Positions 1-64,000 of a DNA stretch of 64,000 nt are shown piece after piece (within the stretch, counting starts at the first letter, position 1; each line of letters begins with the position of its first letter). A model generated the notes under the pieces. That model saw only the letters and a list, made by a program, of their open reading frames with translations. It was not told the DNA's origin and did no database searches. The position numbers were made by a program, and so were the translations under genes. The stretch comes from a virus (Duplodnaviria; Caudoviricetes). The stretch lies in the IMG/VR virus record IMGVR_UViG_3300021387_000110, positions 3,130 through 67,129 of that record; one strand, 5' to 3'.

Positions 1-799
1 TGAATTTGTCAATAACTTCCGGAGCTTTTTCTGCGTCCTCTAATAAAATACAGTAATCGTCCATATAATGACTGTATTCTGTCAGGCCCATTTGGCAGGT
101 CATATAGTTGTCAAGGTCAGATGGAAGATGTATCATTTCAGCCTGACTGGGTTCTACGCCAAGAGGCATACCCAATGTGCTTGGTACTGTATCAATGATA
201 CTGTCTGCCAATCTGCGGAGCTGTTTATTTTCTATCAAATCACGGTGAACCTGTCTAAGGACATCGTGGGAGGCTGATGGAAAGAACTGTTTGAAATCTA
301 TAAGAATGGCCACTCCAGTCCTACCGTACTTCCTATAATGTTCGTGCAGGTCTTTTATTAGTTGCCGTTGTGCAAATTCATAGCCTTTACCTCGTTGACT
401 GGCGCCGTTATTATATATCATCCTGGGCTGATATAGTGGTAAAAGCACTTCATTTGTAAGGGTTTTGTGTATTTGACGGTCTTGAATATGAGGGGCGTCT
501 ATTGGCCGTACTTTACCTCGCTCGTTCAGTCTAAAATGACAATATCTGTGCCATTTATATTTCTGCTTTAAGACTTTTCTACGGTTTTTCGCTGTGATGG
601 AAAATATGTGAAGCTCAAAAAGTTGGGTACTGCATTTCCACCGTACTCCTTTACAGCACTTTTTACCGTAATTATACATCTTATTATAAGTAAATACATC
701 TTCGATACCGCCGACGGAAAGAGTACGAGCCTGCCTATTGGCTTCTCGCTTCGCCTTCCGTCGTTGGTACCTTCTCTCACGACGTTCTTCATTGGTCAA
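1..799 (-). CDS. DGR reverse transcriptase, 5' part (266 codons, runs off window edge; not in ORF track)
   Basis: Manual translation from TTG at 799 (GAGGAG 9 nt upstream): MTNEERRERRYQRRKAKR...RPIDAPHIQDRQIH...NNGASQRGKG...LIDFKQFFPS...GMPLGVEPSQ...HYMDDY (YMDD at 56-67); open to position 2. Confidence 0.95.
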   Translation of the reverse strand, partial: MTNEERRERRYQRRKAKREANRQARTLSVGGIEDVFTYNKMYNYGKKCCKGVRWKCSTQLFELHIFSITAKNRRKVLKQKYKWHRYCHFRLNERGKVRPIDAPHIQDRQIHKTLTNEVLLPLYQPRMIYNNGASQRGKGYEFAQRQLIKDLHEHYRKYGRTGVAILIDFKQFFPSASHDVLRQVHRDLIENKQLRRLADSIIDTVPSTLGMPLGVEPSQAEMIHLPSDLDNYMTCQMGLTEYSHYMDDYCILLEDAEKAPEVIDKF

Positions 800-1025
800 A
801 ATTCTTCGCTCCTCGCACAATTATGGTATAGTAAGGTATCTAAATTGCATAACGACTACACATTGAATACAGTAAACCTCATCCTGTATAATGCACGAAA
901 GCGTCCGTGCAGCCGTGTCAAGGAGCACTTTCGGGCCGAAGCCACAGGAAGTACCTCTCCTCTCAAATGGGGTCATAGGTTCACACATTCGTTACTGTCT
1001 TTTCGACCCACGCAAAATTTGAAAT
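800..1025 (-). ncRNA. Structured spacer 3' of TR (probable part of the DGR RNA)
   Basis: GGC-TTCG-GCC tetraloop hairpin (934-943), TGCACG/CGTGCA stem (892-911), ATACAG/CTGTAT stem; no credible minus-strand ORF. Confidence 0.6.
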
Positions 1026-1126
1026 CGACGGACACGCCATTAGTATTGTTGGCATTGTTATTGTTCGGGTTGCCGTTGTTGTTGACATTACAGAAATTGT
1101 TGCTGTTGTTCTGATTGACCGAACGG
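1026..1126 (-). repeat. DGR template repeat (TR)
   Basis: Non-coding AAC/AAT-rich copy of VR between avd and RT; 17 AAY triplets in the VR reading frame. Confidence 0.95.
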
Positions 1127-1146
1127 CCGAACACACAGAGATACAC

Positions 1147-1608
1147 CTACGACCGACGAGACCGGTCGCTATCGAGAACTGCTTTAATGAGGTTCATTTC
1201 TCGGTCAATTTTCTCACCGAGAGATTGAGCCATACTATCTAAACGCTTGGTTGCTCTTGACGCCTCCAGCGTTTTGCCCTTAGTATCAGTAAAGCAACCT
1301 TGCGGATTTTTCATCATTATGTTATACAGGTGAGCCATTTTTACATCAAGTGCAGAAACAGCTCCTAATGCCTCCAGAAGGTGTCGCTCACGATATTCCG
1401 CTTTGACTTTATCTGTCGGCAATACTTTATTAGCCATTTCACAATGGTCAATAACGTCACTCGCTCGGGCACATATCTCCGGAGCAAGTAATCTACCGTA
1501 TCTCGCCGAAACTCGGGAGAGAAATTGGTACGTTTCCGTAAAAATCTCATTGGCAACATTTACGAACTCCGCCCTACTTAAATTTTGCTTGGACTTTAAT
1601 ACAGACAT
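1147..1608 (-). CDS. avd: Accessory variability determinant (Avd-like four-helix-bundle protein)
   Basis: 153 aa, helical, MSVLKSKQNLS start and ...ANKVLPT...YRERHLLEA pattern typical of Firmicute DGR Avd; position between target and TR. Confidence 0.85.
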   Translation of the reverse strand: MSVLKSKQNLSRAEFVNVANEIFTETYQFLSRVSARYGRLLAPEICARASDVIDHCEMANKVLPTDKVKAEYRERHLLEALGAVSALDVKMAHLYNIMMKNPQGCFTDTKGKTLEASRATKRLDSMAQSLGEKIDREMNLIKAVLDSDRSRRS

Positions 1609-1680
1609 AACAATTTTTCTCCCTTATTTCAGCTTGATTAGGCTTCGCTGGCGCTCAGCCGGACTTTGGTCGACTTTGGA

Positions 1681-3480
1681 TTAGACACGGAGAGCGACGG
1701 ACACGCCATTAGTATAGTTGGCATTGTTACCGTTCGGGTTGCCGCTGGTGTTGACACTACAGAAACCGTTGCTGTAGTACTGACGGACCGAACGGTTCCA
1801 CCAATAAGTGTTACTATCCGTCTGTTCCGACTTAGCCTTAACCTTACTGTTACCAGCAGAATAGTACGCATACTGTGCCTGATGACCGTCCGCGGACTCA
1901 TAAGTATTGGAATAAGTATGAGCACCGTGAACTTCATACTCGGACAACAGTCGCATATAGTCTACCGTAGCTGTAACATTGGCTGCAACAGAGCCAGAAC
2001 CTCCGCCCACGTTATCAGAATACGTGGTCATCGGCTTCAATACAGCTCTCAGGTCAGCCGGCAGAATAGCCATCAACGAACCTGAAACAGGGTTAGAGGT
2101 CGTTGCAGGAGTAGCATCCCCGTTAGGCGTATCAGTAGCGCCGAGGTGTGTATTACGCATTTTGGAATTCTTCCAACCGCCGGCATTGGTACTACTATCG
2201 TTCATATTGGTACCACCAGACGACGGTCTAATACAAACATCTGTACCATTTGTAAGAGCCGTTTTGAATGTACCAAACGTGATACCGTTACCCTCAGTAG
2301 CCGAGTTGTGATTAAACCCGAGAATAAACAGACCAAGCTGACGGTTACTAAACGTAACGCCGCAAGCGGTACCATTCAAAGTAATCATCTTGACATCACC
2401 GACGGACCAGTAGTTGGCACCTTCGTCATCAACACTTTCGATTGCGTCCCAATCGTTGTTGTTGAGAACGGCGTCAATATCCTGTCCTGTAACAGTAATG
2501 CCAGTCAGCGTAGCGGAACGTGTTCTACCATCGTGGTGATAGGAGACTTCTACCGAAGTATCGGTCGTTTTCAACCTCGCCGGCACAAATGTCAGGTCGT
2601 TATTATCTACGACACTCGTGGCACCGCTGGTATATGTAGCTGTAACTACCATACCTGTCGGGTCAAGGGATTCGCCAGAAACATAGGCCATCTTCGTAGG
2701 CGGAGTAGTAATAGCAATACTAACGAGCGGGTCATCATCTTCACCAACTGTGATGTTAGTAGTAGTGGTAAGGGTATCACCGCTATCACTAACATAGGAG
2801 ATAGTGATAACCTCAGTTCCGAGTTCGTCTGTGACAGTAGGACTAAACGTCCAACCTGTAACAACCTCGGTATCTCCGTTAGAACGGGTACCCGTGACAA
2901 CACATCCAGTCATATCAATGGCCTCACCAGACTTATAGTTGGTCTTTGTAGGCGGAGTGGTAACAGCTATGCTGTCAATGTAGTTGGTAACGGTCACACT
3001 CTGGTTGTAAGTAGCGGAATAACCGTCCTCAGAATAGGTGATAGTAACCGAAGTGGTACCAACAGTCAGCACCGTCGGACTAACAGAGAATTTGGCAGGC
3101 TCGCTGTTATACGACACATAACGCTGGGCACCGTTGCTGTAATTGACGTAGACCGCAAATCCTGCGAGGTTAACGCTCTCACCCGCTTTGTACACAATCT
3201 TAGTAGGCTGCGAAGAACGGGAGATTGAGGTAACGTGAATACCAGAGGACGACGGAACATTGACAACTACAGGAGAAAATCCGTCAACACCGGACGGTGC
3301 CGTGTAGGTACCATTAGCGTTAATACTCTTGGACTCAATGACAGGCGTACGGCCTGTGGGGATATTATCAATGGCGTCTGCCATCTCACTTACTTTATAG
3401 GTAGTCGCTGACCCATTTTTGCCACGAATAGACGCCGCAATAGCCTGGATATTGGACTCCTCATAAAGTTTCTTTGACAT
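1681..3480 (-). CDS. DGR target protein: three bacterial Ig-like (Big_3-type) repeats plus C-terminal DUF6273/C-type-lectin-like variable domain
   Basis: Three SI-x-(T/S)-x-PTK-x-x-Y-x-x-GE repeats; C-terminus YWWNRSVRQYYSNGFCSVNTSGNPNGNNANYTNGVSVALRV encoded by VR. Confidence 0.9.
   Translation of the reverse strand: MSKKLYEESNIQAIAASIRGKNGSATTYKVSEMADAIDNIPTGRTPVIESKSINANGTYTAPSGVDGFSPVVVNVPSSSGIHVTSISRSSQPTKIVYKAGESVNLAGFAVYVNYSNGAQRYVSYNSEPAKFSVSPTVLTVGTTSVTITYSEDGYSATYNQSVTVTNYIDSIAVTTPPTKTNYKSGEAIDMTGCVVTGTRSNGDTEVVTGWTFSPTVTDELGTEVITISYVSDSGDTLTTTTNITVGEDDDPLVSIAITTPPTKMAYVSGESLDPTGMVVTATYTSGATSVVDNNDLTFVPARLKTTDTSVEVSYHHDGRTRSATLTGITVTGQDIDAVLNNNDWDAIESVDDEGANYWSVGDVKMITLNGTACGVTFSNRQLGLFILGFNHNSATEGNGITFGTFKTALTNGTDVCIRPSSGGTNMNDSSTNAGGWKNSKMRNTHLGATDTPNGDATPATTSNPVSGSLMAILPADLRAVLKPMTTYSDNVGGGSGSVAANVTATVDYMRLLSEYEVHGAHTYSNTYESADGHQAQYAYYSAGNSKVKAKSEQTDSNTYWWNRSVRQYYSNGFCSVNTSGNPNGNNANYTNGVSVALRV
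1695..1795 (-). repeat. DGR variable repeat (VR), ending in GC-rich IMH-like GGCGTGTCCGTCG
   Basis: 89/101 identity to TR (offset 669), all differences opposite TR adenines. Confidence 0.95.
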
Positions 3481-3500
3481 TTCTTTTCACCTCCTTTCTA

Positions 3501-3734
3501 TTAGTATTCGGTATTGTCAGCGTCAAGACTGGCAATATATGAGAAAACCGCACCGCCTGTTACCAGACCGGGGTCGTTCTCTGCAACCGAGCCAGGACTC
3601 TCATAGACCAGAACTCCTTGCGAATTGAGGCGAGGAACCTGACCAGAAGAGCCAGCAGAAACAGGTAATTGACTGGTTTTACCAACCGCGGTGTCAATTT
3701 CCTGGCCAGTATAACTGGAATGATAGTTAGCCAT
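3501..3734 (-). CDS. Small virion-associated-like protein
   Basis: YHSSYTGQEIDTAV, GLVTGGAV and C-terminal ADNTEY motifs resemble tail-fibre N-terminal/adaptor peptides; coupled to neighbours. Confidence 0.55.
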   Translation of the reverse strand: MANYHSSYTGQEIDTAVGKTSQLPVSAGSSGQVPRLNSQGVLVYESPGSVAENDPGLVTGGAVFSYIASLDADNTEY

Positions 3735-3918
3735 TACTTACCTCCTGTGTCAAAATGAATTTTTCGTTAAGCGAGGTATAAAATACCTTGCTATCGGATG
3801 TCAAAAGAGCGATTCCTGACTGGGACCCTTTAAGGCTTTTCAGCGCCGCCAGTCTAAATACAGGTGATTTTGACTTGGAGACCCTGTCCAGCAACATAAA
3901 CTGCTTGAAATTCGGCAT
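3727..3918 (-). CDS. Hypothetical small protein (LLTSDSKVFYTS motif)
   Basis: ORF overlapping neighbours; start refined to ATG at 3918. Confidence 0.55.
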   Translation of the reverse strand: MPNFKQFMLLDRVSKSKSPVFRLAALKSLKGSQSGIALLTSDSKVFYTSLNEKFILTQEVSNG

Positions 3919-3919
3919 A

Positions 3920-4129
3920 TTATTCGCCCCATTCCCAGGTATCGTCACTCTTTAAGAGGGCAACCTCGAGTTTTGCGGTGTAAACAATACTACCAGCACT
4001 CAAAGTACCCACGAGGCCCTTGACCTCAGTCGCAGAGCCCGTCTCCGGGACTTCCTCTTTCGTGTCTGCGAATACAGTACACACCTTTTCATCGGTAGTA
4101 CCGCCGTCGATAGATACGAGCTTAATCAT
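3920..4129 (-). CDS. Hypothetical phage protein (69 aa)
   Basis: AGGAGG RBS, ATGA overlap with upstream; FADTKEEV...AGSIVYTA pattern recalled from Firmicute phages. Confidence 0.7.
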   Translation of the reverse strand: MIKLVSIDGGTTDEKVCTVFADTKEEVPETGSATEVKGLVGTLSAGSIVYTAKLEVALLKSDDTWEWGE

Positions 4130-4153
4130 TGAGCTTTACCTCCTATAAAATAT

Positions 4154-5512
4154 TTATTTACCTTTACGTTTCCATACTCGTTCAAGGGCATAACGCACGG
4201 CGTCAATGTTGTGGTTATTCGCATCCGGGTATCCGCTGATAACTTCGTCATCTTTGTCCCTTTCATACTCATATCGCACAAATTCCTTGAGGGTTTCCGG
4301 GCAACGAACAGGGTCAATATAGATATGGTTAAGAGATTGTAACCACTTCATACTATAATTTACGCTATCGGGGCCTTTTTCAGCGGGTCGACAGCCATAT
4401 CCACCGTAGGATTTGTAGTCTGAAATAGATTTTGGCTCGGCACTGTCCGCTGTAAGTATTTCATCGGGCTCCATAAAGTGTCTTTGGCGTATAAAATTAC
4501 CATTCTCACGAGAATTTATAAGAAATTCCTCGGTATATATCTCTTTTTCGTGGTACAAGGCGTCAAAGGTATTTCTATTAGTCTGCTTATTGACCCTATA
4601 TTCAGCAAAAATATAGAGATTTCTGCGGGCAATATCAAAATGTACCTTGTTAAATGCAAACGGGTCAGGGAACCAACCCCAGTCAAGGCCACTGTAAATA
4701 TGGTCAAAATGACTGATAAATTCGTCCGACATATACATCGGTTCAACATTCTCAAAGACATTACCGCCTGTGCCGACAGGAATACCAAGGTATTCGTGTT
4801 CATACGCTCTTGGATTTGTCGCTTTCAAGTCCATAGCCTCGTCAATGAACGCTTGACCAAGCCACTCCTCAGGTACATCAAGATATGTATTCTTGACTAC
4901 GAGGGTATTTTCTCGGCCCATAGCGTCTATGGCGTATTGATTTGCCCAATTCATATTAGAAATGGGCGGGTTAAAGCTACGGAAATCCCAAAATTTGGTA
5001 CCACCACGCATTGTTGACTGTAATACCTTACGAATTTCTTTCTCGCCAGAGAATTGGTCAAGCTCCTCGAACCAGGTAATGCCGATATAACCAAAAGGCA
5101 GCTTAATAGACTTGACTTTATTAGGGTCATCTAAGCCGAAAAACAGAATTTGCTGGCCGGTAGGTAAAAATACGATAGGATTTGCAATACTTTTGGGTAT
5201 TTTGAAGAAAGGAGTTAATCCCATCTTGTCAATACCCCATACCATCTGGGACCAAACGCTGTTTTTCATTGTATTACCTACTTTTCTGAATACAACCGCG
5301 TGAACTTCGGGATTTTTCATCATCAAAGTAGGGATTACCTCTGAAATATTCGAGGATTTTGTAGAGCCACGACCGCCTGAAAAGACGTAGTGAGTATGTC
5401 CGTGGTTAAAGATGTCCTCCCAAACGGGTTTATACATAGGAATAAGGACATCTTTCATATTAACCCGAACTTCGGGGGTAGCGACTTTGACGGGTCTCCT
5501 CATTCTGGGCAT
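4154..5512 (-). CDS. terL: Terminase large subunit (PBSX-like)
   Basis: Walker A GGRGSTKS, Walker B ITWFEE, coupling FNPP, nuclease GLDWG and NHNIDAVRYA. Confidence 0.95.
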   Translation of the reverse strand: MPRMRRPVKVATPEVRVNMKDVLIPMYKPVWEDIFNHGHTHYVFSGGRGSTKSSNISEVIPTLMMKNPEVHAVVFRKVGNTMKNSVWSQMVWGIDKMGLTPFFKIPKSIANPIVFLPTGQQILFFGLDDPNKVKSIKLPFGYIGITWFEELDQFSGEKEIRKVLQSTMRGGTKFWDFRSFNPPISNMNWANQYAIDAMGRENTLVVKNTYLDVPEEWLGQAFIDEAMDLKATNPRAYEHEYLGIPVGTGGNVFENVEPMYMSDEFISHFDHIYSGLDWGWFPDPFAFNKVHFDIARRNLYIFAEYRVNKQTNRNTFDALYHEKEIYTEEFLINSRENGNFIRQRHFMEPDEILTADSAEPKSISDYKSYGGYGCRPAEKGPDSVNYSMKWLQSLNHIYIDPVRCPETLKEFVRYEYERDKDDEVISGYPDANNHNIDAVRYALERVWKRKGK

Positions 5513-5515
5513 AGA

Positions 5516-5977
5516 TTACATTCCTTCCCAGTTGAGAGTTACCTTAATTTCAGGTACCGCAGTATCGTTATCAGTAGGAACATCTACAATACGTCTTGCA
5601 AGCTCTTTGGCAGCGTTGGTACGCTCCGACAAAGGAGCATCCAGCCCAAACTGGTCTTTCTCCTCGCCGCGCATTACCTTGGTGAAATACTGTAAGATTT
5701 CATCCGCATCCGCGATGGACTCTTTTTTAAGCTGGTCAAGACGCCAAGTAATCTCGTCGGCTATATAATCTTTGCCGGCAAGGTCTTTCATCTTTAACCC
5801 AGCTTCTCGAAGGCACTTATTGAGCTTGCCATTAGCCACAAACAGACTAATAAACCTACTCTCGGCAGCGGAGAGCGGGTAACCGTCGTGAGTAACATCT
5901 ACGCCGTCAATGGTACCGTGGCCCACCTTTGTCAGGAAGTCCTTATAGTCATTAAATCCAGGCATTTTTTCAGGCAT
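5516..5977 (-). CDS. terS: Terminase small subunit
   Basis: IADADEILQYFTKVMRGE...ERTNAAKELAR motif; immediately upstream of terL. Confidence 0.85.
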   Translation of the reverse strand: MPEKMPGFNDYKDFLTKVGHGTIDGVDVTHDGYPLSAAESRFISLFVANGKLNKCLREAGLKMKDLAGKDYIADEITWRLDQLKKESIADADEILQYFTKVMRGEEKDQFGLDAPLSERTNAAKELARRIVDVPTDNDTAVPEIKVTLNWEGM

Positions 5978-6432
5978 TATTTATTCTCCTCTCTTTGCTT
6001 TTTCTTATTAAGTAATTTTTGGGCAATAGATTGAAGCTGGTTCTCTTTAATCTGGGTAGATTTAGAAAACAGGTCTTTCATCTTTACTGCCTGCTGTCGC
6101 TGGGCACTACTTCCCTCTTTCATTACCTTATCAAGTGACGGGTTGGTGCTGTCAACAGCTACCTTTGACTTGATTTCAGGAACAGAGTTACGATAGCCTA
6201 TAATGGTCATTGTGCGGCTATCTTTACTAAGGCGAAACTGAAACAAGATATTATCCCCTCTGGTTGACGGCACTTTCAAGGTAATTTTATTGGCTGAGGG
6301 CTTATCAAGGCCAGAAGCAGGGGGTACTTTGCCCTTAAAAACAACGGCGCCTTTAATGCCGAACGTATCATTATCAATAGCGCCTTTTCCTTTTCCGCGA
6401 AAAGCGGAATGTCCTGTACTGCCCATAATCAA
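5977..6432 (-). CDS. Hypothetical basic protein
   Basis: 151 aa ORF with AGGAGG RBS, coupled to terS. Confidence 0.7.
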   Translation of the reverse strand: MIMGSTGHSAFRGKGKGAIDNDTFGIKGAVVFKGKVPPASGLDKPSANKITLKVPSTRGDNILFQFRLSKDSRTMTIIGYRNSVPEIKSKVAVDSTNPSLDKVMKEGSSAQRQQAVKMKDLFSKSTQIKENQLQSIAQKLLNKKKQREENK

Positions 6433-6755
6433 TTCTCCTCCTTAAATCCGGCACGGATAGAATTCCAAAGTGGTTGGTCAGTAGGTAACTCCCACTTGTT
6501 GGCTTTATACCACAAATCACGGAGATACAGCGTGGCACGAATTAAGGACGTGGTACTGTAACATTCAGTATGGTTATACTTCTGCTTATCCTCGTCCCAT
6601 TCTGCTTTGCTAATGGTATAATAGTTGTGAGGCTCACCTTCTCTGCCGTAAAACTGTTTGGTAGACATTGTATACCGCAAGTCTTTGGTTCTCAGTGCCT
6701 TAATCAATTTTCTGCAAGTAGGCATTAAATTCATAAATCCGCTCACCTCTTTCAC
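6429..6755 (-). CDS. Hypothetical protein
   Basis: ORF directly after promoter at 6761-6789. Confidence 0.65.
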   Translation of the reverse strand: MKEVSGFMNLMPTCRKLIKALRTKDLRYTMSTKQFYGREGEPHNYYTISKAEWDEDKQKYNHTECYSTTSLIRATLYLRDLWYKANKWELPTDQPLWNSIRAGFKEEN

Positions 6756-6760
6756 TAAAC

Positions 6761-6789
6761 ATTATATAATATGATTAGAATAATGTCAA
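6761..6789 (-). promoter_or_regulatory. sigmaA-type promoter for terminase/DGR operon
   Basis: TTGACA-17 bp-TATAAT perfect consensus. Confidence 0.85.
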
Positions 6790-7027
6790 TCCCATTTCTA
6801 ATAAAATTCCTATAGAAAAACACCCCATTGAGACCCGCTAAACAATCTCAACGAAGTGTTTTCCTTTTGGCAACTATATCTTTATATTAGGAGAAATCTA
6901 TATAGGGCGGCACCGCATCCAGCCACTTTTTGCCCTGTTTACTTATGGGGCAGGCTCCGGTATAAAATCGTGACCGCAGTTATAAATAGGGGATATACCG
7001 GTTATGTGAGAAACCCTATGGGCAGTG

Positions 7028-7054
7028 GCAAACCCGCCCCGAGGGGCAGGTTGC
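7028..7054 (-). terminator. GC-rich hairpin after early gene
   Basis: GCAACCTGCCCC/GGGCGGGTTTGC stem; weak U tract. Confidence 0.45.
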
Positions 7055-7074
7055 GTATGGGGTGAGGCCGAGGG

Positions 7075-7611
7075 TTACTCGGCGTCGGTTTCGGGAGCGG
7101 GGCTCGCCGAGTTGGCGAGGACGGCACGCACGGAGGCGAGGACGCTCGGCAGCTCCTCATAGGACACGCCTTTCCGCTCGGACGTCTTGGCACGGCCGGT
7201 CTTCTTGTTGTACTTGACGGTGAACTGGAGGTCGGTAACACGCTCGAACTGCTCACGGTTCATCTTGGCACAGCTGGTGCACAGGGAGAAGGTAATCACG
7301 CCACGCTTGGCCGAGGGGTGGGCATACACTTGGACCATCGACTGGTTCTTGGTATCGTTGGAAACGAGGCGCCAGTAGGTGACGAGGTAATTCCCGCTGG
7401 TGTGGTTCTTGGACTGGCCATAGTTGCAGTCGAGGATGAGGTGGCTGTCCTTGGTCTTGGTGGCCTTGGCAAGCTCGGCGAAGGCGAGGACTGCGAGGCG
7501 CTCATTGGCGGTCAGGTTCTCGGTCTCGATGTCGGGACAACCGATGATGGCGGTCAGGGCTTCGGTGGTGGTCTTGGCTGCGGCGGCAGCGATAGTGGTC
7601 ATTTTTTTCAT
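7075..7611 (-). CDS. Uncharacterised early protein, paralog A
   Basis: GAAAGGAT RBS before ATG 7611; clear similarity to 9589-10326 (DCNY, LCTSCA, FTVK, RAKTS). Confidence 0.8.
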   Translation of the reverse strand: MKKMTTIAAAAAKTTTEALTAIIGCPDIETENLTANERLAVLAFAELAKATKTKDSHLILDCNYGQSKNHTSGNYLVTYWRLVSNDTKNQSMVQVYAHPSAKRGVITFSLCTSCAKMNREQFERVTDLQFTVKYNKKTGRAKTSERKGVSYEELPSVLASVRAVLANSASPAPETDAE

Positions 7612-7700
7612 AATGGGTATCCTTTCAGCCGGGGCAATCATAGTATAGAGTAAGATAAGGGGCCCCCCGGCGGGCTTGTCATTTCTTATCTTCTGGCTCT

Positions 7701-7729
7701 ATTATAGCAGGCCGGAGAGCGTTTTGCAA
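7701..7729 (-). promoter_or_regulatory. sigmaA-type promoter
   Basis: TTGCAA-17-TATAAT with TGn extension. Confidence 0.8.
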
Positions 7730-7928
7730 TAGGTTTTTACACATTTTTGACCTTGGATTTGCGTTTCTACGATTTGCACAAATATTATATAACGCATTTA
7801 TGCAACCTGCACAAACCCTGTCCGGAGCGGGCTACCTGCATCCTACCAAGGGATCCAGAGGGGACCTGTGCCCTATATAGTGGTATCTATATAATGGTAT
7901 ATACCTCATATAAGCACCGTTGCCATAG

Positions 7929-8219
7929 TATGCTATGATATGCTGCCTATGCCTCACAGCCTATGCCTCGTGGCCGAGTATGCACGGCAGTGGCTATGCA
8001 CACCCTTTCAGGCAAGCCTTTGAGGCCTATGCCGTATGCAGATGTACTGCCATAGCCACTATACAATTATGCCTTAGCCAGCCTGTGCAGGGCGGTAAGG
8101 TAAATGCCTTATATGATATGCCTATACAACTGTATATAGAATAAGGAGTATTCCTTATATAGAACTCTATACAGAACGGTTATATCCTTTCTGGGCGCCG
8201 CTGCCTGGGCAGCGTATGC
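7929..8219 (+). repeat. Dispersed TATGC motif array (11 copies)
   Basis: Copies at 7929, 7939, 7948, 7962, 7979, 7995, 8028, 8035, 8068, 8117, 8215, all same strand. Confidence 0.8.
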
Positions 8220-8396
8220 CTTGCGGTTTATTCCTTCAATCAGCAGACAGACATTGGTATAATCCTTATATTTCGGCCCATTCGAGAATAGGATATATCC
8301 TTAAACTCGTATTCAAAAACCAGGTAAAAAGGTACAAGGTACATTCCTATATATGTATTTTCTATATATAGAGGAAACACAATAAACCTGTACCCT

Positions 8397-8640
8397 GTAC
8401 CTGGATTTGGGGTTTTTACCTGGATTTCTGTATGAATTTCACAGGGATTTTACCTTATTTTAGGGAGTATTTTGTACCCAGGAAACGTGAATTTTTACGT
8501 TAGGATTTTTCCATAGCGGCATTATCCTTTACCAGGATTTTGTTCAGTTAGCGGACGCTAACAGCTGGATTTTCGCTTGCCTATGCGCTTTTTGGGGTGT
8601 CGGAATGTACCTGGATTTTGAAAGTTTGGGTACAGGATTT
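8397..8640 (+). repeat. Dispersed (TACC/T/A)GGATTT motif array (8 GGATTT copies)
   Basis: GGATTT at 8403, 8422, 8445, 8503, 8535, 8567, 8613, 8635; TACCTGGATTT three times. Confidence 0.8.
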
Positions 8641-8861
8641 TACCTGTTTTTAGGTGTGATACGGTTTTCATCATCAAGTCATCCTGAGGGTAACTAAACA
8701 GACAGGGTCAAGGAGGTCAGGGCTTCTATATATTTACTATACTACTATTACTTATATTATAGGAACTATATTTTATATAGATATTCCTTGACTTTTTCAA
8801 TGCCGCCTGGGTTATTTTTTATAGCTGTTTTATAGTAGGTTTTAACCGGTTTTCTACACAA

Positions 8862-8891
8862 AAAAGGACTGATTTTTACGTCAGTCCTTTT
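8862..8891. terminator. Bidirectional intrinsic terminator
   Basis: AAAAGGACTGA/TCAGTCCTTTT inverted repeat, 8-nt loop. Confidence 0.8.
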
Positions 8892-8930
8892 GTTAAAATC
8901 CAGGTACACTTTTATAGGGTCAAGGTCAAA

Positions 8931-9392
8931 TCAATCTGAAAAATCTACACCCTTTCCATCTAATGTAGGATAATCTTCTTCCTCTTCCTGTATAATAGCC
9001 ATACATACGGTGGTCCTTCTTATGCCCGGCCGCCTGCCTGGCCTGAAGCCGTAAACGTCTTTGTGCCAATCGCTGTAAAAGTCCCAACACCCAGGGTCAA
9101 TCTCGTTCCACTCTCGGCCTGCAATATGCTGGTCGTAATACGCACGGAGCTTAGGCTCATTGGTAGCACGATATTCCTCAGCCTCTTTCGCCTCATCAAT
9201 AAACCACGTAGGATGCTCCTTCAGCAGTAGGGCAAAAATCTGGTCAAAGGTCACCTCTGTACGGGAGAGCGCATTGGTCATATTGATTACCTCAACCATT
9301 CTCTCCTCGCTGAACTGGGCGCGGTTAATGCGATAACCCTTTTTCCAAAGCTCATAGCCAACTTCAATCTGGTACTTCTGTGTGTAGGTCAT
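8931..9392 (-). CDS. Hypothetical early protein
   Basis: 153 aa, AAGGA RBS, own promoter and terminator. Confidence 0.75.
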   Translation of the reverse strand: MTYTQKYQIEVGYELWKKGYRINRAQFSEERMVEVINMTNALSRTEVTFDQIFALLLKEHPTWFIDEAKEAEEYRATNEPKLRAYYDQHIAGREWNEIDPGCWDFYSDWHKDVYGFRPGRRPGIRRTTVCMAIIQEEEEDYPTLDGKGVDFSD

Positions 9393-9460
9393 AACGGTTC
9401 CTTTCTTATTTCACCCGGCATATTGTCCAGCGTGTCGGGCCGCTGTATTTCTATGATTAT

Positions 9461-9490
9461 AGTATAGCACTACCTTGCTATACTATGCAA
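9461..9490 (-). promoter_or_regulatory. sigmaA-type promoter
   Basis: TTGCAT-18-TATACT with TGn. Confidence 0.65.
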
Positions 9491-9545
9491 CAGGCTATTG
9501 AAAGTATTTTTATATGGTAAATACCTATATAACCGCAAAGAGAAA

Positions 9546-9567
9546 GGGCACGACTACTGCCGTGCCC
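9546..9567 (-). terminator. Intrinsic terminator
   Basis: GGGCACG/CGTGCCC stem followed by TTTCTCTTT on minus strand. Confidence 0.8.
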
Positions 9568-9588
9568 AATCTTTATTTGGGAGAGTGA

Positions 9589-10326
9589 TTACTCGGTAAT
9601 ATCTTCAAGCGGGTCGTCGGGCTTCTCTGCTTCGGCTTGCTTAGCCTTGGTAGACTTCTTCGAGGACTTCTTCTTAGAGGTAGACTTCTTCTTGGCAGCC
9701 CTCTCCTTAGCCTTCTCTGCCTTAGCCTGCTCTTTCTTCTTGGTAGCCTCTTTTGCCTTAGCCGCCTTCGCCTTCTCGGACTCAACTTTGGTGCTGGCAA
9801 GCACAGCACAGACTGCCTTGACCACATCAATGATTTCGGTGTAGGCGATGTTGAGGCGGGTAGACGTCTTAGCCCTCTTGTGCTCCTTGTCCCACTTAAC
9901 GGTGAAGTGCAGGTCATCCTCAAGAGCCTCAAATGCCTCTCTGTTCGGAAGAGCACAACTGGTACACAGGTTGAATGTAACAGTGCCCTTGCTGACAGAC
10001 GGACGAACGTAAATCTGAATGAGGGTAGCGTTGCGGTTAGCGACGGCTACATAACGGAGGTAGTCAACAAGCCACACGTCCTTAGCTTCGTCGCTGTGGT
10101 TATGATGGCCGGAACGCTCATAGTTGCAGTCCATAACCAGCGCATAGTCTTTGGTATTCAGAGCTTTTGCCAGCTCGTTATACACGAGGATAGCGAGCTT
10201 CTCACGGTCGGTCAGGCTCTCGGTGTCGACCTGCTCATTATTAACGATAAGAGCGAGGTCTTCTGCGGTAACGTCGGATACGCGGTTTACGAGTTCTTCC
10301 ATAGTTTTGATAGTCTTGTTTGCCAT
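9589..10326 (-). CDS. Uncharacterised early protein, paralog B, with Lys/Ala-rich tail
   Basis: GAAAGGAT RBS before ATG 10326; core similar to 7075-7611; C-terminal KAKAAKAKEATKKK...KKSSKKSTK. Confidence 0.8.
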   Translation of the reverse strand: MANKTIKTMEELVNRVSDVTAEDLALIVNNEQVDTESLTDREKLAILVYNELAKALNTKDYALVMDCNYERSGHHNHSDEAKDVWLVDYLRYVAVANRNATLIQIYVRPSVSKGTVTFNLCTSCALPNREAFEALEDDLHFTVKWDKEHKRAKTSTRLNIAYTEIIDVVKAVCAVLASTKVESEKAKAAKAKEATKKKEQAKAEKAKERAAKKKSTSKKKSSKKSTKAKQAEAEKPDDPLEDITE

Positions 10327-10422
10327 AATTAACATCCTTTCTGAATTGTGCCCTGTGGGCAAGTTTTTGTCATTAGTCTGTAATGCCTGAGGGAGATGGC
10401 GCTCTCTCTTGATTACAATAAT

Positions 10423-10451
10423 ATTATACTACATATTTTCGGCGTTTGCAA
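10423..10451 (-). promoter_or_regulatory. sigmaA-type promoter, AAATATGTAGTATAATATT family
   Basis: TTGCAA-17-TATAAT. Confidence 0.85.
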
Positions 10452-10602
10452 CAGGCAAATCAAACTTTTTTGAAAAAATTTTTGACCTTGCGAACTCTTA
10501 TTTCCTGGGTTAAAAAACTGTGATACGGTATGCGAATTACCCATACCCATCATATTATTTTAGGCACATTCCTGCTCTATAATATGTGGGTAGAGGGAGC
10601 GA

Positions 10603-10932
10603 TTAAGCTCCCTCTTTATATTTTCCAAAGTTGCCGTTCTCAATACTCTCTTTTACCCTGATTTTTAGGTACCGTACATTTCCCCACGGGTCAGTAAACG
10701 TATACCTAATATAGCGATTTGTAACACGGTCAATAACTAAGGGCTCATTGATGATTTTCCTCAGTCTTTTATCCAACTCCTCAAAGTCGGCACTATCTTC
10801 CACAGCGTCAAAGATGTCCTCTACAAACATTCTGGGATGCAGGTCAAGATTTGCCAACGAGTACGGAGTACGGTTCTTATCATACAGGGAAATATTATCT
10901 TTGGTCATATAAGCTACTCTCCCATTCTGCAA
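10603..10932 (-). CDS. Hypothetical protein
   Basis: ORF in coupled small-gene array. Confidence 0.6.
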   Translation of the reverse strand: MQNGRVAYMTKDNISLYDKNRTPYSLANLDLHPRMFVEDIFDAVEDSADFEELDKRLRKIINEPLVIDRVTNRYIRYTFTDPWGNVRYLKIRVKESIENGNFGKYKEGA

Positions 10933-11215
10933 TTCTCTGGTCTAACAACATAACATAGGCAAACTTAATCTCGGGAGCATACTGAGCGTGTCCCTTGAAC
11001 AGTCGCACGTTACTATATTTGGTCAACTGTGTTTTCAGCTCTTCGGACATTGGCTTTTCGAGCTTAAACACCGTACCATAATACTTTTCGCCATTTCGCT
11101 GAATATGGGAACGGTAATAATCTACAAAACCATTGTTATGCTCTTCCAGCATATCGAATAACTCACGGTCGTGAAGTTTAGGACCCAGTTTATGTCCATC
11201 AACATATCTTGCCAT
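10895..11215 (-). CDS. Hypothetical protein
   Basis: GAGGTGTAGG RBS; coupled array. Confidence 0.7.
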   Translation of the reverse strand: MARYVDGHKLGPKLHDRELFDMLEEHNNGFVDYYRSHIQRNGEKYYGTVFKLEKPMSEELKTQLTKYSNVRLFKGHAQYAPEIKFAYVMLLDQRIAEWESSLYDQR

Positions 11216-11224
11216 ACCTACACC

Positions 11225-11413
11225 TCACATAATCAGGTCAAAGAGATAGTCCATCTCTAACCCAAGCTCGTCTGCGAGAATATCCTCAGCCTTATTATAA
11301 CTACCAGTAGTAACGGCGTCCTCTAACAGCTCTTGGACTTCCTCAACCCGGCTCTCTGCTTCTTCACGGGTCATATCATCCCGTTCCATCAGTATCTTAA
11401 CTACACGGTTCAT
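11225..11413 (-). CDS. Small acidic phage protein
   Basis: ILMERDDMTREEA...LGLEMDYLFD pattern recalled from Firmicute phages; TAATG coupling. Confidence 0.75.
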   Translation of the reverse strand: MNRVVKILMERDDMTREEAESRVEEVQELLEDAVTTGSYNKAEDILADELGLEMDYLFDLIM

Positions 11414-11661
11414 TAGGATTCCCCTTTCAGTTTTTTTTGCAGGTCATCAAACGTGCCGTGAAACACAGTGTCCCCGTAAGACGAACTGCCGTCGGACATC
11501 TGAATGTCCACAATCAGTCTATCGTTGCGGTCATAGAACATCCTCGTAATAACGCTGCCGCTGTAACTCTGTGCAGAAACGTGGATTTCGCTGTGTCCTC
11601 TTCTCGAGGCAGATGTATTAGAAGCCCCGAATACTTGTCCATAAAACTTACTCATAACCAT
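11413..11661 (-). CDS. Hypothetical phage protein
   Basis: AAGGAG RBS, first gene after promoter 11717. Confidence 0.75.
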   Translation of the reverse strand: MVMSKFYGQVFGASNTSASRRGHSEIHVSAQSYSGSVITRMFYDRNDRLIVDIQMSDGSSSYGDTVFHGTFDDLQKKLKGES

Positions 11662-11716
11662 TCTCCTTTCAAAATTTACTCTGTATTGAACGGGTTATGT
11701 CGTTCTTTACAATAAT

Positions 11717-11745
11717 ATTATACTACATATTTAGTACCTATGCAA
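11717..11745 (-). promoter_or_regulatory. sigmaA-type promoter, same family
   Basis: TTGCAT-17-TATAAT, spacer ends AAATATGTAG. Confidence 0.85.
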
Positions 11746-11800
11746 CAGGCTGTACGAAACTTTTTATATGGTATTCTCCTAAAAAAAATAAAGCCTGAGA

Positions 11801-12178
11801 TTAGGTTCTCAGGCATTCATCCAGATAATAGCGTACACCGTGTATCAGCACATAGGCTCTCGGCTCCTTGGTCTTTTTCGGCACCGTATATGATACCTTT
11901 AAATTATGATAACGACGGCGCCCGTGCCAAGCGTTAGATATGCACCGAACATATGTCTCCCCATCCTGCTCGTGGATGTCTTTCACCTCAATGCCGCCTC
12001 CGGCTGACCAGTATGCTATTGTAGGCATATTGTCAATAGCAGCCTTTGCCTCTTTTGTCATAGCTTTGTGCCTCCATTCTGATTTTGTTTGCCTACCTTT
12101 ACAAGGCTCAGTACGAGTGGTACTTCCACACGCTGAAAAATATCTACATCCTATACAAGGCCTCTCTGGCATAATCAA
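11801..12178 (-). CDS. Hypothetical protein (N-terminal CxxCxxxxxC)
   Basis: ORF with RBS; may contain internal start. Confidence 0.6.
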   Translation of the reverse strand: MIMPERPCIGCRYFSACGSTTRTEPCKGRQTKSEWRHKAMTKEAKAAIDNMPTIAYWSAGGGIEVKDIHEQDGETYVRCISNAWHGRRRYHNLKVSYTVPKKTKEPRAYVLIHGVRYYLDECLRT

Positions 12179-12215
12179 ATGGGCGAGAGATATACCCTCG
12201 CCCTATTCACCTCTC

Positions 12216-12803
12216 TTACAGCAGTTTTTCAATAGCCTTGATGGTTTCCTTCAGAACCTTGATACGAAGCTCGTCATCTTCGGTCAGCTCGTCCTTGTTG
12301 ATGTAGCCGTACTCGTCTTCCATAACGGGTAAGCCGTCATCATCGAATACGGGTTCATTGGTACGCCAGTTGACCTTCTGCTTGGCGTCCTTCTTGATGA
12401 CACCCCAATACTGCTTGGTATCCTTAATCTTCTCTTCGAGGCTATCATAGACTTCCTGTAAAACCTCTGCTCTAATCTTTGCCTCTTTGAATTTCGTGTT
12501 TGCCATTCTTATCTTCCTTTCTTGTCGTTTTTTGTGGATTTTGTCTGTAAAGCTCTTGAACTTTACAAGTATATTATAGCGTACCTTTGTACGTTTTGCA
12601 ACAGGCTTTCTGTGATTTTTTGAACTTTTTTGTGCGGGTTGCTGTATCACAGTTTTGCTCACCCGGACAGGTACTTCAACGTATATAGGGTACTTCTCTG
12701 TATAAGTGTGCGTGGTGGTAACGGTTGTGTGATGAACGTGTTTCTGTGGTCTGATTTTTCCTGAGGCTAATGCTCTTTTCATAGTAGTGTCCTCCCTTGG
12801 CAT
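12216..12803 (-). CDS. Hypothetical basic protein
   Basis: ORF after promoter 12853; RBS before MKRALAS and second RBS before MANTKF. Confidence 0.6.
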   Translation of the reverse strand: MPREDTTMKRALASGKIRPQKHVHHTTVTTTHTYTEKYPIYVEVPVRVSKTVIQQPAQKSSKNHRKPVAKRTKVRYNILVKFKSFTDKIHKKRQERKIRMANTKFKEAKIRAEVLQEVYDSLEEKIKDTKQYWGVIKKDAKQKVNWRTNEPVFDDDGLPVMEDEYGYINKDELTEDDELRIKVLKETIKAIEKLL

Positions 12804-12852
12804 TTTGATGTCTGTTTTCCGTAAAGCTGTTCTGTTTTTGCTTTACAAGAAT

Positions 12853-12881
12853 ATTATATAACATATTTAATGCCATTTCAA
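12853..12881 (-). promoter_or_regulatory. sigmaA-type promoter, same family
   Basis: TTGAAA-17-TATAAT, AAATATGTTATATAATATT. Confidence 0.8.
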
Positions 12882-12910
12882 CGGGAGTTACAAAACTGTA
12901 AAAGTGATTA

Positions 12911-13858
12911 CTACATAGAAATCTTCCCAAACTTTTTCTCGATTGCCGATATGTCCCCTTTGTAGAATACCAGGATATTCTGATGATGGCGACCTATCTT
13001 CCTTGACCTATCAAAATTCTTTGGTGCTCTTATAGGTAAACTCCCAATAGCGTTCTCAAGGATAATCTCATTGTAGTAGTGCAATTCGCAGTGGTCACGA
13101 ATTATCTGAATAGTATCAGGTACAAATCCTCTGTAATAGCTCTTGTCCATCTCGCTCACACTCGCCCGAATTTCTGATACCACAATGACAAAAAAGGAAT
13201 TTGGCTCTAATTTCTGGGCACTCTTATACAGAATGGATGAATATTTATGCAGGAAGTCCTCATAAGTGGGTAAATTACTGAGGTCATTAGGATAGCCAGT
13301 GTATTTTTCAAGATTATAATAAGGAGGACAAGTAAATACCATATTAAACGTACTGACTAACCGGTCTAACTCTACCTCACTATCATCACAACACCAATCG
13401 GCATTACCCTGTATACCTGTGTATTTGATACGAACATTCGCAAATTGGGACACATTCATTTCTGTTTGTACTCCTGACAAATCTATGCCAAAATAATGTC
13501 TACCCAACACAGCGGCTACGGTACCTCTCACGCAGCCGCCAGCAAACGGGTCAAGCACTCTATCACCAGGTCTACTAAACCACTTATACATAAGCTCACA
13601 GAGAAACGGGTCAAACTCACTCACGGATTCAGCCTCTTTGGCGTCTGCACCCCTCGCACTAAACGTATTGGTAGGGGTAGCATTGAAACGCTTTACATCA
13701 CGACCCTTTGTAGAGTCCCTATAAAGGTTCTCCCACTCGTCTTTTCTTCTCTGCCAGTCCCACGATATGGTATTTAATATCGAAAACGGTGGCCAACCGA
13801 ATTTAGCGTGAAGTAAACTACTCGGCACTCTTTGTGGCCCTACATCAAATAAAGGCAT
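12911..13858 (-). CDS. Amino (N6-A/N4-C) DNA methyltransferase-like protein
   Basis: SAM-binding VLDPFAGG and catalytic-like TCPPY motif; FDPFLCELMYKWF pattern of a phage MTase family. Confidence 0.85.
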   Translation of the reverse strand: MPLFDVGPQRVPSSLLHAKFGWPPFSILNTISWDWQRRKDEWENLYRDSTKGRDVKRFNATPTNTFSARGADAKEAESVSEFDPFLCELMYKWFSRPGDRVLDPFAGGCVRGTVAAVLGRHYFGIDLSGVQTEMNVSQFANVRIKYTGIQGNADWCCDDSEVELDRLVSTFNMVFTCPPYYNLEKYTGYPNDLSNLPTYEDFLHKYSSILYKSAQKLEPNSFFVIVVSEIRASVSEMDKSYYRGFVPDTIQIIRDHCELHYYNEIILENAIGSLPIRAPKNFDRSRKIGRHHQNILVFYKGDISAIEKKFGKISM

Positions 13859-14952
13859 TAGCCGTACGCCCTCCTTAATAACTTCTTATTGACCAGCTTC
13901 TCGTATGCCTTAGATTTCTCTATGGGATAGAACATATAATTATCCCAAATCTCTTGCAAACTTTCACCAGGTGCGCCGGTCTCTTTGATAATGGTTCTCT
14001 CCAATATCTCAAAACAATGGATGTAATAGTCCTCATTGTATTCTACTTTACCTGTGTCAGCGAGCCACATCCACTCCATACAGCACTTCCAACAACAGCC
14101 GCACCTATCAGGAAAAACTCTCACATTGTATTTTTCCTCAGTGCGATGTTTCCAATGTGCCCTAAATCTGAATGGACTCATACACGATACGGACATACCG
14201 AAAAGCTCCCAATCTTCTTTCAGCAGGTCAAAAGTATCTGCATTAGATTTAAGAGGTATTTCTATATCGAACTCAGGTAACACGGACTGTATGATTTTAC
14301 GATATGCGTCCCACATTTCTATACAGTCACCAGCACACACCTCAAACTCATTCATATCCAATGTGGACTGACTGAAATTGCCAAACGCTATAACAGGCGT
14401 ATAACCGTTATACAGACAGTAATGAATAGCCCCATTGGCAATAATATAATTTTTAAGCGGATGCTCAATAAAATCGTGTTTGCCTTCCAGCTTGATATTA
14501 TCTATATGAAGGTCACAGCCCAGATATTTCGCTATCTTCGCTGCCGCCTTCTTCTCGTCCCCGTATGCTTTATTAACGCCGGCCGCGTGGTATAGATGTA
14601 CTTTATAACCTTTCTTGATATAGTAATAGGCACAGGCTGCACTATCTTTACCGCCCGACAGGCAGACAGTAATCTCTTTGGGACGAGAAGTAACAGGAGT
14701 TATAGGCGGCAGGTTCAGAGGCTTCTCAACAGGTGGATTAAAGCTGACAAGGTGCTCCTGTAAAATTCTGCATAGCGGTGCAAATGATGTATCAACCCAG
14801 ATAACATCATCAAACATCCTGTCCGAATCTGAGATATACGCATATAACCCCTCCAGGATATTGAATACCCTACTCTTGTTCTTGTAAACGTGAAGAACCC
14901 TCTGCACCGATTTTCGCCATCCCTTCCAAAGCACTCTCAAGGCGATTAACAA
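13858..14952 (-). CDS. QueC-like PP-loop ATP pyrophosphatase with N-terminal extension
   Basis: LSGGKDS PP-loop; SC...CGCCWKC zinc motif; true start may be GTG 14907. Confidence 0.75.
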   Translation of the reverse strand: MLIALRVLWKGWRKSVQRVLHVYKNKSRVFNILEGLYAYISDSDRMFDDVIWVDTSFAPLCRILQEHLVSFNPPVEKPLNLPPITPVTSRPKEITVCLSGGKDSAACAYYYIKKGYKVHLYHAAGVNKAYGDEKKAAAKIAKYLGCDLHIDNIKLEGKHDFIEHPLKNYIIANGAIHYCLYNGYTPVIAFGNFSQSTLDMNEFEVCAGDCIEMWDAYRKIIQSVLPEFDIEIPLKSNADTFDLLKEDWELFGMSVSCMSPFRFRAHWKHRTEEKYNVRVFPDRCGCCWKCCMEWMWLADTGKVEYNEDYYIHCFEILERTIIKETGAPGESLQEIWDNYMFYPIEKSKAYEKLVNKKLLRRAYG

Positions 14953-15130
14953 ATCCCTTTTCCGCTTCTAAACTTAACCGCTCTGCCGCAGTCACCAGCC
15001 TGTATCGTAAACAACCCGAACAGTTCATATTCTTACCGTCAACACAATCAATGCAGGAAATTTGTGTAGGGCAGGTCTGCGGGTGTTCATCTTTGAAAAA
15101 ACCATCAAGTCTCGGAACATTTGCTTTCAT
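14870..15130 (-). CDS. Hypothetical Cys-rich protein
   Basis: CPxxxxCxxC...CxxC; overlapping array. Confidence 0.55.
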   Translation of the reverse strand: MKANVPRLDGFFKDEHPQTCPTQISCIDCVDGKNMNCSGCLRYRLVTAAERLSLEAEKGFVNRLESALEGMAKIGAEGSSRLQEQE

Positions 15131-15293
15131 TGGTACTCACCTCGAATAATCTTTTACTGGAAGAGGTATGAGATTTCTCCCAACAAATCTTTCCCATACC
15201 TCTCTGCTTCGCCTCTTCGGTCTTTAATCTACGGCCGCAACGTCGGCACAAAACTATCTCCGTCTGTTCCCGAACTGTATCTGAGTTACCCAT
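15105..15293 (-). CDS. DUF6011-like zinc-ribbon protein
   Basis: CRRCGRRLK...RGMGKIC. Confidence 0.7.
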   Translation of the reverse strand: MGNSDTVREQTEIVLCRRCGRRLKTEEAKQRGMGKICWEKSHTSSSKRLFEVSTNESKCSET

Positions 15294-15565
15294 CGTTCAT
15301 CCTCCTTTTCTTGCTTAATGGACAAACGCTCAAAGGCTTTGTCAAACTCATTGTGGCAACGTCTATAACCGTCTTTATAGCCCTGCACATAATCCTGGGT
15401 CATTTGACACGACTGCGGTGAACACTTATACACGGTAATCAAGTCAATGACTTCTTTTATAGGCAAACCCATAAACTCGGTAATCTCATTAGGTGCCGCA
15501 GAACAATGACGGCAGACGTGAGAGCCTTCGGGGATGTAGGTCCCACAGCACACACACTGGCTCAT
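15254..15565 (-). CDS. Hypothetical protein with N-terminal Zn knuckle
   Basis: CVCCG...VCRHC; ATGA overlap. Confidence 0.65.
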   Translation of the reverse strand: MSQCVCCGTYIPEGSHVCRHCSAAPNEITEFMGLPIKEVIDLITVYKCSPQSCQMTQDYVQGYKDGYRRCHNEFDKAFERLSIKQEKEDERWVTQIQFGNRRR

Positions 15566-15855
15566 TTCTTTGCCTCCTGTTTCAACAGGTTAATAAGACC
15601 ATCCATCTGCTGAATAATCTCGGACTGGGCGTCGGACAACTCTGAACCCATACTCTCCACATAGCGGTCACGAATATCTTGAACCTGCTCCGGCATTTCT
15701 TTCCACGGTCTATAAGGCGTGAAAATAACCCCGTTGCTGTCTACATAAACCTCTAACGGGTCGCCTTCACGAATATTCATTGTCCTACGAATTTCTTTAG
15801 GAATAACGACCCTACCGAGGTCGTCAATCCTGCGTACAATTCCTGTTGCTTTCAT
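15562..15855 (-). CDS. AbrB/SpoVT-family DNA-binding protein
   Basis: MKATGIVRRIDDLGRVVIPKEIRRTMNIREGDPLE nearly identical to SpoVT N-terminal domain. Confidence 0.9.
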   Translation of the reverse strand: MKATGIVRRIDDLGRVVIPKEIRRTMNIREGDPLEVYVDSNGVIFTPYRPWKEMPEQVQDIRDRYVESMGSELSDAQSEIIQQMDGLINLLKQEAKK

Positions 15856-15868
15856 AATAAATCTCCTT

Positions 15869-16840
15869 TCACCAAATATTGGTCAAAACATAGGCGACGG
15901 CTATTCTATCCTCGATTTCGCCCGTCTTAATTCCTTTTTCAGCAGCCCTAACCTGCTTCATAATATGCACCAGCTCCCCGTTTGAAAAGTGGCCCTTGCG
16001 CCCATTTGCAAGTTTCACCTGAAACGGTGTCAAGCCTGTTGCCTCTGTGATTTTGCCACTTCCTGTGTATGACTGAACCTGTAACAATGCTTTTGCCCCG
16101 AAGTACAGGTTTGCCAACAGCACAAGCGTTGCCTCGCCGCAGGCATAACTCTCCTGTAACAGCTCAAAGGACTTTCTTGGCTGGTCTTTCAACACAGCGT
16201 CCACAAAATCAAACACGGCGTCTTTCGGAGGTATATAAATCACTCTCTGGTCAACAAGCTCTGTAAAGGCCTTATCATCAGCAATAGACTTGGCTTTGGC
16301 ATATCGCTTCACCTTATCTACCTCTAACAAGATACGGCTATAATCATTCTCGCACAGCTCTACCAGACGTCGGCAGTTACGCTCGCTCAAATCAGCCTGT
16401 CGCTGAATATACTTGACAAGGACATCATCTGCCAAATAGTCAAACTCTACTATCTGGTCTTTGAATTTCTTGTACATCCGAGAACGCTTGTCGATTGCAG
16501 TATAAACAAAGATTATAATACAGTCATAAAACGTGTTATTTTGCGTTATACGCTCTTGTAATTCGTCATTAGATAAAAAGTCTTTACAGTCACGCAAAAC
16601 GTAAACAGAGCGATTTTGGAGAACTGACCTTTGCTTCATTCTGGACGCCAAATTTGTGATACTATCCAGATTTTTTATATCCCCGCCATAGGTGCTTGCG
16701 ATTTTCCCTATATATAACCTCATCACTTCTGCCTCGGGTCCGGTGAAGATATAAAAACTGTTGAACTCCTTAGCCTTAATATGAGATTTAATGGTTGTTA
16801 ATGTCATAGCATCCATTCCTTTCTCACATCTAACAGCCAC
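15869..16840 (-). CDS. holA: Clamp loader delta-like subunit
   Basis: 323 aa; FYIFTGPE start, KDAVFDFVDAVL, C-terminal IKTGEI pattern; third gene of dnaX cluster. Confidence 0.75.
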   Translation of the reverse strand: MAVRCEKGMDAMTLTTIKSHIKAKEFNSFYIFTGPEAEVMRLYIGKIASTYGGDIKNLDSITNLASRMKQRSVLQNRSVYVLRDCKDFLSNDELQERITQNNTFYDCIIIFVYTAIDKRSRMYKKFKDQIVEFDYLADDVLVKYIQRQADLSERNCRRLVELCENDYSRILLEVDKVKRYAKAKSIADDKAFTELVDQRVIYIPPKDAVFDFVDAVLKDQPRKSFELLQESYACGEATLVLLANLYFGAKALLQVQSYTGSGKITEATGLTPFQVKLANGRKGHFSNGELVHIMKQVRAAEKGIKTGEIEDRIAVAYVLTNIW

Positions 16841-17679
16841 ATATCAAAGGTACTTTGCTTATTGATACCTGTAATGCGGAGCTCTTGCAGATATTTGGTC
16901 GTGCATTTAATGCCCGCCGCATATCGTAACGGGTCGTCACGCAGTCTATCAGAACACACGGTCATAAATGCCTTCCAGAATAATCTGAGGTCATATTTAT
17001 CTTCATCGGTGTCCTTAAACTTGATACGCTGGGCAATCTTGAATGAGTTGGAACCTGATACAGAGGCTATATTATCTACTACCTTTATAACGTAGTCATA
17101 GAACTCCTGTACTCCCATTGATACCAGAGTATCTACTTCGCCGGGTGTTTCACACAGCACTTGAATGAGAATGTGGTCCTGTGTTGTCGCCCCACTATAT
17201 GTGCCGTCGTGATATTTAGTCTGGAAATACTCACCGATTTCTGTAGGTGCATACGGATTCATATACAGCACAGTACCACGACTACGAATAGTGGCAAGCG
17301 TACTGGTCAAATCAGAAAGGGTGAGTATAAAATAAGCCTGACGAGGAGGCTCCTCTGTCACCTTTAACAGGGCATTCTTCGCCGCGGGTGACATCTTATC
17401 AGCGTCCGCTATAATATACACCAGAGGCATAGCAAGACGGTACGCTTCTGTAATCATCGTCCGTATCTCGTCAACAGAGGTACCGATAAAAGCTGACCGC
17501 ATATTTAACTGCTTGGCAATATACTGGCTCATTAACTTTTTACCGCTGCCGGGCTGTCCTACGATGATAGAGAACCTTGGAAAACTGTTGTTCTCTACCA
17601 TCTCAGCTACGGACTTCTTAAAGTTAGTCTGTCCTATCATTGATAAACTCCTCACATAAAATGATAAGTGTTGCCTCAA
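16804..17679 (-). CDS. holB: Clamp loader delta'-like AAA+ subunit
   Basis: GQPGSGKK, ADADKMSPAAKNALLKVTEEPP, TIRSRG. Confidence 0.85.
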   Translation of the reverse strand: MRQHLSFYVRSLSMIGQTNFKKSVAEMVENNSFPRFSIIVGQPGSGKKLMSQYIAKQLNMRSAFIGTSVDEIRTMITEAYRLAMPLVYIIADADKMSPAAKNALLKVTEEPPRQAYFILTLSDLTSTLATIRSRGTVLYMNPYAPTEIGEYFQTKYHDGTYSGATTQDHILIQVLCETPGEVDTLVSMGVQEFYDYVIKVVDNIASVSGSNSFKIAQRIKFKDTDEDKYDLRLFWKAFMTVCSDRLRDDPLRYAAGIKCTTKYLQELRITGINKQSTFDMWLLDVRKEWML

Positions 17680-18712
17680 TTACAGCCTTGGGTGAGGTCT
17701 CCCATTTGATGTCGGCATTCAGCTTAATCAAAGCCTGTAACAGTTTCAACACTCTTACCTTCAAGGCGTTTGTATCAGTCAGACGCTTAACATCCTTCTC
17801 AAACGTCTGCGGTGTTTCAAGGTAATCAAAGGACTGTGTGCATACATACTTATTCAGGTCAAGTACAAAGTTGGTGTAGGTCTTGATAAACTGCTTCAAG
17901 TCTTTACCACTACGGTGTACTTCCTCAATGATGTTGAGGATTTCTACCTGCTGTTTGTTGATAAGGATATTCACCGACAGGGCTATCATAGTTTCGTAGT
18001 CTGCCACACCGAGAGCCTTGACTACATTCTCCAGAGATAGGGTCGAACTGAATGACAGACACTTATCCATCATTGTGATGGCGTCACGCATACCACCATC
18101 AGCTATCTTGGCAATATAGTCAAGTGCGGCGGGGTCAATATTCGTGAACTCATTTGCCTCCTGCTGTTCAGCATTGAGAATGTAGGTCAGTCTATTTACT
18201 ACACCCTTATGACTGATACGCTGGAAATCATACCGCTGTACACGGCTGAGGATTGTCTTTGGTATCTTCTGCGGGTCTGTTGTACAGAAAATAAAGATGG
18301 ACTTTGCAGGCGGCTCCTCTAACAACTTCAAGAATGCCTGCCAGCCGGTATTGCTGATAGAATGGCACTCGTCAATGATGAACACCTTATACTCGCTCTC
18401 AAGGCTCTTTGTCTTTGCCTGCTGTATGATTTCACGGACATCATCGACGGAACTGTTGCTCGCCGCGTCCATCTCAATGGGATTGCCTTCAAAATGATTT
18501 ATCTCGTTTGCAAAGATACGGGCACAAGTAGTCTTACCTGTGCCAGCACCACCGCAAAAGAGATAGGCATTCTTGGTCTCGTTGTCCTCTAACTGCTGCC
18601 GCAGGATAGTCTTGATAGCTCCCTGCTCTACAACATCATCGAAGGTACGAGGCCTGTACTTAATCGCCAAGCTCTTTTTTGCCATCATTATCCTCCTTCT
18701 TGGGACTCTCAA
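17624..18712 (-). CDS. dnaX: Clamp loader gamma/tau subunit
   Basis: LAIKYRPRTFDDVVEQ, GGAGTGKTT, IDECH, LLEEPP, ILSRVQRYDF. Confidence 0.95.
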   Translation of the reverse strand: MRVPRRRIMMAKKSLAIKYRPRTFDDVVEQGAIKTILRQQLEDNETKNAYLFCGGAGTGKTTCARIFANEINHFEGNPIEMDAASNSSVDDVREIIQQAKTKSLESEYKVFIIDECHSISNTGWQAFLKLLEEPPAKSIFIFCTTDPQKIPKTILSRVQRYDFQRISHKGVVNRLTYILNAEQQEANEFTNIDPAALDYIAKIADGGMRDAITMMDKCLSFSSTLSLENVVKALGVADYETMIALSVNILINKQQVEILNIIEEVHRSGKDLKQFIKTYTNFVLDLNKYVCTQSFDYLETPQTFEKDVKRLTDTNALKVRVLKLLQALIKLNADIKWETSPKAVIEATLIILCEEFINDRTD

Positions 18713-19106
18713 AACTCTTCAGGCTCTTAAATGCCATCGCCGCCACCTGTATAGCCTCACAGGCGAGATTTATGGCGTCCTCTTTGAGCTTATCCCACTC
18801 ACGCAAAGACGGCTCATTCGCCATCGTATTACCCCACACCCTATGCAGGTCATTCTTAACATCACTAAGGGCGTTATCGCACTCAATGACCTCCTCAAAC
18901 GTAACGGCACACGCTTCGTGTGGTGAATTATGCGTGGCACCAAACTGTTCGGCTGCTCTCTGGTATTCATCAAATACCAGAGGCGCTACATCAGCCTGTA
19001 ACTTCTTCATCATTCTCCTCTTCCTCCTCGATAGAATATTTAGCATAGGTGATTTTCTCACCGTATCTGTTTGTGCCCTTAACAATACTTGTCTTGATAG
19101 GCACAC
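18660..19106 (-). CDS. MazG-like all-alpha NTP pyrophosphohydrolase (putative)
   Basis: HNSPHEAxAVxxEE...EAIQVAAMA acidic helical motif. Confidence 0.55.
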   Translation of the reverse strand: MCLSRQVLLRAQTDTVRKSPMLNILSRRKRRMMKKLQADVAPLVFDEYQRAAEQFGATHNSPHEACAVTFEEVIECDNALSDVKNDLHRVWGNTMANEPSLREWDKLKEDAINLACEAIQVAAMAFKSLKSFESPKKEDNDGKKELGD

Positions 19107-19248
19107 CGACCTTGTGTCTTAGGTCATCTATAACAGCGGGCAGATTTGCTACACCGATATCAGCCATAGCTTGGGCTCTTGTAATGGACTCCTGTGTCTG
19201 CATATATCTCAGCACTCGGTCACATTGACGATTGCCTTTAGCTTTCAT
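18991..19248 (-). CDS. Helix-turn-helix protein
   Basis: QCDRVLRYM...ITRAQA...LPAVIDDLR. Confidence 0.65.
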   Translation of the reverse strand: MKAKGNRQCDRVLRYMQTQESITRAQAMADIGVANLPAVIDDLRHKVGVPIKTSIVKGTNRYGEKITYAKYSIEEEEENDEEVTG

Positions 19249-19552
19249 CTTCGTCCTCCTTTATGTCGAACAGCTTGACCAGCCTATCAAACTCAGCCTC
19301 GGGTTCACCATTCCAATTTTTGGAATTCACACTCGGGAAAGAAATGTACTTTCGGTCAGGTTCACTATTGTAGGAGTGAATTTCACAGCGGGTACCGAAC
19401 TCTTTGACCCCCTGACGCAGATGTTGATACTCTTGGGTAATCTCGTCAATCTTGGACATCAACTTATCCCGCTCACATTCAAGCTCCTCAATACGTCTGT
19501 CCTTTTCTTCGAGCTGTGCAATGGCATACTGCTCTAAGGTTTTAATCTCCAT
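19238..19552 (-). CDS. Hypothetical coiled-coil protein
   Basis: RBS AAGGAG; heptad pattern. Confidence 0.65.
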   Translation of the reverse strand: MEIKTLEQYAIAQLEEKDRRIEELECERDKLMSKIDEITQEYQHLRQGVKEFGTRCEIHSYNSEPDRKYISFPSVNSKNWNGEPEAEFDRLVKLFDIKEDEDES

Positions 19553-19565
19553 AGGTTTCTCCTTT

Positions 19566-20021
19566 CTACATAAATCGTGGCAAATCAGGCCGAATAATTA
19601 TCTCATAATTTCTACCAGATAAGTGATGAATACTTACCTTAATGTGGCACATAACCTCTCGGTCAACACTCTCTAAGGCTTTGCGTACTTCTCTAACCCA
19701 GATAGGTTCTACGGAACGCTCTTTTATCTCTGCGTAGTGGTTTAATTCCTCTTTGGTAAAAGAATAACCTCTGCCGCCTTCATAGTTGATATGCTCAACT
19801 ATGTCAGGAACCTCTGCGAAGTTCATTACGGTAACAGTAAGTCCTACATCACGGCCGCACACATCATTCCATAACATATACAGTCTACAACCTTTGATGT
19901 CGTTGTCCAACATTCTGCGTAATCCCTCATAACCAAGAGGAAAATTGACAGCTTGGGATGCAAATGCAGCCGCACCAGGATTACCGTCTGATACTGATAA
20001 TACAAAACTCAAGGTATCCAT
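19566..20021 (-). CDS. Hypothetical protein
   Basis: SDGNPGA...IKGCRLYMLWNDVCGRD pattern recalled from phage family; RBS. Confidence 0.7.
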   Translation of the reverse strand: MDTLSFVLSVSDGNPGAAAFASQAVNFPLGYEGLRRMLDNDIKGCRLYMLWNDVCGRDVGLTVTVMNFAEVPDIVEHINYEGGRGYSFTKEELNHYAEIKERSVEPIWVREVRKALESVDREVMCHIKVSIHHLSGRNYEIIIRPDLPRFM

Positions 20022-20022
20022 A

Positions 20023-20352
20023 TTATTCTCCTTCTAAATACTCTACCAGTTTTCTGAAAAGGTCCTCGTCTATGACATAGTACCTATCACCCGCACCGAA
20101 ATCAAACGCTACTGCCGAATAGTCTTTGTGCATAGCAAAAGCCTCTTCCTTGTTCTTCTCAAACCACTCCTCTTTCAAGGAGAATGACCGCCTGTGTTCT
20201 GTACAGGTCTTACATTCAATCAGGAATGACTTGGTTCTTACATCACCCTTGCTAAAGGCGGTGGCACCACTGTTAGCAGTCTGCTTACCGCCCACCGCCT
20301 TAGCAACTTTACGTTCCTGTTGATTTGAATAGAAACGGGTGGGGCGGGGCAT
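20023..20352 (-). CDS. PD-(D/E)xK Holliday-junction-resolvase-like nuclease
   Basis: SGATAFSKGDV...LIECKT. Confidence 0.75.
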   Translation of the reverse strand: MPRPTRFYSNQQERKVAKAVGGKQTANSGATAFSKGDVRTKSFLIECKTCTEHRRSFSLKEEWFEKNKEEAFAMHKDYSAVAFDFGAGDRYYVIDEDLFRKLVEYLEGE

Positions 20353-21212
20353 TATACACCCAGCTCCTTAAGCTCCTTAAACAGGTCAGCAACGTCGGGG
20401 TTAATCTGAGCGTAGCGGGCATACTTATCCAGCTCGTTCATCTTGGCAATCTCGGCGTCCATCTTCTTCATCAGCTTGGCAGCCTTCTCACGCTTCTCCT
20501 GACGAGCGAGGTACTTAGCGTTGTCAACCACTGCACAGATTTCCTCTGTGATGGTATGAGAGCCGTCGTAGTCCTCAACAGACATAAGGCTGTCAACGGT
20601 CAAATTCTGACCGGACGCTCTGCCGGTAACCTGCACAATGGTGCCGACTTCGATTTCTTCATCATACACCGCATAGTAATACGGATTTGAGCCGAGATTA
20701 ACACCGGCTACCTTCTTATAGCCGGTCAACGGCTTCTTTTCACAACAACAGTTTGCCATAGAATTGTCCTCCTTGTTTTTATTAAAATTGGTTAAAACTT
20801 TCTTTGCTCTGTCTAAGGACTCGATTACTTCATCAATATCCATCAACGATACATCATACGGACGAATGTTCTGGTACTTATACCAAATAACTGCGTGAGC
20901 CATAGCGTTTATACAACCGTCAGCGCCATTGAGTCGGACCATCTGTACTCCCCTCTCATACGCACAAGCTGTTCCTGTAGTCAAGATTTCTACTTCCGCA
21001 GAAGTTTGTCCTAATGTGCGTATTCTACCTATACACCCATAGGTTTTAAAGTTCTCGTTAGTGACAAACACCAACTTATTGACATTAAAGTTCCTCACTC
21101 GAACAGGCTGACCTAAATCAACTGTCATACAATCATCTAAGACACTACGACTAAAGCATCCTAACGGGTCATACATACTTTCACCTCCTTTACAAATTTT
21201 TGGTAACGTCAC
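20352..21212 (-). CDS. Hypothetical protein with strong internal in-frame start (MANCCC)
   Basis: 286 aa ORF; AGGAGG precedes internal ATG near 20758. Confidence 0.6.
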   Translation of the reverse strand: MTLPKICKGGESMYDPLGCFSRSVLDDCMTVDLGQPVRVRNFNVNKLVFVTNENFKTYGCIGRIRTLGQTSAEVEILTTGTACAYERGVQMVRLNGADGCINAMAHAVIWYKYQNIRPYDVSLMDIDEVIESLDRAKKVLTNFNKNKEDNSMANCCCEKKPLTGYKKVAGVNLGSNPYYYAVYDEEIEVGTIVQVTGRASGQNLTVDSLMSVEDYDGSHTITEEICAVVDNAKYLARQEKREKAAKLMKKMDAEIAKMNELDKYARYAQINPDVADLFKELKELGV

Positions 21213-21441
21213 GAATGATAGCCAGATAACTATCCATATTGACGTTAATTGCTACGGTGTGCCCGTTTGTGTAAGTTACGGTAACAATCTCGTTATCGTC
21301 AAGCTCCGCACCCACAATACGTTCACGGGTTTGGGACAACAGCTCTCCCAGATTATGAACAAAATGCTTACGGTCTTTAAGAGCAAAGTCGTCACTTACG
21401 AACATAGCCTGGGTTTCATTAGCCATTACACTCTCTGCCAT
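21190..21441 (-). CDS. Hypothetical protein
   Basis: GAGGAGG RBS after promoter 21475. Confidence 0.7.
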   Translation of the reverse strand: MAESVMANETQAMFVSDDFALKDRKHFVHNLGELLSQTRERIVGAELDDNEIVTVTYTNGHTVAINVNMDSYLAIIRDVTKNL

Positions 21442-21474
21442 TTCAGCACCTCCTCTCTGTTCTTCACTATAAAT

Positions 21475-21503
21475 ATTATACTACACATTTACAGCCAATG
21501 CAA
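21475..21503 (-). promoter_or_regulatory. sigmaA-type promoter, same family
   Basis: TTGCAT-17-TATAAT, AAATGTGTAGTATAATATT. Confidence 0.85.
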
Positions 21504-21507
21504 GCGG

Positions 21508-21888
21508 CTAAAACAACTTTCTTGCTTTGGTCTTTTTGGTAATCTTTGGCTTTGGTGGTAGTTTTATTTCAGGTTTCTTTTCTTCAGGTAGCCCGAGAAG
21601 TTTTCGAGCCTTAGTTTCTATCCACGGTTCATCAAGAGGCAGAAATGCTCCCGAGCTACCATCCCAATCTTCAAAACCTTTTCTGAATGGTACCTGTTTC
21701 TCTATGTCCGGGTACTTATTCTGCAACTCAGCCAACTCCACTGCCCACGCTGACCATTGATGGTCTGTAACTATGTTATCATCCATTCGATAGTATATGT
21801 AGGAGTGGACAAGCATTTGGAGTCGGCGTTGTTGTATCTTTTCGGCAATCTTTAATTCTTCGCCGCTGAATATGTCATACAGTTTCAT
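21508..21888 (-). CDS. Stand-alone NAD-dependent DNA ligase N-terminal (Ia)-like domain
   Basis: RLQMLVHSYIYYRMDDNIVTDHQW...ELAELQNKYP matches HxYxYYxxDxPxxxDxxYD...LxxLExxxP; no KxDG adenylation domain. Confidence 0.75.
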   Translation of the reverse strand: MKLYDIFSGEELKIAEKIQQRRLQMLVHSYIYYRMDDNIVTDHQWSAWAVELAELQNKYPDIEKQVPFRKGFEDWDGSSGAFLPLDEPWIETKARKLLGLPEEKKPEIKLPPKPKITKKTKARKLF

Positions 21889-22225
21889 TGTTTATACCGA
21901 ACATCAGCGATAAGGTCTTATCAAACGCAGCCATTTCTATGGGATTTAATATGCCGATGAAATCACCTATCTTGCTGACATCTACTGTGGTTATTTGTTC
22001 GCATAATATCTGTCCAGGACGGTCTCTTACATAGCACTTAGGGTGAAATGCAAAGCCGTCGAGCTTAGTTGTTAAAGGACACACGGTAATGATTGCAGGG
22101 TTTGTTCTTCCCCATCCGGTGTTCACTACAACACACGGTCTTAAATTGCCTTGAATATAAGAGTTCGGGTCAAGAGGTAAGTCTACCCAATATACTCTAC
22201 CCTTTTTGTAGAACATTTGGTACAC
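21875..22225 (-). CDS. PemK/MazF-family protein
   Basis: GRVYWVDLP...QGNLRPCVVV...VCPLTT...LCEQITTVD. Confidence 0.8.
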   Translation of the reverse strand: MYQMFYKKGRVYWVDLPLDPNSYIQGNLRPCVVVNTGWGRTNPAIITVCPLTTKLDGFAFHPKCYVRDRPGQILCEQITTVDVSKIGDFIGILNPIEMAAFDKTLSLMFGINNETV

Positions 22226-22234
22226 CCCCCCCCA

Positions 22235-22459
22235 TTATGCCTCGATAATAACGAAGGCGGTTTTGGGATTATCGTCCGACGCCTCAGTTACTTCTTCGAC
22301 GGTCATTCTTCTTACTGCCTTAAGGCGTGCCGTTGTATGACTTTTGCCGTAATTGCCATCATCACACGCCGTCAGTCTATACAGCCTCGGGTCTTGGTAG
22401 TGTTCCTTAACGAACTCTGCTGATACTTGGGTTACTTTCATTTGTTTATTTACCTCCAC
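22235..22459 (-). CDS. Hypothetical protein
   Basis: Short ORF in overlapping array. Confidence 0.55.
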   Translation of the reverse strand: MEVNKQMKVTQVSAEFVKEHYQDPRLYRLTACDDGNYGKSHTTARLKAVRRMTVEEVTEASDDNPKTAFVIIEA

Positions 22460-22838
22460 ATTCTAAATAATTGGTACATATTTTCACAGCGGCCTCAATC
22501 ACGGGTGCCGGAGCTGTAAACACGTTCATTATACAGCCGTTATCCCGAGTAGCAAAAGGACAACTGCACGGGCCGTTAGTTTTGTGATGATACCTACACC
22601 AGGCCATCATATACTCTTTCATAAGTTCATCCTGAGTGGGCTTATCATAACCCGCTAACTTTTTTTGGGACACTCTTATGTAGGCATTTTCAATCGTGTC
22701 CGTATCTGCCATTCCTCGAGGCATAAAACAATCGTGTTTGCCATTGTAAAGAGGACACTTACTTTCAGCGTTCATACAAAAATGGCCATAGGAATCGCAC
22801 ATCTTTATTAACTCGCAGAGCTTTTCTCTTGTGCCCAT
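22446..22838 (-). CDS. Cys-rich protein with two C-x8/9-C-x5-CP-x6-C repeats
   Basis: CDSYGHFCMNAESKCPLYNGKHDC and WCRYHHKTNGPCSCPFATRDNGC. Confidence 0.7.
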   Translation of the reverse strand: MGTREKLCELIKMCDSYGHFCMNAESKCPLYNGKHDCFMPRGMADTDTIENAYIRVSQKKLAGYDKPTQDELMKEYMMAWCRYHHKTNGPCSCPFATRDNGCIMNVFTAPAPVIEAAVKICTNYLECGGK

Positions 22839-22849
22839 TATCCTACCTC

Positions 22850-23070
22850 CTTTTCACCAGAAATAAGATTGCAAACGGTCCAGATTAACCAAGCGATAAT
22901 GCTCATTACTTTTCTCCTTTCACATAATGACTTACTACGTCCTGTCGATTGATGATGTTAAGTATATCCTCAGCCGTAGGCTCTATATCACCTCTCGGCG
23001 TGTAGTAGATAACACGGACGACTTCGTCCACTAATGTCTGTTTGTCGATTAAAGGTCTTATCTCACTCAC
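22850..23070 (-). CDS. Hypothetical protein (GTG start, approximate ends)
   Basis: Manual translation MSEIRPLIDKQTLVDEVV...; GGAGGTGG RBS; GTGA overlap. Confidence 0.5.
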
Positions 23071-23333
23071 AGTACCACCTCCTTCAAGTCTAAAAAGGCA
23101 AACGTGCAGCCGTGCAACTCAGCAGCCTCAAGACTGCCGAAACCAACACCGGTTCTTCTGCAAAAACACCGCACGGGTGCGTTCTTATGTGTCATACGTC
23201 CCATAATAACCTGGGAATTTATATCCACATATTTTTCTAATTGTGGACAATCTGCACATCTTGTTATAGCGGCAACTCTCATTCGATTACCTCCTTCTCT
23301 ACAATAGAGGACTTGATTATCCAGCCCTCCCAT
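23067..23333 (-). CDS. Hypothetical Cys-containing protein
   Basis: RBS AGGAGG before MRVAA; CxxCP, CxC, C. Confidence 0.6.
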   Translation of the reverse strand: MGGLDNQVLYCREGGNRMRVAAITRCADCPQLEKYVDINSQVIMGRMTHKNAPVRCFCRRTGVGFGSLEAAELHGCTFAFLDLKEVVL

Positions 23334-23863
23334 TTGATTTGCTGTAGGTATTCTCGTCTGTACTTCTCAACAGCCTCTTTCAGGTCTTCGTCGCTCTCAA
23401 ACGGATTGACATAATTATGCCCGCCGCACTCAGGTCCCATACCAAAGTATTGACTGACGGGATTTGTTATAGGTCTTCCACACTTCATACAATGCTGGGT
23501 AATCGTGCCTGTAATGTCGCCGTGTAGTTTCATATACACCATACCAGGTGTTTCTTTCTCCACGGTGCCCACCATTGTTCTTAACGGCATTGGGATGTTA
23601 TTATTCCACTTTGCCATAAAATCAAAGTTAGGATTTGCGGGCTTTGTCATATACTGTCTGACTGTAACTCTGTACACAGCTTGTGGAGTATCTGTAAAAC
23701 GTGTTTTATTACGTTCTACTGCACGTTCGGCGTGAGATAATAAAAGTATATTCTTTACGTCTTTAACGTCACCGGCGAGCTTGGAGAGAGCGTCTTGTTT
23801 TTCGTACTTTTTGCCATCAATCTCTATAACTCCCGGCCATTGTTTGATTAGGTCTTGTAACAT
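23279..23863 (-). CDS. DUF6011-like domain protein
   Basis: CMKCGRPITNPVSQYFGMGPECG. Confidence 0.75.
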   Translation of the reverse strand: MLQDLIKQWPGVIEIDGKKYEKQDALSKLAGDVKDVKNILLLSHAERAVERNKTRFTDTPQAVYRVTVRQYMTKPANPNFDFMAKWNNNIPMPLRTMVGTVEKETPGMVYMKLHGDITGTITQHCMKCGRPITNPVSQYFGMGPECGGHNYVNPFESDEDLKEAVEKYRREYLQQIKWEGWIIKSSIVEKEVIE

Positions 23864-23893
23864 AGTTTCAACTCCTTTCGTTCATCTACTAAT

Positions 23894-23922
23894 ATTATAC
23901 TACATATTTAGTGCAAATGCAA
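23894..23922 (-). promoter_or_regulatory. sigmaA-type promoter, same family
   Basis: TTGCAT-17-TATAAT, AAATATGTAGTATAATATT. Confidence 0.85.
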
Positions 23923-23955
23923 GCGGCAAGCACGAAAAATACTTGCCGCTATTAC

Positions 23956-24984
23956 TCAGTCCATATATATTCTACGGTCTATATAGTCCTCAATGATTGA
24001 GAGAGTGTCCTCATTCTCCTCTGCACCGAGATAGTCATACACCTTAGCCTGTCCTTGGAGCTTCTCGATAAGCTCACCCGTATCAGGATTGACGATACTA
24101 AACCAAGCTCCTGACTTCTCTATGAGGCCGTACTTCATAGCAACCTCAATAAGGTCTTTGAGATAGTCAATGCCGTACTCATAGTTGAGAGTATAGAACC
24201 CTGTTCTACGAGTGGGCGGGCAACTCTTATTCTTGGTCATACTCATAAGCACATAGTTACCAGCAGGTGTTTCTGCGGACGCTTTCATATCGGCACCCGT
24301 TTCATCTATGTACTTGCCCTTGCTGAACTGTAAACGGACACAGCAGTAATGTTTCCACGCTCTGCCACCAGGTGTCTTTACTGCCCCGCCCCACATAGCA
24401 CCGAGGTCATCACGGAGCTGATTGATACCAATGCCTGTACAGTTATGCCTCTGCATAAGCATTGTGACTTTTCTACCGAACACAGTCAACGGAGCGGAAA
24501 TGCCAGCATACGTCTTTTCTTCCATTGTACGTTCAAGCTCCTGCTTTGACGAGAGGGCGCCTATGCTGTCAAGCACCCATAAACCAACTTCACCTGTATC
24601 AACGGCGTCAAGGATAAATTGGAATATTTCTTCGGCACTCTGTGTTGTAGGCTTAAACACAAGCAGGTCATCTACCTCTACACCGAGCTTCTTTGCCCAC
24701 TCAACATCAAGGGTATTCTCGGCGTCAACATACAGCACCTTACGAGCGTCCTCCATCTGCTGGTAGTTGGCAATCAAGTCAAGGGCTGTCGTAGTCTTGC
24801 CGCCGTGTTCTTCACCGTACAACTCTGTAATCTTACCCATCGGTATGCCGCCGAACGTACAGTAATTCATACGAGGACTGGTGAAAGGAATACGTTTGTG
24901 CTGATATGTAGGTATGCCTACTGACACGAGGTCCTCTTTGGACTTCTTATTCATATTCTTTATGACTTCATCCAGTTTTGACAT
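23956..24984 (-). CDS. recA: RecA/UvsX-family recombinase
   Basis: Walker A GEEHGGKTT, YVDAENTLD, WVLDSIGAL, GINQLR, TPGGRAWKH. Confidence 0.95.
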   Translation of the reverse strand: MSKLDEVIKNMNKKSKEDLVSVGIPTYQHKRIPFTSPRMNYCTFGGIPMGKITELYGEEHGGKTTTALDLIANYQQMEDARKVLYVDAENTLDVEWAKKLGVEVDDLLVFKPTTQSAEEIFQFILDAVDTGEVGLWVLDSIGALSSKQELERTMEEKTYAGISAPLTVFGRKVTMLMQRHNCTGIGINQLRDDLGAMWGGAVKTPGGRAWKHYCCVRLQFSKGKYIDETGADMKASAETPAGNYVLMSMTKNKSCPPTRRTGFYTLNYEYGIDYLKDLIEVAMKYGLIEKSGAWFSIVNPDTGELIEKLQGQAKVYDYLGAEENEDTLSIIEDYIDRRIYMD

Positions 24985-25535
24985 TACTGTACCTCCACAA
25001 TAATGTACTTACGACTGGCGAGGTAGTCACACAGATGGACAAACTTCTGAGCAGGCGTCTCGGGAACAGGCATTTCCACACTCTTGGTCTTATTCCACTG
25101 CCCCATATGAGAGGCAATCAGCTCGGCAACATAGTCAAAACCCTCTGCCATTTCCTCGTCAAAATTCTTGTGGGCATAAGCTCGGATGTTTTCTGCCGCA
25201 ATTACAGGATGTTCTGATACTGTAAACGGCGAAGCCGGTACACCGTGCTTAAAGGTATCGTGCAACAGAATTGCCACAAGAATAGCGTCCTCATCCAACG
25301 CTTCGTACTGCTTCAAATTGAGCAGGTCTTTGGCAATCTTAAATGCCGCCTTTGTATGTCTTACAAGGCCACCATAGCCAAGGGAGTACCACGGATGATA
25401 CTTGCCCGTTGAGCTTGCGGGCACATCATAGAAATAGTCAGGCACAAGCTCGTCTAAAATTTCTCTGGCACACTCTCTGTATTTGTGGTTGCTGATTAAG
25501 TCAAGCTCACCACGAAAAATGTCACTCTTTCTCAT
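24984..25535 (-). CDS. HD-domain phosphohydrolase
   Basis: PASSTGKYHP, LVRHT, LLHDTFK, SHMG, HLCDYLASR. Confidence 0.85.
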   Translation of the reverse strand: MRKSDIFRGELDLISNHKYRECAREILDELVPDYFYDVPASSTGKYHPWYSLGYGGLVRHTKAAFKIAKDLLNLKQYEALDEDAILVAILLHDTFKHGVPASPFTVSEHPVIAAENIRAYAHKNFDEEMAEGFDYVAELIASHMGQWNKTKSVEMPVPETPAQKFVHLCDYLASRKYIIVEVQ

Positions 25536-25549
25536 TGTCTTTTGTCCTC

Positions 25550-25783
25550 CTAATCGTCAAATATTGCCACGATAATGATAAGCAACAGCCATATTGCCGC
25601 ATAAATCCAGACGGGAGATATTACCCACCACCAGGACCAACTGATTACGTTACACAATTTCAGCGTAACGAACACTACGGTCAACAATACAGCCAACAGA
25701 CTGCCGCAGCCCATTCGTGAACTATTTTCCTTGTTCATTCTGCACCTCTCCTGTAATAATGTCGCTATAAGGTAAGCTCTCAA
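25550..25783 (-). CDS. Small two-TM membrane protein
   Basis: LLTVVFVTLKLCNVISWSWWWVISPVW pattern. Confidence 0.7.
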   Translation of the reverse strand: MRAYLIATLLQERCRMNKENSSRMGCGSLLAVLLTVVFVTLKLCNVISWSWWWVISPVWIYAAIWLLLIIIVAIFDD

Positions 25784-26405
25784 TCCAATCGCAGAACGTG
25801 TGCCATTCGTCCAGCTTATGGTCTCTACGCCACCTGTATATATTTACCAGCACTTCGTAACTGAGCATTACGGTACGGCGCTGATTATAGCTTGACGGTA
25901 AGGTCTGTATCATACCCCACCAAAATCTCTTGTCTTTGGTCTCAAGGTATCTACGTCTGAAATAGTTGAGCACCGTAAGAGTATGGTCAGTAATAGCGTG
26001 TGCAACGCCTGACGGCTCTGGCACTTCTTCAAGGTGTTCCCAACTGAAATCATCCTCGGTGAACTCCTTGCTGTGGATTTTGTGCATTGTCGAACAGCTA
26101 TTGGCTACGGTGCCTACCTTATAGGTGTCGAACTCTTTCCACCAGTACAACGGAGCGGTGATGTCGAGGTATACCACTATCATTCTACGATATTTGGCGT
26201 GAACAGGACCGCCTGCTGCCAATGCGTTCATTAGTTTTAGGTCATTTTCACCCACCTCAACGAACAAAGGGAAATCTTCATTGATAGGTTCCACGTGGTG
26301 TTCAACCACTTTACTATCACTTTTTGCCCAACTGTTCATCGGGTTTCGCATACCTCGTATAGCGGGCTCAAGGCCCACAATCTGGACATTTTCAATCTTT
26401 AACAT
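25722..26405 (-). CDS. ThyX/Thy1-like flavin-fold protein (divergent)
   Basis: HAKYRRMI...APLYWWKEFDTYKVGTVANSCSTMH...LPSSYNQRRT...RRDHKLDEW; canonical RHR motif absent. Confidence 0.7.
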   Translation of the reverse strand: MLKIENVQIVGLEPAIRGMRNPMNSWAKSDSKVVEHHVEPINEDFPLFVEVGENDLKLMNALAAGGPVHAKYRRMIVVYLDITAPLYWWKEFDTYKVGTVANSCSTMHKIHSKEFTEDDFSWEHLEEVPEPSGVAHAITDHTLTVLNYFRRRYLETKDKRFWWGMIQTLPSSYNQRRTVMLSYEVLVNIYRWRRDHKLDEWHTFCDWIESLPYSDIITGEVQNEQGK

Positions 26406-26406
26406 A

Positions 26407-26751
26407 CTAATCCTCCAAAATCTTTATAATGGCCATAGACTGCTCATAAGTCAACATTGTATCAGCTACCAACTGCTTTGCAGTCTTACGAGCATCACGT
26501 TCCAATTGTGCCTGAATAATATACTCCTCAAGTTCTTTTGTCCACGGACGTAGATACATAGAATGGCCCCAAATATCCTGTGACATTTCGTTTCCGTGCT
26601 TATCAAAAAATACTGACGGATTATACTTCACACGAACACGGCCTGTAGGTGTTATTTTAATAATGGTAGTTACAATCAGTCCACCGGTACGATTTACCAA
26701 TACAACCTTATCACCTACATTAAGGGTAGAAAAATCAAACGGCTTTTCCAT
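26407..26751 (-). CDS. Hypothetical protein
   Basis: LNVGDKVV...KITPTGRVRV beta-barrel-like pattern. Confidence 0.65.
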   Translation of the reverse strand: MEKPFDFSTLNVGDKVVLVNRTGGLIVTTIIKITPTGRVRVKYNPSVFFDKHGNEMSQDIWGHSMYLRPWTKELEEYIIQAQLERDARKTAKQLVADTMLTYEQSMAIIKILED

Positions 26752-27040
26752 AATACGGCGCTATCTCCTTTTCAAGTTTTCTGAATACTTCCATTTCAGG
26801 CCTAAGCTCTACAGGATGTTTCTTAATAAGCTCAACAGCCATCTGGAAATAATTTTTAGCCTTCTCAATATCTTTTTCAGCGCCCGCTTTCTCGCCAGCC
26901 CTGTATATATATTTATAGGCATTTAACAGCTCAAAGTGAAAGGTCTCTTTCACTCCAAACTTTTCTTCCATCTCCACAATACACTCTTTACGGCCAGGCA
27001 GATTATAGTGGTCAGGATGATATACTTGCTCACTCAACAT
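26735..27040 (-). CDS. DUF3310-family protein
   Basis: VYHPDHY...ECI...NAYKYIYRAGEK...DIEKA. Confidence 0.85.
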   Translation of the reverse strand: MLSEQVYHPDHYNLPGRKECIVEMEEKFGVKETFHFELLNAYKYIYRAGEKAGAEKDIEKAKNYFQMAVELIKKHPVELRPEMEVFRKLEKEIAPYYGKAV

Positions 27041-27680
27041 ATATGGTCTCTCCTGTCTTTATTTCTCCTACATAGCAAAAGTACATATTCTGTTCCTTTA
27101 GATATATACCATCGCCTTGTACGAACTCAGCTTGAAATACTACCTCTCGAGGTAATTGTGGCCCTACGCTATATAACCACTTAGCCATCCTTATCTCTCT
27201 GTCGGTAGCAGGCTCATTTATTTTGCCGTTCATTACACATTCATACTGTCCGTCTTGGTATACAACGTCGTGTAAATTATTAGGATAATATTCTGAACAC
27301 ACTCTATTCAAGGCAACACTACCAACATATTTTTGTAGGTCATCTGAACAAGTTGTACTACCCGCCTCAGCGTGTATAAGTCTGGCTAACAAATCAAGGT
27401 CTTTCTGAAAGGCTTTGTCTGAGCTGGTCATATATTCTGCGGTGTGAGCCTCCGTCGTAATAGGTTCAGGAGGGTCTGTAATAGGGCTATCAGTGAATAA
27501 GACTACTCCCATAGTCATATCCGCTGTCGTAGGTGTCTCCGATTCTGCCACAGGCATTGACAGAAAGATTAAAAGGGATATTATGATAACCAAAACTGTA
27601 AGTATTAAAAATACAATGGCCAACGGATGAGGCTTCTTTGCCGACTCCGCGGCGTGTTTAGGCTTATACATATTAACCAC
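27030..27680 (-). CDS. Membrane-anchored SleB-like cell wall hydrolase (Hydrolase_2)
   Basis: N-terminal TM helix; LLARLIHAEAG, VGSVALNRV, YPNNLHDVVYQDGQY. Confidence 0.85.
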   Translation of the reverse strand: MVNMYKPKHAAESAKKPHPLAIVFLILTVLVIIISLLIFLSMPVAESETPTTADMTMGVVLFTDSPITDPPEPITTEAHTAEYMTSSDKAFQKDLDLLARLIHAEAGSTTCSDDLQKYVGSVALNRVCSEYYPNNLHDVVYQDGQYECVMNGKINEPATDREIRMAKWLYSVGPQLPREVVFQAEFVQGDGIYLKEQNMYFCYVGEIKTGETIYVE

Positions 27681-28206
27681 CTCTATTCTGCATACGGGTT
27701 AACTCTTGCTCTGATATACGTCTGCTCAATACCTTCTTGCAACTGCTCAAAAGCTCTTGGGCATTTTCTACCTTCGCCTTCATTATCTTGTATGCTCTGT
27801 TATAGCAAATGTTGGTCACCTGCTCTGCCTGGCTCTGTAACTCTGCGAGGGAGTCCTTATCAGAGATAGTGCCCTCAGTCAACTCCGAACGTGCTGTGTG
27901 GTACACCTCTTTGTACACAGTCTTGGATATATCATCACGAATACCAAGCTGTTCACACATACCGCCTGCATAGTATATAAGCATTGACAGGTTCAAACAG
28001 AAATCGTCAAGCTCTTCGGCAGTAGGCTGTCTGTCACCATCCTTCAAACAGTCACGGATAAAATCTACATATCTATCGAGGTCTTTACAATAAGGCTGGA
28101 TGATACTATTGACTATATCCATAATTGTCTTTGAATGGTCTTCCACTTTCGCCTGCCGCTTACTGACTTCGGCTTGGTCTACTACTGATAGTGGTATCTT
28201 TGACAT
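27673..28206 (-). CDS. Coiled-coil protein, possible UvsY-like recombination mediator
   Basis: Helical C-terminus AYKIMKAKVENAQELLSSCKKVLSRR; recombination context. Confidence 0.45.
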   Translation of the reverse strand: MSKIPLSVVDQAEVSKRQAKVEDHSKTIMDIVNSIIQPYCKDLDRYVDFIRDCLKDGDRQPTAEELDDFCLNLSMLIYYAGGMCEQLGIRDDISKTVYKEVYHTARSELTEGTISDKDSLAELQSQAEQVTNICYNRAYKIMKAKVENAQELLSSCKKVLSRRISEQELTRMQNRGG

Positions 28207-28368
28207 TTACTTCCCTCCTTGATACCAAATCTTTGGTGATTTGCCTAAATAATAGGCTTTGCTTTCCTTTTTGCGTTTGTCTAAATCTGCCCGCCATTCT
28301 TTATAGCGGTCACAATGACTATGACACGCAGGGTATCTATCTTCACACTTTCTACACGGACACAACAT
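28207..28368 (-). CDS. Small Cys/His-rich protein (53 aa, not in ORF track)
   Basis: MLCPCRKCEDRYPACHSHCDRYKEW; AGGAG RBS. Confidence 0.65.
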   Translation of the reverse strand: MLCPCRKCEDRYPACHSHCDRYKEWRADLDKRKKESKAYYLGKSPKIWYQGGK

Positions 28369-28370
28369 AG

Positions 28371-28940
28371 CTACTCTCCTAAAAAGCCTGTAAAATCATA
28401 ATCGAACAGGACTCTTTTCTTTGTGCCCGGTACGATGTAATGCTCATAGTTGAGGTTATCTTGGTGTCGTATATTCACACTCTTGGCACCTTCTTGCCTC
28501 ATACGTTCAAGCGTTTTAATCGGGATGAACATTGTAATGTCGTGGTCTATAAACCACACCACCACACCTGCTACAACTCCCGCGTACTTGGACTTTTCGA
28601 GCAGCCCTTGCCACTGATTTTTGGTGATGTTTGAGAACGGCAGAGTATTGCCGTAACAACTCTTGCACTCTATGTAATATTCGTGAGGATAATGGTAAAC
28701 AATGAAATCACATATATTCCTCACTCCAGCATAGCCGTTCTGTGGGTCTATCAGTCTATCAACTGACGTTTCAGGCACACGCTCAAAGCCTATACGAACT
28801 TGGTCCTCAAACTGTTTTCCTCTATTCACATTACCCATCTTTATACACCTTACCTTCGTAGTATTCGCCGTTCCATATATCAATAGCCTTAGCGAGAGAT
28901 TTACAGGTAACTGTATCAATACGGTGTGTCTGACTGTCAA
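28371..28940 (-). CDS. recU: RecU-family Holliday junction resolvase
   Basis: NRGKQFE, CDFIVY, YIECKS, NITKNQWQGL. Confidence 0.8.
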   Translation of the reverse strand: MTVRHTVLIQLPVNLSLRLLIYGTANTTKVRCIKMGNVNRGKQFEDQVRIGFERVPETSVDRLIDPQNGYAGVRNICDFIVYHYPHEYYIECKSCYGNTLPFSNITKNQWQGLLEKSKYAGVVAGVVVWFIDHDITMFIPIKTLERMRQEGAKSVNIRHQDNLNYEHYIVPGTKKRVLFDYDFTGFLGE

Positions 28941-29052
28941 TGCCCGCTTGACAATGTATGTAATAGCCGCTTACTTTGCCTGACACACAGTTTCTTACCG
29001 TGACTATTCTGGGCTGCGCCTTACATATAGTACATTTTCTCGCTATCTTCAT
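28831..29052 (-). CDS. Lar-like (restriction alleviation) zinc-ribbon protein, putative
   Basis: CxxC...YYIHC...AIDIWN. Confidence 0.45.
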   Translation of the reverse strand: MKIARKCTICKAQPRIVTVRNCVSGKVSGYYIHCQAGIDSQTHRIDTVTCKSLAKAIDIWNGEYYEGKVYKDG

Positions 29053-29387
29053 CAGTTACCCTCCTTAAAGCCCTCCCGGTTCTCAAATACAGAAGGATTA
29101 TCCTTAATGAACTGATACATACCTTTCGCCAAATTCTCTACGAGCTTTTCCTCGTCGGCGTCACTAACAAGATTGCCGCAGAATGTGTAAATGATGGCGT
29201 GAAGGCATTCGTGTAAGAACACGGTCTTTTGGTATTCATCGTTGCCATCCTTAGCAACTTTAATCACCTGTACGTTAGGCAAATGCAACCCATCACACAG
29301 GTCTCCGCTGTCTGTATAGAACGAAGTCTCGGGTCTTTCTACCTCGTAACGATAACCGCCTATACGCACCGCAGTTGGAATGTTCAT
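29052..29387 (-). CDS. HExxH metallopeptidase-like protein
   Basis: TVFLHECLHAI...EEKLVE. Confidence 0.7.
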   Translation of the reverse strand: MNIPTAVRIGGYRYEVERPETSFYTDSGDLCDGLHLPNVQVIKVAKDGNDEYQKTVFLHECLHAIIYTFCGNLVSDADEEKLVENLAKGMYQFIKDNPSVFENREGFKEGN

Positions 29388-29389
29388 AG

Positions 29390-30181
29390 TTAAATCTCCT
29401 TTTTACATAGTGTCCTGTAATTGCAATATTCGCAGGTCTTTTTGGGCAACTCCTCAGGCTTAGGTGGACACACCATACGCTGTACATATCCGTCACACTC
29501 TGTAATGGTGCCTACAAAGTCCTGTTGCATTTCTTTTGTCGGCTTGAACATATATGCCTTCATATCCAGAACGTCACGACTGATATACAGGAAGATTACT
29601 TCGGGTATCTGCAACGCTACTGAATATGCTGTGCCCTGCTTATAGTGTTTCGGGTCTACACCCTCTCTATTTTGCCACTTGAAACTAACCTCTGTCTTAA
29701 TCTCAAGGACATAATAATGGCCTTTGTAACGTATGATACCGTCACACATAAAACTCATATTGAGGGTCTTATGATACAGCTTGGTCTCCATACCGTTCTT
29801 TGAAACGACTTCGAGGTAATCAAGCCCGCGGCTCTTGATATAATCGGCAACGTCTATGTACTCACAATCTATGCCATTGCTTTTCATATCGGTAACATAC
29901 TGCTGGACTCTCTCGTGAATATCTGAACCACTGTTACAGATACCTACCATACAGTAACTTGATGATGATGGGTCAGGCTCTGCACCCATCACCTGATAAT
30001 ACATATTCCTGATACAATTCATACTTGACGGCTTGTACGTCTGTGAAGGCTTGCGACGGTTCTTCTCGTCCGTCTTTTCAATGCTATGCTTAAGGTCAGC
30101 AAGGAAGCCCTGCTCAGGAGGTATCTTCGTATTGGCTATGTCTATTAGCCTACTTATATTCTTTAATGTATTTCTTGCCAT
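29390..30181 (-). CDS. Cas4-like PD-(D/E)xK exonuclease
   Basis: PSSMNC, GSDIHE, CDGII, LEIKT, QGTAY, CEYCNYRTLC. Confidence 0.85.
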   Translation of the reverse strand: MARNTLKNISRLIDIANTKIPPEQGFLADLKHSIEKTDEKNRRKPSQTYKPSSMNCIRNMYYQVMGAEPDPSSSSYCMVGICNSGSDIHERVQQYVTDMKSNGIDCEYIDVADYIKSRGLDYLEVVSKNGMETKLYHKTLNMSFMCDGIIRYKGHYYVLEIKTEVSFKWQNREGVDPKHYKQGTAYSVALQIPEVIFLYISRDVLDMKAYMFKPTKEMQQDFVGTITECDGYVQRMVCPPKPEELPKKTCEYCNYRTLCKKEI

Positions 30182-30214
30182 CTTATCACCTATTTACTCA
30201 CAATCTCTGTTAAT

Positions 30215-30243
30215 ATTATACTACATAATTGTAGCCTTGTAAA
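30215..30243 (-). promoter_or_regulatory. sigmaA-type promoter, same family
   Basis: TTTACA-17-TATAAT, AATTATGTAGTATAATATT. Confidence 0.8.
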
Positions 30244-30258
30244 GTGGATATGTTAAAA

Positions 30259-30284
30259 GTGGCAGACTTTTTACAGTCTGCCAC
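30259..30284 (-). terminator. Intrinsic terminator after beta clamp
   Basis: GTGGCAGACT/AGTCTGCCAC 10-bp stem then TTTT. Confidence 0.85.
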
Positions 30285-30290
30285 CTATCT

Positions 30291-31385
30291 TTAATCTTCT
30301 GCCGTAGCGACAATCTGAATGACGTTGCCGTCCTTCATCTTGATGGCGTTATCTTCGCCGTACTCAATCTCCACCATATCGGCAGAGCTTGCTTTAACCT
30401 GGGCTCTGAACATTTCGATGTCGAGCGGGCACGTAAATGCCTTGAAGTTGTTGCTCTCAGCATACGGAATGGTCTCGCTACCCGTGGTCTTCTTTGACGA
30501 GATAGTGACACCCTGCTGAATGAATGTGATGGTAATCACGTTCTTATCATACGGACTTACGAACAGCGCCAGTCTGTCGAGCGCCTGTAACAGGTCTGCT
30601 CTGGGCACTTTACAGGAGCTATCAAACTCCTGCTCAAGGAAACTCGTGATAGGACCTACCTGAAAATCACCGATACAGTCCATCTCGGCGCCGTACACAC
30701 AGCACTTAGGTGAGATAAACGCAATCACGCCTTCCTTAATCCATCTGTGTACTCTAATATCCTCATCGGAGAACACAGCGAGCAGGTCAATCATTTCGGG
30801 ACTGAGCAACGCAGGCTCTTTCAACACCGGAATGTTGATACCACAAATCTTGTAGGAGTCGGACGTGATAACCTTGTCTCCGATGTAGTAACCCTTGTAG
30901 CACATCACATCGCTGTCAGCAGGTGCGAGAGCTGCCTTCGCCGTATTGAGAATGAGCTTCATTGTTGAGAGCTTAACCGACTCCGAACTGAACTCCTCAG
31001 GCGGAATGGGCAGACTATTCAACGGGTCAGGATATTTAACAGGCTCACCTTCTTCATCGAGAGGGAGCTCCATCTTATAGTGTCCGTTGCCATCAATGTT
31101 AAGAACACCATCGACAACCTCTAACCTAACGGACGTACAGGTCATCTTGGATATGAGCTTCGAGAACTGTTCTACAGGAACAACCACATAGAAGTCCTCG
31201 GCGTCAATCTTATCCTCTGTAATATACAGATAGTTGGTGGCGTCAGTGGTAATAAGTGTGAGCTTATTCTCCTTCCACTGAATTGCCATAAGACTTGTGA
31301 GCGGTATCATCTTATTGCAGGATGCACCTTTCACAGCTTTTGCTACCATAGACTGGAGCAATTCGACGGTCATAGTTAATACCAT
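30291..31385 (-). CDS. dnaN: DNA polymerase III beta-type sliding clamp
   Basis: 364 aa; LTLITTD, VITSDSYK, LLQALDRLALF; three-domain length typical of beta clamp. Confidence 0.85.
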   Translation of the reverse strand: MVLTMTVELLQSMVAKAVKGASCNKMIPLTSLMAIQWKENKLTLITTDATNYLYITEDKIDAEDFYVVVPVEQFSKLISKMTCTSVRLEVVDGVLNIDGNGHYKMELPLDEEGEPVKYPDPLNSLPIPPEEFSSESVKLSTMKLILNTAKAALAPADSDVMCYKGYYIGDKVITSDSYKICGINIPVLKEPALLSPEMIDLLAVFSDEDIRVHRWIKEGVIAFISPKCCVYGAEMDCIGDFQVGPITSFLEQEFDSSCKVPRADLLQALDRLALFVSPYDKNVITITFIQQGVTISSKKTTGSETIPYAESNNFKAFTCPLDIEMFRAQVKASSADMVEIEYGEDNAIKMKDGNVIQIVATAED

Positions 31386-31386
31386 T

Positions 31387-32283
31387 TTATTTGTCCTCCT
31401 TTTTATATGAACCGCTTATGATTTTAGGAACTGCGTGTTCCCAATTGATAGAATGATGAATACGCTTGTGCCGTGAGCCTACTGTATAGAGCTTCACAGA
31501 CGATGGATTACTTATTACGGTAAAGAATGATTTTACATACGTGCCAGCGTTCAGATACAACTCCGTCATACCGCCTGAGTTAGCCTGTGTCTGTGTCTGG
31601 TCAAGCGACATATCAGAAACCGTAAAGAACAAATGTCCTTTTGAACCCAAGTTTACATAGGTATTTACATCTTCATTGATACGTCCTATAAAATCAAATC
31701 TATTCTCGGTCTTGCAGAAAAAGGAATTCATAGCTTTTCGTGCCAGCTTATCTTTGAACACCTTACTCCCACTACCGCCTATGAAGTCACCCGTCTGTGC
31801 AAATGCGACTGTTAAGGCGCCTGACGTTTCAAGGAACTCAATCATACAATCAACAACCGCGTCAAAGTCTTTGAGATACCACGAACCAAATTCACCGTTC
31901 TCTTTAACGAACCTCTGACGGAAGTTTGTATAGTCATCATCAAGCTCCAAGAAATACTTGTACCCTAACTTCTCAGCTATATCGAAACAGGCATTACGAG
32001 CATAAACGATTGCCCGTCTATCTGCTCCTCTGTCTATCGTATCGAACTCGGTAGACTTTTTCAGCTTGTCAAACATTTCCACATTCTCGTGACCATACAT
32101 ACGATAATACTCTTCGGCTTTCTTATCCTCATTATCTATAACAAGAACAATCTTGCCAGTATAACCAGCATTTTTCAATGCCTGTATCGTATATACTTTT
32201 TCAGGTCGTCCGTGTGTGAGAATGAAGGCTACAAAATCATTTCTCATTTCCTGCAATCTCTCCGCTCTGTTCAAGGATGGCAC
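31387..32283 (-). CDS. GT-A fold glycosyltransferase, copy 1
   Basis: FILTHGRP, IVYARNA, FLELDDD, GRINEDV; start likely MRNDF (32247). Confidence 0.8.
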   Translation of the reverse strand: MPSLNRAERLQEMRNDFVAFILTHGRPEKVYTIQALKNAGYTGKIVLVIDNEDKKAEEYYRMYGHENVEMFDKLKKSTEFDTIDRGADRRAIVYARNACFDIAEKLGYKYFLELDDDYTNFRQRFVKENGEFGSWYLKDFDAVVDCMIEFLETSGALTVAFAQTGDFIGGSGSKVFKDKLARKAMNSFFCKTENRFDFIGRINEDVNTYVNLGSKGHLFFTVSDMSLDQTQTQANSGGMTELYLNAGTYVKSFFTVISNPSSVKLYTVGSRHKRIHHSINWEHAVPKIISGSYKKEDK

Positions 32284-32635
32284 GAATATCCTTACTGAGC
32301 TTCACATAGCCCTTTGCTATGGCGTCATCAATATCCAAGATAACCAAAGCACTATCTTCCATAAGCTCCTGCATTTCTGCTGAGGCGTGGGCATAATAGT
32401 CAGCTATTTTGGCATATCTGAATACTATATGACGAGCAGCCGCAAACCGTAAAAATTTCTTCTCCTCTTCGGTCACACCGGACTTATTGATTTTGGCAAG
32501 TAATTTACTGTACTTTCCATAATCAATTAGTTCCTCTAAACGAGGCTTATCTTTACTGGGAACATACTGAGGCACTTCTACCTTTTTAGTATAACGCTTA
32601 TCCTCAGGCTGCTGTTGTATGTCAAACAACCGCAC
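32237..32635 (-). CDS. Conserved small partner of phage glycosyltransferases
   Basis: YTKKVEVPQY...AAARHIVFRYAKIADYYAHA...SALVILDIDDAI; sandwiched between the two GTs. Confidence 0.75.
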   Translation of the reverse strand: MRLFDIQQQPEDKRYTKKVEVPQYVPSKDKPRLEELIDYGKYSKLLAKINKSGVTEEEKKFLRFAAARHIVFRYAKIADYYAHASAEMQELMEDSALVILDIDDAIAKGYVKLSKDIRAILEQSGEIAGNEK

Positions 32636-32637
32636 AA

Positions 32638-33507
32638 CTACACTTCCTTTCTATATGAACTGCTGATTATCTTAGGCACACAACTCTCAGGCGTAGTCGT
32701 TACAGCCCAATCTTTTCCGTATCGCATAATATTAGATGATGGATAAGCAATAATTGGCATAAAGTTTACTTTGAACTTACCAAGCTTACGATATACGTCA
32801 CTATTGCCGCCATCAACAACGCCCTCACTCATACGAATATCAACTTGTAACGGTAAAAATTGAAACCAGACTTGATTTTTTATGGCACCATCAATAGACG
32901 TTATCAAATCCTCTACCATATTAAGTCGCCACTTAACTTCATAATCTGTATTCCTTATAAAAGCCTCTGCACAAAGACGCTGACGAGGATTTTCTTTTTC
33001 AAAATTATCAACACCGCCGATATATAAATTACAAAAGCCAAGTCCCATACAGGCAACTTTCTTTGTAATTACATATTCAACACACAGGTCAATAATTTCA
33101 TCAAGACATCCTTTAGGACTATAAGACTTCAACACTCCATTATCAGGTACCCTTACTCTAATATTAGTGATGTCGTCATCCAACATCATAAAGGCGTCAT
33201 ATCCGTTACACAGTGCAATATTTTCTATGGCATTACGAGCAAACACCGCAAAGTTAGGTTCGGGAGAACTCAATCCTGTCTCGGTACGACCTATAAACAC
33301 ATCTTTGTTAAACCAAGCAACGTCTTTATAGGTTTCCATATACTCAGAAAAAGTTTCATCCTGGTCATCTATTACAAGATATATTTTACCTGTATAACCA
33401 AGTCTACGCAAAGTTTCCAGCGTTAATTGATTATGCGGTCTACCGTGTGTAAGTATGAAAATAGCAAATTTTCTTTTATGCCGAGTATATCCGTCTCGGA
33501 ACTTCAT
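32638..33507 (-). CDS. GT-A fold glycosyltransferase, copy 2
   Basis: FILTHGRP, AVFARNA, FMMLDDD, LNMVEDL; paralog of 31387-32283. Confidence 0.8.
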   Translation of the reverse strand: MKFRDGYTRHKRKFAIFILTHGRPHNQLTLETLRRLGYTGKIYLVIDDQDETFSEYMETYKDVAWFNKDVFIGRTETGLSSPEPNFAVFARNAIENIALCNGYDAFMMLDDDITNIRVRVPDNGVLKSYSPKGCLDEIIDLCVEYVITKKVACMGLGFCNLYIGGVDNFEKENPRQRLCAEAFIRNTDYEVKWRLNMVEDLITSIDGAIKNQVWFQFLPLQVDIRMSEGVVDGGNSDVYRKLGKFKVNFMPIIAYPSSNIMRYGKDWAVTTTPESCVPKIISSSYRKEV

Positions 33508-35804
33508 ACGTCAATCACCTCTCCATACCAACATTTGGTAATCTCAACATCACAGTTGATAGGCATTTCAAGTATCTGCTCGGCAGCCTTGGACATTGTC
33601 TGGGCTAATAATGCGGCGCACTCTCTGGCATTCTCTTCAGGACACTCCGCTATGATTTCATCGTGAACGGGAATTAACATTCTGAACCCAAGCTCCTTGA
33701 GCCGTTCATTACTGTGCAACTCTATCATAGCCAACTTGGTGAGGTCGGCAGCACTGCCTTGAATACGAGCATTGACTACCTTAGTAGTATCTTTATCCCG
33801 TGTGTGGTCTATAATCCATAAACCCTCAGCGTTTGCAGCCTCGAATACTGACCGCTTCTTCATAAAAGGAGCCTGTCGTACACGATTAACCCACTTACGC
33901 TGTAATGCCTCAGGCACCTCTGTACTCAACTCGTCATCATCAAATGCCAAGGGGTCATCATCAGGAGCAACGCCGTCTTTCCATACCACCTCATAGTCAG
34001 GCAACATCATAGACGGCAATCTTCTCTTACGTCCACAAACTGTGGTGACAAAACCCTTTGTCTTTGACATAAGGATGGAATCCTCTTCAAACTGCTTAAT
34101 AGCAGGAAAACCTCTGAACACGCTATCCTTAATCTGCTGAGCCTCTTTGGTAGATGTACCAAGCTGTTCGGCTATACTATCTACACCTCTGCCATACAAC
34201 ACGCCGAGCAGAATTGTCTTTGCCTGTGAGCGACGTTCTTTACCTGCCTTATTCACAGTGCCGTCAGGTCTAAATTCCTGACAATCTTCATACGGCTTAT
34301 TGAACGCCTTACTGGCAATCTCACAGTACAAGTCTTTGCCCTGCATAAACGTGTTATACATCTGTGGGTCGCCCTGCTTTCTACACAGAGAAGCCAAGCA
34401 CTTAGGTTCCTGCTGGGAGAAGTCACTCGACATCAAAACGTACCCATCACTCGCTCTGAACATCTTACGAATATCCTTATTATGCGAGGGAATGTTTTGA
34501 AGATTGGGGTCACTACTACTCATACGCCCTGTATCAGCGCCGTACTGGTTAAACTTACAATGTATTCTGCCGTCTTTCTCATTTACACACAGCGGCAGCT
34601 TATCAATGTAGGTGTTAATCAGTTTACCAACACCACGATACTCTAATAAGGCTCTTGTGAAATCATTGTCAATCTTGGACAATATCTTTTCACCGGTGCC
34701 TCTGGGAGAGTCCTTGTCAACAGACTTTACACCCATAATATCGTACAGAACGATGGCAACCTGTGCAGGTGAATCCAGATTGATAGGGTCAGAAAGTTTG
34801 CAGTTAGGATTTTTAACCCTATATGTGTGTATCTCTTCCTTGTACATACCAAGGATTCTATACACAGTAGCGGTCTTTTCTTCGAGGAGTTTATGATACA
34901 CCTCGTGAAGATTATCGGCAACATTAAAGTCAAATGCCACGCCCATATCTTCCATATCAGCAACGACTTCAACGCAAGGCATTTCTATATTATGAAATAC
35001 CCAAGCTACGTCCTGTAGCTCACGCTTTTGGCACTCGCTGTCATCGGGCGTCAAGAACGGACGTTGATATTCGTACAACTCATAGGTAATAATCGCATCG
35101 TGAGCCGCATACAGATAACCGAGGTTGATGGGAACCAAATCAAATGATATGCCCTCAAACAATTCTCCAAACCTCGCCTCATCATCAGCGCCGTCTGTAC
35201 AGTATTTCTTATGCAAGGCTTTCAAACCATTATTACCACTACCTTCATTCTCATTGAGAAGTCGGGCAGCAAGATAGCAGTCCCACGAACATTTTAGATA
35301 TACATTGATACCAGAACGTAAAAACCTAATATCGAAACAGGCATTGAACATCACAACGAATGTGTCTGCCTCTCTCAAACGGTCAAACTGTTCGTGGAGT
35401 ATATTAACAGGTAGCTGATTATCTACCCGAATGCCTGTAACATAAGAACGGTGATTTACAGGCACATAGGCAGCTTTGCAACCTGGTGTATATATACATA
35501 TTCCAACGAGCTTGTCAGTCAGAGGGTCAAGCCCTGTCGTTTCTGTATCAATAGAGATAATCCCTTTACATATTGCCTCTGTGATGTAACTCTGTAAAGC
35601 ACCTTCATCACGAATTACAATAAAATCATCCCTATATTTACCGAGATTTTTCTCTACGAGAGCCCGAGCGGTATTCATCCTTTCTACGAGGCCCCCGCCA
35701 CCTTTTACAGTAGCGGGAGCCCTTGTAGCACGAGCGTTAGCCTTCTTGGCAACTTTGGAATCCCCGGCTCTTCCTGCTCTCTTGGGAATCTCAAATAAAG
35801 GCAT
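33504..35804 (-). CDS. polA: Family A DNA polymerase with 3'-5' exonuclease (Leu at E. coli 762 position)
   Basis: ExoI IDTETTG, ExoII FNACFD, ExoIII YAAHDA; motif A SDFSQQE, motif B RSQAKTILLGVLYG, motif C VHDE. Confidence 0.95.
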   Translation of the reverse strand: MPLFEIPKRAGRAGDSKVAKKANARATRAPATVKGGGGLVERMNTARALVEKNLGKYRDDFIVIRDEGALQSYITEAICKGIISIDTETTGLDPLTDKLVGICIYTPGCKAAYVPVNHRSYVTGIRVDNQLPVNILHEQFDRLREADTFVVMFNACFDIRFLRSGINVYLKCSWDCYLAARLLNENEGSGNNGLKALHKKYCTDGADDEARFGELFEGISFDLVPINLGYLYAAHDAIITYELYEYQRPFLTPDDSECQKRELQDVAWVFHNIEMPCVEVVADMEDMGVAFDFNVADNLHEVYHKLLEEKTATVYRILGMYKEEIHTYRVKNPNCKLSDPINLDSPAQVAIVLYDIMGVKSVDKDSPRGTGEKILSKIDNDFTRALLEYRGVGKLINTYIDKLPLCVNEKDGRIHCKFNQYGADTGRMSSSDPNLQNIPSHNKDIRKMFRASDGYVLMSSDFSQQEPKCLASLCRKQGDPQMYNTFMQGKDLYCEIASKAFNKPYEDCQEFRPDGTVNKAGKERRSQAKTILLGVLYGRGVDSIAEQLGTSTKEAQQIKDSVFRGFPAIKQFEEDSILMSKTKGFVTTVCGRKRRLPSMMLPDYEVVWKDGVAPDDDPLAFDDDELSTEVPEALQRKWVNRVRQAPFMKKRSVFEAANAEGLWIIDHTRDKDTTKVVNARIQGSAADLTKLAMIELHSNERLKELGFRMLIPVHDEIIAECPEENARECAALLAQTMSKAAEQILEMPINCDVEITKCWYGEVIDV

Positions 35805-36472
35805 TAGAACCTTTCACCGCGACGGTTCGACGGTGTTCTACGCCCCGACGGTCTGTCCTCGTCACCGCGCCTCTGCTCACGGTTACCGCCGCCGTTGTTC
35901 GGAAACTCTCCTGTATCGAGGAAGTCCCTCATTTCATCGGCGCTCTTGTCGAGAACGATTGTGCCAAGCACCTGCGGTGCCTCAGGCAAATCTTCAAGGC
36001 GAGTATCATCACAGCTTACCTCGTAAATCTCGTAGGTAGTGCTTGTGTCACGAGGCTTACCATTACGCTCAATCTCAAAAACGTGGGAAACGAGCGGTGT
36101 GTCTGCTGAGGAATAACGGGCACAGATAGAGGACAACTTCTGTGCAAAGTTTCTACCTCTCTCCCAAATCTGAACTTCGTCCGTGTCGCAGTTGTAGATG
36201 GGAATGTAGAACTTCGCCCTCTGCATATTGTTAGCCTCACAGAACGGGCACTTACTTCTCGGCTCGTCATAGGCGCGTAGACAGTTTACGTACCTCTTCT
36301 TGTCATCGACTGTAACCTCGTGCACTGCAAGACCTTCAATGTCTTCCATTCCGTTGTACATAAAACGGACACGGGCGATGTCTTTGTCGTTCTTCAAGGA
36401 AAAGAACGAACTACTTCCGCTACCGCCGTAATTTTCGGCGTCATTAACTCCAAATCTGGCCAACGTCAACAT
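35804..36472 (-). CDS. Single-stranded DNA-binding protein (gp32-like, zinc-binding)
   Basis: FFSLKND...VRFMY, H...C...CPFC, VQIWERG, charged C-terminal tail. Confidence 0.75.
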   Translation of the reverse strand: MLTLARFGVNDAENYGGSGSSSFFSLKNDKDIARVRFMYNGMEDIEGLAVHEVTVDDKKRYVNCLRAYDEPRSKCPFCEANNMQRAKFYIPIYNCDTDEVQIWERGRNFAQKLSSICARYSSADTPLVSHVFEIERNGKPRDTSTTYEIYEVSCDDTRLEDLPEAPQVLGTIVLDKSADEMRDFLDTGEFPNNGGGNREQRRGDEDRPSGRRTPSNRRGERF

Positions 36473-36749
36473 CCTCCTTTTCTTCTTTTTTGTCTGTGGT
36501 GTCGGTAGGCTGTGTAATCTCTACACATTTGTCCCAAATCACCCGCTGTGCTACGCCGAACAGCATAATCAACATCGGGTTCTTGGAGGTAATCTCGTCA
36601 AGAGGCTCGGATGCCATAGCAGCCGCTGTCGCCCTGATGAACTGGGCGCGATTGATTGTGATAACCTCTTTCTGCAGGTCAGCCTCCATTTCGGCTACTG
36701 TCTTAGGGGTCCTCTCTTCGGTCATAGGGGTCATTTCTTCTGTCATCAT
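36444..36749 (-). CDS. Hypothetical protein
   Basis: AGGAG RBS. Confidence 0.65.
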   Translation of the reverse strand: MMTEEMTPMTEERTPKTVAEMEADLQKEVITINRAQFIRATAAAMASEPLDEITSKNPMLIMLFGVAQRVIWDKCVEITQPTDTTDKKEEKEDVDVGQIWS

Positions 36750-36788
36750 TGTCTTTTCTCCTTTTCTTCTTTTTTGTCTGTGGTGTAT

Positions 36789-37394
36789 TTAGTCTTCCTG
36801 CGTATAACCATAAAGGTTCAGCTCTGCAACGGCTTCACGGATGTCGTAGAGAACTGCGCCGAAATCCTCATAATCGGCTACAAAAGCTACGCTGAGGTGG
36901 CCCTTATCGTTGAAACGCAGGGTGCCAGCAAGGGCGTGGTTCTTGATAGTCGAGTATGTGTAAATATCAGGCAACGCTGTAATGCGAATGCCGCCGTCGT
37001 CCTTTGTCAGCGTGAGAGCTGCCAGCTCGTCAACGTACAGTGTGGTCACGTCGGACTTCTTCGGGTCGTGTGAGAAACGGATGGGACGTACATCCTTTAA
37101 CGCCTCAATGAAGGCATCCACACCTTCGTCACCGTGAGGTGTCTCCTCTTTGACAGGTTCCTCACCGTTAACTTCGCCCATCGCAGGCTCAACAGCTGCC
37201 TGCCTCTCGGTGGGCTCTTCGGTAGACTTACGCCAATTACTCTTAAATGAGCCGAACGAAATCGGGAAGATGTCTCCCTTTTCGTCTTTCATAAGGTACT
37301 GACGCTTGCTCTCGTCAATCTCAACGAGAAGTCCCTGCTTTCTGCTCTTGCGGTTCTCGTACATCTGGCCAATCTTGCCACGTACATCACTCAT
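36789..37394 (-). CDS. Hypothetical protein
   Basis: AGGAGG RBS after promoter 37458. Confidence 0.75.
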   Translation of the reverse strand: MSDVRGKIGQMYENRKSRKQGLLVEIDESKRQYLMKDEKGDIFPISFGSFKSNWRKSTEEPTERQAAVEPAMGEVNGEEPVKEETPHGDEGVDAFIEALKDVRPIRFSHDPKKSDVTTLYVDELAALTLTKDDGGIRITALPDIYTYSTIKNHALAGTLRFNDKGHLSVAFVADYEDFGAVLYDIREAVAELNLYGYTQED

Positions 37395-37457
37395 AATAGT
37401 GTCCTCCTTTGTATCTTTTTGGTCTGAGTGTCGTGTACTCTTTTTAAGTACAAATAT

Positions 37458-37486
37458 AGTATAACATATTTTAATAGCCTTTGCAA
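37458..37486 (-). promoter_or_regulatory. sigmaA-type promoter, same family
   Basis: TTGCAA-17-TATACT, AAATATGTTATACTATATT. Confidence 0.8.
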
Positions 37487-37494
37487 CTGGCTGT

Positions 37495-38451
37495 CTAAAA
37501 TATTTCTTCCAGGCTATCGAACTCTTCCTTGGTCAAGTCATTTATATCCTTCTTACCTTCGGGAAATACTATCTGGGTAATAATCTTTCCTCTGACGTAC
37601 TTCCGTATTCTCTTTCTGGCCATTCTACCAGCTTCATCATTATCGGTGGCTAATATCAAATGACGGCAGGGCATTTGACTGAGCTGGACCATCTGCATAG
37701 AGTTGCCGAGTCCATTCAAGGCTACTGCGTACTTTCCATACACCCAGCAAGTGATGGCGTCAATCATACTTTCGCACACGATAACCTCATTAGGGAATTT
37801 ATCAAGCTGGTACAACTCATACAAACCATATACCGGCTTAGTAACACCCTCAGGATAATTGAAAAACTTTGTATTTACGCTACGGCGAGCAACGAACAAG
37901 CACACACCCTTGCGGTCCCGTACTGGAAACGTGATTGATTGCGTTTTCTTGTCATAGCCAATATCAAATATGTCTACAACTTCGGGCGTCATACGCCGTC
38001 TCCACATATACGGATGATACACTCTATAACTATCCAATTCTTCCTCAGTTACTTTAGGCACATCAGATACAGTCCGATTAGTACCACGACTAAAATCAAG
38101 TGAAACATCTTTCCTCTCCTCTACTCTTACTGTGAGGAAGTTTTTGAGAATCCAATTCCACCCAAATGCACCTATCATATCATCGTGTCGGCCAAAACAA
38201 TAAGAGATTACTTCCTGCAATTCGTGAACTTCTCCACAGGTAAAACAATGGAACTGCCCGTCAAGTTTTCTCAAACCCGCCGACGGCTTTCTCTCTTGAC
38301 CATTCTTATGATACGGGCAAGTTACCATTATATTATTCGGAGTGTCCTTAATGTCTTTCAGCAGATTAACACCGTTCGCCCTGAGCTGTGTCCTCAACTC
38401 ATACAATATATCACTGAGGTCTGCATTAACGGGTATATCATTTATCAGCAT
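37495..38451 (-). CDS. dnaG: DNA primase (zinc finger + TOPRIM)
   Basis: CPYH...HCFTC; VCESMIDA; LATDNDEAG; KDIND. Confidence 0.92.
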   Translation of the reverse strand: MLINDIPVNADLSDILYELRTQLRANGVNLLKDIKDTPNNIMVTCPYHKNGQERKPSAGLRKLDGQFHCFTCGEVHELQEVISYCFGRHDDMIGAFGWNWILKNFLTVRVEERKDVSLDFSRGTNRTVSDVPKVTEEELDSYRVYHPYMWRRRMTPEVVDIFDIGYDKKTQSITFPVRDRKGVCLFVARRSVNTKFFNYPEGVTKPVYGLYELYQLDKFPNEVIVCESMIDAITCWVYGKYAVALNGLGNSMQMVQLSQMPCRHLILATDNDEAGRMARKRIRKYVRGKIITQIVFPEGKKDINDLTKEEFDSLEEIF

Positions 38452-39749
38452 TAGAACACATCTTCCTTATCCACATACTTCTTTTTCATTTCATCCACCT
38501 TACGCTCTGTAACCTCAGGCGCTTCGGCGTCATCATAACTGGGCACAAACTGAAATTCGCCTACATTGATGTCCCAGTTATATGTCAGCTTACCGCCCAC
38601 AGGACCGTTACGTTGTTTCTTCACCGTCATATTCAGTATGCCGTGTTCTTTCTGGTGAATGGACAGTATCTTGCTGGCATTGTGAGCTATGCCATCACTA
38701 TCTCTTATACTCTCTAATTCAGGAGTATCATTAGTACCTTTCTCAACTACGCCGCTCCTATTCGCCTGCACTACTACAAGAACAGGCACATTCATTTCGA
38801 TAGACAATTCCATCAAGTCCTCACTTATGTTAGTCAGGCTGGTGGTCTTATTATCGCCCCTCTTATAGCGTTCATCAGAAAGGTATGTAATGCCGTCGAT
38901 AGCAACAGCGTCCAGTTTATACTGCTTTATCCAATTCCGTATCTTGGTAATTGTTATTTTCTTGTCAAAGTCCAGCGGAGTTGATACCACGAACTTATGG
39001 TCATTCTTTTTCAACTCGTCTATATATTCACGATAGCTGTCCTCGTCAATTTCATCTTTACCCCATACAAGACCGTTATTTGAAAAACCTTCATACAGAG
39101 TATCAAAACGATAACCAATACTCTCTGCGGACATTTCGGGTGATATATACCCCACATTAAAGCCTATCTTCCATATATGCTCACACATCTTTGCCAATAT
39201 CCAAGACTTACCTTGATTAGTCCTTGCAAAGATAACGAACAACTCTTCCTTTCTCTGAATACCGTGTATCAATTCATCAAGCTCAGCAAAGCCGCTCGTA
39301 AAGAACCACTGCTCAGGATGTTCCTTACGCTCCAAGAACTGCTCAAATCTGGTCTCGGCTTGTGCGATAATATCAATGCCACCCAAACGATATGATGGCT
39401 GTATATTCTTCATTTCTGATACCAGATACTCCGCTGCCGCATTACTGTCTGTTTTCAGCAACTCCGCAGCCCTCTGAATAATAGGCACAGACTTATAGTA
39501 CAGGTACTCCTCACGGACTGTATCAATTAGATACTGGTCACTCTCGGTGACTTCTACCAACTCCGTCTCGGGAAACTTGGCAAGAAATGTCGCCTTATCA
39601 GGCACGTTACCATACTGTCGCAAATGGTCCTGTATGAACTCATACTCGGCTTCATAACCAACAAAGTATTCTTCCGACAGTAGATTGTCCTCTATGATAG
39701 AGTTATCAGAGGTCGATAATACTTTGGAGATTATCTGTAATGCTACCAT
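38451..39749 (-). CDS. dnaB: Replicative helicase DnaB-like
   Basis: ARTNQGKS Walker A, ISPEMS, AIDGITY, VQANR, KQRNG. Confidence 0.92.
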   Translation of the reverse strand: MVALQIISKVLSTSDNSIIEDNLLSEEYFVGYEAEYEFIQDHLRQYGNVPDKATFLAKFPETELVEVTESDQYLIDTVREEYLYYKSVPIIQRAAELLKTDSNAAAEYLVSEMKNIQPSYRLGGIDIIAQAETRFEQFLERKEHPEQWFFTSGFAELDELIHGIQRKEELFVIFARTNQGKSWILAKMCEHIWKIGFNVGYISPEMSAESIGYRFDTLYEGFSNNGLVWGKDEIDEDSYREYIDELKKNDHKFVVSTPLDFDKKITITKIRNWIKQYKLDAVAIDGITYLSDERYKRGDNKTTSLTNISEDLMELSIEMNVPVLVVVQANRSGVVEKGTNDTPELESIRDSDGIAHNASKILSIHQKEHGILNMTVKKQRNGPVGGKLTYNWDINVGEFQFVPSYDDAEAPEVTERKVDEMKKKYVDKEDVF

Positions 39750-40390
39750 TATCTTTTATCCCTCCCTCGTAGCTCTATTCTTTCAGAGGCATTCCACACT
39801 CTGCTGGCAAGACGAGCGCCGAGGGCTTTCTCAATGCCCGCTTGCTTCAAATTGCCTGTGTATATGTTACTCTTTTGATTTAAGGTTCTTTGGTCAATGA
39901 ACGTGATTAACTGACTGTGGTCATAATTACTCAAATGGGTGCTTGCTATATCATCCCACACCACCACATCTACATTCGGCAATACTTCTTTCAGACGTAC
40001 AATCTCAGGCTTCATAGCCTCAAAATTTTTGGACTCTGAAAGAAACGTGGGTACGTGTACGAATACACCACGACACTTAAAGCCATTGCCCGCCCACACT
40101 CTGTCAAAGTACCTCAGCAACAACTTAATTGCCCAAGATGTCTTGCCATTGCCTGTGCGGTCACTATACAGATACAAGTTTTTCGCATTTTCAACATAGT
40201 TTTCAACATCATCTTTAATGTCCGCAAGCCTGCAAAAGGCGTCATAGTCACATTCATCGGGAGACAAAGTATCAGGAAACCATCGACTTTGTGGCAATCC
40301 GCTCTGCTCCATCATTGAGGTCATTTCAAGGTATCTTATACAACTCTCCGAACACTCCTGATTACAAACACCTTGATACCAACACTTCAT
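39749..40390 (-). CDS. DnaC/IstB-like helicase loader ATPase
   Basis: TGNGKTSWA, VVVWDDI, RLASR. Confidence 0.85.
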   Translation of the reverse strand: MKCWYQGVCNQECSESCIRYLEMTSMMEQSGLPQSRWFPDTLSPDECDYDAFCRLADIKDDVENYVENAKNLYLYSDRTGNGKTSWAIKLLLRYFDRVWAGNGFKCRGVFVHVPTFLSESKNFEAMKPEIVRLKEVLPNVDVVVWDDIASTHLSNYDHSQLITFIDQRTLNQKSNIYTGNLKQAGIEKALGARLASRVWNASERIELRGRDKR

Positions 40391-41265
40391 TAGAAGTCAG
40401 TCCTCCTTCCTCGCTTTCGCAAATTTTCTCTACGGTCCTCTTCTGTATCATCCGCACTCTCACACGATACGCCATCTCCTTCAGAGAAAACGTCTCCGCT
40501 CGGATTAAGTGAATTAAACTCTTTGAATGGGTAAAATGATAGCCACGCTTTTGCCGTACTCTGCAATACAATCTTGACTTTGGTCTTGTCATCTTTCGCC
40601 AGAGTTGACAGAGTATTGAGCAACCCTTTCCATTGATTAACTCCATAAATAGGCTTATCACGAACTGATAAACGGAACTGGAGATAATCTATCAAAACAT
40701 CCTGCAATTCAAGATTTTTGGTATAGAGGAGAATTTCATCCTCACACTTACTATACAAACTCTTTTTAGGAGTTTTTACCTTACGAGCCGATTTATTACT
40801 TCCTAAAAAACTCTCTCGCATTTCAGCAGGACTATAACTATGCTGTTCAAAATCTGATTTGTCCTGCTCGCTCATATTATTTCCATTTATGGAAATAATA
40901 TCCCTATTTACTTCTTTCTTATCTTCTATATTATTAGTACAACTGAGTTGTATAGGGTGTACAACTGAGTTGCATACTATACAACTATACTCACAAAACC
41001 GTACACCGTTCTTCTCGACCTCGAATTTCTCTATATAACCCTTGTCGATAAGGTTTTTCAGGTTCTTTTGCACGCCTTGTTTAGTTGCCCCGCACCAATC
41101 TGCGAGATATTGTAGGCTGCCAGTAAAGCGAGTTTCACCGTCTTGACTGAATCCATAGATGATTGCATAGACCAGCAAGTCATTTCCTTTCAGGTTTAAT
41201 TGTGTTCGCATCCATCCTTGGATAGTAATAAACTGTTCAGCTTGCATATCGGTAAATCTCCTCAT
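40390..41265 (-). CDS. Replication initiator with N-terminal wHTH
   Basis: LLVYAIIYGFSQDG...FTGSLQYLADW...LKNLIDKGYIEK; upstream of loader/helicase; alternative start 41247. Confidence 0.8.
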   Translation of the reverse strand: MRRFTDMQAEQFITIQGWMRTQLNLKGNDLLVYAIIYGFSQDGETRFTGSLQYLADWCGATKQGVQKNLKNLIDKGYIEKFEVEKNGVRFCEYSCIVCNSVVHPIQLSCTNNIEDKKEVNRDIISINGNNMSEQDKSDFEQHSYSPAEMRESFLGSNKSARKVKTPKKSLYSKCEDEILLYTKNLELQDVLIDYLQFRLSVRDKPIYGVNQWKGLLNTLSTLAKDDKTKVKIVLQSTAKAWLSFYPFKEFNSLNPSGDVFSEGDGVSCESADDTEEDRRENLRKRGRRTDF

Positions 41266-41274
41266 AAAAGTAAT

Positions 41275-41317
41275 AAACGCAAGAGAGAAGTGTTGCGGGC
41301 ACTTATCTCTTGCGTTT
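41275..41317 (-). terminator. Long hairpin/terminator between RNA cassette and initiator gene
   Basis: 12-bp AAACGCAAGAGA/TCTCTTGCGTTT plus 5-bp inner stem, followed by T-rich run. Confidence 0.7.
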
Positions 41318-41366
41318 GTGTTGGTTGTATTCTGCGGTGATTGACACCCGCAATGCCAACCAACTG

Positions 41367-41462
41367 TGGATACGATTGCAGGAATCGAACCTGCACAGCC
41401 GGCGGTATGCCTGTATTACATCACTTACTTCCCCCGGAATGCTGCCATTACATCAAATCGTC
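41367..41462 (-). ncRNA. tRNA-shaped RNA (96 nt) with 31-nt loop replacing the anticodon loop
   Basis: Acceptor GACGATT/AATCGTA, D arm ATGT-AATGGCA-GCAT, stem CCGG/CCGG, T arm GCAGG-TTCGATT-CCTGC, encoded CCA. Confidence 0.75.
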
Positions 41463-41537
41463 TGGTTGCGGAGAGGGGACTCGAACCCCCGACATCTTGG
41501 TTATGAGCCAAGCGAGCTACCACTGCTCTACCCCGCG
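41463..41537 (-). tRNA. tRNA-Met(CAT), initiator type
   Basis: Full cloverleaf, CAT anticodon, C1:A72 mismatch, A11:U24, encoded CCA. Confidence 0.95.
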
Positions 41538-41542
41538 GTATC

Positions 41543-41617
41543 TAATCGAGAGGCAGCCGCCGACTGCTTTCAACTGATACGGCGCCGTCACGGGAAGATG
41601 TGACGTTCTCTCGATTA
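41543..41617 (-). ncRNA. Multi-branched structured leader of the RNA cassette
   Basis: 10-bp TAATCGAGAG/CTCTCGATTA closing stem, CGTCAC/GTGACG and GCAG/CTGC arms. Confidence 0.55.
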
Positions 41618-41625
41618 CATATATT

Positions 41626-41654
41626 ATTATAGCATACCTCCAGATAAATTGCAA
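41626..41654 (-). promoter_or_regulatory. sigmaA-type promoter of the RNA cassette
   Basis: TTGCAA-17-TATAAT with TGn. Confidence 0.85.
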
Positions 41655-41660
41655 CTGGAA

Positions 41661-41900
41661 TTACAAATTATTTTTCTTTTTCTTGAAGGTATCATAAATA
41701 TCCTCAGCCTGCATATCAACAGTAGCATTGACATCATCAAATAAAGCCTGACGCTCTTTCTCAATGTCCACACCGTCAACATCAGGAATAGCCCTCTCCT
41801 CAGAACATTCTACTGTATAGTAGTTGTCCTTGATTTTGATAGCCACACGACTTGTTGCCGTGATTTTTGTGGTAAAACCTTTGACTTCATAAGCCATCAC
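41661..41900 (-). CDS. Hypothetical protein
   Basis: GAGGTG RBS. Confidence 0.7.
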   Translation of the reverse strand: MMAYEVKGFTTKITATSRVAIKIKDNYYTVECSEERAIPDVDGVDIEKERQALFDDVNATVDMQAEDIYDTFKKKKNNL

Positions 41901-42014
41901 TTACACCTCATTTCTTTTTATTGGACATAATAGCTGCCACGATTATTGTAACAGTAGTTACTAAGGCTCCACATACGGCGCCAAAAATAAATGTGGCAAC
42001 AGGACTTCCGAACA

Positions 42015-42452
42015 TCATTCATTGTCCTCCTTTTTCTGCTTCGCCCTTGACAGGCGCAGAGCGACGGTCTCTTTTTGAGTACGACACTTGCCCAAGTCAA
42101 CCGCGCCTTCGGGCGATAACTCGTGGTCGTACAGATAATCCTCAAGCGCCTGCATATCGACATACTGCTTGGTCTTGATGACCGGTATCTTATGTTTCTT
42201 GGCGACTTCGAGGAGCTTATCCTCATCCCACGTCTCCTTAACCGACACACTTCTGGTGACTGTATAGCCTCCAGCTGTATGCTTTTTCTCGCCGACGTGA
42301 AGTAACAAATCCTTAATTTGCTCTTTCTCCTCGTCAACGATTGCCTTGTAGCTGTCATACTCGCCCTTATTCAAGGCGTACTGAGGTACAAGCTCGTCAA
42401 GTTTCTCCATCGGGTCAATGACGGTTCTCTGCTCAGGATTTTTTCTCGACAT
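42015..42452 (-). CDS. Hypothetical protein (possible Gam/Gp157-like)
   Basis: AGGAGG RBS; helical N-terminus then beta-rich IKTKQYVD segment. Confidence 0.6.
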   Translation of the reverse strand: MSRKNPEQRTVIDPMEKLDELVPQYALNKGEYDSYKAIVDEEKEQIKDLLLHVGEKKHTAGGYTVTRSVSVKETWDEDKLLEVAKKHKIPVIKTKQYVDMQALEDYLYDHELSPEGAVDLGKCRTQKETVALRLSRAKQKKEDNE

Positions 42453-42720
42453 TTTTAGTCCTCCTTAATTTCTTTTGGGTGACATCACCCAGAATGCCGC
42501 CTCTGCCGTGGGGCAGAGAGTTCTTAAATTCAGTAATGGCCCAGATGTCGGACTTATTCCAAAACCGCGTCTGGCGAGGCCCACTCTGCTCATAGTCAGG
42601 CAGCTTTTGTGCCAGAGCGTTCTCAGGATGAAGTGCCTTAAATCTGTACCAATTATTGATTGTCTGTGTAGAGGTGCCTACAAGAAGTGCAACCTCTTCA
42701 ATCCTTAATTTGGCTGACAT
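42433..42720 (-). CDS. HTH DNA-binding protein (MerR/excisionase-like)
   Basis: IEEVALLVGTSTQTINNWYR. Confidence 0.75.
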   Translation of the reverse strand: MSAKLRIEEVALLVGTSTQTINNWYRFKALHPENALAQKLPDYEQSGPRQTRFWNKSDIWAITEFKNSLPHGRGGILGDVTQKKLRRTKNVEKKS

Positions 42721-42731
42721 TTTATCCCTCC

Positions 42732-44420
42732 TTAACTTAATAAGAAATTCAGCAGTTCCATCTTATTACCTGCAATCTTGCCATCGACAAGAGCATCCGC
42801 CATAACGCCTTTCTTTTCCACGATTTCGTGAATACGCTCGTCAATGGTATTCTTACACATAATGGTGATAACTGTAATATTGGACGTAGTGCCTATACGG
42901 TGACACCTATCTATGGCCTGCTGTTTGTTCGCCATAGTCCACGGTTCATCTAAGAACACTACAACAGTTCCCGCGGTGAGTGTAAGTCCAGTTCCCATAG
43001 CACCTATGGTGCCGAGAATGTACTTACACTCCGGGTCAGTCTGAAAGTGATTAACATACGCCTGCCTGTCCACATCATTCGTTTCTCCTGTAATGACGAG
43101 ACCTTTATAGTTCTTCGCCAGACGGTTGTGTACAGGAGTTGTCATCTGTGTCCAGTTGCTGAATATAACCACTTTCTTGTTGTTGGCTACACTCTCCTCA
43201 ACAATTTCTTCCAGACGGTCAATCTTTGCAGATTCGGATATAGTTGAGGAGAGTATGCCTGTATATCCTGTTGCCTGGCGCATCCTGATAAGTTCGGCGA
43301 GAGGGTTATTCGCCATCTTTATCTTGTCGATGTTGGCCTTGATTTCCATAGAAACCTCTTTATATATCTGAGCTTGTTTGGAAGTCATTTCCACATACTC
43401 GTCTATATAGAGCTTTTCAGGTAAGTCAAGTACGTCCTCCTTGCGCCTACGCAACATAATATCATTAAGCTGTTCCTGAAGTTCCCCCAGATTACGGTAG
43501 CCAACTATTTCATAGCCGCCAAAACCACCCATTACGCAGTAATGCTTTTTGAAGGCATAGAATGGATGACGTTCATAACCCAGCCACTTGAGGACTATAT
43601 ACAGGTCGAGAGGTGTATTCATAAGCGGTGTGCCAGTCATAGCAATTCTGCACTGAGGCTGTAACTTCAAAATGCCTTTGCCTTGTTGACTACTCGGGTT
43701 CTTACACTTATGGATTTCATCAATAGCTACCAATGAAATTTCGCCAGACTTACACAGCTCTCCGAGCTTCGCCTGTATAGCATTGTCCCTCAAACTCTCT
43801 ACGTTGGTGATTAAGAAGTATTCAGGAATTTTGTCAAGGTTCTCTAAGTCGGTCAACTTATCTTTTGTAGAGCCAACAGTAATCTTATGGGCTCTGTTCA
43901 TACGCTGACCTAAAATATATCCCTTTTCATTTGAGTGGGTGCGTATCTCTTTCTGCCAGTTCCATTTTAAGCCATTCACGCCGCAGATAATCAGGCAGCG
44001 TTTGTAGCCTTGAGTGAGCTTTTTGGCGCAAGCTATATCAATAACTTGCTTTGTCTTGCCTAAGCCCTGTTCGTCACCGAGCAGCCACCTATCGTGATTG
44101 AGACCATACTGGAATCCTTCAATCTGGTGGTTAAACGGAGTTGTCTTAAACTCGAATCCATCAACCGATTGAACAACCGGTTTCTTTTCAACCAGTTTAT
44201 CTATTTCACCTATAATCTCAATATCGTAGTTAAGCAGACTGTCAACCAAGACGTTGAGTTTCTTTATAGGTATCTCCCACTCTTTTGTATTCTTATCCCA
44301 GTATCTTGAAGGCAAGGCTCTTATCGCTTCGACTACTTTATTATCGTATTCAAAAGCGGCGAATATAGAGTAATCCCCGTTGCATTTCTTTGACTGGGCA
44401 ACTTTTAATTGAATCCTCAT
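42732..44420 (-). CDS. SNF2-family helicase with N-terminal HARP-like domain
   Basis: DEQGLGKT, IDEIH, MTGTP, QAIDRCHRIG; RYWDKNTKEW HARP-like; start refined to MRIQL. Confidence 0.9.
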   Translation of the reverse strand: MRIQLKVAQSKKCNGDYSIFAAFEYDNKVVEAIRALPSRYWDKNTKEWEIPIKKLNVLVDSLLNYDIEIIGEIDKLVEKKPVVQSVDGFEFKTTPFNHQIEGFQYGLNHDRWLLGDEQGLGKTKQVIDIACAKKLTQGYKRCLIICGVNGLKWNWQKEIRTHSNEKGYILGQRMNRAHKITVGSTKDKLTDLENLDKIPEYFLITNVESLRDNAIQAKLGELCKSGEISLVAIDEIHKCKNPSSQQGKGILKLQPQCRIAMTGTPLMNTPLDLYIVLKWLGYERHPFYAFKKHYCVMGGFGGYEIVGYRNLGELQEQLNDIMLRRRKEDVLDLPEKLYIDEYVEMTSKQAQIYKEVSMEIKANIDKIKMANNPLAELIRMRQATGYTGILSSTISESAKIDRLEEIVEESVANNKKVVIFSNWTQMTTPVHNRLAKNYKGLVITGETNDVDRQAYVNHFQTDPECKYILGTIGAMGTGLTLTAGTVVVFLDEPWTMANKQQAIDRCHRIGTTSNITVITIMCKNTIDERIHEIVEKKGVMADALVDGKIAGNKMELLNFLLS

Positions 44421-44481
44421 TTTATCGTTCCTTTCGTTTGTTGTCATTTGTTGTCGGGAGCCTTTGTTTTGCTCTAACAAT

Positions 44482-44510
44482 ATTATATAACACATTTAGC
44501 GAAAAGTCAA
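44482..44510 (-). promoter_or_regulatory. sigmaA-type promoter, same family
   Basis: TTGACT-17-TATAAT, AAATGTGTTATATAATATT. Confidence 0.85.
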
Positions 44511-44609
44511 TAGGTTAGGCAAAACATTTATAAAATATTTTTTAAGCCAAAAGAAAACGACCCAGGGGAACAAGCAAAACCTGAGCCGTTTCCTTAAACA
44601 GAAAGGAGT

Positions 44610-45335
44610 TTATTCTACAACCGATGTGAGAAAATCGGTAAGAATATAACCAGTATAGCAAACGTCATCAATGATGGTGGTAACATACAGATAGACGTTG
44701 CCATCTTTACCGTCATAAGCGCCCGTGCAATTCAGAATAATGCCAGCAGGAATATCTGCGATAGCCTTACTCCTTGCAGAGGCGGTATTTCTCATAGGAG
44801 CTTTTTCGACGGTCATATATAATCCCTTGTACTGTTCATCAGTCTGTTTAGGTTCAGCGGTAGCTGTAACCATAGCCAGCTCGATGGGAGGGATTACTTC
44901 ACGATATTTCGGTACGATGAAGCCGTTAATCGAAACATCCTTAAGAGGAGTTGTGACAACGGTACCATCAAGTACCTCAATTACCTCAATGAGGTCTTCA
45001 CTTACGGTACATACGATACCCAAACGATTGTTGTTGAAGATTACACAATCACCAATCTTCGGGTCACAAATGGGAGTGAAGATACCCATTTCTTCTGCCT
45101 TCTGTTGCATAGCAAACAGAGAGCAGTCAACCGGGAATGACGATACCGCGCCCGCTATAACGAACAGAGCCGAAATAAAGACGTAGGTATAATTGTCATC
45201 ATACTTAACACGACAACCCCTCGGAAGAGGAGTTATCGTATTGTAGCTGTCAATGATGACCTCGTGCGAACCGTCGGCTGAGCTTTTGCCCAACCACTTA
45301 ATCGCAACATCAAGGACAGCCTGACGGGTAACCAT
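44610..45335 (-). CDS. CHAP/NlpC-P60-like protein lacking catalytic Cys/His, with SH3-like C-terminus
   Basis: VAIKWLGK...DGSH..IID.YN...RG..VKYDD family start, but YTY for WCA and RLG for HVG. Confidence 0.65.
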   Translation of the reverse strand: MVTRQAVLDVAIKWLGKSSADGSHEVIIDSYNTITPLPRGCRVKYDDNYTYVFISALFVIAGAVSSFPVDCSLFAMQQKAEEMGIFTPICDPKIGDCVIFNNNRLGIVCTVSEDLIEVIEVLDGTVVTTPLKDVSINGFIVPKYREVIPPIELAMVTATAEPKQTDEQYKGLYMTVEKAPMRNTASARSKAIADIPAGIILNCTGAYDGKDGNVYLYVTTIIDDVCYTGYILTDFLTSVVE

Positions 45336-45638
45336 TTAGTCGTCCCCCTTGCCGGTAATCTGGCGGATTGTCTGTATCAATTTATCATATCCAACCATAG
45401 CGCCAATCCAAGAGAAAATGACGAGCAGTATGCTTGCCACGATATATGTGGTATCCACAGGAATGCCTGTGAAAACAGCATACACGATAGCCGTAATTAC
45501 AGCTACAATGATGGAGCAGATTGCGGCAATCACGTTAGGATTGGACTTCTCGCCAATCATTTTCTTTACCGCCTCAGTCACGAGAGCGGTGAAAGCAGAA
45601 CAGATGGTAATACCAAGGATAAAGACTGTAATAGTCAT
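45336..45638 (-). CDS. Holin (three TM segments)
   Basis: Hydrophobic 100 aa between endolysin and CHAP-like gene; AMVGYDK motif. Confidence 0.8.
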   Translation of the reverse strand: MTITVFILGITICSAFTALVTEAVKKMIGEKSNPNVIAAICSIIVAVITAIVYAVFTGIPVDTTYIVASILLVIFSWIGAMVGYDKLIQTIRQITGKGDD

Positions 45639-45651
45639 TGTTAGCCTCCTG

Positions 45652-46449
45652 TTATATCTTGGTGCAGTAGTCAAGGGCAATCCAGCCTGCGCCAGATTTG
45701 AGCTTACCCCACTTCTTAGCGCCTGTGCCTGTGGACTCCTGCACGATGGTGTATGCGCCCGGCTTGATATAGCCTACACGACCATAGTTTGTACCGGGAC
45801 CTTTGCGGATGTTGAGGTCTGAAATCTTCACACGAACAAGATACGGCTTGAACGTGCTGGGTGTACTCGGCTTTGCAGGAGTACTGGGAGTAGTGGAAGA
45901 AGAACTGCCGAGCTGTTTGTTTACCTCTTTCGCAATAGCGCCGTGGCGACTATACAGATAGTCTCCGGGGCAGCTCTTGTTGGCAAACCAACGATGAACG
46001 GTCATAAGGAGCTCGTCCGACTTCGGCTTGTACGCCAGAGCCTTTGCCTTGTCGGCAATCCATACGAGCTTTTTCTTTTTGTTCCTCTTGCAGATGTCGA
46101 CCAGGAGCTTGATAAGCGCCTTGTATGCGGCGTCTTTAACAGCATACGGGTCGTAAGTGTCGGATGCAACTTCAATCGTGATGGCACGGTTGTCGTTGTC
46201 ATAGCTGGACGTACACCAGGAACGCTGGCTCTCAGGCACATACTGACCAATCTTGCCGTCATAACCGACGCCATAGTTGGAGCTTGCCTCAAAGCTGGCG
46301 TTGCCGAACAGGTTGCCCAGCGTTTCTGCGGAGCACTGCCCTACAACACAGTGGACAGATACACGGGTGAGCGGATATACACGCTTACCAGAGTTGTTGG
46401 GGGAGTAGTGAACTACCGAAACGAGAGAACTATCCGCCTTCATCTTCAT
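45652..46449 (-). CDS. Endolysin: Amidase_2 + SH3-like binding domain
   Basis: SVHCVVG, ASSNY, ITIEVA, TVHRWFANKSCPG; Ser/Thr/Pro linker; LNIRKGPG...AGWIALDY. Confidence 0.92.
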   Translation of the reverse strand: MKMKADSSLVSVVHYSPNNSGKRVYPLTRVSVHCVVGQCSAETLGNLFGNASFEASSNYGVGYDGKIGQYVPESQRSWCTSSYDNDNRAITIEVASDTYDPYAVKDAAYKALIKLLVDICKRNKKKKLVWIADKAKALAYKPKSDELLMTVHRWFANKSCPGDYLYSRHGAIAKEVNKQLGSSSSTTPSTPAKPSTPSTFKPYLVRVKISDLNIRKGPGTNYGRVGYIKPGAYTIVQESTGTGAKKWGKLKSGAGWIALDYCTKI

Positions 46450-46528
46450 CGTCCCCCTTTGCATCCTGAAATTCTTTGATGGTGTCCTCAGAAACACCTT
46501 CAAGCTCTAAGAGCTTTTCCTTGTCCAT
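46430..46528 (-). CDS. 32-aa acidic peptide overlapping endolysin start (not in ORF track)
   Basis: AGGAGG RBS; MDKEKLLELEGVSEDTIKEFQDAKGDDEDEGG. Confidence 0.6.
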   Translation of the reverse strand: MDKEKLLELEGVSEDTIKEFQDAKGDDEDEGG

Positions 46529-46546
46529 AGTTATCCTCCTTTATGA

Positions 46547-46960
46547 TTATGTCATTGTCATTGTGAGCTGGTTAGGTCTCAGCAACGGCACCTGACCATT
46601 TGCCGGAGTTACGCCACCGCCACTAATTTGACCGTAAGCGAGCAAGTCACTTCCATCACCTTTCGGAGTGAGGGAATCGAACAACAGAATGTAACGACAT
46701 AATCCCCAACCGTTGGTATCTGTTACCTCAGGAAAGTAAATAGTCTGTTCATTCTTTGTTGAACCTGACGCCGCAGTTGACATAGCGGTGTTATTCAGGA
46801 CGGCTCTACCGTAGCCCTCCTTATTTGTGATTTCATTAGTCGTACATCCATCATCCTGAAGATTGCTCGGTTGAGCGGATGCAAGACCAAGGTACAGAGT
46901 GGCAGATTTGCCATTTAACTGCTGTAAAAACTGATTAGCCTTAATCGGTGTTAACGGCAT
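46547..46960 (-). CDS. Tail-associated protein, paralog of 47096-47539
   Basis: LYLGL...GYGRA...IYFPE...GWG...LFDS...LLAYG. Confidence 0.75.
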   Translation of the reverse strand: MPLTPIKANQFLQQLNGKSATLYLGLASAQPSNLQDDGCTTNEITNKEGYGRAVLNNTAMSTAASGSTKNEQTIYFPEVTDTNGWGLCRYILLFDSLTPKGDGSDLLAYGQISGGGVTPANGQVPLLRPNQLTMTMT

Positions 46961-47075
46961 TGTCTTTCTCCTCCTTTTCCGCAAGCTCTTTGCGAAGGTC
47001 TTCCGCACTCACACATTCGAGAGTACATTCAACCTGCACATCGGCGAAATTTGTGTCCTGAAAAATTGACGGCAT
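46941..47075 (-). CDS. 44-aa acidic peptide (not in ORF track)
   Basis: AGGAGG RBS; MPSIFQDTNFADVQVECTLECVSAEDLRKELAEKEE. Confidence 0.55.
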   Translation of the reverse strand: MPSIFQDTNFADVQVECTLECVSAEDLRKELAEKEEKDNAVNTD

Positions 47076-47095
47076 AGTATTGTCCTCCTTTTATA

Positions 47096-47539
47096 TTATG
47101 TGACCACAGGGTCAATCTTCATCACGAAATTGTCCTTGCGGAACATCGGCACGTAATTCTGCTGAACTGTGACTGCCTGTGTAAGGTTACCGTAGAACAG
47201 AGGATTGCCTCCGCTCTCGGAGCTGAACAAGCCCCAACCAACTACGGCTGTCCAGTTTGACGTAGCCTCAGGGAAATAGATGATGTCATTGTTAGTGGCA
47301 ACCAACTCACCGCCGAGGTCAGTCTTAACAGTCATAATGTTATTAGAGGACTGATAGTTACCGAGAAATGCTCTCTTATAACCAGCGGCGCTGTCAGGCT
47401 CATTATAGCCAGAGCCGTCAGCGTTTGCAGGAAGAGAAGTGAGCAAGCCAAGATAACAGGTAGGCAAAAGGGTATTACTCTGCGATTTGCCGAAAATCAT
47501 ATTAAACAGATTTGTCTTGGCAACAGTAGAAAGAGCCAT
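47096..47539 (-). CDS. Tail-associated protein
   Basis: CYLGL...GYKRA...IIYFPEAT..W...LFSS...LFYG. Confidence 0.75.
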   Translation of the reverse strand: MALSTVAKTNLFNMIFGKSQSNTLLPTCYLGLLTSLPANADGSGYNEPDSAAGYKRAFLGNYQSSNNIMTVKTDLGGELVATNNDIIYFPEATSNWTAVVGWGLFSSESGGNPLFYGNLTQAVTVQQNYVPMFRKDNFVMKIDPVVT

Positions 47540-47552
47540 AATAAAATCTCCT

Positions 47553-49826
47553 TTATAGTGGTGTAAATTCTTTATCATCGGATGTGAAGAATTGCATACC
47601 GTCCGATGTAATAAACATATCGCCTTTGAATTCCATATTGAAGGTAGTGACTTCAAAGATATTCGCCGAAGTTACTATATCATTACCGTCAGCATCCAGG
47701 AAGATGTCGCCGTCAGAGGTATAGAAAGTACCAACTGTATCAGCCGGAGGTGATAAGTAGAAAGCTCGTCTACGAACAGGAGCCTCTACCTCAGTAACGA
47801 AAGTCATAAAGGTAGACACGTTGAACATTTGACCAATCGTGTACTCTAACTCACCAGTACCTTCGACAAACAGAGTAGCAAATGCCTGTATCGTTTCGAG
47901 GTTCATTTCCTCTAACTCTGCGGTAACTGCTTCTCGAATAGTCGTTAATGCCTCCATATGCATAAAACGATTACTCGCACAATTTGCCAGAACTAAAATG
48001 ATATAGCCAGTTTCAGCTTCGGCAGGCACACCTCTACAAATACGGCCCGAGGCAAGATAGTCGGTAAGTATAACAGTTTCAGCCTCTGTAGGAGCACTTT
48101 TATCATCACCGTTACTATTGGCATTGGTGAATACATTTATTGCACCGATTGCCTCCATCGCAGCCGCTTGACGGAATTGAATGTCAAGGATATTTTCAAA
48201 GGTAATTGTAGCCTGTACTATCAGGTCTAAATACTGATGGTCACCCATATCAGCGATATTCTCTGTAATAATAGAGGTATCAATTTCAGGATGAACAGCA
48301 TAATTACTCTTGGCGAGAGCTTGGAAATCTGACCTAATAACTCCTGTACCTGATAATTCTTCTGACATAAGAGGAGTGAAGAATACCTCAAATTCCGTAG
48401 TCAAATACGGACGAGCTGTCATCGGTGTCTCAGGTAAGTCTACCAAAGTAGGAGTAGGCACAATCGAAAACGAGGTAGATACTGAAAGCTCAACGTATCG
48501 GGTCAAAACTTCTAACTCGGGTTCACACTCAATAGAAAAGTCTGTGAAGGTTTTCCACAATTCTACTCTATTGGCTGAACTCATTTCAATTTTATTATAC
48601 GATAATTCAAACCGTAAGTCAATAGTATCTAACACATTTCCTTGTAAGGCTACAACATTATTTTCAACGGAGCTGTGAAAATCAAATACAATAGGTTCAG
48701 TAAATACACTACCAGCGTCTATGCACTCTAATCCCACATTATCCATACTAAGACTACCTGTAATAGATGACTTCGGAATAGAGGCTGACGAAATCGTTTC
48801 TATACCAGAAACAGATACCGAAGTAGCCTCACTTATCGAGGTAGTAATATGCGTAGCGGCAGCCTGATGAAACGTGTATGACCAATCAAAATGTCCTGTA
48901 ATTGTAGCGGCGTTAATAGGCCCAGGAGGAGCATAATCAAATTCGCCCATCCAAATCTCTACGTCAGCGTCCTCTACAATATACTGGTACATTTCAATAT
49001 CGCAGGCGTCAGGTAATCTAAACTCACCTGTCGTCATATCAAACACTTTGAGCCAGTCCTCGTCAACCTCAATGTCACTTGGGTTAATCTGCTCAAATGC
49101 ACCACTGATGACAAACGGCATAGGAATATTCGTGTCGTTAATACGGTAAGTATCAGCTATACGCATATTGGCAGATAAGCCAAGAAGATTGGTCAATGCA
49201 AAAGTAGCCGTGAATTGAGCTTGAGGTTGGTCACACCAATAGTTGATAGCCTTAACAAGGGCGAGAATATAAGAGCCTTTTACAGGAGTACCTGGAGCAA
49301 TCTCTACGCCTTCTTCCTCCCACGGCCATTCCCACGTTGCTGGAAGAGTTACAAGAGCGTTCACAAGAAGGTTGAACTTGTACGCATACAAGGCGTGTCC
49401 TAAATTCTTATGTTTCTCCATTCCGCCGTAGCCATCTTTTGAAACATAGCCAGGTTCTTCACTACTGATATAGGCACTTATTGGATTTTGGATTTCATTA
49501 CTACGTTCACGGTTAAGCCATTCTGTAGGAGAAATACCAAAGTCCTGCTGTAACTCTACAATCTTATCAACGAGGTCATTCCACACACGCTGATTAAAAT
49601 TGGTAGTCTTTGTATATCCTGTAAGTGCGGCATACGCAGCCTGAACTTGTGCCTGCGTAGCGTGGAAATAAAGAGGAGGAAATACCTGTCTTTGAGAATA
49701 CTCTCCATCAGGCACCCAGTGGTAATCTTTGTAGTCCTCTCGACCCTCTTCCATAGACTGAGCTACGGTGGCGATATGAACGGTACTGGGATTTGCAGTA
49801 TTCCAATTCCACTTACTTACTGCCAT
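47553..49826 (-). CDS. Large acidic tail/baseplate protein
   Basis: 757 aa in tail operon; WNW...VWNDLVDK N-terminal motif; C-terminal TSDG repeats. Confidence 0.7.
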   Translation of the reverse strand: MAVSKWNWNTANPSTVHIATVAQSMEEGREDYKDYHWVPDGEYSQRQVFPPLYFHATQAQVQAAYAALTGYTKTTNFNQRVWNDLVDKIVELQQDFGISPTEWLNRERSNEIQNPISAYISSEEPGYVSKDGYGGMEKHKNLGHALYAYKFNLLVNALVTLPATWEWPWEEEGVEIAPGTPVKGSYILALVKAINYWCDQPQAQFTATFALTNLLGLSANMRIADTYRINDTNIPMPFVISGAFEQINPSDIEVDEDWLKVFDMTTGEFRLPDACDIEMYQYIVEDADVEIWMGEFDYAPPGPINAATITGHFDWSYTFHQAAATHITTSISEATSVSVSGIETISSASIPKSSITGSLSMDNVGLECIDAGSVFTEPIVFDFHSSVENNVVALQGNVLDTIDLRFELSYNKIEMSSANRVELWKTFTDFSIECEPELEVLTRYVELSVSTSFSIVPTPTLVDLPETPMTARPYLTTEFEVFFTPLMSEELSGTGVIRSDFQALAKSNYAVHPEIDTSIITENIADMGDHQYLDLIVQATITFENILDIQFRQAAAMEAIGAINVFTNANSNGDDKSAPTEAETVILTDYLASGRICRGVPAEAETGYIILVLANCASNRFMHMEALTTIREAVTAELEEMNLETIQAFATLFVEGTGELEYTIGQMFNVSTFMTFVTEVEAPVRRRAFYLSPPADTVGTFYTSDGDIFLDADGNDIVTSANIFEVTTFNMEFKGDMFITSDGMQFFTSDDKEFTPL

Positions 49827-49830
49827 AATA

Positions 49831-51684
49831 TCACCCGAACCTTGCTATAATGTTATCATCATCGGCAATAGCATAACGAGTGCCGTTCACATACCTGTAA
49901 ATATTATTATCATCAAAGTTAATAAAAATACCTAAACTGTTCTGTGCAGAAATGCCGTTATATGAACCTATCCAAATGCCGTTATATTCGCTGTCGTGAT
50001 AACGCTGGATAATAGCATTTTGGTTAGACTGTAATCCTGTAATCTCTAAGCTGACCCAAGGAACTGTGACGTTATTTGCAGTCGATTGACCGAGGATAAT
50101 CCTACAATCTTCACCTTCACCGAGATGGACTTCCATCTGATTATCCTTCATTTCGGTATAACACTTAGTAGTGGTAATGAGCTTATCGAAAGGAATAATC
50201 TTATGAACATTCAACTTATCGGTTCTGACGTGGTCACCACCAATAGTAGTTGTGCCCAATTCTGTACGAACTTCAAGACCGTCAATAGTACCCTCAATGC
50301 GAGTTGTTCTACCATCAATGCTGCCAACCTCTAAATGAAGGCCGTCAACATCTTGGGTAAGTTTAGAATACTTACCGTTAAGTACCATCACATCATTGGC
50401 AGCCGAGGCTTTGTTATTCAGCGTTTGACCGTGAGCAGGACTTTCAATAGTCTGGTTGATAAGGAGTGAGCCTGACATAGACTGCACAAATACAAAATGG
50501 TATGAAGTGGCCCCGCCTCTAACTACGGCAATTTTATCACCGAGCTTCAAAGTTTCACCGCTAATAATCATAGGTATTTCAGCGGGCGTATAACGAATAC
50601 GCTCTATGTAAGGCTGTATAACATCAAGCACCGTTTTCAGCATATTAACAGGTGAAGCCTGAAGATTGAGCAAGAATACATTACCTGAAATAGGATAAGG
50701 GTTGGTGTTGTTCAAAGCTGGCTCCATCTGTGTAATGGTATCAGAGGTAGAATAGATAGCAAAGCCTGTAGGCTGGTCTGTAATGTAATCTGCAAAGTCG
50801 GCGTCATTGGTATCAAAGACATCCGTCACATCATATACGACCTGATTTTCTACGCCCAGAAGAATGAACTCAATATAGCCTCCGAGGAACTTTTCGTTCT
50901 CGTCAAAGACGACCTCTCTGCTGACGTTAGCACAACAGCACTGTAACTCACCTATCATCTTAATGAGGGTGGAGAATGGAGCCCTTTCAAACGGAGGAGC
51001 TGCCAACAGAGGAGTTGTCGATAATACAGGATTACCACCATAGAGAAGAGGTACAAACGTGTCAACATTGTTTTGCTTAACGATTTTACCCCATACACCA
51101 TTCTGAATAATCATCTTGGAGGTATCCCACGGGTCAGCTTCTGCCGGGTTAATATTTATCATAATGGCACCATCGTTAGGCAGGGGAGCTATACTTTCAG
51201 GCAGAGCAAAGCCGACAGCTTCACATACCATATTACGAACATCCTTCAATGCCGCAGTTGTTCTACCTGACCAGAAAGACGCCCATTGGGCGGCTACGTC
51301 TGCATTACGGACAAAGTACATTTTGTCATAGGCAATAATATCACGGTAACCGCCCTTATTGTTAGTCTTTGCGGACTCTATGGTACCAGCAAATACAGGC
51401 CACGCAGATACGATAACACCATTTTCCTCATACTCATTATAGCAGTAAATACCATAACCAGTAACGTCAAAGTCCAGACCGTAAATCTGGACTTCAAACT
51501 GGTTGGCATTGGATGCTCCCAACTCAAGGTCATCTGCACATAAGGATTCTTCGACTTTAAGACTATTCTCGGAGATACCATAACCCTCAGCTTCACCGAT
51601 AACTAAGTCATTACCAAACTCGTCAACAACGGCATTACCTTGCGGGTCATATAATTTGATTTTGAAATATCTCTGAATATCCAT
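49831..51684 (-). CDS. Tail tip / baseplate hub (Tal-like) protein
   Basis: Position after distal tail gene; SLKVEESLC...ELGASNANQFEV, IIAYDKMY motifs. Confidence 0.75.
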   Translation of the reverse strand: MDIQRYFKIKLYDPQGNAVVDEFGNDLVIGEAEGYGISENSLKVEESLCADDLELGASNANQFEVQIYGLDFDVTGYGIYCYNEYEENGVIVSAWPVFAGTIESAKTNNKGGYRDIIAYDKMYFVRNADVAAQWASFWSGRTTAALKDVRNMVCEAVGFALPESIAPLPNDGAIMININPAEADPWDTSKMIIQNGVWGKIVKQNNVDTFVPLLYGGNPVLSTTPLLAAPPFERAPFSTLIKMIGELQCCCANVSREVVFDENEKFLGGYIEFILLGVENQVVYDVTDVFDTNDADFADYITDQPTGFAIYSTSDTITQMEPALNNTNPYPISGNVFLLNLQASPVNMLKTVLDVIQPYIERIRYTPAEIPMIISGETLKLGDKIAVVRGGATSYHFVFVQSMSGSLLINQTIESPAHGQTLNNKASAANDVMVLNGKYSKLTQDVDGLHLEVGSIDGRTTRIEGTIDGLEVRTELGTTTIGGDHVRTDKLNVHKIIPFDKLITTTKCYTEMKDNQMEVHLGEGEDCRIILGQSTANNVTVPWVSLEITGLQSNQNAIIQRYHDSEYNGIWIGSYNGISAQNSLGIFINFDDNNIYRYVNGTRYAIADDDNIIARFG

Positions 51685-51694
51685 AGCCGACTCC

Positions 51695-52195
51695 TTAATA
51701 CTGAATTAACTCGAATTTGAGCTTACCGTATATAATATCTACATAGGTATCATTGGTGTTGTTTATCCGCACAGGTGTACGGATAATCTGCTTAATTGGA
51801 AATGCCATATTAGGCCTGTAAAAATATCCTGTGCTATAATCTCCCATTTCTTCATTCCAAAATACTAACTTTATTTTACGCTCGTCGGTATTGGATTCGT
51901 GAGAAATGAAAAAGCTCTTAATGGCATTCACATCAGCCAGATGGAGATTTTCTCTGGTCTCAAAAGAGAACACGGACTTTCTACCCATTGCCGTAACTCT
52001 CGTTAAATCACGGGTATTATCGTCACGATATGCCTTGATTTCTTCACGCTGATTAGGTGTAGAATTCCAGGACTCTAAATTTATATAATTTTCAGGAAAC
52101 CATAGAACTGCGTTGTTAGGGTCTACCCAGCCAAAGAGGTGACCTAAAAACTGGGTAGACACATAATTACCGGAAGTATTTTTAGTTACTGCCAT
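51695..52195 (-). CDS. Distal tail protein (putative)
   Basis: Directly after tape measure; YRDDNTRDLTR...KFELIQY. Confidence 0.65.
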   Translation of the reverse strand: MAVTKNTSGNYVSTQFLGHLFGWVDPNNAVLWFPENYINLESWNSTPNQREEIKAYRDDNTRDLTRVTAMGRKSVFSFETRENLHLADVNAIKSFFISHESNTDERKIKLVFWNEEMGDYSTGYFYRPNMAFPIKQIIRTPVRINNTNDTYVDIIYGKLKFELIQY

Positions 52196-52207
52196 CGTTA
52201 TAACTCC

Positions 52208-55200
52208 TTATCCATAAACAACTGATTTACCAGTTTGCTTATAACGCTTCTCATTTTCATCCCAAACAACTCTGGCAATAACTTTACCATCAAGCTGTAA
52301 TACGATAGGCTCGTGATTACTTCCACCAAACTGTGCGAGAACCTCAGCAAGTGCCAGCTTGATAGTTTCAAGCGGAGCCTCTACGTTGGTACCAGATTTC
52401 TGGTCACCGAGAGTTGCGAGGAATTCTTTGTTCGGGGGAATTACAGCACCTTTAGCAAGACGAGGAATAGTAATGCCATTGAGATAGCCAACATTGAAGG
52501 AGAACCTCTGACCGCCTACATTCGGTACATAGCTCGGAATATCAAATGACAGACTGTTGAGGGCTCTGGAGATTTCATTGACAGAACGGATAACAGCATT
52601 TGCAAGTCCTTCAAAGAGGCCTATCATACCATTTACCATCGCCTTAGCTCCACTAAACATAGAGCCAAAGATACCTCCATTACCGCCTGAACTTGAGGTA
52701 GCTCCTTGGAATGCGCCCATCAACTTCTTGTACTGATTGATAAGCGAAGTCGCGGTCTTAATCACAGGATTTATCTTCTGTAATTCGGTATTGAGCTTAT
52801 TGAAATCGGCATATAATGCACGAACCTGTAAACACAATATCCAGACAGGACGACCCTTGAATATAGCGATTATCTGACCCACAACGGAACCGATATTCTT
52901 AATAGAACTGGAGTTAGCATAGTCACCTACGGCGTCTACAAAATCCTCCATATACGTTTCAAAGTTGGTCATATTACGTTCAAAACCAGGAAGAACCTTA
53001 TTGAACTCAATAAGTACCTTCGCTAATTCTGTCATACGCTTCGCCACAACAATGAGGGAATTGCAGAACTCAATAGCGGAATTTTTGATATGCCGTAACA
53101 TATCTGTACCACTATCAATCGCAAGATAAGCGAGACCAAAACTACCGATTGTGATTGCACCGAGAACAGCACAAACTTCGGCAATCTTAATCAGTATATT
53201 AGTACCAGCGGAGATACCCTTAGCGATTGTACTGCCGTTTTTCAACACAGGTTTCCACGCTTTGCCAATCTTATCAAGACCCTGGCCTACTACAATGATT
53301 TCAGCGATAAATAAGATTGCAGCCTTACCAATCTGCTCTAACATACTTGTGCCAAGAGCGATTGCGAGAGGTAGTAAGCCGACACTTGCAATAGCGGCAA
53401 CACCGAGAACAGCACACGCCGCACCAATGCCAATCAGTATGTTAGTACCAACCTTGATTGCGGTAGCGATAGTATTTCCGTGAGCAATTACAGGTTTCCA
53501 CGCCGCGTCAAGCTGATTAAGAGCTTTACCGATTACCCAAATCTCTGCGATAAACAGTACCGCCGCAACGCCAACCTCAATTAGCATAGCAGTACCCAAA
53601 GCAATAGCGAGAGGTAATAAGCCACACGAAGCTACGGCAGCTACACCGAGCAGGGCACATACAACACCGATACCTACTAAAATAACGGTACCTAAGCCGA
53701 TAGCGGTTGCGATTGTTGCACCGTTGTCTAATACAGGCTGCCAGGCTTGTCCTATCTGGTTTAAGCCCCAACCGATTGCCCAAATCTCTGCTAAGAACAG
53801 GGCAGCGGCTGCGCCTATCAATGCGAGCATAGCAACACCGAGAGCAATCTGTACAATGAGAGAGGTACCAACTTGACCGAGTAAAGCACACGCAACTCCT
53901 ATTGCTACGAGTATTGCAGTACCTAAACCAAATGCAATAATGGCAGTTTGTCCGTTTTCAAGAACCGGCTGCCACGCTGTTACAACCTGCTGTAACAGGA
54001 GACCGAGTCCCCAAATGGCGGCGACTACGAGGCCAGCCGCAACAGCAACCTCAGCTATGATGACAATACCTAAAGCGAGGTTCTTAACAAGGGATTTCAG
54101 TTTGCCCGTCAACTTTGATGTGCCTGTATTAGCAGTATCGACGGTAGAGCTTGCCTCTTCCATTGTCGCACTTGCGGCATCCCCACCGCTATTCTTGCCT
54201 CCGACTTTCGGTATCTTATTCAGGAAACCGGTAATATTCGAGGCAAAAGTAGATACTTTCTTAATGACTGCACTACCAAGCAAAATTGCACCAAGCACAG
54301 TAGCAAGGGTAGCACTAACGGGATCCTTACCCATCCATCCCATCAAGCCATCAGCGATAGCTTTCAGAATAGCCCAAGCAAGTTGACTAAGGTCAAGCAC
54401 TAACTGTCCCCAGTCAATACTTGATAAGAAAGTACCAATCGCTTCACCAACCTCTGTCCAATTGACGTTGGTAAGAGCGGTAATCAACATTGTAAGAATG
54501 CCGTGGGCAATCTTAAACAACGACTGACCTAACTTCGTCCAGCCACTCAAACCTTCAGGGTCAACCTCAGACATCATAGTGAGGAAAGTATTTACAGCAT
54601 TTGAGATAGCGGTACCAATCTGCTCAAAGTTGAGATTGGAAACGAAATTATATACCAAATTAATGGCAGTTAAGAAAACACCTGCAATAGTAGCACCGAT
54701 GGATTCACCGAGGCCCTCAGTAGAAAATACCTCATTCACTAAAGCTGCCAAACCTTTGGCAAATGCTGAAACTGCCTGAATGATAGTTTTCCAGTCAATA
54801 TCTGTAAAGAGCTTGACAATAGACCTGCCGAGCTTTTGACCAATCTCTTTCCACTTAATGCGGGTTGAGAAACTTAACAGAGCCCGACCTACGCCGTTCA
54901 CTAAACCAGTTATTGTACTAATTATAGCATTTACATCCAGATTGTCAATAAAACCGGTGATGAAATCGGCGATTTTTTCACCAACCTGTTTCCAGTTGAT
55001 GTTATTAACAAGACCAGAGGCAAACTGCCAGAACGCACTATATAAAGCAGAAAGTGCCGCGCCTATCTTCTTGGCGTCAAGGAGCCGTAACAGCTCATTT
55101 ATGACCTCAGCAACTTTCTTACCGATGTCTTTGAGGTTAAGACCTTTGAAAAATGTAATGATACTGTTCGCCAGCCGATTGACAAAATTGGCAACCTTCG

Positions 55201-57355
55201 GTACCATCTGTTTCTTAACCCTATCAAGAATACCAACCAGCTTATCGTGAATGACTTTACCGACGGCTGTAAAATCAGCCTTCTTCCAGGCATCCTTAAG
55301 CATTTTGGCGAAGTCTGAAACAGCGCCCTCGGTATCGGCTTTTGTATATGTGACATCAAGGAGACCGTTATCCTTCGTCTTGGTATTCTTTGTCTTATCA
55401 TCATTGATGACATCCAGCTTATCATAAGCGGCGAGCTTTTCAGTAGCCTCATCTGCGGCGTCAGCGGTATCTTTAAGGCTCTTGGCATAATCGTATTGAT
55501 TAGCCGTAGCTTTATAAATATACTTTTGACCTACGAGGGTAGCAAAGAACTTACCAACAATCTCTAACGCCTGTGACATCTTGCCCATAAAGGTATTCAA
55601 CGCAGGAACTACCACGTTCATCAGAGGCTGAAATGCTGTTGCAAGTGAAGCCTTGAGCCTTGTAAAGGACATCGTCAAGCTCGACACCTGCTGATTAACT
55701 TCGCTGGACTGTGTAGCGAGGGTCTTAAACGCACTAACAAAATAGGTACGAAGTCGTTTAATGAGATAGTAGGTAGACCTGAAGCCGAGACCGAACATAA
55801 GGACATTCTTCCTCAGCTTCTTAAAGCCTTGGCTCAAATCAGTTGTGGTACTCTTACCAGACTTGCCGAATTTAGTCATACTGGCAACAGCTTGACCAGC
55901 TTTCTTGACTATACTGCCAAGACCGCTAACAATTCTCTTGAGGCCGCTGACCACTTTACCGCCGGCATTTGCAACTGTTCTGAAGCCTCCGCCTACAACA
56001 CTACCAATCTGCGAACCTGTCTTGAGGATTCTGCTGAACGTATTGCCTAAGCCTTGACTACGAGCCTGTACCTGACTGAGAGTATTTGTAGTCTCCTCTG
56101 CTCTGGAGTTGACGTTGGAAATCTCGGCAGCGGCGTCACCATTAGCACCAAATCTGAACGCTTTACCCTCATTCACCATATTGTTAAGGGCTGTACGCAC
56201 CTGCTCAATCTTGGCAATAAGGGCCTCGGCGTCAGACTGTGCTTTTGCAAACGCTTCAGGCTTTGCATTACCAGACGCCTTCATTTCATTGTACTTAGCA
56301 ACTACCTGGGCAGCCTTCTCCTCGAGCTTAGATAACTCATTAAGAGATTTCTGGTAATCCGCTGTGTACGGATTCATATTCTGCTGTGCCCGAGCCTCAA
56401 CTGTACCCGTCTTGTTCTTGCCGTTACCGGCAATATTCATACGGGTCTGGTTGATGGACTTGATTTCAGCCTTTAACTGCTGAACATCTTCCTTGGCACC
56501 ATCAAAACGTAAGGCTTTACCTTCGCTGACCATAGACCGCATAGAACGAAGAACAGAGTCCAGTTCGGAAGAGGTCTGCTTTACATCATACTGTAAATTC
56601 TCCCACGCACTATCGGTAGTACCGCTGACGGCAGCCATCCTCTTCGATTTCTCGTTAAGCTCCTCGAGCTTCGCCTTAAGCGCCTCCGCTTTCGCCTGAG
56701 CTTGTGCGTATTCATCAGTTACTTTGTTATTGTCAACAGTAGTATTAAACTCCTGAGCGTGTTTATTTACGTTTGCGATAGCAGTGGCGAGACGTTCATA
56801 AACAGACAATAACGATTCGGCAGCTTTTGCAGAAGTATCTCCTATACCAACATACTGTTCAGGAGAAATCTTGCCTGTTCCAGCAGTAATATCCGAAATT
56901 TGCTTTTCAATAGACCTACGCTCCTGCTGTAATCGGTTGTACTCCTTAAGCTGACTGATATTACCTCGCATTTCATTGAAAAGAGGAGTACCATCCTCAC
57001 TTTCAAATAAACGCTTTTTTTCAGTAACCTCAGTTAAACGAGCCTGGAGACGTTCTAATTCCGCAGAATCCTTCTTAAAGGTCTCGCTGGTAGCACCCGC
57101 CTTTGACATTTCGGAATTTAACCGAGCCTGTGCCGAAGAAGCCTCTTTAATATCCTTTTTCAAAGAAGATAAAGCGGCAGACATAGATTTGGTCATCTTA
57201 GACGGGTCAACAGAACTAAAAATGCTTTCGACAGCGTTTTTTAGTCCAGAAAGGCGCTGTGATATATCTTTATTGACTTGGTTAACATCAATCTTGGATA
57301 AATCAACATCTGTAACTTCCAGATTAACTGGAACAATTACGGGCTTTTCAGCCAT
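52208..57355 (-). CDS. Tape measure protein
   Basis: 1715 aa, coiled-coil N-terminus, Trp-spaced repeats, IPRLAKGAVIPPNKEFLATLGD C-terminal motif. Confidence 0.92.
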   Translation of the reverse strand: MAEKPVIVPVNLEVTDVDLSKIDVNQVNKDISQRLSGLKNAVESIFSSVDPSKMTKSMSAALSSLKKDIKEASSAQARLNSEMSKAGATSETFKKDSAELERLQARLTEVTEKKRLFESEDGTPLFNEMRGNISQLKEYNRLQQERRSIEKQISDITAGTGKISPEQYVGIGDTSAKAAESLLSVYERLATAIANVNKHAQEFNTTVDNNKVTDEYAQAQAKAEALKAKLEELNEKSKRMAAVSGTTDSAWENLQYDVKQTSSELDSVLRSMRSMVSEGKALRFDGAKEDVQQLKAEIKSINQTRMNIAGNGKNKTGTVEARAQQNMNPYTADYQKSLNELSKLEEKAAQVVAKYNEMKASGNAKPEAFAKAQSDAEALIAKIEQVRTALNNMVNEGKAFRFGANGDAAAEISNVNSRAEETTNTLSQVQARSQGLGNTFSRILKTGSQIGSVVGGGFRTVANAGGKVVSGLKRIVSGLGSIVKKAGQAVASMTKFGKSGKSTTTDLSQGFKKLRKNVLMFGLGFRSTYYLIKRLRTYFVSAFKTLATQSSEVNQQVSSLTMSFTRLKASLATAFQPLMNVVVPALNTFMGKMSQALEIVGKFFATLVGQKYIYKATANQYDYAKSLKDTADAADEATEKLAAYDKLDVINDDKTKNTKTKDNGLLDVTYTKADTEGAVSDFAKMLKDAWKKADFTAVGKVIHDKLVGILDRVKKQMVPKVANFVNRLANSIITFFKGLNLKDIGKKVAEVINELLRLLDAKKIGAALSALYSAFWQFASGLVNNINWKQVGEKIADFITGFIDNLDVNAIISTITGLVNGVGRALLSFSTRIKWKEIGQKLGRSIVKLFTDIDWKTIIQAVSAFAKGLAALVNEVFSTEGLGESIGATIAGVFLTAINLVYNFVSNLNFEQIGTAISNAVNTFLTMMSEVDPEGLSGWTKLGQSLFKIAHGILTMLITALTNVNWTEVGEAIGTFLSSIDWGQLVLDLSQLAWAILKAIADGLMGWMGKDPVSATLATVLGAILLGSAVIKKVSTFASNITGFLNKIPKVGGKNSGGDAASATMEEASSTVDTANTGTSKLTGKLKSLVKNLALGIVIIAEVAVAAGLVVAAIWGLGLLLQQVVTAWQPVLENGQTAIIAFGLGTAILVAIGVACALLGQVGTSLIVQIALGVAMLALIGAAAALFLAEIWAIGWGLNQIGQAWQPVLDNGATIATAIGLGTVILVGIGVVCALLGVAAVASCGLLPLAIALGTAMLIEVGVAAVLFIAEIWVIGKALNQLDAAWKPVIAHGNTIATAIKVGTNILIGIGAACAVLGVAAIASVGLLPLAIALGTSMLEQIGKAAILFIAEIIVVGQGLDKIGKAWKPVLKNGSTIAKGISAGTNILIKIAEVCAVLGAITIGSFGLAYLAIDSGTDMLRHIKNSAIEFCNSLIVVAKRMTELAKVLIEFNKVLPGFERNMTNFETYMEDFVDAVGDYANSSSIKNIGSVVGQIIAIFKGRPVWILCLQVRALYADFNKLNTELQKINPVIKTATSLINQYKKLMGAFQGATSSSGGNGGIFGSMFSGAKAMVNGMIGLFEGLANAVIRSVNEISRALNSLSFDIPSYVPNVGGQRFSFNVGYLNGITIPRLAKGAVIPPNKEFLATLGDQKSGTNVEAPLETIKLALAEVLAQFGGSNHEPIVLQLDGKVIARVVWDENEKRYKQTGKSVVYG

Positions 57356-57357
57356 TA

Positions 57358-57948
57358 TTAGCCACCACCTTTATTCCATAATTCTCTAACGAGGTTCTCG
57401 ACGGCTCTTTCCTCAACACTCTGTCTACGCCAATTGAAGTATGTGGGATTATTACGCCTAAACTCATTCTCCCACTTCTCCAATTTCTTACCGTGTATTA
57501 TCTTGCTCCTTATACCGACAACAGTGGACATTACGCTTTCACCGACAGACATATAGTAACCTAAGAATGTCCACCAATGGCAATATTCCACTGTACGAAT
57601 TTCTGTTTTAGCCACATTGTTGATTGCGGCACTAATCATCTGGGAATCGTTTTCCCAGTCTATAACAGAGCCTCCGGCGTCTGCCCCAGGAGAATTTTCT
57701 TGTCCTGCATTGATGAACTTGAACATTTCTCTGGCAAGCTCGGGCACATACTCGTCATACTGCTGTACATCCTCGAGGCCGTTAAACTCGTTATAGAATA
57801 TTAAAAGTGAAGCGAGGACTCGGTAGTCCTCGCTTAATTCTTCATCCTGAAGTGCAGAGAAGCAATCTAATACCATCCGGTAATCGCCTTTATCTCTAAT
57901 ATGAAATTCACGGTCTTTTACCCTGACGGTAGTAGGTAAGCTGTACAT
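57358..57948 (-). CDS. Tail assembly chaperone (A118 Gp15-like)
   Basis: LPTTV...DYRMVL...IDWENDSQMISAA...HWWTF. Confidence 0.8.
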   Translation of the reverse strand: MYSLPTTVRVKDREFHIRDKGDYRMVLDCFSALQDEELSEDYRVLASLLIFYNEFNGLEDVQQYDEYVPELAREMFKFINAGQENSPGADAGGSVIDWENDSQMISAAINNVAKTEIRTVEYCHWWTFLGYYMSVGESVMSTVVGIRSKIIHGKKLEKWENEFRRNNPTYFNWRRQSVEERAVENLVRELWNKGGG

Positions 57949-58466
57949 TATTTCCTCCCGGTGTACTTAGCGGTGTGCTTCTCCAGCTGGCGCTTCATCT
58001 TATTAAACTCGGACTGGAGGTTCTTCTCGTAGAGGTTCATCACAGCGGTGATGACATACTCGAACCTGAAGCTGCCCTCAAACGGGTCGTACATCGTACC
58101 GTCCGAAGCAGGAGCAACGGCGTCGGAAACGTTGGCATTAAACATTTCGTCAATGACCTCACGCATTTCGGCGTCAATCTCTTTCAGACGACCGGAGATA
58201 AGTTGTGCGTCCTCGAGGAGCTTGTCGGGGTCATCCCCGTCAGAAATACCATCGGTGAGCTTCGCAGCCTTTTCCTGTAAAGCGTTGAGCTTGGGATAGC
58301 CCTCAGCAATACGGGTAACAATGTTCATATCCGAGACGTTCAACTCGACAATGCGGTTGTCGTCCTTATTGAAGCGAAATTTCTTTTTCCTGATTTCAGG
58401 AAGAGCGACATCAATAATCTGGTCCTGAGGCGCATTGACACGCTCATTAGTGAGAATAGCATCCAT
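57948..58466 (-). CDS. Tail assembly chaperone
   Basis: Acidic 172 aa between major tail and Gp15-like gene; TAATG coupling. Confidence 0.7.
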   Translation of the reverse strand: MDAILTNERVNAPQDQIIDVALPEIRKKKFRFNKDDNRIVELNVSDMNIVTRIAEGYPKLNALQEKAAKLTDGISDGDDPDKLLEDAQLISGRLKEIDAEMREVIDEMFNANVSDAVAPASDGTMYDPFEGSFRFEYVITAVMNLYEKNLQSEFNKMKRQLEKHTAKYTGRK

Positions 58467-58485
58467 ATTGGTTCAGTCTCCTTTA

Positions 58486-58671
58486 TTATTTAGAATTACG
58501 GGTTGTACCCTTATTGCGGGAAGTTCCTTTATTGCGAGAAGTTCCCACATTACGAGAGGTACCGGAGTTGCGTTTCGGGCCGCTCGATTTCTTGCCTGTG
58601 CCAGTCATCGACACCTTATCGTAGCTGCCGGTACCTTTACCATTTCTGGTCTTATCTTTACCGATACTCAT
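58486..58671 (-). CDS. 61-aa basic repeat peptide
   Basis: GGAGGT RBS; GT(S/T)RN hexapeptide repeats. Confidence 0.65.
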   Translation of the reverse strand: MSIGKDKTRNGKGTGSYDKVSMTGTGKKSSGPKRNSGTSRNVGTSRNKGTSRNKGTTRNSK

Positions 58672-58691
58672 AATGTGTTATACCCTCCAAC

Positions 58692-59234
58692 TTAGGAATC
58701 AGCGGTGAAGGTGAAATCGTCACTCAGCTTATCGACAGAGCCCATAGTAATGATATTACTATAATGCACTTCGACAGGCATATTGTTCCTCGTATCGCCA
58801 CCGATAGCAGTAGGAATGATGGAACAATTGGTGTGCTTTGCCGTTCTGTACGAAGTTGCTGCCTGAGCGCCTTCGCCGGTGGTCTCGCTGATAAATGCCG
58901 CGATAATGTAAATATTAAACGCATTGGTATATGCGTCAATATTATTCTCCAAAATCGCATTGACGAGAAATTCGCCGAGCTTGGAGCCACCGATGATGTA
59001 GAACGGGTCAAACGTCTGCTGAGGCTCAGTCTTGTTGACATCTGTGTAAGAATTACCCAGAATATCCTGAGAGGTCTGGATGTCAGGATTCAGCTCATAA
59101 GAGCTATCCTCAGTACGAGTACCGAGAATTTCTCTGTTGGGAGTTTCCGAACCAGAAGCCGGCCACTCTGCAACCATAATGAGCGTTTTTCTCTGGGCAA
59201 CTGCACCCTGGGCGAGGTTCATAGCCATTGCCAT
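58692..59234 (-). CDS. Major tail protein
   Basis: ELNPDIQTSQDILG...PQQTFDP; position; strong C-ending codon bias. Confidence 0.8.
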   Translation of the reverse strand: MAMAMNLAQGAVAQRKTLIMVAEWPASGSETPNREILGTRTEDSSYELNPDIQTSQDILGNSYTDVNKTEPQQTFDPFYIIGGSKLGEFLVNAILENNIDAYTNAFNIYIIAAFISETTGEGAQAATSYRTAKHTNCSIIPTAIGGDTRNNMPVEVHYSNIITMGSVDKLSDDFTFTADS

Positions 59235-59256
59235 AGTAAATATCTCCTTTACAAGA

Positions 59257-59733
59257 TTATTTCCACGCTTTGTCTGTATTGTCTATATAGTCTATCTGAA
59301 TGGATAGACGATAGACAGCCATCGGTGGGTTAAGCGAGGTATCAACACCCACCAGTTCGGGCTTAGTGGTAAGGACTTTCATTTCATCAATGATACAGTC
59401 AGTACCAAAATTTGGGTAGTTACGCAGTTTTTCCTGCGCCGTAACCCAGTCTAATATCTGCTGAACGCCTTCAAACTCTGTAAGGTTTTCATCATTCGCA
59501 AGATACTCTTGGGTAACGGGATTATATGCAACAGACTTGAAGCTGTCTATGCTAAAGGTAAATCTCTTAGCAACACTACCATCAATAAAGGGTGTATGTA
59601 ATGCAACATCATCGGAGTTGATAATAGCCTGGTGGGCATTATCTTCTACGTTACCGAAATTGAAGAATAGAGGTGTCGCAGAGATTTCAGGACAAGTCTG
59701 TAAAAATGATAATACTGCTTGACTTTTATCCAT
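59257..59733 (-). CDS. Tail terminator / minor capsid-type protein
   Basis: Position before major tail; C-terminal YRLSIQIDY. Confidence 0.7.
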   Translation of the reverse strand: MDKSQAVLSFLQTCPEISATPLFFNFGNVEDNAHQAIINSDDVALHTPFIDGSVAKRFTFSIDSFKSVAYNPVTQEYLANDENLTEFEGVQQILDWVTAQEKLRNYPNFGTDCIIDEMKVLTTKPELVGVDTSLNPPMAVYRLSIQIDYIDNTDKAWK

Positions 59734-60181
59734 TACTCTTCCTCATCCAATCTCTAATAGTAGGTGTTACATCTTCTACAAAAGCGTCCCAATCATCTGT
59801 GCCAGGTCGTACAAACTGGTCCCAATGCGGCATAGGAGTATGCTCACTATAACGTGATTGAAAGGTACCTCTGAGAGGACCCTCATACAGTCTATAAGCA
59901 AGCTCTTCACCTGCCGTAATTCCCAACTTCGGGTCATCACGGCGTGCAGGGCGTCTCCACACAACTCGACCATCTGAAACATAATAGTCTTGCAGGTGGT
60001 GCCCATCCTCTAAACTGCGGGGCACAAATCGTGTAACACGGTCGGCCCACGCCCGGGCGATAGTATTAGCGAGCTGTTTGTCCTTTTTCAAGGCTCTTAC
60101 TTTTGGGTCAAGGCTTTGATTAACTGCCTTCTTCAAGGCGTTCGCACTGAAGGTTTTTCTGATAAACAGATTGACAGCCAT
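59726..60181 (-). CDS. Head-tail region structural protein
   Basis: Position; PHWD motif. Confidence 0.65.
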   Translation of the reverse strand: MAVNLFIRKTFSANALKKAVNQSLDPKVRALKKDKQLANTIARAWADRVTRFVPRSLEDGHHLQDYYVSDGRVVWRRPARRDDPKLGITAGEELAYRLYEGPLRGTFQSRYSEHTPMPHWDQFVRPGTDDWDAFVEDVTPTIRDWMRKSNG

Positions 60182-60182
60182 A

Positions 60183-60632
60183 TCAAGTACCTCGTACTAA
60201 GTAATGCTCGCTACCTCTACCCCCGCCTACATTGATTGAGCAAGCCTCAATCAACATACATCCTTGTAACCGTTTATACTTCTTCATCAGGTCAGATGAC
60301 CTTTTATCAGCTTCGTACTCATTAACGGTATCTGCTACTTCGCCTTTAACAATGATGTCCCCAGGACCAAACGTGAAGAAATTACCTCTAACATTAGCGG
60401 TAAGTTTTTCCCATTCATATCGCTCTTTGAACATCGGATTAACCGGCACCCTACAAAGAGTGACATTGGTTTCTAACGTGGTATCACCCATCGTGATTTT
60501 GTTTGTGGTATACTTCCAGAAACAACCTGTCAAGACAGTTTTGTACCACGTTATAACTCTGGTATCGGGGTGTTCGTATTTATTAAAGACGGTAATCGTT
60601 TGGTTCCACCAAGAAGGATATACGTTATTCAC
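60183..60632 (-). CDS. Head closure protein (putative)
   Basis: TITVFNK...W...L.GCFW...C-terminal HYLVRG; GTG start refined. Confidence 0.7.
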   Translation of the reverse strand: MNNVYPSWWNQTITVFNKYEHPDTRVITWYKTVLTGCFWKYTTNKITMGDTTLETNVTLCRVPVNPMFKERYEWEKLTANVRGNFFTFGPGDIIVKGEVADTVNEYEADKRSSDLMKKYKRLQGCMLIEACSINVGGGRGSEHYLVRGT

Positions 60633-61044
60633 CAGGGTACAACCCCCTAAACAAGAGGTATCGCCCTGCTTCATTCATTACGCCGTAAAGGTATTTCTTT
60701 ATGGCGCTTTGAATTTCAGCTTCACAAGTGCCGAACACATCAGCGGAGGACATACCATTATAGGATGTCGATACGCCGTCATTCGACTGTGAGGTGATAT
60801 AGATATTTCCTGATACAGCGTTCTCGCCTTTACCAAGACTGAGCGAATTGGCCTGCTTTTCAACAAGGTCAATAATATACTTGGTGAGCTTGGTAACTTC
60901 ATCAGGAATTATGGTGTCGTTCTTCAAACGATTAAAGGTAGCATAGTTGATAAGAGCTTCGGCCTCAAATTCATAATTCAGAAAGACAGTCTCCGTGAGT
61001 GTGCCGCCCATAGCGGTATACTGTTCATACGACAAGTACATCAC
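60625..61044 (-). CDS. Head-tail connector
   Basis: YLSYEQY...AEALINYATFNR...ITSQSNDGVSTSY. Confidence 0.8.
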   Translation of the reverse strand: MMYLSYEQYTAMGGTLTETVFLNYEFEAEALINYATFNRLKNDTIIPDEVTKLTKYIIDLVEKQANSLSLGKGENAVSGNIYITSQSNDGVSTSYNGMSSADVFGTCEAEIQSAIKKYLYGVMNEAGRYLLFRGLYPGE

Positions 61045-61060
61045 GGTTCCTCCTTCCTAA

Positions 61061-61339
61061 TTATTTCTTTGTAGCCGTTTTCTTGGGTGCCGTAGTCTTC
61101 GGCTTCTTTGCTCTCTCTGCGGAAAGCTTTGCCGTCAGGTGTGCAATCTCAGCCTCAAGCTCGGCAATACGAGCTGTATGGTCGATATACGCAGTCTGTA
61201 ATGTGCCCAAATCGTTGGGGATAGCAGACTGAATAACCTTGCCAGTGGGAGTAGTCAAGTCATACCCCATATTGAGGTATCTCTGAACTTCATCGTCACC
61301 GACTCTGAGGATTACATTACCTCTCTGTACTCGTGCCAT
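61061..61339 (-). CDS. Small protein downstream of capsid
   Basis: AGGAGG RBS; YLNMGY, coiled coil, basic tail. Confidence 0.75.
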   Translation of the reverse strand: MARVQRGNVILRVGDDEVQRYLNMGYDLTTPTGKVIQSAIPNDLGTLQTAYIDHTARIAELEAEIAHLTAKLSAERAKKPKTTAPKKTATKK

Positions 61340-61367
61340 TGTATTGCCTCCTTTGTAAGTGATTTAA

Positions 61368-61391
61368 GGGGGAGGGAGTTAACCCTCCCCC
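61368..61391 (-). terminator. Intrinsic terminator after major capsid gene
   Basis: GGGGGAGGG/CCCTCCCCC 9-bp stem. Confidence 0.75.
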
Positions 61392-61397
61392 AAATGA

Positions 61398-62621
61398 TTA
61401 CGCCTTGGAGACTACAACAGCCACGCCGGACTTCAATGCAAGACCATCGCTGTTGACCTCAACAATGACAATCTTATTGCCAGAAGTGGCGGTGATGTCG
61501 GAAGTACCATCCCAAGTAGTCATAGCCGAGCAGTCAGCGCCGACCGCAGGAACATCTACCGTTGCGCCAGTAGCGTACTTGTAGCTGTTGCCCGTGCCCT
61601 TAGTGGGAGTGACAGTAATCTTAGTATTACCAGCATTGGTGCCAGCAACAGAGGTTACAGTCAGGCCCGCAGTAACGGGAGTGGAGACGTTGAACTGGAT
61701 GGCGTCAGCCTTCTTGTTGAGAATGAATACATCCTCAAAGCTCTCCTCGTAGTAGTAATACTTACCCTCAGAGAGAGCAGACGGAGCGTCCAGCTTCGAG
61801 AAGGTATACGATACGGGAGTAATGACCGCGGTGGGCAGGATGAGGCACATATTGATTTGCTTCGCAAGCGGGTCGGGAGCCCAACCGTTTACGTCGCTGA
61901 AATCATACAGGGTCTTCATCAGCTCTGCAGGTACGCCAATAATCTCAACTTCGTCAAGACGATTGACTACGCGGTTAATCTGGTCGGCACCGGACTGAAC
62001 GTCCCAGTTACGCTGGAGATTGGCAGCGTTCTTAATGAGCGTCTTTACCTCGTTGGTAACATAGAGAATACGACCGGTTACGGGAACTCTCTTGTTATCC
62101 ATCTCCAACATCATACTGTCGAATACAGACAGGACGTTGTTGATGGTGAGGTCAGTAGTGTCGGGAGTGTGACCTACATACGCCTCGTGAGCGGCGTCAC
62201 CTGCTACGCTGTGAGACCAGTCGTAGTAGATTTTGGAGATGGTGTAGGCATCCATCTCGGGGAACTTGTGCTCCTCATTGAACACCTTGGTGATGTTCGC
62301 AATGGACGCGGCCATATTGGTCTGGTCGATGTCCTTAGGATGAACGAGGGTAGACCACTTACGCTCATTAACAAGCGTCTTGGTTTCCCAAGCGTTGTTA
62401 TAGTTACGCTGTGCGGTGCTAATGCTGTCACGGTCAGCATTAGTTCTACCCGTGGTGCTGATAGAAGGAATCTCGATGGTCTTCGAGTTTACCCACTTAA
62501 AGCGACCGTTGTTCGGAGTAGCATACAGCTTGCCGAAGTACAGGCTATAAGGGAACGCCTGCTCCAGCGCCTGCTGATACTGGGTAGCATAGTTCAGATT
62601 AGGAATCTGGGAACTGGGCAT
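61398..62621 (-). CDS. Major capsid protein with C-terminal Ig-like extension
   Basis: LNYATQYQQAL...KTIEIPSI...PEMDAY...INMCLI...YEESFEDVFIL, then ~95 aa beta-rich domain. Confidence 0.9.
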   Translation of the reverse strand: MPSSQIPNLNYATQYQQALEQAFPYSLYFGKLYATPNNGRFKWVNSKTIEIPSISTTGRTNADRDSISTAQRNYNNAWETKTLVNERKWSTLVHPKDIDQTNMAASIANITKVFNEEHKFPEMDAYTISKIYYDWSHSVAGDAAHEAYVGHTPDTTDLTINNVLSVFDSMMLEMDNKRVPVTGRILYVTNEVKTLIKNAANLQRNWDVQSGADQINRVVNRLDEVEIIGVPAELMKTLYDFSDVNGWAPDPLAKQINMCLILPTAVITPVSYTFSKLDAPSALSEGKYYYYEESFEDVFILNKKADAIQFNVSTPVTAGLTVTSVAGTNAGNTKITVTPTKGTGNSYKYATGATVDVPAVGADCSAMTTWDGTSDITATSGNKIVIVEVNSDGLALKSGVAVVVSKA

Positions 62622-62642
62622 AATTTATATCTCCTTTGTAGA

Positions 62643-63308
62643 TTATTTTTCGTGAGGTCTTACCCCTACGAAATTAAAGTTAAACGGGTTCGGCTCTCCG
62701 CCGGCGCCCTGAGGCTCGTTACCAGTAGGACCTGCAAAATGGGGCTTCGGCTTATTGGGCTCAGGGTCAGGAGTCGGGTCAGGCTGTTCAACAACGAAGG
62801 AATCCTCGTTGTCCTTAGCGTAAGCCGTTCTGAAATCCTCAGCACCGAGAATAGTCTCGCCTTCCATTTTCAGCTTCTTGTCAAGCATAGAGCGGATAAA
62901 CTCTTTCTTGGCAGCCTTGCTGGTGAACTTAATACCGTTGGCATAAGTCTTTACAGCGAACTCATAGGCCTGGTCTGCCAACTGCTGTTGATACGCTTTG
63001 GTATCGGTGTCGTACTTACCCTGGAGAGCGGTGAGGTCACTCTGGAGAGTAGTCAACTTTTCAGCATCGGTGCCTGCAGCCTTAAGCTGGTCCTGCAACT
63101 TCGCCAAGTCGGTATCACGAGTAGCGATGGTGTCATTGAGGGTGTTAATGCGGGTGTCACGGGCTGCCAATTCGTCGGTATGCTTCTGTTTGTCAACATA
63201 ATTACCCTCAGTCAGGTCAACAAACTTTGAATTACCTGCAGCCGCCACTAACTGGTCCCAAGTAAGGGTGCCGTTAGGTGCCTTGTCAAAAAGGTCTTTC
63301 AGGTTCAT
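62643..63308 (-). CDS. Capsid scaffolding protein
   Basis: Charged coiled coil, YVDKQK motif, Pro/Gly C-terminus; upstream of MCP. Confidence 0.85.
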   Translation of the reverse strand: MNLKDLFDKAPNGTLTWDQLVAAAGNSKFVDLTEGNYVDKQKHTDELAARDTRINTLNDTIATRDTDLAKLQDQLKAAGTDAEKLTTLQSDLTALQGKYDTDTKAYQQQLADQAYEFAVKTYANGIKFTSKAAKKEFIRSMLDKKLKMEGETILGAEDFRTAYAKDNEDSFVVEQPDPTPDPEPNKPKPHFAGPTGNEPQGAGGEPNPFNFNFVGVRPHEK

Positions 63309-63439
63309 AATCTTCCTCCTACAATCTGTAATCAGTTTAATTTATAAATCCGCAGTCTATTCTCTCTGCGCCGGATTGTGCCTATTTTTAAGTGTTGTCA
63401 GGCTCAACTATATACTAAATTATCCCTTATGGAATAAAA

Positions 63440-63739
63440 TTAGCCGTGGTATTTTTCAACGGAATGTTCGAGGTCGTCAATTCTGTGATTGGCAACATCG
63501 AGCCTTTCCTTAATGACAGGAATATTTTCGTTAAACAGTTTGGCATACTGGTTGTGTGCCTTTATATCGTCTTTCATTTCTGCCATTTCTGACTTTATGT
63601 GGTTCATTTCGTTAGTCATAACCTGCTGGTTTGTATCTAACTTATGCTCTGTCTTATCCTGGGTGGCCTTTGCAGAAATAAAGATACTAAGAATAGTTAC
63701 CGCCGCGGATATTAGAGCCACAATGATGGCGTCACTCAC
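63440..63739 (-). CDS. Small TM + coiled-coil protein (holin-like family)
   Basis: MSDAIIVALISAAVTILSIF...IKAHN...RIDDLE. Confidence 0.7.
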   Translation of the reverse strand: MSDAIIVALISAAVTILSIFISAKATQDKTEHKLDTNQQVMTNEMNHIKSEMAEMKDDIKAHNQYAKLFNENIPVIKERLDVANHRIDDLEHSVEKYHG

Positions 63740-63841
63740 TATATCAACCCTCTCTATATAATGGTAAGCCGGGTTTGAGGTAATCGCCCCCGGCGAGGTG
63801 CAAGGAGGACTGAACCGTCAAAGTCTTTTCCCCACATAATC

Positions 63842-63870
63842 ATTATATAACATCATTACCTGTGTGTCAA
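63842..63870 (-). promoter_or_regulatory. sigmaA-type promoter
   Basis: TTGACA-17-TATAAT perfect consensus. Confidence 0.85.
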
Positions 63871-64000
63871 GTAATTCCATAAAAATTTTTAAGGAATTTT
63901 TTATTCTTTTCCTTTAATGGGATTCTCGAGGCTATCAGCCTGTTTACCCTTGCTCTTTTTAGCGGAAGTAGTGTCAGAAGGTGACTTAGTATCATCCTCT

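Follow-up and report, generated by a model that had tools for sequence, protein, structure and literature searches.

A diversity-generating retroelement of the FP_Taranis type, with an RT-2 spacer RNA, on a tailed phage of about 67 kb

The stretch of DNA that we analysed (here called the window; 64,000 nucleotides) comprises bases 3130-67129 of the 67,129-bp virus record IMGVR_UViG_3300021387_000110 (Caudoviricetes), whose ~67-kb phage backbone carries its own PolA, DnaB, clamp and QueC-like genes. The minus strand of the gap between the large terminase and portal genes holds a cassette in the order target, Avd-like protein, TR, Rfam RT-2 RNA, reverse transcriptase (RT) and a 131-aa ORF, the last of which lies just outside the window. 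A VR-Avd-TR-RT layout was found in 36 of the 41 related IMG/VR loci (the remaining five include too little upstream sequence), and a nucleotide search with window positions 1-6000 against the phage collection returned short weak matches only. The features inside the window are:

1..799, minus strand: RT of a diversity-generating retroelement (DGR), in-window part (first 266 codons), start codon TTG at 799-797
788..1011, minus strand: Rfam RT-2 RNA (RF03077), structured spacer between TR and RT, full-length Rfam match
1026..1126, minus strand: TR, non-coding, 101 nt with 37 adenines; read in the VR frame it has 17 AAY codons
1147..1608, minus strand: Avd-like accessory protein, 153 aa, pI 9.2, four-helix bundle
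1681..3480, minus strand: DGR target, 599 aa, with three Big_3 Ig-like repeats and, after them at the C-terminus, a DUF6273 domain bearing the VR
1695..1795, minus strand: VR, target residues ~562-595; its end lies 11 nt short of the stop codon (1683-1681)

The original prediction described a complete DGR with a TTG-start RT running from 799 to the edge, hidden from the ORF track. The minus-strand ORF, starting at 820 or 799, is indeed there, and its apparent hiding is an artefact of the window edge rather than biology, as no stop codon falls inside the window. In the full record the RT stop was located at genome positions 2780-2782, 349 nt to the left of the window, and the gene is intact and free of frameshifts; all parts of the element are intact in the full record, although it is complete only with these 349 nt from outside the window. 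The RT is 382 aa long, or 389 aa if counted from the upstream in-frame TTG at 820. The start at 799 is preceded at a distance of 9 nt by a GAGGAG Shine-Dalgarno sequence (814-809), and the alignment of the first Met of the FP_Taranis RT with residue 8 of the RT was counted as further support for it. The TR lies 227 nt upstream of this start.

Both motifs named in the original prediction were found in the RT, namely GMPLGVEPSQ, in which LGVEPSQ corresponds to the DGR-type motif 4 ([I/L/V]GxxxSQ), and the catalytic YMDD. The protein matched Pfam RVT_1 (E 2e-13) and the PHROG 1423 reverse transcriptase profile (E 2e-58), and its sole sequence match in the PDB was the Bordetella phage DGR RT (8ub7_A, E 4e-7), with LGxxxSQ and YMDD aligned; the residues aligned to R74 and I181 of the Bordetella enzyme (bRT) are R and L. 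Relative to a 94.6%-identical copy on metagenome contig L044, 47 codons differ synonymously and 10 non-synonymously, with no internal stop. In each of the nine related assemblies that span the complete gene, the RT was called at 382 aa, in accord with the start at 799.

Avd, a small basic protein folded as a four-helix bundle, is present in ~74% of DGRs (PMC5758913), and the 153-aa protein of the cassette is likewise small, basic and a four-helix bundle. The target is a putative ligand-binding surface protein, with a presumed role in the virion. Its N-terminal 100 aa had no match in the phage collection, and a Foldseek comparison of the model of its C-terminal part with the PDB gave no significant match. 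The confidence of this model is low in the VR region. A wide VIA search with it gave 9qa6 as its single match, with no C-lectin chain of the Mtd, TvpA or FGE type, and the C-type lectin fold (or a variant of it), on which DGRs display their VRs, is for the VR domain here no more than a candidate.

In the target ORF (1681-3480), the VR occupies the 3' end. Ungapped comparison of TR and VR over 101 bp reproduced the 12 mismatches reported before, all 12 at adenines of the TR on the minus (coding) strand, so that 12 of the 37 A positions differ in the window's own VR. The probability that 12 random mismatches would all fall on the 37 adenines among 101 nt is 1.6e-6 (hypergeometric). Confinement of TR/VR mismatches to TR adenines is the hallmark of DGRs, the signature of mutagenic retrohoming. 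The nine codon changes are exactly those listed earlier (AAT>CGT, AAC>TAC twice, AAT>GGT twice, AAT>AGT, AAC>ACC, AAC>AGC and AAT>TAT). In frame, the TR contains the 17 AAY codons of the original prediction together with CAG, AGC and ACT, and no third codon position is an A, so stop codons cannot arise. From this codon content the ceiling of protein variants is 15^17 x 4^3 = 6.3e21, above the ~10^20 first proposed, as the three additional codons contribute 4^3. A whole-genome scan with the A-masked TR found this VR only.

The TR and VR share a 13-nt A-free end, GGCGTGTCCGTCG, after which the flanks differ (CTCTCC on the VR side and ATTTCA on the TR side), and the VR-side flank is identical across all strains. 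This arrangement fits a putative IMH-like fixed 3' boundary of mutagenesis. An extension of the repeat pair by one more A>C position (1025/1694) was considered and rejected, since the VR-side flank is invariant among the strains. In BPP-1 a hairpin/cruciform located 3' of the VR acts as a homing enhancer; such an element is not universal and is optional for DGRs. No hairpin of the BPP-1 type was detected downstream of the VR, as the fold of positions 1600-1715 of the minus strand had an energy of -8.8 kcal/mol and a z-score of 0.02 against shuffled sequences.

To compare strains, we used the consensus sequences of 10 independent assemblies with an identical Avd protein, nine of which also include the VR; outside the VR the strains are 84-100% identical. 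The TR was identical in eight of the 10 assemblies and one base off in the other two, whereas the window and the nine assemblies together contained eight distinct VRs. Among these eight alleles, all 37 positions corresponding to TR adenines were variable, in contrast to 2 of the 64 non-A positions, and 55% of the A positions were changed overall. The 300-nt stretch upstream of the VR had 6-23 variable sites per 50 nt. The non-A positions of the VR were kept the same as in the conserved TR while the adjoining part of the target diverged by up to 16%, which calls for repeated overwriting from the TR after the strains had split. A sister lineage (RT ~52% identical) exhibited the same pattern: its 17 loci have a near-identical TR and 16 different VRs, in which 37 of 38 A positions and 3 of 92 non-A positions vary. 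The exact A-masked TR pattern retrieved no further record from IMG/VR, and a shorter version retrieved a single contig, L044, from the JGI metagenomes, which is uninformative about VR variation as it ends 38 bp before the VR.

The eight alleles show what appear to be both sides of mutagenic retrohoming, randomisation of the A positions and homogenisation of the non-A positions, and the VR tip of the putative phage surface protein is, on these assembled sequences, rewritten differently in almost every sampled strain. DGR activity in this lineage has in this way direct comparative support. The original prediction of recent activity, for which read mapping had been proposed as a check, is supported by the variation at TR-A positions that independent assemblies from this phage lineage display, used here as a substitute for reads.

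We considered it improbable that the element was active in an ancestor and is inert in this genome, the VR differences being inherited haplotypes. Two assemblies (L131 and L137) carry exactly the VR of the window, as a fossil element would lead one to expect, and the VR-proximal hairpin is absent; however, along the entire locus both assemblies show 100% identity with the window, and therefore represent the same strain and are not independent. Old haplotypes would also have accumulated non-A divergence resembling that of the flank, which is contradicted by the A-confined pattern of the VR, with its 2 variable positions out of 64 beside a target that diverged by up to 16%. Moreover, the RT, Avd, TR and spacer are intact without exception, under purifying constraint or constraint stronger than that on coding sequence. 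That the locus is no DGR at all, but the RT of a group II intron, of a retron or of an anti-phage defence system next to an ordinary 101-bp duplication, has a negligible chance of being correct: the similarity of the RT to the NCBIfam models of group II intron RT (53 bits), retron St85 and Drt2-4 is weak and far under their curated cut-offs of 200-450 bits, the improbable A-only mismatches recur in eight alleles, the gene order and the Avd fold are those of canonical DGRs, the best PDB match is the BPP-1 DGR RT, and Rfam scans of the cassette and its surroundings picked up RT-2 alone among RT-associated RNA families.

As no defining part is missing or damaged and their order is canonical, the locus is very probably a functional DGR of the avd-TR-RT architecture on a ~67-kb tailed phage. 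Bordetella phage BPP-1 carries the prototype of these elements (mtd-avd-TR-brt), and by analogy with it a working mechanism can be outlined. The RT-Avd complex would bind a transcript spanning the TR and the RT-2 spacer RNA, and the structured spacer would position and prime cDNA synthesis at the 3' end of the TR. Copying of the TR by the RT would be faithful except opposite adenines, where any nucleotide may be inserted. The cDNA would then replace the VR, i.e. the last ~34 codons of the 599-aa target, with the A-free GGCGTGTCCGTCG serving as the fixed boundary, while the TR would stay unchanged throughout. The outcome would be a phage population in which the target differs at up to 20 residues, within the ceiling of 6e21 variants.

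The spacer of this element gave a full-length match to the RT-2 RNA family (model positions 1-222 of 222), scoring 105.1 bits where the gathering score is 40, and the match ends 11 nt inside the RT ORF. RT-2 was found between TR and RT in all 11 related loci scanned (88-186 bits) and also in FP_Taranis (175 bits), and Rfam scans in and beside the cassette yielded no RT-associated RNA family except RT-2. Across diverged strains, the TR and the spacer are 99-100% conserved, compared with 94-97% for the RT and 84-96% for the non-VR part of the target. Judged from these matches, RT-2 RNA is the TR-RT spacer throughout the Taranis-type RT clade. Our literature search returned no paper in which RT-2 is named together with DGRs. 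BPP-1 also has a structured RNA between TR and RT, but it belongs to a different Rfam family, the RT-10 motif (PMC5737381).

The element belongs to the already described DGR family of phages of Faecalibacterium and other gut Clostridia (FP_Taranis type, DUF6273 target). Its closest named relative is the DGR of the cultured Faecalibacterium phage FP_Taranis (NC_047914), with which it shares 52% identity in Avd and 49% in RT, as well as the order of DUF6273 target (annotated there as "DGR target"), ~152-aa Avd-like protein, RT-2, RT and homologue of the 131-aa ORF. The VR lies at the C-terminus of DUF6273 here, as has been reported of phages Pioen, Roos and Lelie (PMC11792537). The two phages differ in their backbones, that described here being 67 kb long with the replication and other genes listed above, and in the site of the cassette, which in FP_Taranis occupies the tail/lysis junction adjoining holin and endolysin, and here the interval from large terminase to portal. 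The N-terminal part of the target (three Big_3 repeats and the 100-aa N-terminal segment) is unrelated to that of other targets.

Gut phages nd4 and nd12 encode tentaclins/tgt2, in which DGR-diversified DUF6273-type domains occur together with Ig-like domains, and DUF6273 was proposed to be a variant of the C-type lectin (PMC10743442). Our target likewise joins a diversified DUF6273-type domain to Ig-like domains, but in the reversed order: in tentaclins the variable domain is N-terminal and followed by Ig, whereas here the Ig-like repeats come first and DUF6273 with the VR last. The RT of nd12 is 27% identical to that of our element. The likeness to BPP-1 is more remote (RT match at E 4e-7); its target Mtd is a beta-prism/CLec trimer instead of a Big_3 and DUF6273 protein, its TR is 134 nt long compared with 101 nt here, and its post-VR hairpin has no counterpart.

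The start codon of the 131-aa ORF overlaps the RT stop codon as ATGA, i.e. the two genes are translationally coupled. In L044 and in every one of the 41 related IMG/VR loci the ORF was found 3' of the RT, despite differing phage neighbours, and its homologue lies downstream of the RT in FP_Taranis. It was kept along when the cassette relocated from the tail/lysis junction into the terminase-portal gap. In the phage collection it occurred in the same seven records that have an RT at least 48% identical and in one 7-kb fragment, and was absent from the records with more distant DGR RTs. The family comprises at least 1,310 sequence clusters and has no Pfam domain: searches of Pfam, per-member Pfam scans (E <= 10) and a PDB profile search returned no match, and the ESM Atlas holds no structure for it. 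The cluster name "isoaspartyl peptidase" was set aside, as it probably derives from the RefSeq product name of FP_Taranis gp73 and has no supporting domain.

A DGR accessory gene, MSL (MutS-like), was described as encoding a small, near-neutral protein that is similar to the mismatch-binding domain of MutS and co-occurs with avd (Wu et al. 2018). At most a candidate for such a gene, the 131-aa family is compatible with it in size (131-140 aa), pI (5.2-9.4) and co-occurrence with avd. No match to MutS_I (PF01624) was found across the genome at E <= 10, and no Legionella homologue of the ORF was present among 80 genome loci. That the ORF is a fifth, unrecognised component of the Taranis-type DGR clade is a tentative suggestion, possible from its distribution and coupling to the RT, yet on balance doubtful.

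Tens of thousands of DGRs have been catalogued in gut and environmental phages (PMC8144416). The present element adds one more that is well documented and, from the strain comparison, evidently active, and leaves the field unchanged; it makes a clean teaching case, as its parts are all intact, its TR and spacer RNA are conserved above the surrounding genes, and eight natural VR alleles are available. The diversified target presumably lets the phage track variable receptors on its hosts, probably gut or rumen Clostridia. As the cassette is located in the packaging/head module and not in the tail module, one may ask at which site of the virion the diversified Ig-like/DUF6273 protein is displayed. 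The Rfam orphan motif RT-2 can now receive an annotation, as spacer RNA of the DGRs in the Taranis-type clade, so that a second RNA family, unrelated in sequence, can be compared under the BPP-1 priming model. The 131-aa protein, which is widespread and accompanies this RT clade, is a candidate accessory factor amenable to testing and, if it is indeed a component, would together with the RT-2 spacer define a distinct five-part DGR subtype of Clostridia phages.

Repeating the alignment of the template repeat (TR) and the variable repeat (VR) confirmed the A-confined pattern on which the original prediction of a diversity-generating retroelement (DGR) was based. The features discussed here are listed below in window coordinates unless the genome is named.

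genome 2388-2783 (L001:759-1154:-), minus strand: 131-aa ORF, 346-741 nt left of window base 1, with an ATG overlapping the stop of the reverse transcriptase (RT) gene (ATGA)
788-1011, minus strand: Rfam RT-2 RNA motif (RF03077), 105 bits against a gathering score of 40, entire model matched
1026-1126, minus strand: TR
1147-1608, minus strand: putative Avd, accessory four-helix-bundle protein, 153 aa
1681-3480, minus strand: target ORF, 599 aa
1695-1795, minus strand: VR
3501-3734, 3727-3948 and 3920-4129: three small ORFs beside the cassette, in the same insertion, without family matches

TR and VR aligned without gaps over 101 bp with 12 mismatches, all 12 of them an A in the TR copy as read on the minus strand; with 37 A among the 101 nt of TR, the hypergeometric probability that 12 mismatches placed at random would all fall on A is 1.6e-6. 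The nine codon changes listed previously were exact. In the frame of the 599-aa ORF, TR contains the 17 AAY codons that had been counted, together with CAG, AGC and ACT, and inclusion of these three raises the ceiling of peptide variants from the proposed ~10^20 to 15^17 x 4^3 = 6.3e21. All 37 adenines occupy codon position 1 or 2, where substitution cannot create a stop codon. The genome holds a single VR, and no hairpin of the type known from BPP-1, the Bordetella phage with the prototype DGR, was found after it.

The VR encodes residues ~562-595 of the target, in which three Big_3 Ig-like repeats are followed by DUF6273 at the C-terminus. At 36 related loci the targets have the C-terminal pattern YWWxRS, FCxV, G, A, G-V/L-x-x-A in common with it. 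DGRs were previously known to diversify DUF6273: in Faecalibacterium prophages the VR lies at its C-terminus (PMC11792537), and in tentaclins it was described as a C-lectin variant (PMC10743442), a similarity that was not reproduced here. Phage targets with Ig-like domains beside an uncharacterised VR domain were reported by Roux et al. 2021 (PMC8144416).

The RT had been described as hidden from the ORF track; it is indeed missing from the list, but merely because its stop falls outside the window. The ORF cut by the left window edge contains both LGVEPSQ and YMDD, and inspection of the full record showed that it runs unbroken for a further 349 nt to its stop; the product has 389 aa if TTG 820 is the start and 382 aa if TTG 799 is. 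The latter start, as originally proposed, is the better choice, since it has a GAGGAG Shine-Dalgarno sequence 9 nt upstream, gene callers gave an RT of 382 aa in nine related assemblies, and the Met of the RT of Faecalibacterium phage FP_Taranis (NC_047914) aligns opposite residue 8. The DGR is thus complete, as claimed, once these 349 nt are added, but not within the window alone. The RT matches Pfam RVT_1 and PHROG 1423; group II intron, retron and Drt models scored far under their cut-offs. Its sole PDB sequence match (E 4e-7) was 8ub7, the 328-aa RT (bRT) in the ribonucleoprotein of the Bordetella phage DGR. In this match both motif 4 and YMDD aligned, with R and L opposite bRT R74 and I181, two residues reported to tune adenine mutagenesis.

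Comparison with L044, a JGI metagenome contig (Ga0326513_10002537) with a 94.6% identical RT, revealed 47 synonymous and 10 non-synonymous codon changes in the RT, 6 and 0, respectively, in Avd, and 1 different base over the 358 nt of TR and spacer. A population set of ten loci from independent samples, nine of which hold a VR, was obtained from public assemblies by exact look-up of the Avd protein. Outside the VR, identities were 84-100% for the rest of the target, 94-100% for the RT and 99-100% for both TR and spacer. The window and the nine assemblies together contain eight distinct VRs, in which 37/37 TR-A positions but only 2/64 non-A positions vary. In the eight alleles of L129-L136, compared with the window TR, 55% of A positions were changed overall (111 to G, 26 to C and 26 to T); the strong skew to G reflects either RT misincorporation bias or selection for Gly/Ser/Asp/Arg codons. 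Upstream of the VR, over 300 nt, every 50-nt stretch contains 6-23 variable sites of ordinary type and without A-specificity, and the non-A sites within the VR are more uniform than this surrounding sequence. Such uniformity is exactly what would result if a conserved TR overwrote the VR repeatedly, and is not expected of a fossil. A sister lineage (RT ~52% identical) has 16 VRs in 17 loci with near-identical TR, where 37/38 A and 3/92 non-A positions vary. Judged from these allele sequences, the element is demonstrably diversifying within its lineage, in agreement with the activity originally proposed.

The 67,129-bp IMG/VR virus record, of which the window covers bases 3130-67129, has a direct terminal repeat of 87 bp. 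Because L044, 92-96% identical to the phage genome, is continuous across the junction of the record's ends, either the genome is circularly permuted or its assembly was closed into a circle. All genes are encoded on the minus strand, the G+C content is 44%, and PHROG matches identified a large terminase, a major head protein, a 1,715-aa tape measure, DNA polymerase A, a DnaB-like helicase, a clamp and a QueC-like enzyme. The phage is complete, siphovirus-like and equipped with its own replication genes. A Rfam GP20-a cis-regulatory RNA motif (63312-63412, minus strand; 71 bits, gathering score 47.2), also present in L044, lies directly upstream of a 221-aa ORF (62643-63308, minus strand), the ORF before the major head gene, and there is one tRNA-Met (CAT; 41463-41537, minus strand). 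The DGR cassette is located between the large terminase (4154-5512) and the SPP1-type portal gene (site: window 1681-5512 plus genome 1-2030), about 43 kb from the tail genes. This position is unusual, whereas in FP_Taranis and the examined Clostridia-associated metagenome contigs (L045-L048) the cassette is found at the tail/lysis junction. L044, the sole JGI metagenome contig of this phage, breaks off 38 bp short of the VR, as expected if assembly is interrupted by the TR/VR repeat or by polymorphism of the VR.

RT-2 begins 15 nt past TR and ends 11 nt inside the RT ORF. It was found between TR and RT in all 13 DGRs of the clade examined (window, 11 related loci and FP_Taranis), and is more conserved among strains than the RT coding sequence. 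RT-1 to RT-19 were defined by Weinberg et al. 2017 as RNA motifs near RT genes, with RT-10 placed between TR and brt, the RT gene of BPP-1, and other RT motifs speculated to serve other DGRs (PMC5737381). The present results show RT-2 to be an instance of a motif serving a non-BPP-1 DGR, as these authors speculated; in this clade it appears to correspond to RT-10, the spacer of BPP-1. No paper linking RT-2 to DGRs was found. The Avd assignment is putative: fold and position together are counted as evidence, short of proof, given the high background of helical bundles.

The 131-aa ORF lies directly behind the RT in 41/41 related IMG/VR loci and in L044, and is the only flanking gene common to all of them; the terminase, portal, small ORFs and target N-terminus are not shared with the 41 loci. 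It matches PHROG 29409, and its family, in which no Pfam domain was found, comprises at least 1,310 sequence clusters, nearly all from gut Clostridia and their phages. Homologues occur in genomes of at least 80 species, almost all Clostridia (Oscillospiraceae, Christensenellaceae, Flavonifractor, Dysosmobacter), and of the 73 informative loci among these, 66 have a clade RT upstream, which adjoins the ORF in 26 and is separated from it by ~0.5-0.7 kb in about 40. The gap content was read in one of the latter, L111 (Dysosmobacter segnis contig), which has a 203-aa ORF with Trp-rich repeats at 3374-3985. In the phage collection the ORF accompanies RTs of 48% identity or more, and records whose DGR RTs are more distant lack it. 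In four Clostridia contigs (L052, L060, L063 and L105), a DUF6273-ended protein (1,011 aa in L052, where ORFs were listed) is directly followed by a homologue, with no RT or Avd match. Such loci represent either DGR cassettes that have decayed or cases in which the two genes are paired independently of a DGR, and favour a tie to the target over a tie to the RT. The ORF resembles the MSL class that Wu et al. 2018 described (PMC5758913) in that it is of similar size, has a near-neutral pI and occurs together with avd, but no MutS_I similarity was detectable. The FP_Taranis homologue is labelled "isoaspartyl peptidase" in RefSeq, a label without domain support. The 131-aa ORF is a candidate fifth DGR component (accessory factor) or a candidate partner of the DUF6273 target.

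Related IMG/VR RTs are 46-55% identical, and the VR-Avd-TR-RT layout is present in 36 of the 41 related loci, the other five being without upstream sequence. The nearest named elements are those of the Faecalibacterium phages FP_Taranis, Pioen and Roos; FP_Taranis has an RT 49% and an Avd 52% identical, RT-2 at 175 bits, and a DUF6273 protein annotated "DGR target". Given these close elements, the DGR is a further member of a described family: it is real, and typical of the known phage DGR family to which it belongs. What merits follow-up is the assignment of RT-2 and the 131-aa ORF that travels along.

Follow-up and report, generated by a model that had tools for sequence, protein, structure and literature searches.

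Which molecule receives the sugar when two glycosyltransferase genes sit within the replication operon of a phage? Sugar-decorated DNA is a main route by which phages escape restriction and CRISPR systems, and the locus analysed here lies in the complete genome of an uncultured gut phage (67,129 bp, direct terminal repeats, rated 100% complete), of which a stretch of 64,000 nucleotides is referred to below as the window. About a dozen ORFs of 150–290 aa in this genome carry no family assignment. The preliminary description had placed two paralogous GT-A proteins (hereafter GT1 and GT2) around a 132-aa partner, with the cassette touching polA and dnaN. The coordinates proved right, all three genes lying on the minus strand (Table 1), and the genes form a single operon in the order SSB-PolA-GT2-partner-GT1-DnaN, with its sole terminator after dnaN. 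The PolA stop and the GT2 start overlap as ATGA, 2 nt lie between the GT2 stop and the partner start and 1 nt between the GT1 stop and the dnaN start. Since GT1 homologues begin with MR(N/D)DF, ATG 32247 (giving 286 aa) is probably the GT1 start in preference to GTG 32283; it overlaps the partner end by 11 nt. The cassette lies inside the replication operon as described, with junctions that overlap or fall within 1–2 nt, and to judge from the sequence the PolA, GT2, partner, GT1 and dnaN genes are translationally coupled in one operon. The phrog_947 annotation for the DnaN-like clamp is 'DNA polymerase processivity factor'; the protein also matches TIGR00663 (E=1e-5) and, weakly and under the cut-off, the Pfam profile DNA_pol3_beta (E=1.5e-4).

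Table 1. Features of the cassette, its operon and the methyltransferase gene (positions in the window)
Feature	Positions	Strand	Match or remark
GT2, accessory TAGT-family GT-A glycosyltransferase, 289 aa	32638..33507	-	PF20691 E=1.7e-18
Partner, 132 aa; GTG start, AAGGAAG ribosome-binding site	32237..32635	-	phrog_620 C-terminal part
GT1, core TAGT-family GT-A glycosyltransferase, 298 aa from GTG 32283	31387..32283	-	PF20691 E=2.9e-34
Family A DNA polymerase (PolA), N-terminus MPLFEI	33504..35804	-	PF00476 E=4e-88
Beta-type sliding clamp (DnaN-like), final operon gene	30291..31385	-	phrog_947 E=8e-22
Terminator-like 10-bp hairpin, then TTTT, 3′ of dnaN	30284-30259	-	ends operon
Promoter-like site, 11/12 positions matched, beyond terminator-like hairpin	30243-30215		
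N6/N4 DNA methyltransferase, starts MPLFDV, outside cassette	12911..13858	-	PF01555

Both glycosyltransferases exceeded the curated cut-off of the TAGT profile PF20691 (27.5 bits), GT1 with 119 bits and GT2 with 68 bits, which upheld the GT-A family claimed for them. GT1 further matched phrog_842 (E=3.7e-69). The motifs THGRP, ARN and LDDD quoted for the pair were indeed present in both proteins, and their paralogy was evident from 32% identity across 282 residues (E=3e-37). The AF2 model of GT1 adopts a GT-A fold (pLDDT 92, pTM 0.90), and from this level of identity the same fold is predicted for GT2. The best viral matches of the GT1 model were TAGT-domain proteins (E=1.6e-33, TM 0.88). Among solved structures the best was TarP (E=1e-5), a prophage wall-teichoic-acid GlcNAc transferase, and other close ones were GT2-type enzymes and AvpGT; all these matches (E ~1e-5, TM ~0.45) hold at fold level only. 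The active site, defined by the motif R...DDD...ED(Y/F) (bioRxiv 10.1101/2023.12.21.572611), was located at R96, D115-D117 and E204-D205 in GT1, and at R91, D110-D112 and E199-D200 in GT2. GT2 retains the donor/catalytic residues R23, D47/D50, K68, R91, DDD110-112 and D200, while other invariant positions typical of GT1 are not kept. Phylogeny was limited to a quick tree, in which GT1 falls into the 'downstream of partner' clade, whose evolution is slow, and GT2 forms the longest branch among the upstream glycosyltransferases; GT2 has at most 35% identity to any relative. For GT1, GT2 and the partner, no named NCBIfam family and no PADLOC defence-system match was found.

Three elements make up the partner: an N-terminal MRLFDI peptide (hereafter LF peptide), a YTxK..PQYxP motif in a disordered stretch, and a helical core that is conserved. 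No Pfam family was found for it, and it matched the C-terminal part of phrog_620 (E=1.4e-7). Its alignment (A1) contains 19 invariant columns; the motif Y15..P22.Y24..P31 is invariant and falls in a stretch of low confidence in the AF2 model, probably disordered. In this model the core (about residues 30–100) reaches pLDDT >90 and the N-terminus is disordered. PDB sequence search, Foldseek, VIA-align wide and ESM Atlas yielded nothing usable as a known fold, the best structural neighbours of the model staying at E >2 with Foldseek and Z ≤3.9 with VIA-align. Long homologues of the partner carry ParB_N (3/5 in one scan, most of 108 in another), and ParB_N (PF02195) was absent from the partner itself and from the whole genome in a six-frame search with a validated control. 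This points to a ParB-derived core and not to a ParB: by its sequence the partner corresponds to the core that makes up the C-terminal portion of ParB_N-fused proteins, with the LF peptide apparently replacing the ParB domain. Fusions of partner and glycosyltransferase were found neither in the 108 longer homologues nor in the best 150 representatives.

In each of the 80 related viral loci examined, a GT1-type gene comes straight after the partner gene, and partner and GT1 are an invariant two-gene core. The partner family comprises 1392 clusters at 50% identity. Temperate phages, among them Rac-like E. coli prophages, have a ParB_N-fused partner beside the same glycosyltransferase. The cassette was present in such prophages of 1567 out of 5426 complete E. 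coli genomes (~29%), where RefSeq labels the GT1 homologues 'GREB1-related protein'; the copy in E. coli K-12 is a decayed one. In temperate phages the pair is found directly ahead of terminase genes, and small temperate phages as well as Rac-like prophages, across many phyla, have the two-gene cassette by itself. GT2, on the other hand, is precisely missing from contig L002, whose DNA is 95–96% identical; its GC content is 37.1% against 44.3% for the window, and upstream accessory glycosyltransferases number 0–2 copies per relative. Together with its divergent non-donor positions, these observations define GT2 as accessory, and we propose that it was recently and horizontally acquired. The 'twin' cassette of the preliminary description was thus replaced by an asymmetric one, with a constant core and a second enzyme absent from a near-identical relative. 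The two-sugar adduct suggested there stays plausible for this phage and, since GT2 is an optional plug-in, becomes an accessory elaboration.

A strict M-x-L-F-[DE]-[IV] N-terminus was observed in 3 of 90 ORFs against 0.0046 expected, for a motif defined post hoc: the partner (MRLFDI), PolA (MPLFEI) and the N6/N4 DNA methyltransferase (MPLFDV). The gene of the latter is translationally coupled to that of a QueC-like PP-loop enzyme, and a single homologue of the methyltransferase was found among 12 relatives, with the N-terminus MPLFKM. Full-length PolA homologues in related loci begin with M[AP]LF.., or with QLSLFG (L015) or QQSLFG (L017), and carry a basic linker after the peptide. Most short partners have retained the LF peptide, in the forms MPLFKV, KQLFE, QFSLF and QFELF; the bare-core partners of L019 and L028 have neither LF peptide nor ParB_N. 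A terminal peptide of the QL[SD]LF or QxxLF type is present, the match to the clamp-binding consensus being partial because MRLFDI lacks the Q. T4 alpha-GT binds the gp45 clamp (Sommer et al. 2004, cited and confirmed in PMC13216743), and the partner peptide may be a putative hook onto the beta-type clamp of the phage. As a short peptide is common to PolA, a DNA methyltransferase and a glycosyltransferase helper, the idea of clamp tethering is directly testable.

To our knowledge, no GT-A enzyme glycosylates a canonical DNA base, and every DNA-sugar pathway that we know to be understood first makes a hydroxymethyl or hydroxyl base. The preliminary description had seen no ThyA-type hydroxymethylase in the window, and this holds for the entire genome: six-frame searches of all 67,129 bp, with valid controls, gave no match to ThyA (PF00303) or to C5-methyltransferase (PF00145). 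Tet_JBP (PF12851) gave no match either in the complete genome by a six-frame search run without positive control or by hmmscan of ~55 window ORFs. For the structural genes at 47.5–64 kb, several small ORFs and the 3.1 kb outside the window, absence relies on the six-frame family searches only. ThyA or Tet_JBP was present in 0/20 related records and in 0/16 records rated at least 90% complete. Both the ThyA-type route and the route by TET/JBP plus C5-methyltransferase were rejected on these results, which leaves the customary hydroxymethyl acceptor without an evident origin. The methyltransferase and the QueC-like enzyme were also considered as a pair making the acceptor and rejected: the methyltransferase occurs in only 1/12 module-carrying relatives and is therefore no general requirement. 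Glycosyltransferase contigs without neighbouring 5mYOX or ThyS have been deemed less obviously DNA-directed (bioRxiv 10.1101/2023.12.21.572611).

A model to which we give about an even chance is a clamp-tethered, replication-coupled DNA glycosylation module made of a fixed core and a swappable accessory; DNA as target, clamp binding, order of action and acceptor identity are what we infer in it. GT1 would use an NDP-sugar as donor and glycosylate an acceptor on nascent phage DNA, with the partner as its obligate helper. The helical core of the partner and the YTxK..PQYxP motif would contact GT1 and/or DNA, and the MRLFDI peptide would hook the pair onto the phage beta-type clamp, as with PolA and the methyltransferase. 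In ParB proteins of partition systems, ParB_N is the domain that forms a clamp sliding on DNA; the ParB_N fusion of temperate phages and the LF peptide may thus be alternative means of keeping the enzyme travelling on DNA. GT2, presumed to be a horizontal acquisition, would combine the donor/catalytic site of GT1 with a different acceptor surface and most likely extend or diversify the first sugar. Characterised phage TAGT members act on DNA, namely the T2/T6 enzyme (PMC13216743) and, in the same family, the 5mYOX-associated phage GT-A enzymes (bioRxiv 10.1101/2023.12.21.572611), and the ParB-like protein that activates DNA base dioxygenases offers a precedent for a ParB-derived helper (PMC13229309). 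As a tentative proposal, on balance unlikely, a self-sufficient pair of partner and GT1 may sugar a canonical DNA constituent (e.g. an exocyclic amine on a standard base) without prior hydroxymethylation, the guiding clamp being the beta clamp in this phage and ParB_N in temperate phages.

The same genes could also carry out a two-step chemistry, in which 5hmC, 5hmU or some other hydroxylated base is produced by a phage or host enzyme that has escaped recognition, and is glycosylated afterwards by GT1 and GT2 in the manner of known systems. Candidates for such a hidden primer exist among the dozen or so family-less ORFs and in the QueC-like enzyme coupled to the methyltransferase, but the methyltransferase is shared by just one of the 12 module-carrying relatives and ThyA or Tet_JBP by none of the 16 most complete records. 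In addition, the two-gene cassette spreads by itself, reaching small temperate phages as well as Rac-like prophages across many phyla, which argues for self-sufficiency, and we regard a hidden primer as rather improbable. We assign a similarly low probability to protein O-glycosylation at the replisome, GREB1-like, with the partner, the clamp or some other protein bound to DNA, from phage or host, as target; the clamp or ParB tether would then merely join enzyme and target. Such a target agrees with the failure to find an enzyme making a DNA acceptor in the genome, with the Tyr/Thr-rich, probably disordered stretch of the partner that holds its invariant Y15..P22.Y24..P31 motif, and with the O-GlcNAcylation of ER-alpha by the TAGT-related GREB1 (PMC7968844). 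However, all characterised phage TAGT members modify DNA, and the N-terminal peptide is also borne by an undoubted DNA-modifying enzyme, the methyltransferase. The position of the temperate-phage pair just before terminase genes is moreover typical of DNA-modifying genes, and the diversification of accessory glycosyltransferases recalls DNA-glycan arms races.

An acceptor of another kind, either a nucleotide or nucleoside or an envelope polymer such as teichoic acid, appears very unlikely; its glycosylation could for example blunt a host defence signal or block superinfection. It is suggested by the closest solved folds, TarP, GT2-type enzymes and the nucleoside-binding AvpGT, but their similarity is that of the fold, and TarP is also the top PDB match of phage GT-A enzymes modifying 5hmC-DNA (bioRxiv 10.1101/2023.12.21.572611). 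Also contrary to it are the apparent origin of the partner from ParB-fused proteins and its PolA-like N-terminal peptide, as well as the predicted co-transcription of the cassette genes with those for SSB, PolA and the clamp; features pointing to membranes or secretion were not observed.

Returning to clamp-tethered DNA glycosylation, a module of a DNA-glycosylating enzyme family here travels without the priming step and always with a ParB-derived helper, and it is very common, both in partner clusters and in E. coli genomes. If DNA is modified, either the acceptor chemistry would have to be new or a priming enzyme would be hidden, and ParB-derived proteins would be seen to assist DNA-modifying enzymes for the second time, the first case being the ParB-dependent thymine dioxygenases. 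Should direct sugar transfer to canonical DNA be true, a new DNA-modification chemistry would reach across many phyla and ~29% of complete E. coli genomes. The near-identical genomes with and without GT2 constitute a natural pair for comparison.

Among known systems, the T2/T6 beta-glucosyl-HMC-alpha-glucosyltransferase and the 5mYOX(TET)-associated GT-A enzymes share with the enzymes described here the PF20691 profile, the GT-A fold and the R...DDD...ED motif, as well as the presence of paralogous glycosyltransferases within one phage. In T6 and in subclass I pathways, sugars are known to be added one after another (PMC13216743; bioRxiv 10.1101/2023.12.21.572611). Those enzymes act on 5hmC or glucosyl-5hmC supplied by dCMP hydroxymethylase or by C5-methyltransferase plus TET, none of which turned up in the phage genome or the 20 related records, and they have no dedicated ParB-derived partner, whereas this phage has one. 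T4 alpha-GT is a DNA glycosyltransferase linked to the gp45 clamp, so that modification accompanies replication (PMC13216743). This enzyme, however, has the GT-B fold, contacts the clamp on its own and uses 5hmC as acceptor, while the tether proposed here, predicted from sequence, would consist of a separate adaptor and a bacterial-type beta clamp. Human GREB1 has a related glycosyltransferase domain (TAGT-related); this large protein of eukaryotes, for which O-GlcNAcylation of ER-alpha has been reported (PMC7968844), has neither a ParB-type partner nor a replication context.

Another known system is the pair 5mYOX176 and ParB176, in which a ParB-derived accessory adjoins, and is needed by, a post-replicative base-modifying enzyme (PMC13229309); the likeness lies in the ParB_N of the long homologues of our partner. 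5mYOX176 is nevertheless a thymine dioxygenase and not a glycosyltransferase, and ParB176 needs its ParB nucleotide-binding domain for function (PMC13229309), a domain that the partner here has lost. The cassettes of ParB (YnaK-like) and TAGT in Lactobacillus phage phi jlb1, HHTV-2 and Rac-like E. coli prophages have the same partner core, a GT1-type enzyme (40–52% identity) and the same gene order. Their partner bears ParB_N and they lie in a late gene unit beside packaging genes, whereas the phage analysed here combines a short LF peptide only with a place in the replication operon and an extra glycosyltransferase.

The window spans bases 3130-67129 of the record (67,129 bp, direct terminal repeats, completeness rating 100%), and nearly all of its genes are on the minus strand. 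The three reading frames proposed in the preliminary description, two glycosyltransferase genes (GT1 and GT2) and the partner gene between them, were borne out, as was their overlapping or abutting placement between polA and dnaN: Pfam and PHROG identified the neighbours as a family A DNA polymerase (PolA) and a DnaN-like clamp, the polA and GT2 frames share ATGA, 2 nt separate GT2 from the partner, the partner and GT1 overlap by 11 nt, and 1 nt separates GT1 from dnaN. Since GT1 homologues open with MR(N/D)DF, ATG 32247 is the likelier GT1 start. Both GTs matched PF20691 (TET-associated glycosyltransferase, TAGT) far over the Pfam cut-off, the only such matches genome-wide, and their described paralogy holds (32% mutual identity, E=3e-37). 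Both are TAGT members by sequence and motifs, and GT1, which was modelled, also by fold. Only 3′ of dnaN does a good terminator-like hairpin occur, with a stem of 10 bp and then TTTT, and beyond it lies a promoter-like site that would serve the following gene. Given this position and the tight junctions, SSB, PolA, GT2, partner, GT1 and clamp most likely share one transcript. The SSB-like protein and its homologues have a conserved C-terminal basic-aromatic tail (..RRTPxxxRxxRF/Y), where bacterial SSBs have an acidic tail of the DDDIPF type.

Coordinates of the cassette and of other features in the window and in related viral loci (L numbers)
Feature	Location	Coordinates	Strand	Remark
GT2	window	32638-33507	-	289 aa
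Partner	window	32237-32635	-	132 aa
GT1	window	31387-32283	-	286 aa from ATG 32247, favoured by homologue N-termini
SSB-like protein	window	35804-36472		
N6/N4 DNA methyltransferase (MTase)	window	12911-13858	-	
MTase and QueC-like PP-loop protein gene	window	12911-14952		translationally coupled
MazF/PemK-like toxin gene and overlapping small gene	window	21508-22225		toxin: PF02452, E=1e-17
Region of left-edge ORF	window	1-3480		389 aa; genome bases 2780-3949
Tandem partner+TAGT pairs	L014	3371-5783		
Radical SAM gene	L013	6344-7333		PF04055
Radical SAM gene	L016	6371-7342		PF04055
Radical SAM gene	L018			PF04055
Radical SAM gene	L020			PF04055
Radical SAM gene	L019	8100-9050		PF04055; weak SPASM match
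~400-aa protein	L003, L005, L006, L009, L013, L015, L016, L018, L020, L023, L025			PolA-partner/GT2 interval

Searching viral contigs with the partner as query gave 213 relatives, and in all 80 loci kept a GT1-type gene directly follows the partner gene. About 20 of these loci show the PolA...DnaN replication context, where 0, 1 or 2 GT2-type genes lie between PolA and partner. In the closest relative, L002, bases 1-3956 match window 37453-33504 (96.3% identity) and bases 3986-5016 match window 32608-31578 (94.9%), with only ~29 bases at the place of the whole GT2 gene. No gene of the operon is lower in GC than GT2 (37.1%, and 30% at third codon positions, versus 44.3% for the window), which also shows at most 35% identity to any relative among the loci and forms the longest branch in a quick tree of GTs; together with its absence from L002, this is evidence for a late arrival of GT2 in the operon. 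In the same tree, partner-downstream GTs formed a compact, slowly evolving group and upstream GTs were long-branched. Thus the 'twin' cassette stands as regards two paralogous GTs but not as regards symmetry, with partner and GT1 fixed in 80/80 loci and GT2 absent from L002. Distance matrices of partner and GT1 correlated (r=0.60) more strongly than either did with PolA or DnaN (r=0.33-0.45), which suggests that partner and GT1 are exchanged as a cassette; for PolA versus DnaN, r was 0.88.

Other arrangements were observed among the relatives. L014 carries two partner+TAGT pairs in tandem: ahead of the canonical pair stands a 269-aa TAGT (PF20691, E=5e-11) together with a divergent partner-like gene of 116 aa, which shows that an accessory GT can come with a partner of its own. 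In four relatives a radical SAM gene (~325 aa) separates the partner from GT1, and in a fifth it directly follows the two GTs; it may encode an enzyme that tailors sugar or base, and the genome of the window has no homologue. In addition, 11 relatives carry a ~400-aa protein outside Pfam families whose N-terminus resembles GT-B/GT4 enzymes, with no homologue in the window.

Column comparison (GT1 numbering) separated donor and catalytic positions common to both GT types (R26, D50, D53, K73, R96, D115-117, D205, G237-238, Y243) from ~20 positions at least 90% conserved in the GT1 type and free in upstream GTs including GT2, such as Q163, G165, D166, K183, N203, Y209, T232, Q233, K251, R274, H276, H277 and W281. 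We infer that the latter form an acceptor and/or partner surface; on this reading GT1 would be the primary transferase and GT2 would have a different acceptor, plausibly the first sugar.

The partner belongs to no Pfam family and aligns to the C-terminal third of a PHROG annotated 'ParB-like partition protein'. Homologues of 236-322 aa mostly consist of ParB_N (PF02195) followed by the partner core, and adjoin GT1 homologues just upstream of terminase genes, for example in Lactobacillus phage phi jlb1, HHTV-2 and E. coli phages. The E. coli cassette lies beside trkG in Rac-like prophages and is annotated as ynaK (ParB/Srx) and 'GREB1-related protein' or hypothetical. Of 5426 complete genomes, 1567 gave DNA matches to it; the match spans at least 80% of the cassette in 889 genomes and less than 80% in the other 678. 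K-12-type ynaK and ydaY look like what is left of a decayed ParB+TAGT cassette. Among 1.84 billion representative proteins the partner profile matched 1392 clusters, with the core C-terminal in almost all of the best 150. Genome-contig matches came from Bacteroidota, Firmicutes, Proteobacteria, candidate phyla and one methanogen bin, binned phage contigs being unreliable host evidence. An alignment of 44 sequences has 19 invariant columns, including Y15, P22, Y24 and P31 in the low-confidence N-terminal stretch and F61, L62, R68, H69, Q89, E93, S95 and D101 in the helical core. AlphaFold2 predicted a five-to-six-helix core (pLDDT >90 at ~residues 30-100) with a disordered N-terminus; Foldseek and exhaustive structural alignment gave no convincing neighbour for the model.

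A strict M-x-L-F-[DE]-[IV] N-terminus is found in three of 90 minus-strand ORFs (PolA, partner and MTase) against 0.0046 expected from composition. As the pattern was defined post hoc, after the data had been seen, its conservation in relatives weighs more than this count. PolA homologues at related loci open with M[AP]LF.. and continue into a basic linker, and those of L015 and L017 carry QLSLFG and QQSLFG, respectively, the canonical bacterial beta-clamp-binding motif. The MTase begins with the same MPLF peptide as PolA, and its sole homologue, in one of 12 relatives, with MPLFKM. Most short partner homologues have LF in the first ~10 residues (MPLFKV, KQLFE, GQLFAT, QFSLF, QFELF), where it precedes the invariant Tyr by ~12 residues. 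In some ParB_N-fused partners the corresponding stretch reads LFGFD or DFGFD; the rest of these have nothing alike, and the bare-core partners of L019 and L028 lack the peptide, so the tether is common but not universal. The peptide would bind the beta clamp, for which the co-purification of T4 alpha-glucosyltransferase with the gp45 clamp offers a precedent (PMC13216743).

Pfam, PHROG and NCBIfam scans covered ~55 window ORFs; coverage of the 3.1 kb beyond the window, of the tail/head genes (47.5-64 kb) and of several small ORFs came from six-frame family searches. The scans showed replication and recombination genes (clamp loader, RecA, HD protein, RecU, Cas4-like exonuclease, SSB, primase, DnaB, DnaD-like initiator, SNF2 helicase) and lysis and packaging genes. 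The reported lack of a ThyA-type enzyme extends to the whole genome: six-frame family searches, each with a working positive control, found neither this nor a C5-methyltransferase or ParB_N, and a genome-wide search run without positive control gave no Tet_JBP match. Nor was a known hydroxymethyl-base source present in 20 related records, of which 16 have a completeness of at least 90%. The 3.1 kb beyond the window appears to contain two small ORFs, the beginning of a long one and a putative retroelement reverse transcriptase. The ORF crossing the left edge adjoins a 599-aa Big_3/DUF6273 protein downstream of terminase genes, and the toxin gene overlaps a small gene encoding a DNA-ligase N-terminal Ia-like domain alone (PF22745, E=1e-27).

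Since known hydroxymethyl-base sources are absent and the two-gene core moves alone among unrelated small phages, the acceptor of the core is either an ordinary constituent of DNA or the product of a priming step that is unrecognised or supplied by the host. An unrecognised priming enzyme may exist, but the sole other DNA-modifying genes, MTase and QueC-like, are not co-conserved with the module; no 7-deazaguanine gene besides the latter was seen. Alternatively, the GTs could glycosylate protein, possibly the partner's own invariant Tyr-containing motif, as the TAGT relative GREB1 O-GlcNAcylates ER-alpha (PMC7968844). Action on the envelope, as by TarP, or on a small molecule may be envisaged from fold-level similarity only; the location in a replication operon speaks against it, as do the features linked to ParB and the clamp.

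Our model of DNA glycosylation takes the partner as an adaptor whose N-terminal part would hold the transferase on DNA. In temperate phages this part is a ParB_N domain, and the ParB_N of partition ParBs forms a DNA-sliding clamp; in the window phage it is the short peptide, which would make use of the beta clamp that the phage itself encodes. Behind the fork, GT1 would attach the first sugar, to be elaborated by GT2. The partner core and Tyr/Pro motif would serve GT1, possibly in DNA presentation, much as a ParB-like activator serves thymine dioxygenases on double-stranded DNA (PMC13229309).

Characterised TAGT systems have a hydroxymethyl-base source as context, whereas none was found for the GTs of the window. 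This gap is already noted in the literature: solitary TAGTs of undefined function occur in 288 of 753 GT-encoding phages (PMC13216743), and ~65% of GT-containing contigs are without a neighbouring TET-type base dioxygenase (5mYOX) or ThyS (bioRxiv 10.1101/2023.12.21.572611). To these the window adds a clean natural insertion/deletion of an accessory GT, a residue-level division between shared donor and GT1-specific positions, and a quantified cross-phage test of the peptide of PolA, MTase and partner.

Follow-up and report, generated by a model that had tools for sequence, protein, structure and literature searches.

Phage tRNA clusters have long been known to contain small tRNA-related RNAs of unknown use. 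In the T4 record, rnaC and rnaD are annotated as "small, stable RNA" and stand head-to-tail behind a tRNA gene, in the order tRNA-Arg, 1 nt, rnaD, 6 nt, rnaC; rnaC keeps a T-arm and an acceptor-like stem. These species 1 and 2 RNAs were reportedly described by Paddock and Abelson in 1975 as non-decoding RNAs of unknown function, and to our knowledge they have gone unexplained for 50 years. The mascRNA at the 3' end of MALAT1 and the t-elements of plant mitochondria are tRNA-shaped and non-decoding, and an RNase P cut at them makes the 3' end of the upstream RNA (PMC1920247). Mimicry of the tRNA acceptor and T-arm is also reused for non-decoding roles in bacterial and phage RNAs such as tmRNA and YrlA-type Y RNAs, of which YrlA has its ends on the "anticodon" side and is found alongside a Ro60 gene (PMC4201824). 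The "enigmatic" tRNA introns of Lak megaphages are inserted after an intact anticodon loop, at position 37/38, which allows prediction of a decoding tRNA (Devoto et al. 2019, PMC6784885). They are the only reported precedent for short inserts in phage tRNAs.

We analysed a 64,000-nt stretch of DNA (the window), which covers the greater part of a phage genome of 67 kb that has direct terminal repeats (IMG/VR); nearly all its genes are on the minus strand. A scan of about 50 open reading frames (ORFs) identified PolA, DnaB, a primase, a clamp and clamp loader, RecA, RecU, DNA modification functions and a Gram-positive-type endolysin. A Gram-positive host is suggested by two features, the Amidase_2+SH3_3 endolysin and strong Shine-Dalgarno sites. 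Two TET-associated glycosyltransferase (TAGT) genes, a QueC-like PP-loop ATPase and a DNA methylase (31387-33507, 13858-14952 and 12911-13858) suggest that the phage carries hypermodified DNA bases.

An RNA operon on the minus strand begins with a sigma-70-type promoter (TTGCAA, a 17-nt spacer and a TG-extended TATAAT; 41626..41654) that has 10 of 12 consensus matches and is conserved in relatives; judged by these motifs, it is predicted to be strong and should drive the operon. It is followed by a structured 5' leader (41538..41619, minus strand), whose closing stem, UAAUCGAG.../...CUCGAUUA, is conserved and whose interior is hypervariable. Between promoter and tRNA-Met, 13 leader types of 69-113 nt occur among relatives, one of them with a tandem duplication, and ARAGORN in mitochondrial mode assigns a tRNA-like fold to the leader of the window. 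Next comes an initiator-type tRNA-Met(CAU) with an encoded CCA (41463..41537, minus strand), the sole tRNA found in the window by ARAGORN and Rfam (Rfam tRNA score 63 bits). Its initiator marks, read from the sequence, are a C1.A72 mismatch, A11:U24 and two of the three anticodon-stem G-C pairs. Close relatives differ in the discriminator of this tRNA-Met, with A, U or C ahead of the CCA, an unusual feature in a functioning initiator tRNA.

Directly behind the tRNA-Met lies a 96-nt tRNA-like element that runs from G1 to CCA on the minus strand (41367..41462) and was delimited by sequence reading, low-threshold ARAGORN, a pair check and comparison of alleles. As the first-pass annotation had proposed from the same coordinates, it is a tRNA-shaped RNA fused to tRNA-Met with zero spacer, G1 (41462) being the base right after the CCA of tRNA-Met. 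The acceptor stem consists of 6 bp plus the mismatch G1.A72, and its 3' strand is followed by a discriminator U and CCA (41367..41377, minus strand). The D-arm, AUGU/AAUGGCA/GCAU (41439..41453, minus strand), has a 4-bp stem and is invariant in all variants, and the T-arm, GCAGG/UUCGAUU/CCUGC (41378..41394, minus strand), has a 5-bp stem. On the anticodon side (41399..41437, minus strand), CCGG-G-GG faces CC-G-CCGG around a central G.G mismatch and closes a 25-nt loop, which is itself able to form a 4-bp D-arm-like hairpin. All 21 pairs of the element are standard in the pair check. The conserved bases U8, A14, G18, G19, A21 and G53-C61, the T-loop UUCGAUU, the discriminator U and the CCA are intact, so that the D-loop GG, T-loop and CCA described earlier, together with the mismatched G1:A72, are all present in the sequence. 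So is the described absence of an anticodon loop with its U33 context. The earlier picture of a 31-nt loop on a CCGG stem stood as regards a non-anticodon insert, and is refined here to a 7-position stem with a 25-nt loop. The same intergenic region was found, identical, in one ENA and one Logan assembly, with variants in three more data sets; the element is not an assembly artefact.

T4 rnaC/rnaD and the mascRNA/t-element class are the closest analogues of the element. Like the T4 genes, it is a small RNA gene set head-to-tail behind a tRNA gene. The T4 RNAs differ in being longer (119 and 139 nt) and much less tRNA-like, whereas the element is a full cloverleaf with an encoded CCA and zero spacer, and blastn (E<=10, 50,697 phage records including T4) revealed no sequence similarity between them. 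As with mascRNA and t-elements, an upstream RNA end could be made at the element; from the substrate features, the end predicted to arise in this case is the CCA of tRNA-Met. Those systems are eukaryotic or organellar and mark the ends of mRNAs or lncRNAs, whereas here relatives mature tRNA-Met without the element. With tmRNA and YrlA the element shares an acceptor and T-arm put to non-decoding use. What is distinctive is the combination: a small, complete and self-duplicated cloverleaf that adjoins an initiator-type tRNA without spacer and is naturally polymorphic.

Known tRNA-related classes were considered as identities for the element. The Rfam tRNA model RF00005 gave no match to it at E<=10, whereas the neighbouring tRNA-Met is readily scored. 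ARAGORN detected it only when introns were allowed and the threshold was set at 90%, as a "tRNA-Val(UAC)" with a 24-nt intron, A33 and C37, a call that we regard as implausible. A tmRNA requires G3.U70, a tag reading frame and pseudoknots; the element has C3-G70, and the ARAGORN tmRNA search was negative even at an 80% threshold. Group I introns measure about 200 nt or more and have a P1-P9 core. The insert is only 25-31 nt and Rfam found no intron family, in agreement with the first-pass annotation, which had judged it too short for such an intron. A YrlA or other Y RNA was rejected as well, because the element ends at its acceptor stem and no TROVE/Ro60 gene occurs among the approximately 50 ORFs scanned.

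The element could also be an intron-bearing tRNA whose insert is removed by an undefined route, as suggested for the Lak megaphages, to leave a decoding tRNA. Besides the low-score ARAGORN call, the short tRNA introns of gut Lak phages (PMC6784885) favour this reading: they too are short, conserved anticodon-side inserts, found in tRNA genes of gut or rumen phages and variably present between close relatives. The Lak introns, however, follow an intact anticodon loop (PMC6784885), whereas the element has no anticodon loop before or after excision. We tried all single cut points in three start and four end registers, leaving a 17-nt anticodon arm, and no single excision left both a 5-bp stem and a loop with U33 and purine 37 (best score 5 of 7); the reading as a spliced tRNA was rejected on this ground. 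RNA ligase, RtcB and splicing endonuclease were likewise not found among the approximately 50 ORFs scanned. Two 151-nt contigs from a bovine metatranscriptome library span the element unspliced and joined to both neighbours; they may derive from DNA and are weak evidence that the element is carried unspliced in RNA. The RNA runs X18-X22 cover little or none of the stretch. The sole "skipping" form is an allele from a DNA run in which the element is missing in its entirety. On this balance, removal of the insert to give a decoding tRNA is very unlikely, and the earlier description of an RNA that is tRNA-shaped, and neither a normal nor an intron-bearing tRNA, is upheld.

Relatives were gathered by searching for exact matches to the flanking 78-aa protein and to its homologues; this recovered about 45 loci, which came from gut assemblies of ruminants, pigs and others. 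Sequencing runs that contain the stretch come from goat, sheep and bovine gut or rumen samples. Most relatives have the same tRNA-Met, and the slot right after its CCA occurs in three states. In the empty state, CCA is followed by TAGTTGG (CAGTTGG in L057). In the second state, the slot holds the element as an exact unit from G1 to CCA (the window with L013, L014 and X4, and also L029, L039, X2 and X15). The element occurs as five haplotypes, all from ruminant-gut samples, and most relatives are without it. The third state is a different, 77-nt insert of four tandem stable hairpins (L015-18, L040 and L058-59). In its representative at L015:1912-1988, one hairpin has a GCAA tetraloop and the minimum free energy (MFE) is -35.7 kcal/mol (z=-4.75). 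It matched no Rfam family, so an HDV-like or other known ribozyme or sRNA was rejected as its identity, and it may represent another type of small-RNA cargo. Slot state is reshuffled independently of leader type and tRNA-Met allele, the element itself occurring with three leader types and three tRNA-Met alleles. Because it is present or absent as an exact unit and is shuffled independently, the element is an accessory cassette. Farther relatives, found through the flanking proteins, have no tRNA at all at the locus. In run X18, an RNA-library contig that corresponds to 41463-41533 has this tRNA-Met with a fourth sequence downstream, unrelated to the others, which may reflect more slot variants or the presence of this tRNA-Met in other phages.

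The search for homologues of the element, which the first-pass annotation had advised, returned nothing beyond this lineage. In INPHARED (blastn, E<=10, 50,697 phage records), the only matches to the element were short T-arm matches to tRNA-Trp genes; matches to tRNA-Met were reported too. IMG/VR, scanned with four exact or IUPAC patterns, had no match, and a covariance-model search (R1) identified no homologue in the window, 15 loci and 5 related virus records. A 20-mer scan of 185,579 GTDB species genomes did not find a matching tRNA. One 20-mer from the T-arm and acceptor stem of the element, GGTTCGATTCCTGCAATCGT, is present exactly in five Acinetobacter/Moraxellaceae genomes (L008-L012), about 1.5 kb from tRNA-SeC (selC), where ARAGORN calls no tRNA; these matches are probably due to chance.

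The GTDB result bears on whether the element acts at the DNA level, either as a copy of a host tRNA gene that serves integration or recombination, or as part of the replication origin. Its position just upstream of the replication initiator gene and the behaviour of the slot as a hotspot of alternating inserts would fit such a role. Against it, no matching tRNA was found among the 185,579 species genomes, no integrase occurs among the approximately 50 ORFs, and the phage looks lytic, with terminal repeats and its own replisome. An attP site requires only the 3' part of a tRNA, whereas here the whole cloverleaf is kept, with compensation of the RNA type (through G.U, see below). We consider a DNA-level role very unlikely.

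The slot is followed by a conserved RNA structure that lies ahead of the HTH_36/DnaD-like replication gene (leader 41248..41366, with the two hairpins placed at 41270..41366, both minus strand; in relatives L005:3344-3444, L007:3289-3391, L015:1989-2094 and L020:1921-2027). It comprises a long hairpin, GUUGGUUGG...CAACCAAC, and a terminator-like hairpin with a U-rich tail. The loop of the terminator-like hairpin pairs with a stretch within the long hairpin. This long-range pairing covaries across classes (UUGCGGG/CCCGCAA, UUUCGGGG/CCCCGAAA, UUGUGGGGGU/ACCCCCACAA and UUACGGG/CCCGUAA), as does the terminator stem. The conserved leader looks like an uncatalogued riboregulator, a pseudoknot or antiterminator switch, gating the replication operon.

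The origin of the insert was indicated by a repeat search, which found a 21-nt direct repeat within the element, at 41435-41455 and 41403-41423 on the minus strand, with 16/21 identity and a spacing of 32; one of 2000 shuffles matched this identity. The first copy comprises U8, G9, the D-arm, U26 and the first three stem bases of the anticodon side. The second takes up two-thirds of the insert and includes the potential D-arm-like hairpin of 4 bp. Thus the element's own U8/D-arm segment, in diverged form, accounts for 21 of the approximately 31 nt of the insert. From this repeat, the anticodon loop appears to have been replaced by an imperfect self-copy of that segment, and the insert does not look like imported guide cargo.

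This origin weighs on the idea that the tRNA body is a scaffold and that the 25-31-nt loop is the active part, as a guide to host RNA, a protein site or a mimic of translation start beside the initiator tRNA. The loop reads GGGAAG-UAAGUG-AUG-UAA, with a G-rich Shine-Dalgarno-like run, an AUG and a UAA; one allele improves the run to GGAGG, and the match is imperfect in four of the five haplotypes. AUGUAA also occurs in the element's D-arm, and we gave less weight to the start-site mimic because the AUG-UAA stems from the D-arm copy. The loop shares ten bases with the start region of the 78-aa gene, a level at which about 11 shared 10-mers are expected by chance. A target search run against the phage genome yielded no partner better than those of shuffled loops (best antisense energy -29.1 kcal/mol vs -21.8 to -32.7 for shuffled loops). 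With the energy at shuffle level and the sharing at chance level, the idea of a guide directed at phage mRNAs was rejected. In favour of an active loop, any two alleles compared differ at only 1 of its 25 bases; against it, three of the eight substitutions described below fall in the loop. The purpose-built guide or decoy loop envisaged in the first-pass annotation is not borne out by these results, and an active loop of any of these kinds is in our view doubtful.

Variation among the five haplotypes amounts to eight distinct changes, numbered here along the 96-nt element. Three lie in the loop (A34G, A49U and A51U), G60A falls at the G.G mismatch, and U68C is at tRNA position 48. A92U (L039) turns G1.A72 into G1.U72 and so repairs the 1:72 mismatch. 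The remaining two, C70U and G84A, are in the T stem, where pair 70:84 (tRNA 50:64) is C-G in the window, U.G in X2 and U-A in L029; this series is the classic route of compensation. None of the eight substitutions breaks any of the 21 pairs (random placement P=0.028, from a small, shallow sample; up to three further differences in read-derived contigs are outside the eight and could lie in a stem). When the window is compared with L029 or L039, the element diverges by 3.1%, similar to tRNA-Met (1.3-2.7%), with 1.7-2.5% for the downstream riboregulator and 10-40% for third codon positions of the flanking genes. The divergence of the element is therefore 3- to 13-fold under that of flanking third codon positions, for which a recent recombinational spread of the tRNA-Met/cassette block could be an alternative cause.

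Such a block spread is part of the view that the element is a neutral relic: the remnant of another phage tRNA gene that an internal duplication inactivated, now being lost as a pseudogene, whose conservation is only apparent. The insert is a self-duplication of the kind produced by replication slippage, most relatives have no element and no distant homologue was found in the databases searched, all of which favours a relic. The MFE fold of the element sequence also did not recover the cloverleaf and was no better than shuffles (z=+0.35), although tRNAs often fail this test, and we set the result aside for that reason. On the other side stand the absence of pair-breaking substitutions, the compensatory series, the intact core tertiary bases, the low divergence and the persistence on three leader and tRNA-Met backgrounds. 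In addition, the two repeat copies already differ at 5 of 21 bases, yet the 21 cloverleaf pairs are perfect. The first-pass annotation had named random decay of the arms as the sign of a pseudogene; what was found is non-random. We regard a neutral relic as possible, with a chance in the region of one in five or slightly better.

The reading we prefer, at a probability of roughly 45%, is that the element is a functional non-decoding RNA built on a tRNA body, descended from a tRNA gene with a self-duplicated loop, and that its role depends on the body. The element has the anatomy of a tRNA without its decoding loop, an internal duplication, the behaviour of a cassette and a structure-preserving pattern of evolution. 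From the promoter at 41654..41626, a single precursor would carry the leader, the initiator-type tRNA-Met, the element, the riboregulator/terminator and the replication genes. The sequence contains RNase P substrate features, namely an acceptor/T stack, the T-loop, the bases of the D/T-loop contact and RCCA. As the acceptor stem, T-arm, D/T-loop contacts and UCCA are intact, we infer that host RNase P would cut exactly 5' of G1 (CCA|G1). One such cut would complete the CCA-OH end of tRNA-Met and at the same time free the 5' end of the element RNA, which would be stable, L-shaped and about 96 nt long.

This RNA would be unable to read a codon. Some synthetases ignore the anticodon and use other identity marks. 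The element has C3-G70, a short variable loop and A at position -1; lacking both an anticodon and the marks of these synthetases, its RNA would probably be uncharged. That the tRNA body is kept by selection while the loop drifts suggests a role resting on the body and not on a guide loop. Such a role might be a "cut-here" punctuation for the operon RNA, of the mascRNA/t-element kind, or that of a decoy or competitor for a tRNA-binding factor. Against a body-dependent role stands the absence of the element from most relatives, which also makes it dispensable for maturation of tRNA-Met. The alternative 77-nt cargo is not tRNA-like, which argues against a slot that serves purely as RNase P punctuation. 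Mimicry directed at tRNA-binding factors through the tRNA body is possible as a model.

A more specific version of the body-dependent reading, which we hold to be unlikely, is that the cassette encodes a non-decoding tRNA decoy made together with the phage initiator tRNA. If so, this RNA, uncharged and L-shaped and with its 1:72 pair mismatched, would titrate a host factor that targets or checks tRNAs, with a tRNA-targeting defence nuclease or nucleotidyltransferase as possible targets, and the presence or absence of the cassette in the population would track hosts with that defence.

Among the small tRNA-related RNAs of phages, the element is an unusually clean and small case, with a full tRNA body, a replaced decoding loop and a visible origin by self-duplication. 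Genes of this kind are silently missed by tRNA finders. Natural alleles with and without the element on otherwise near-identical phages provide a ready-made genetic comparison. If the tRNA body is active, the element would show phages recycling broken tRNA genes as processing signals or decoys.
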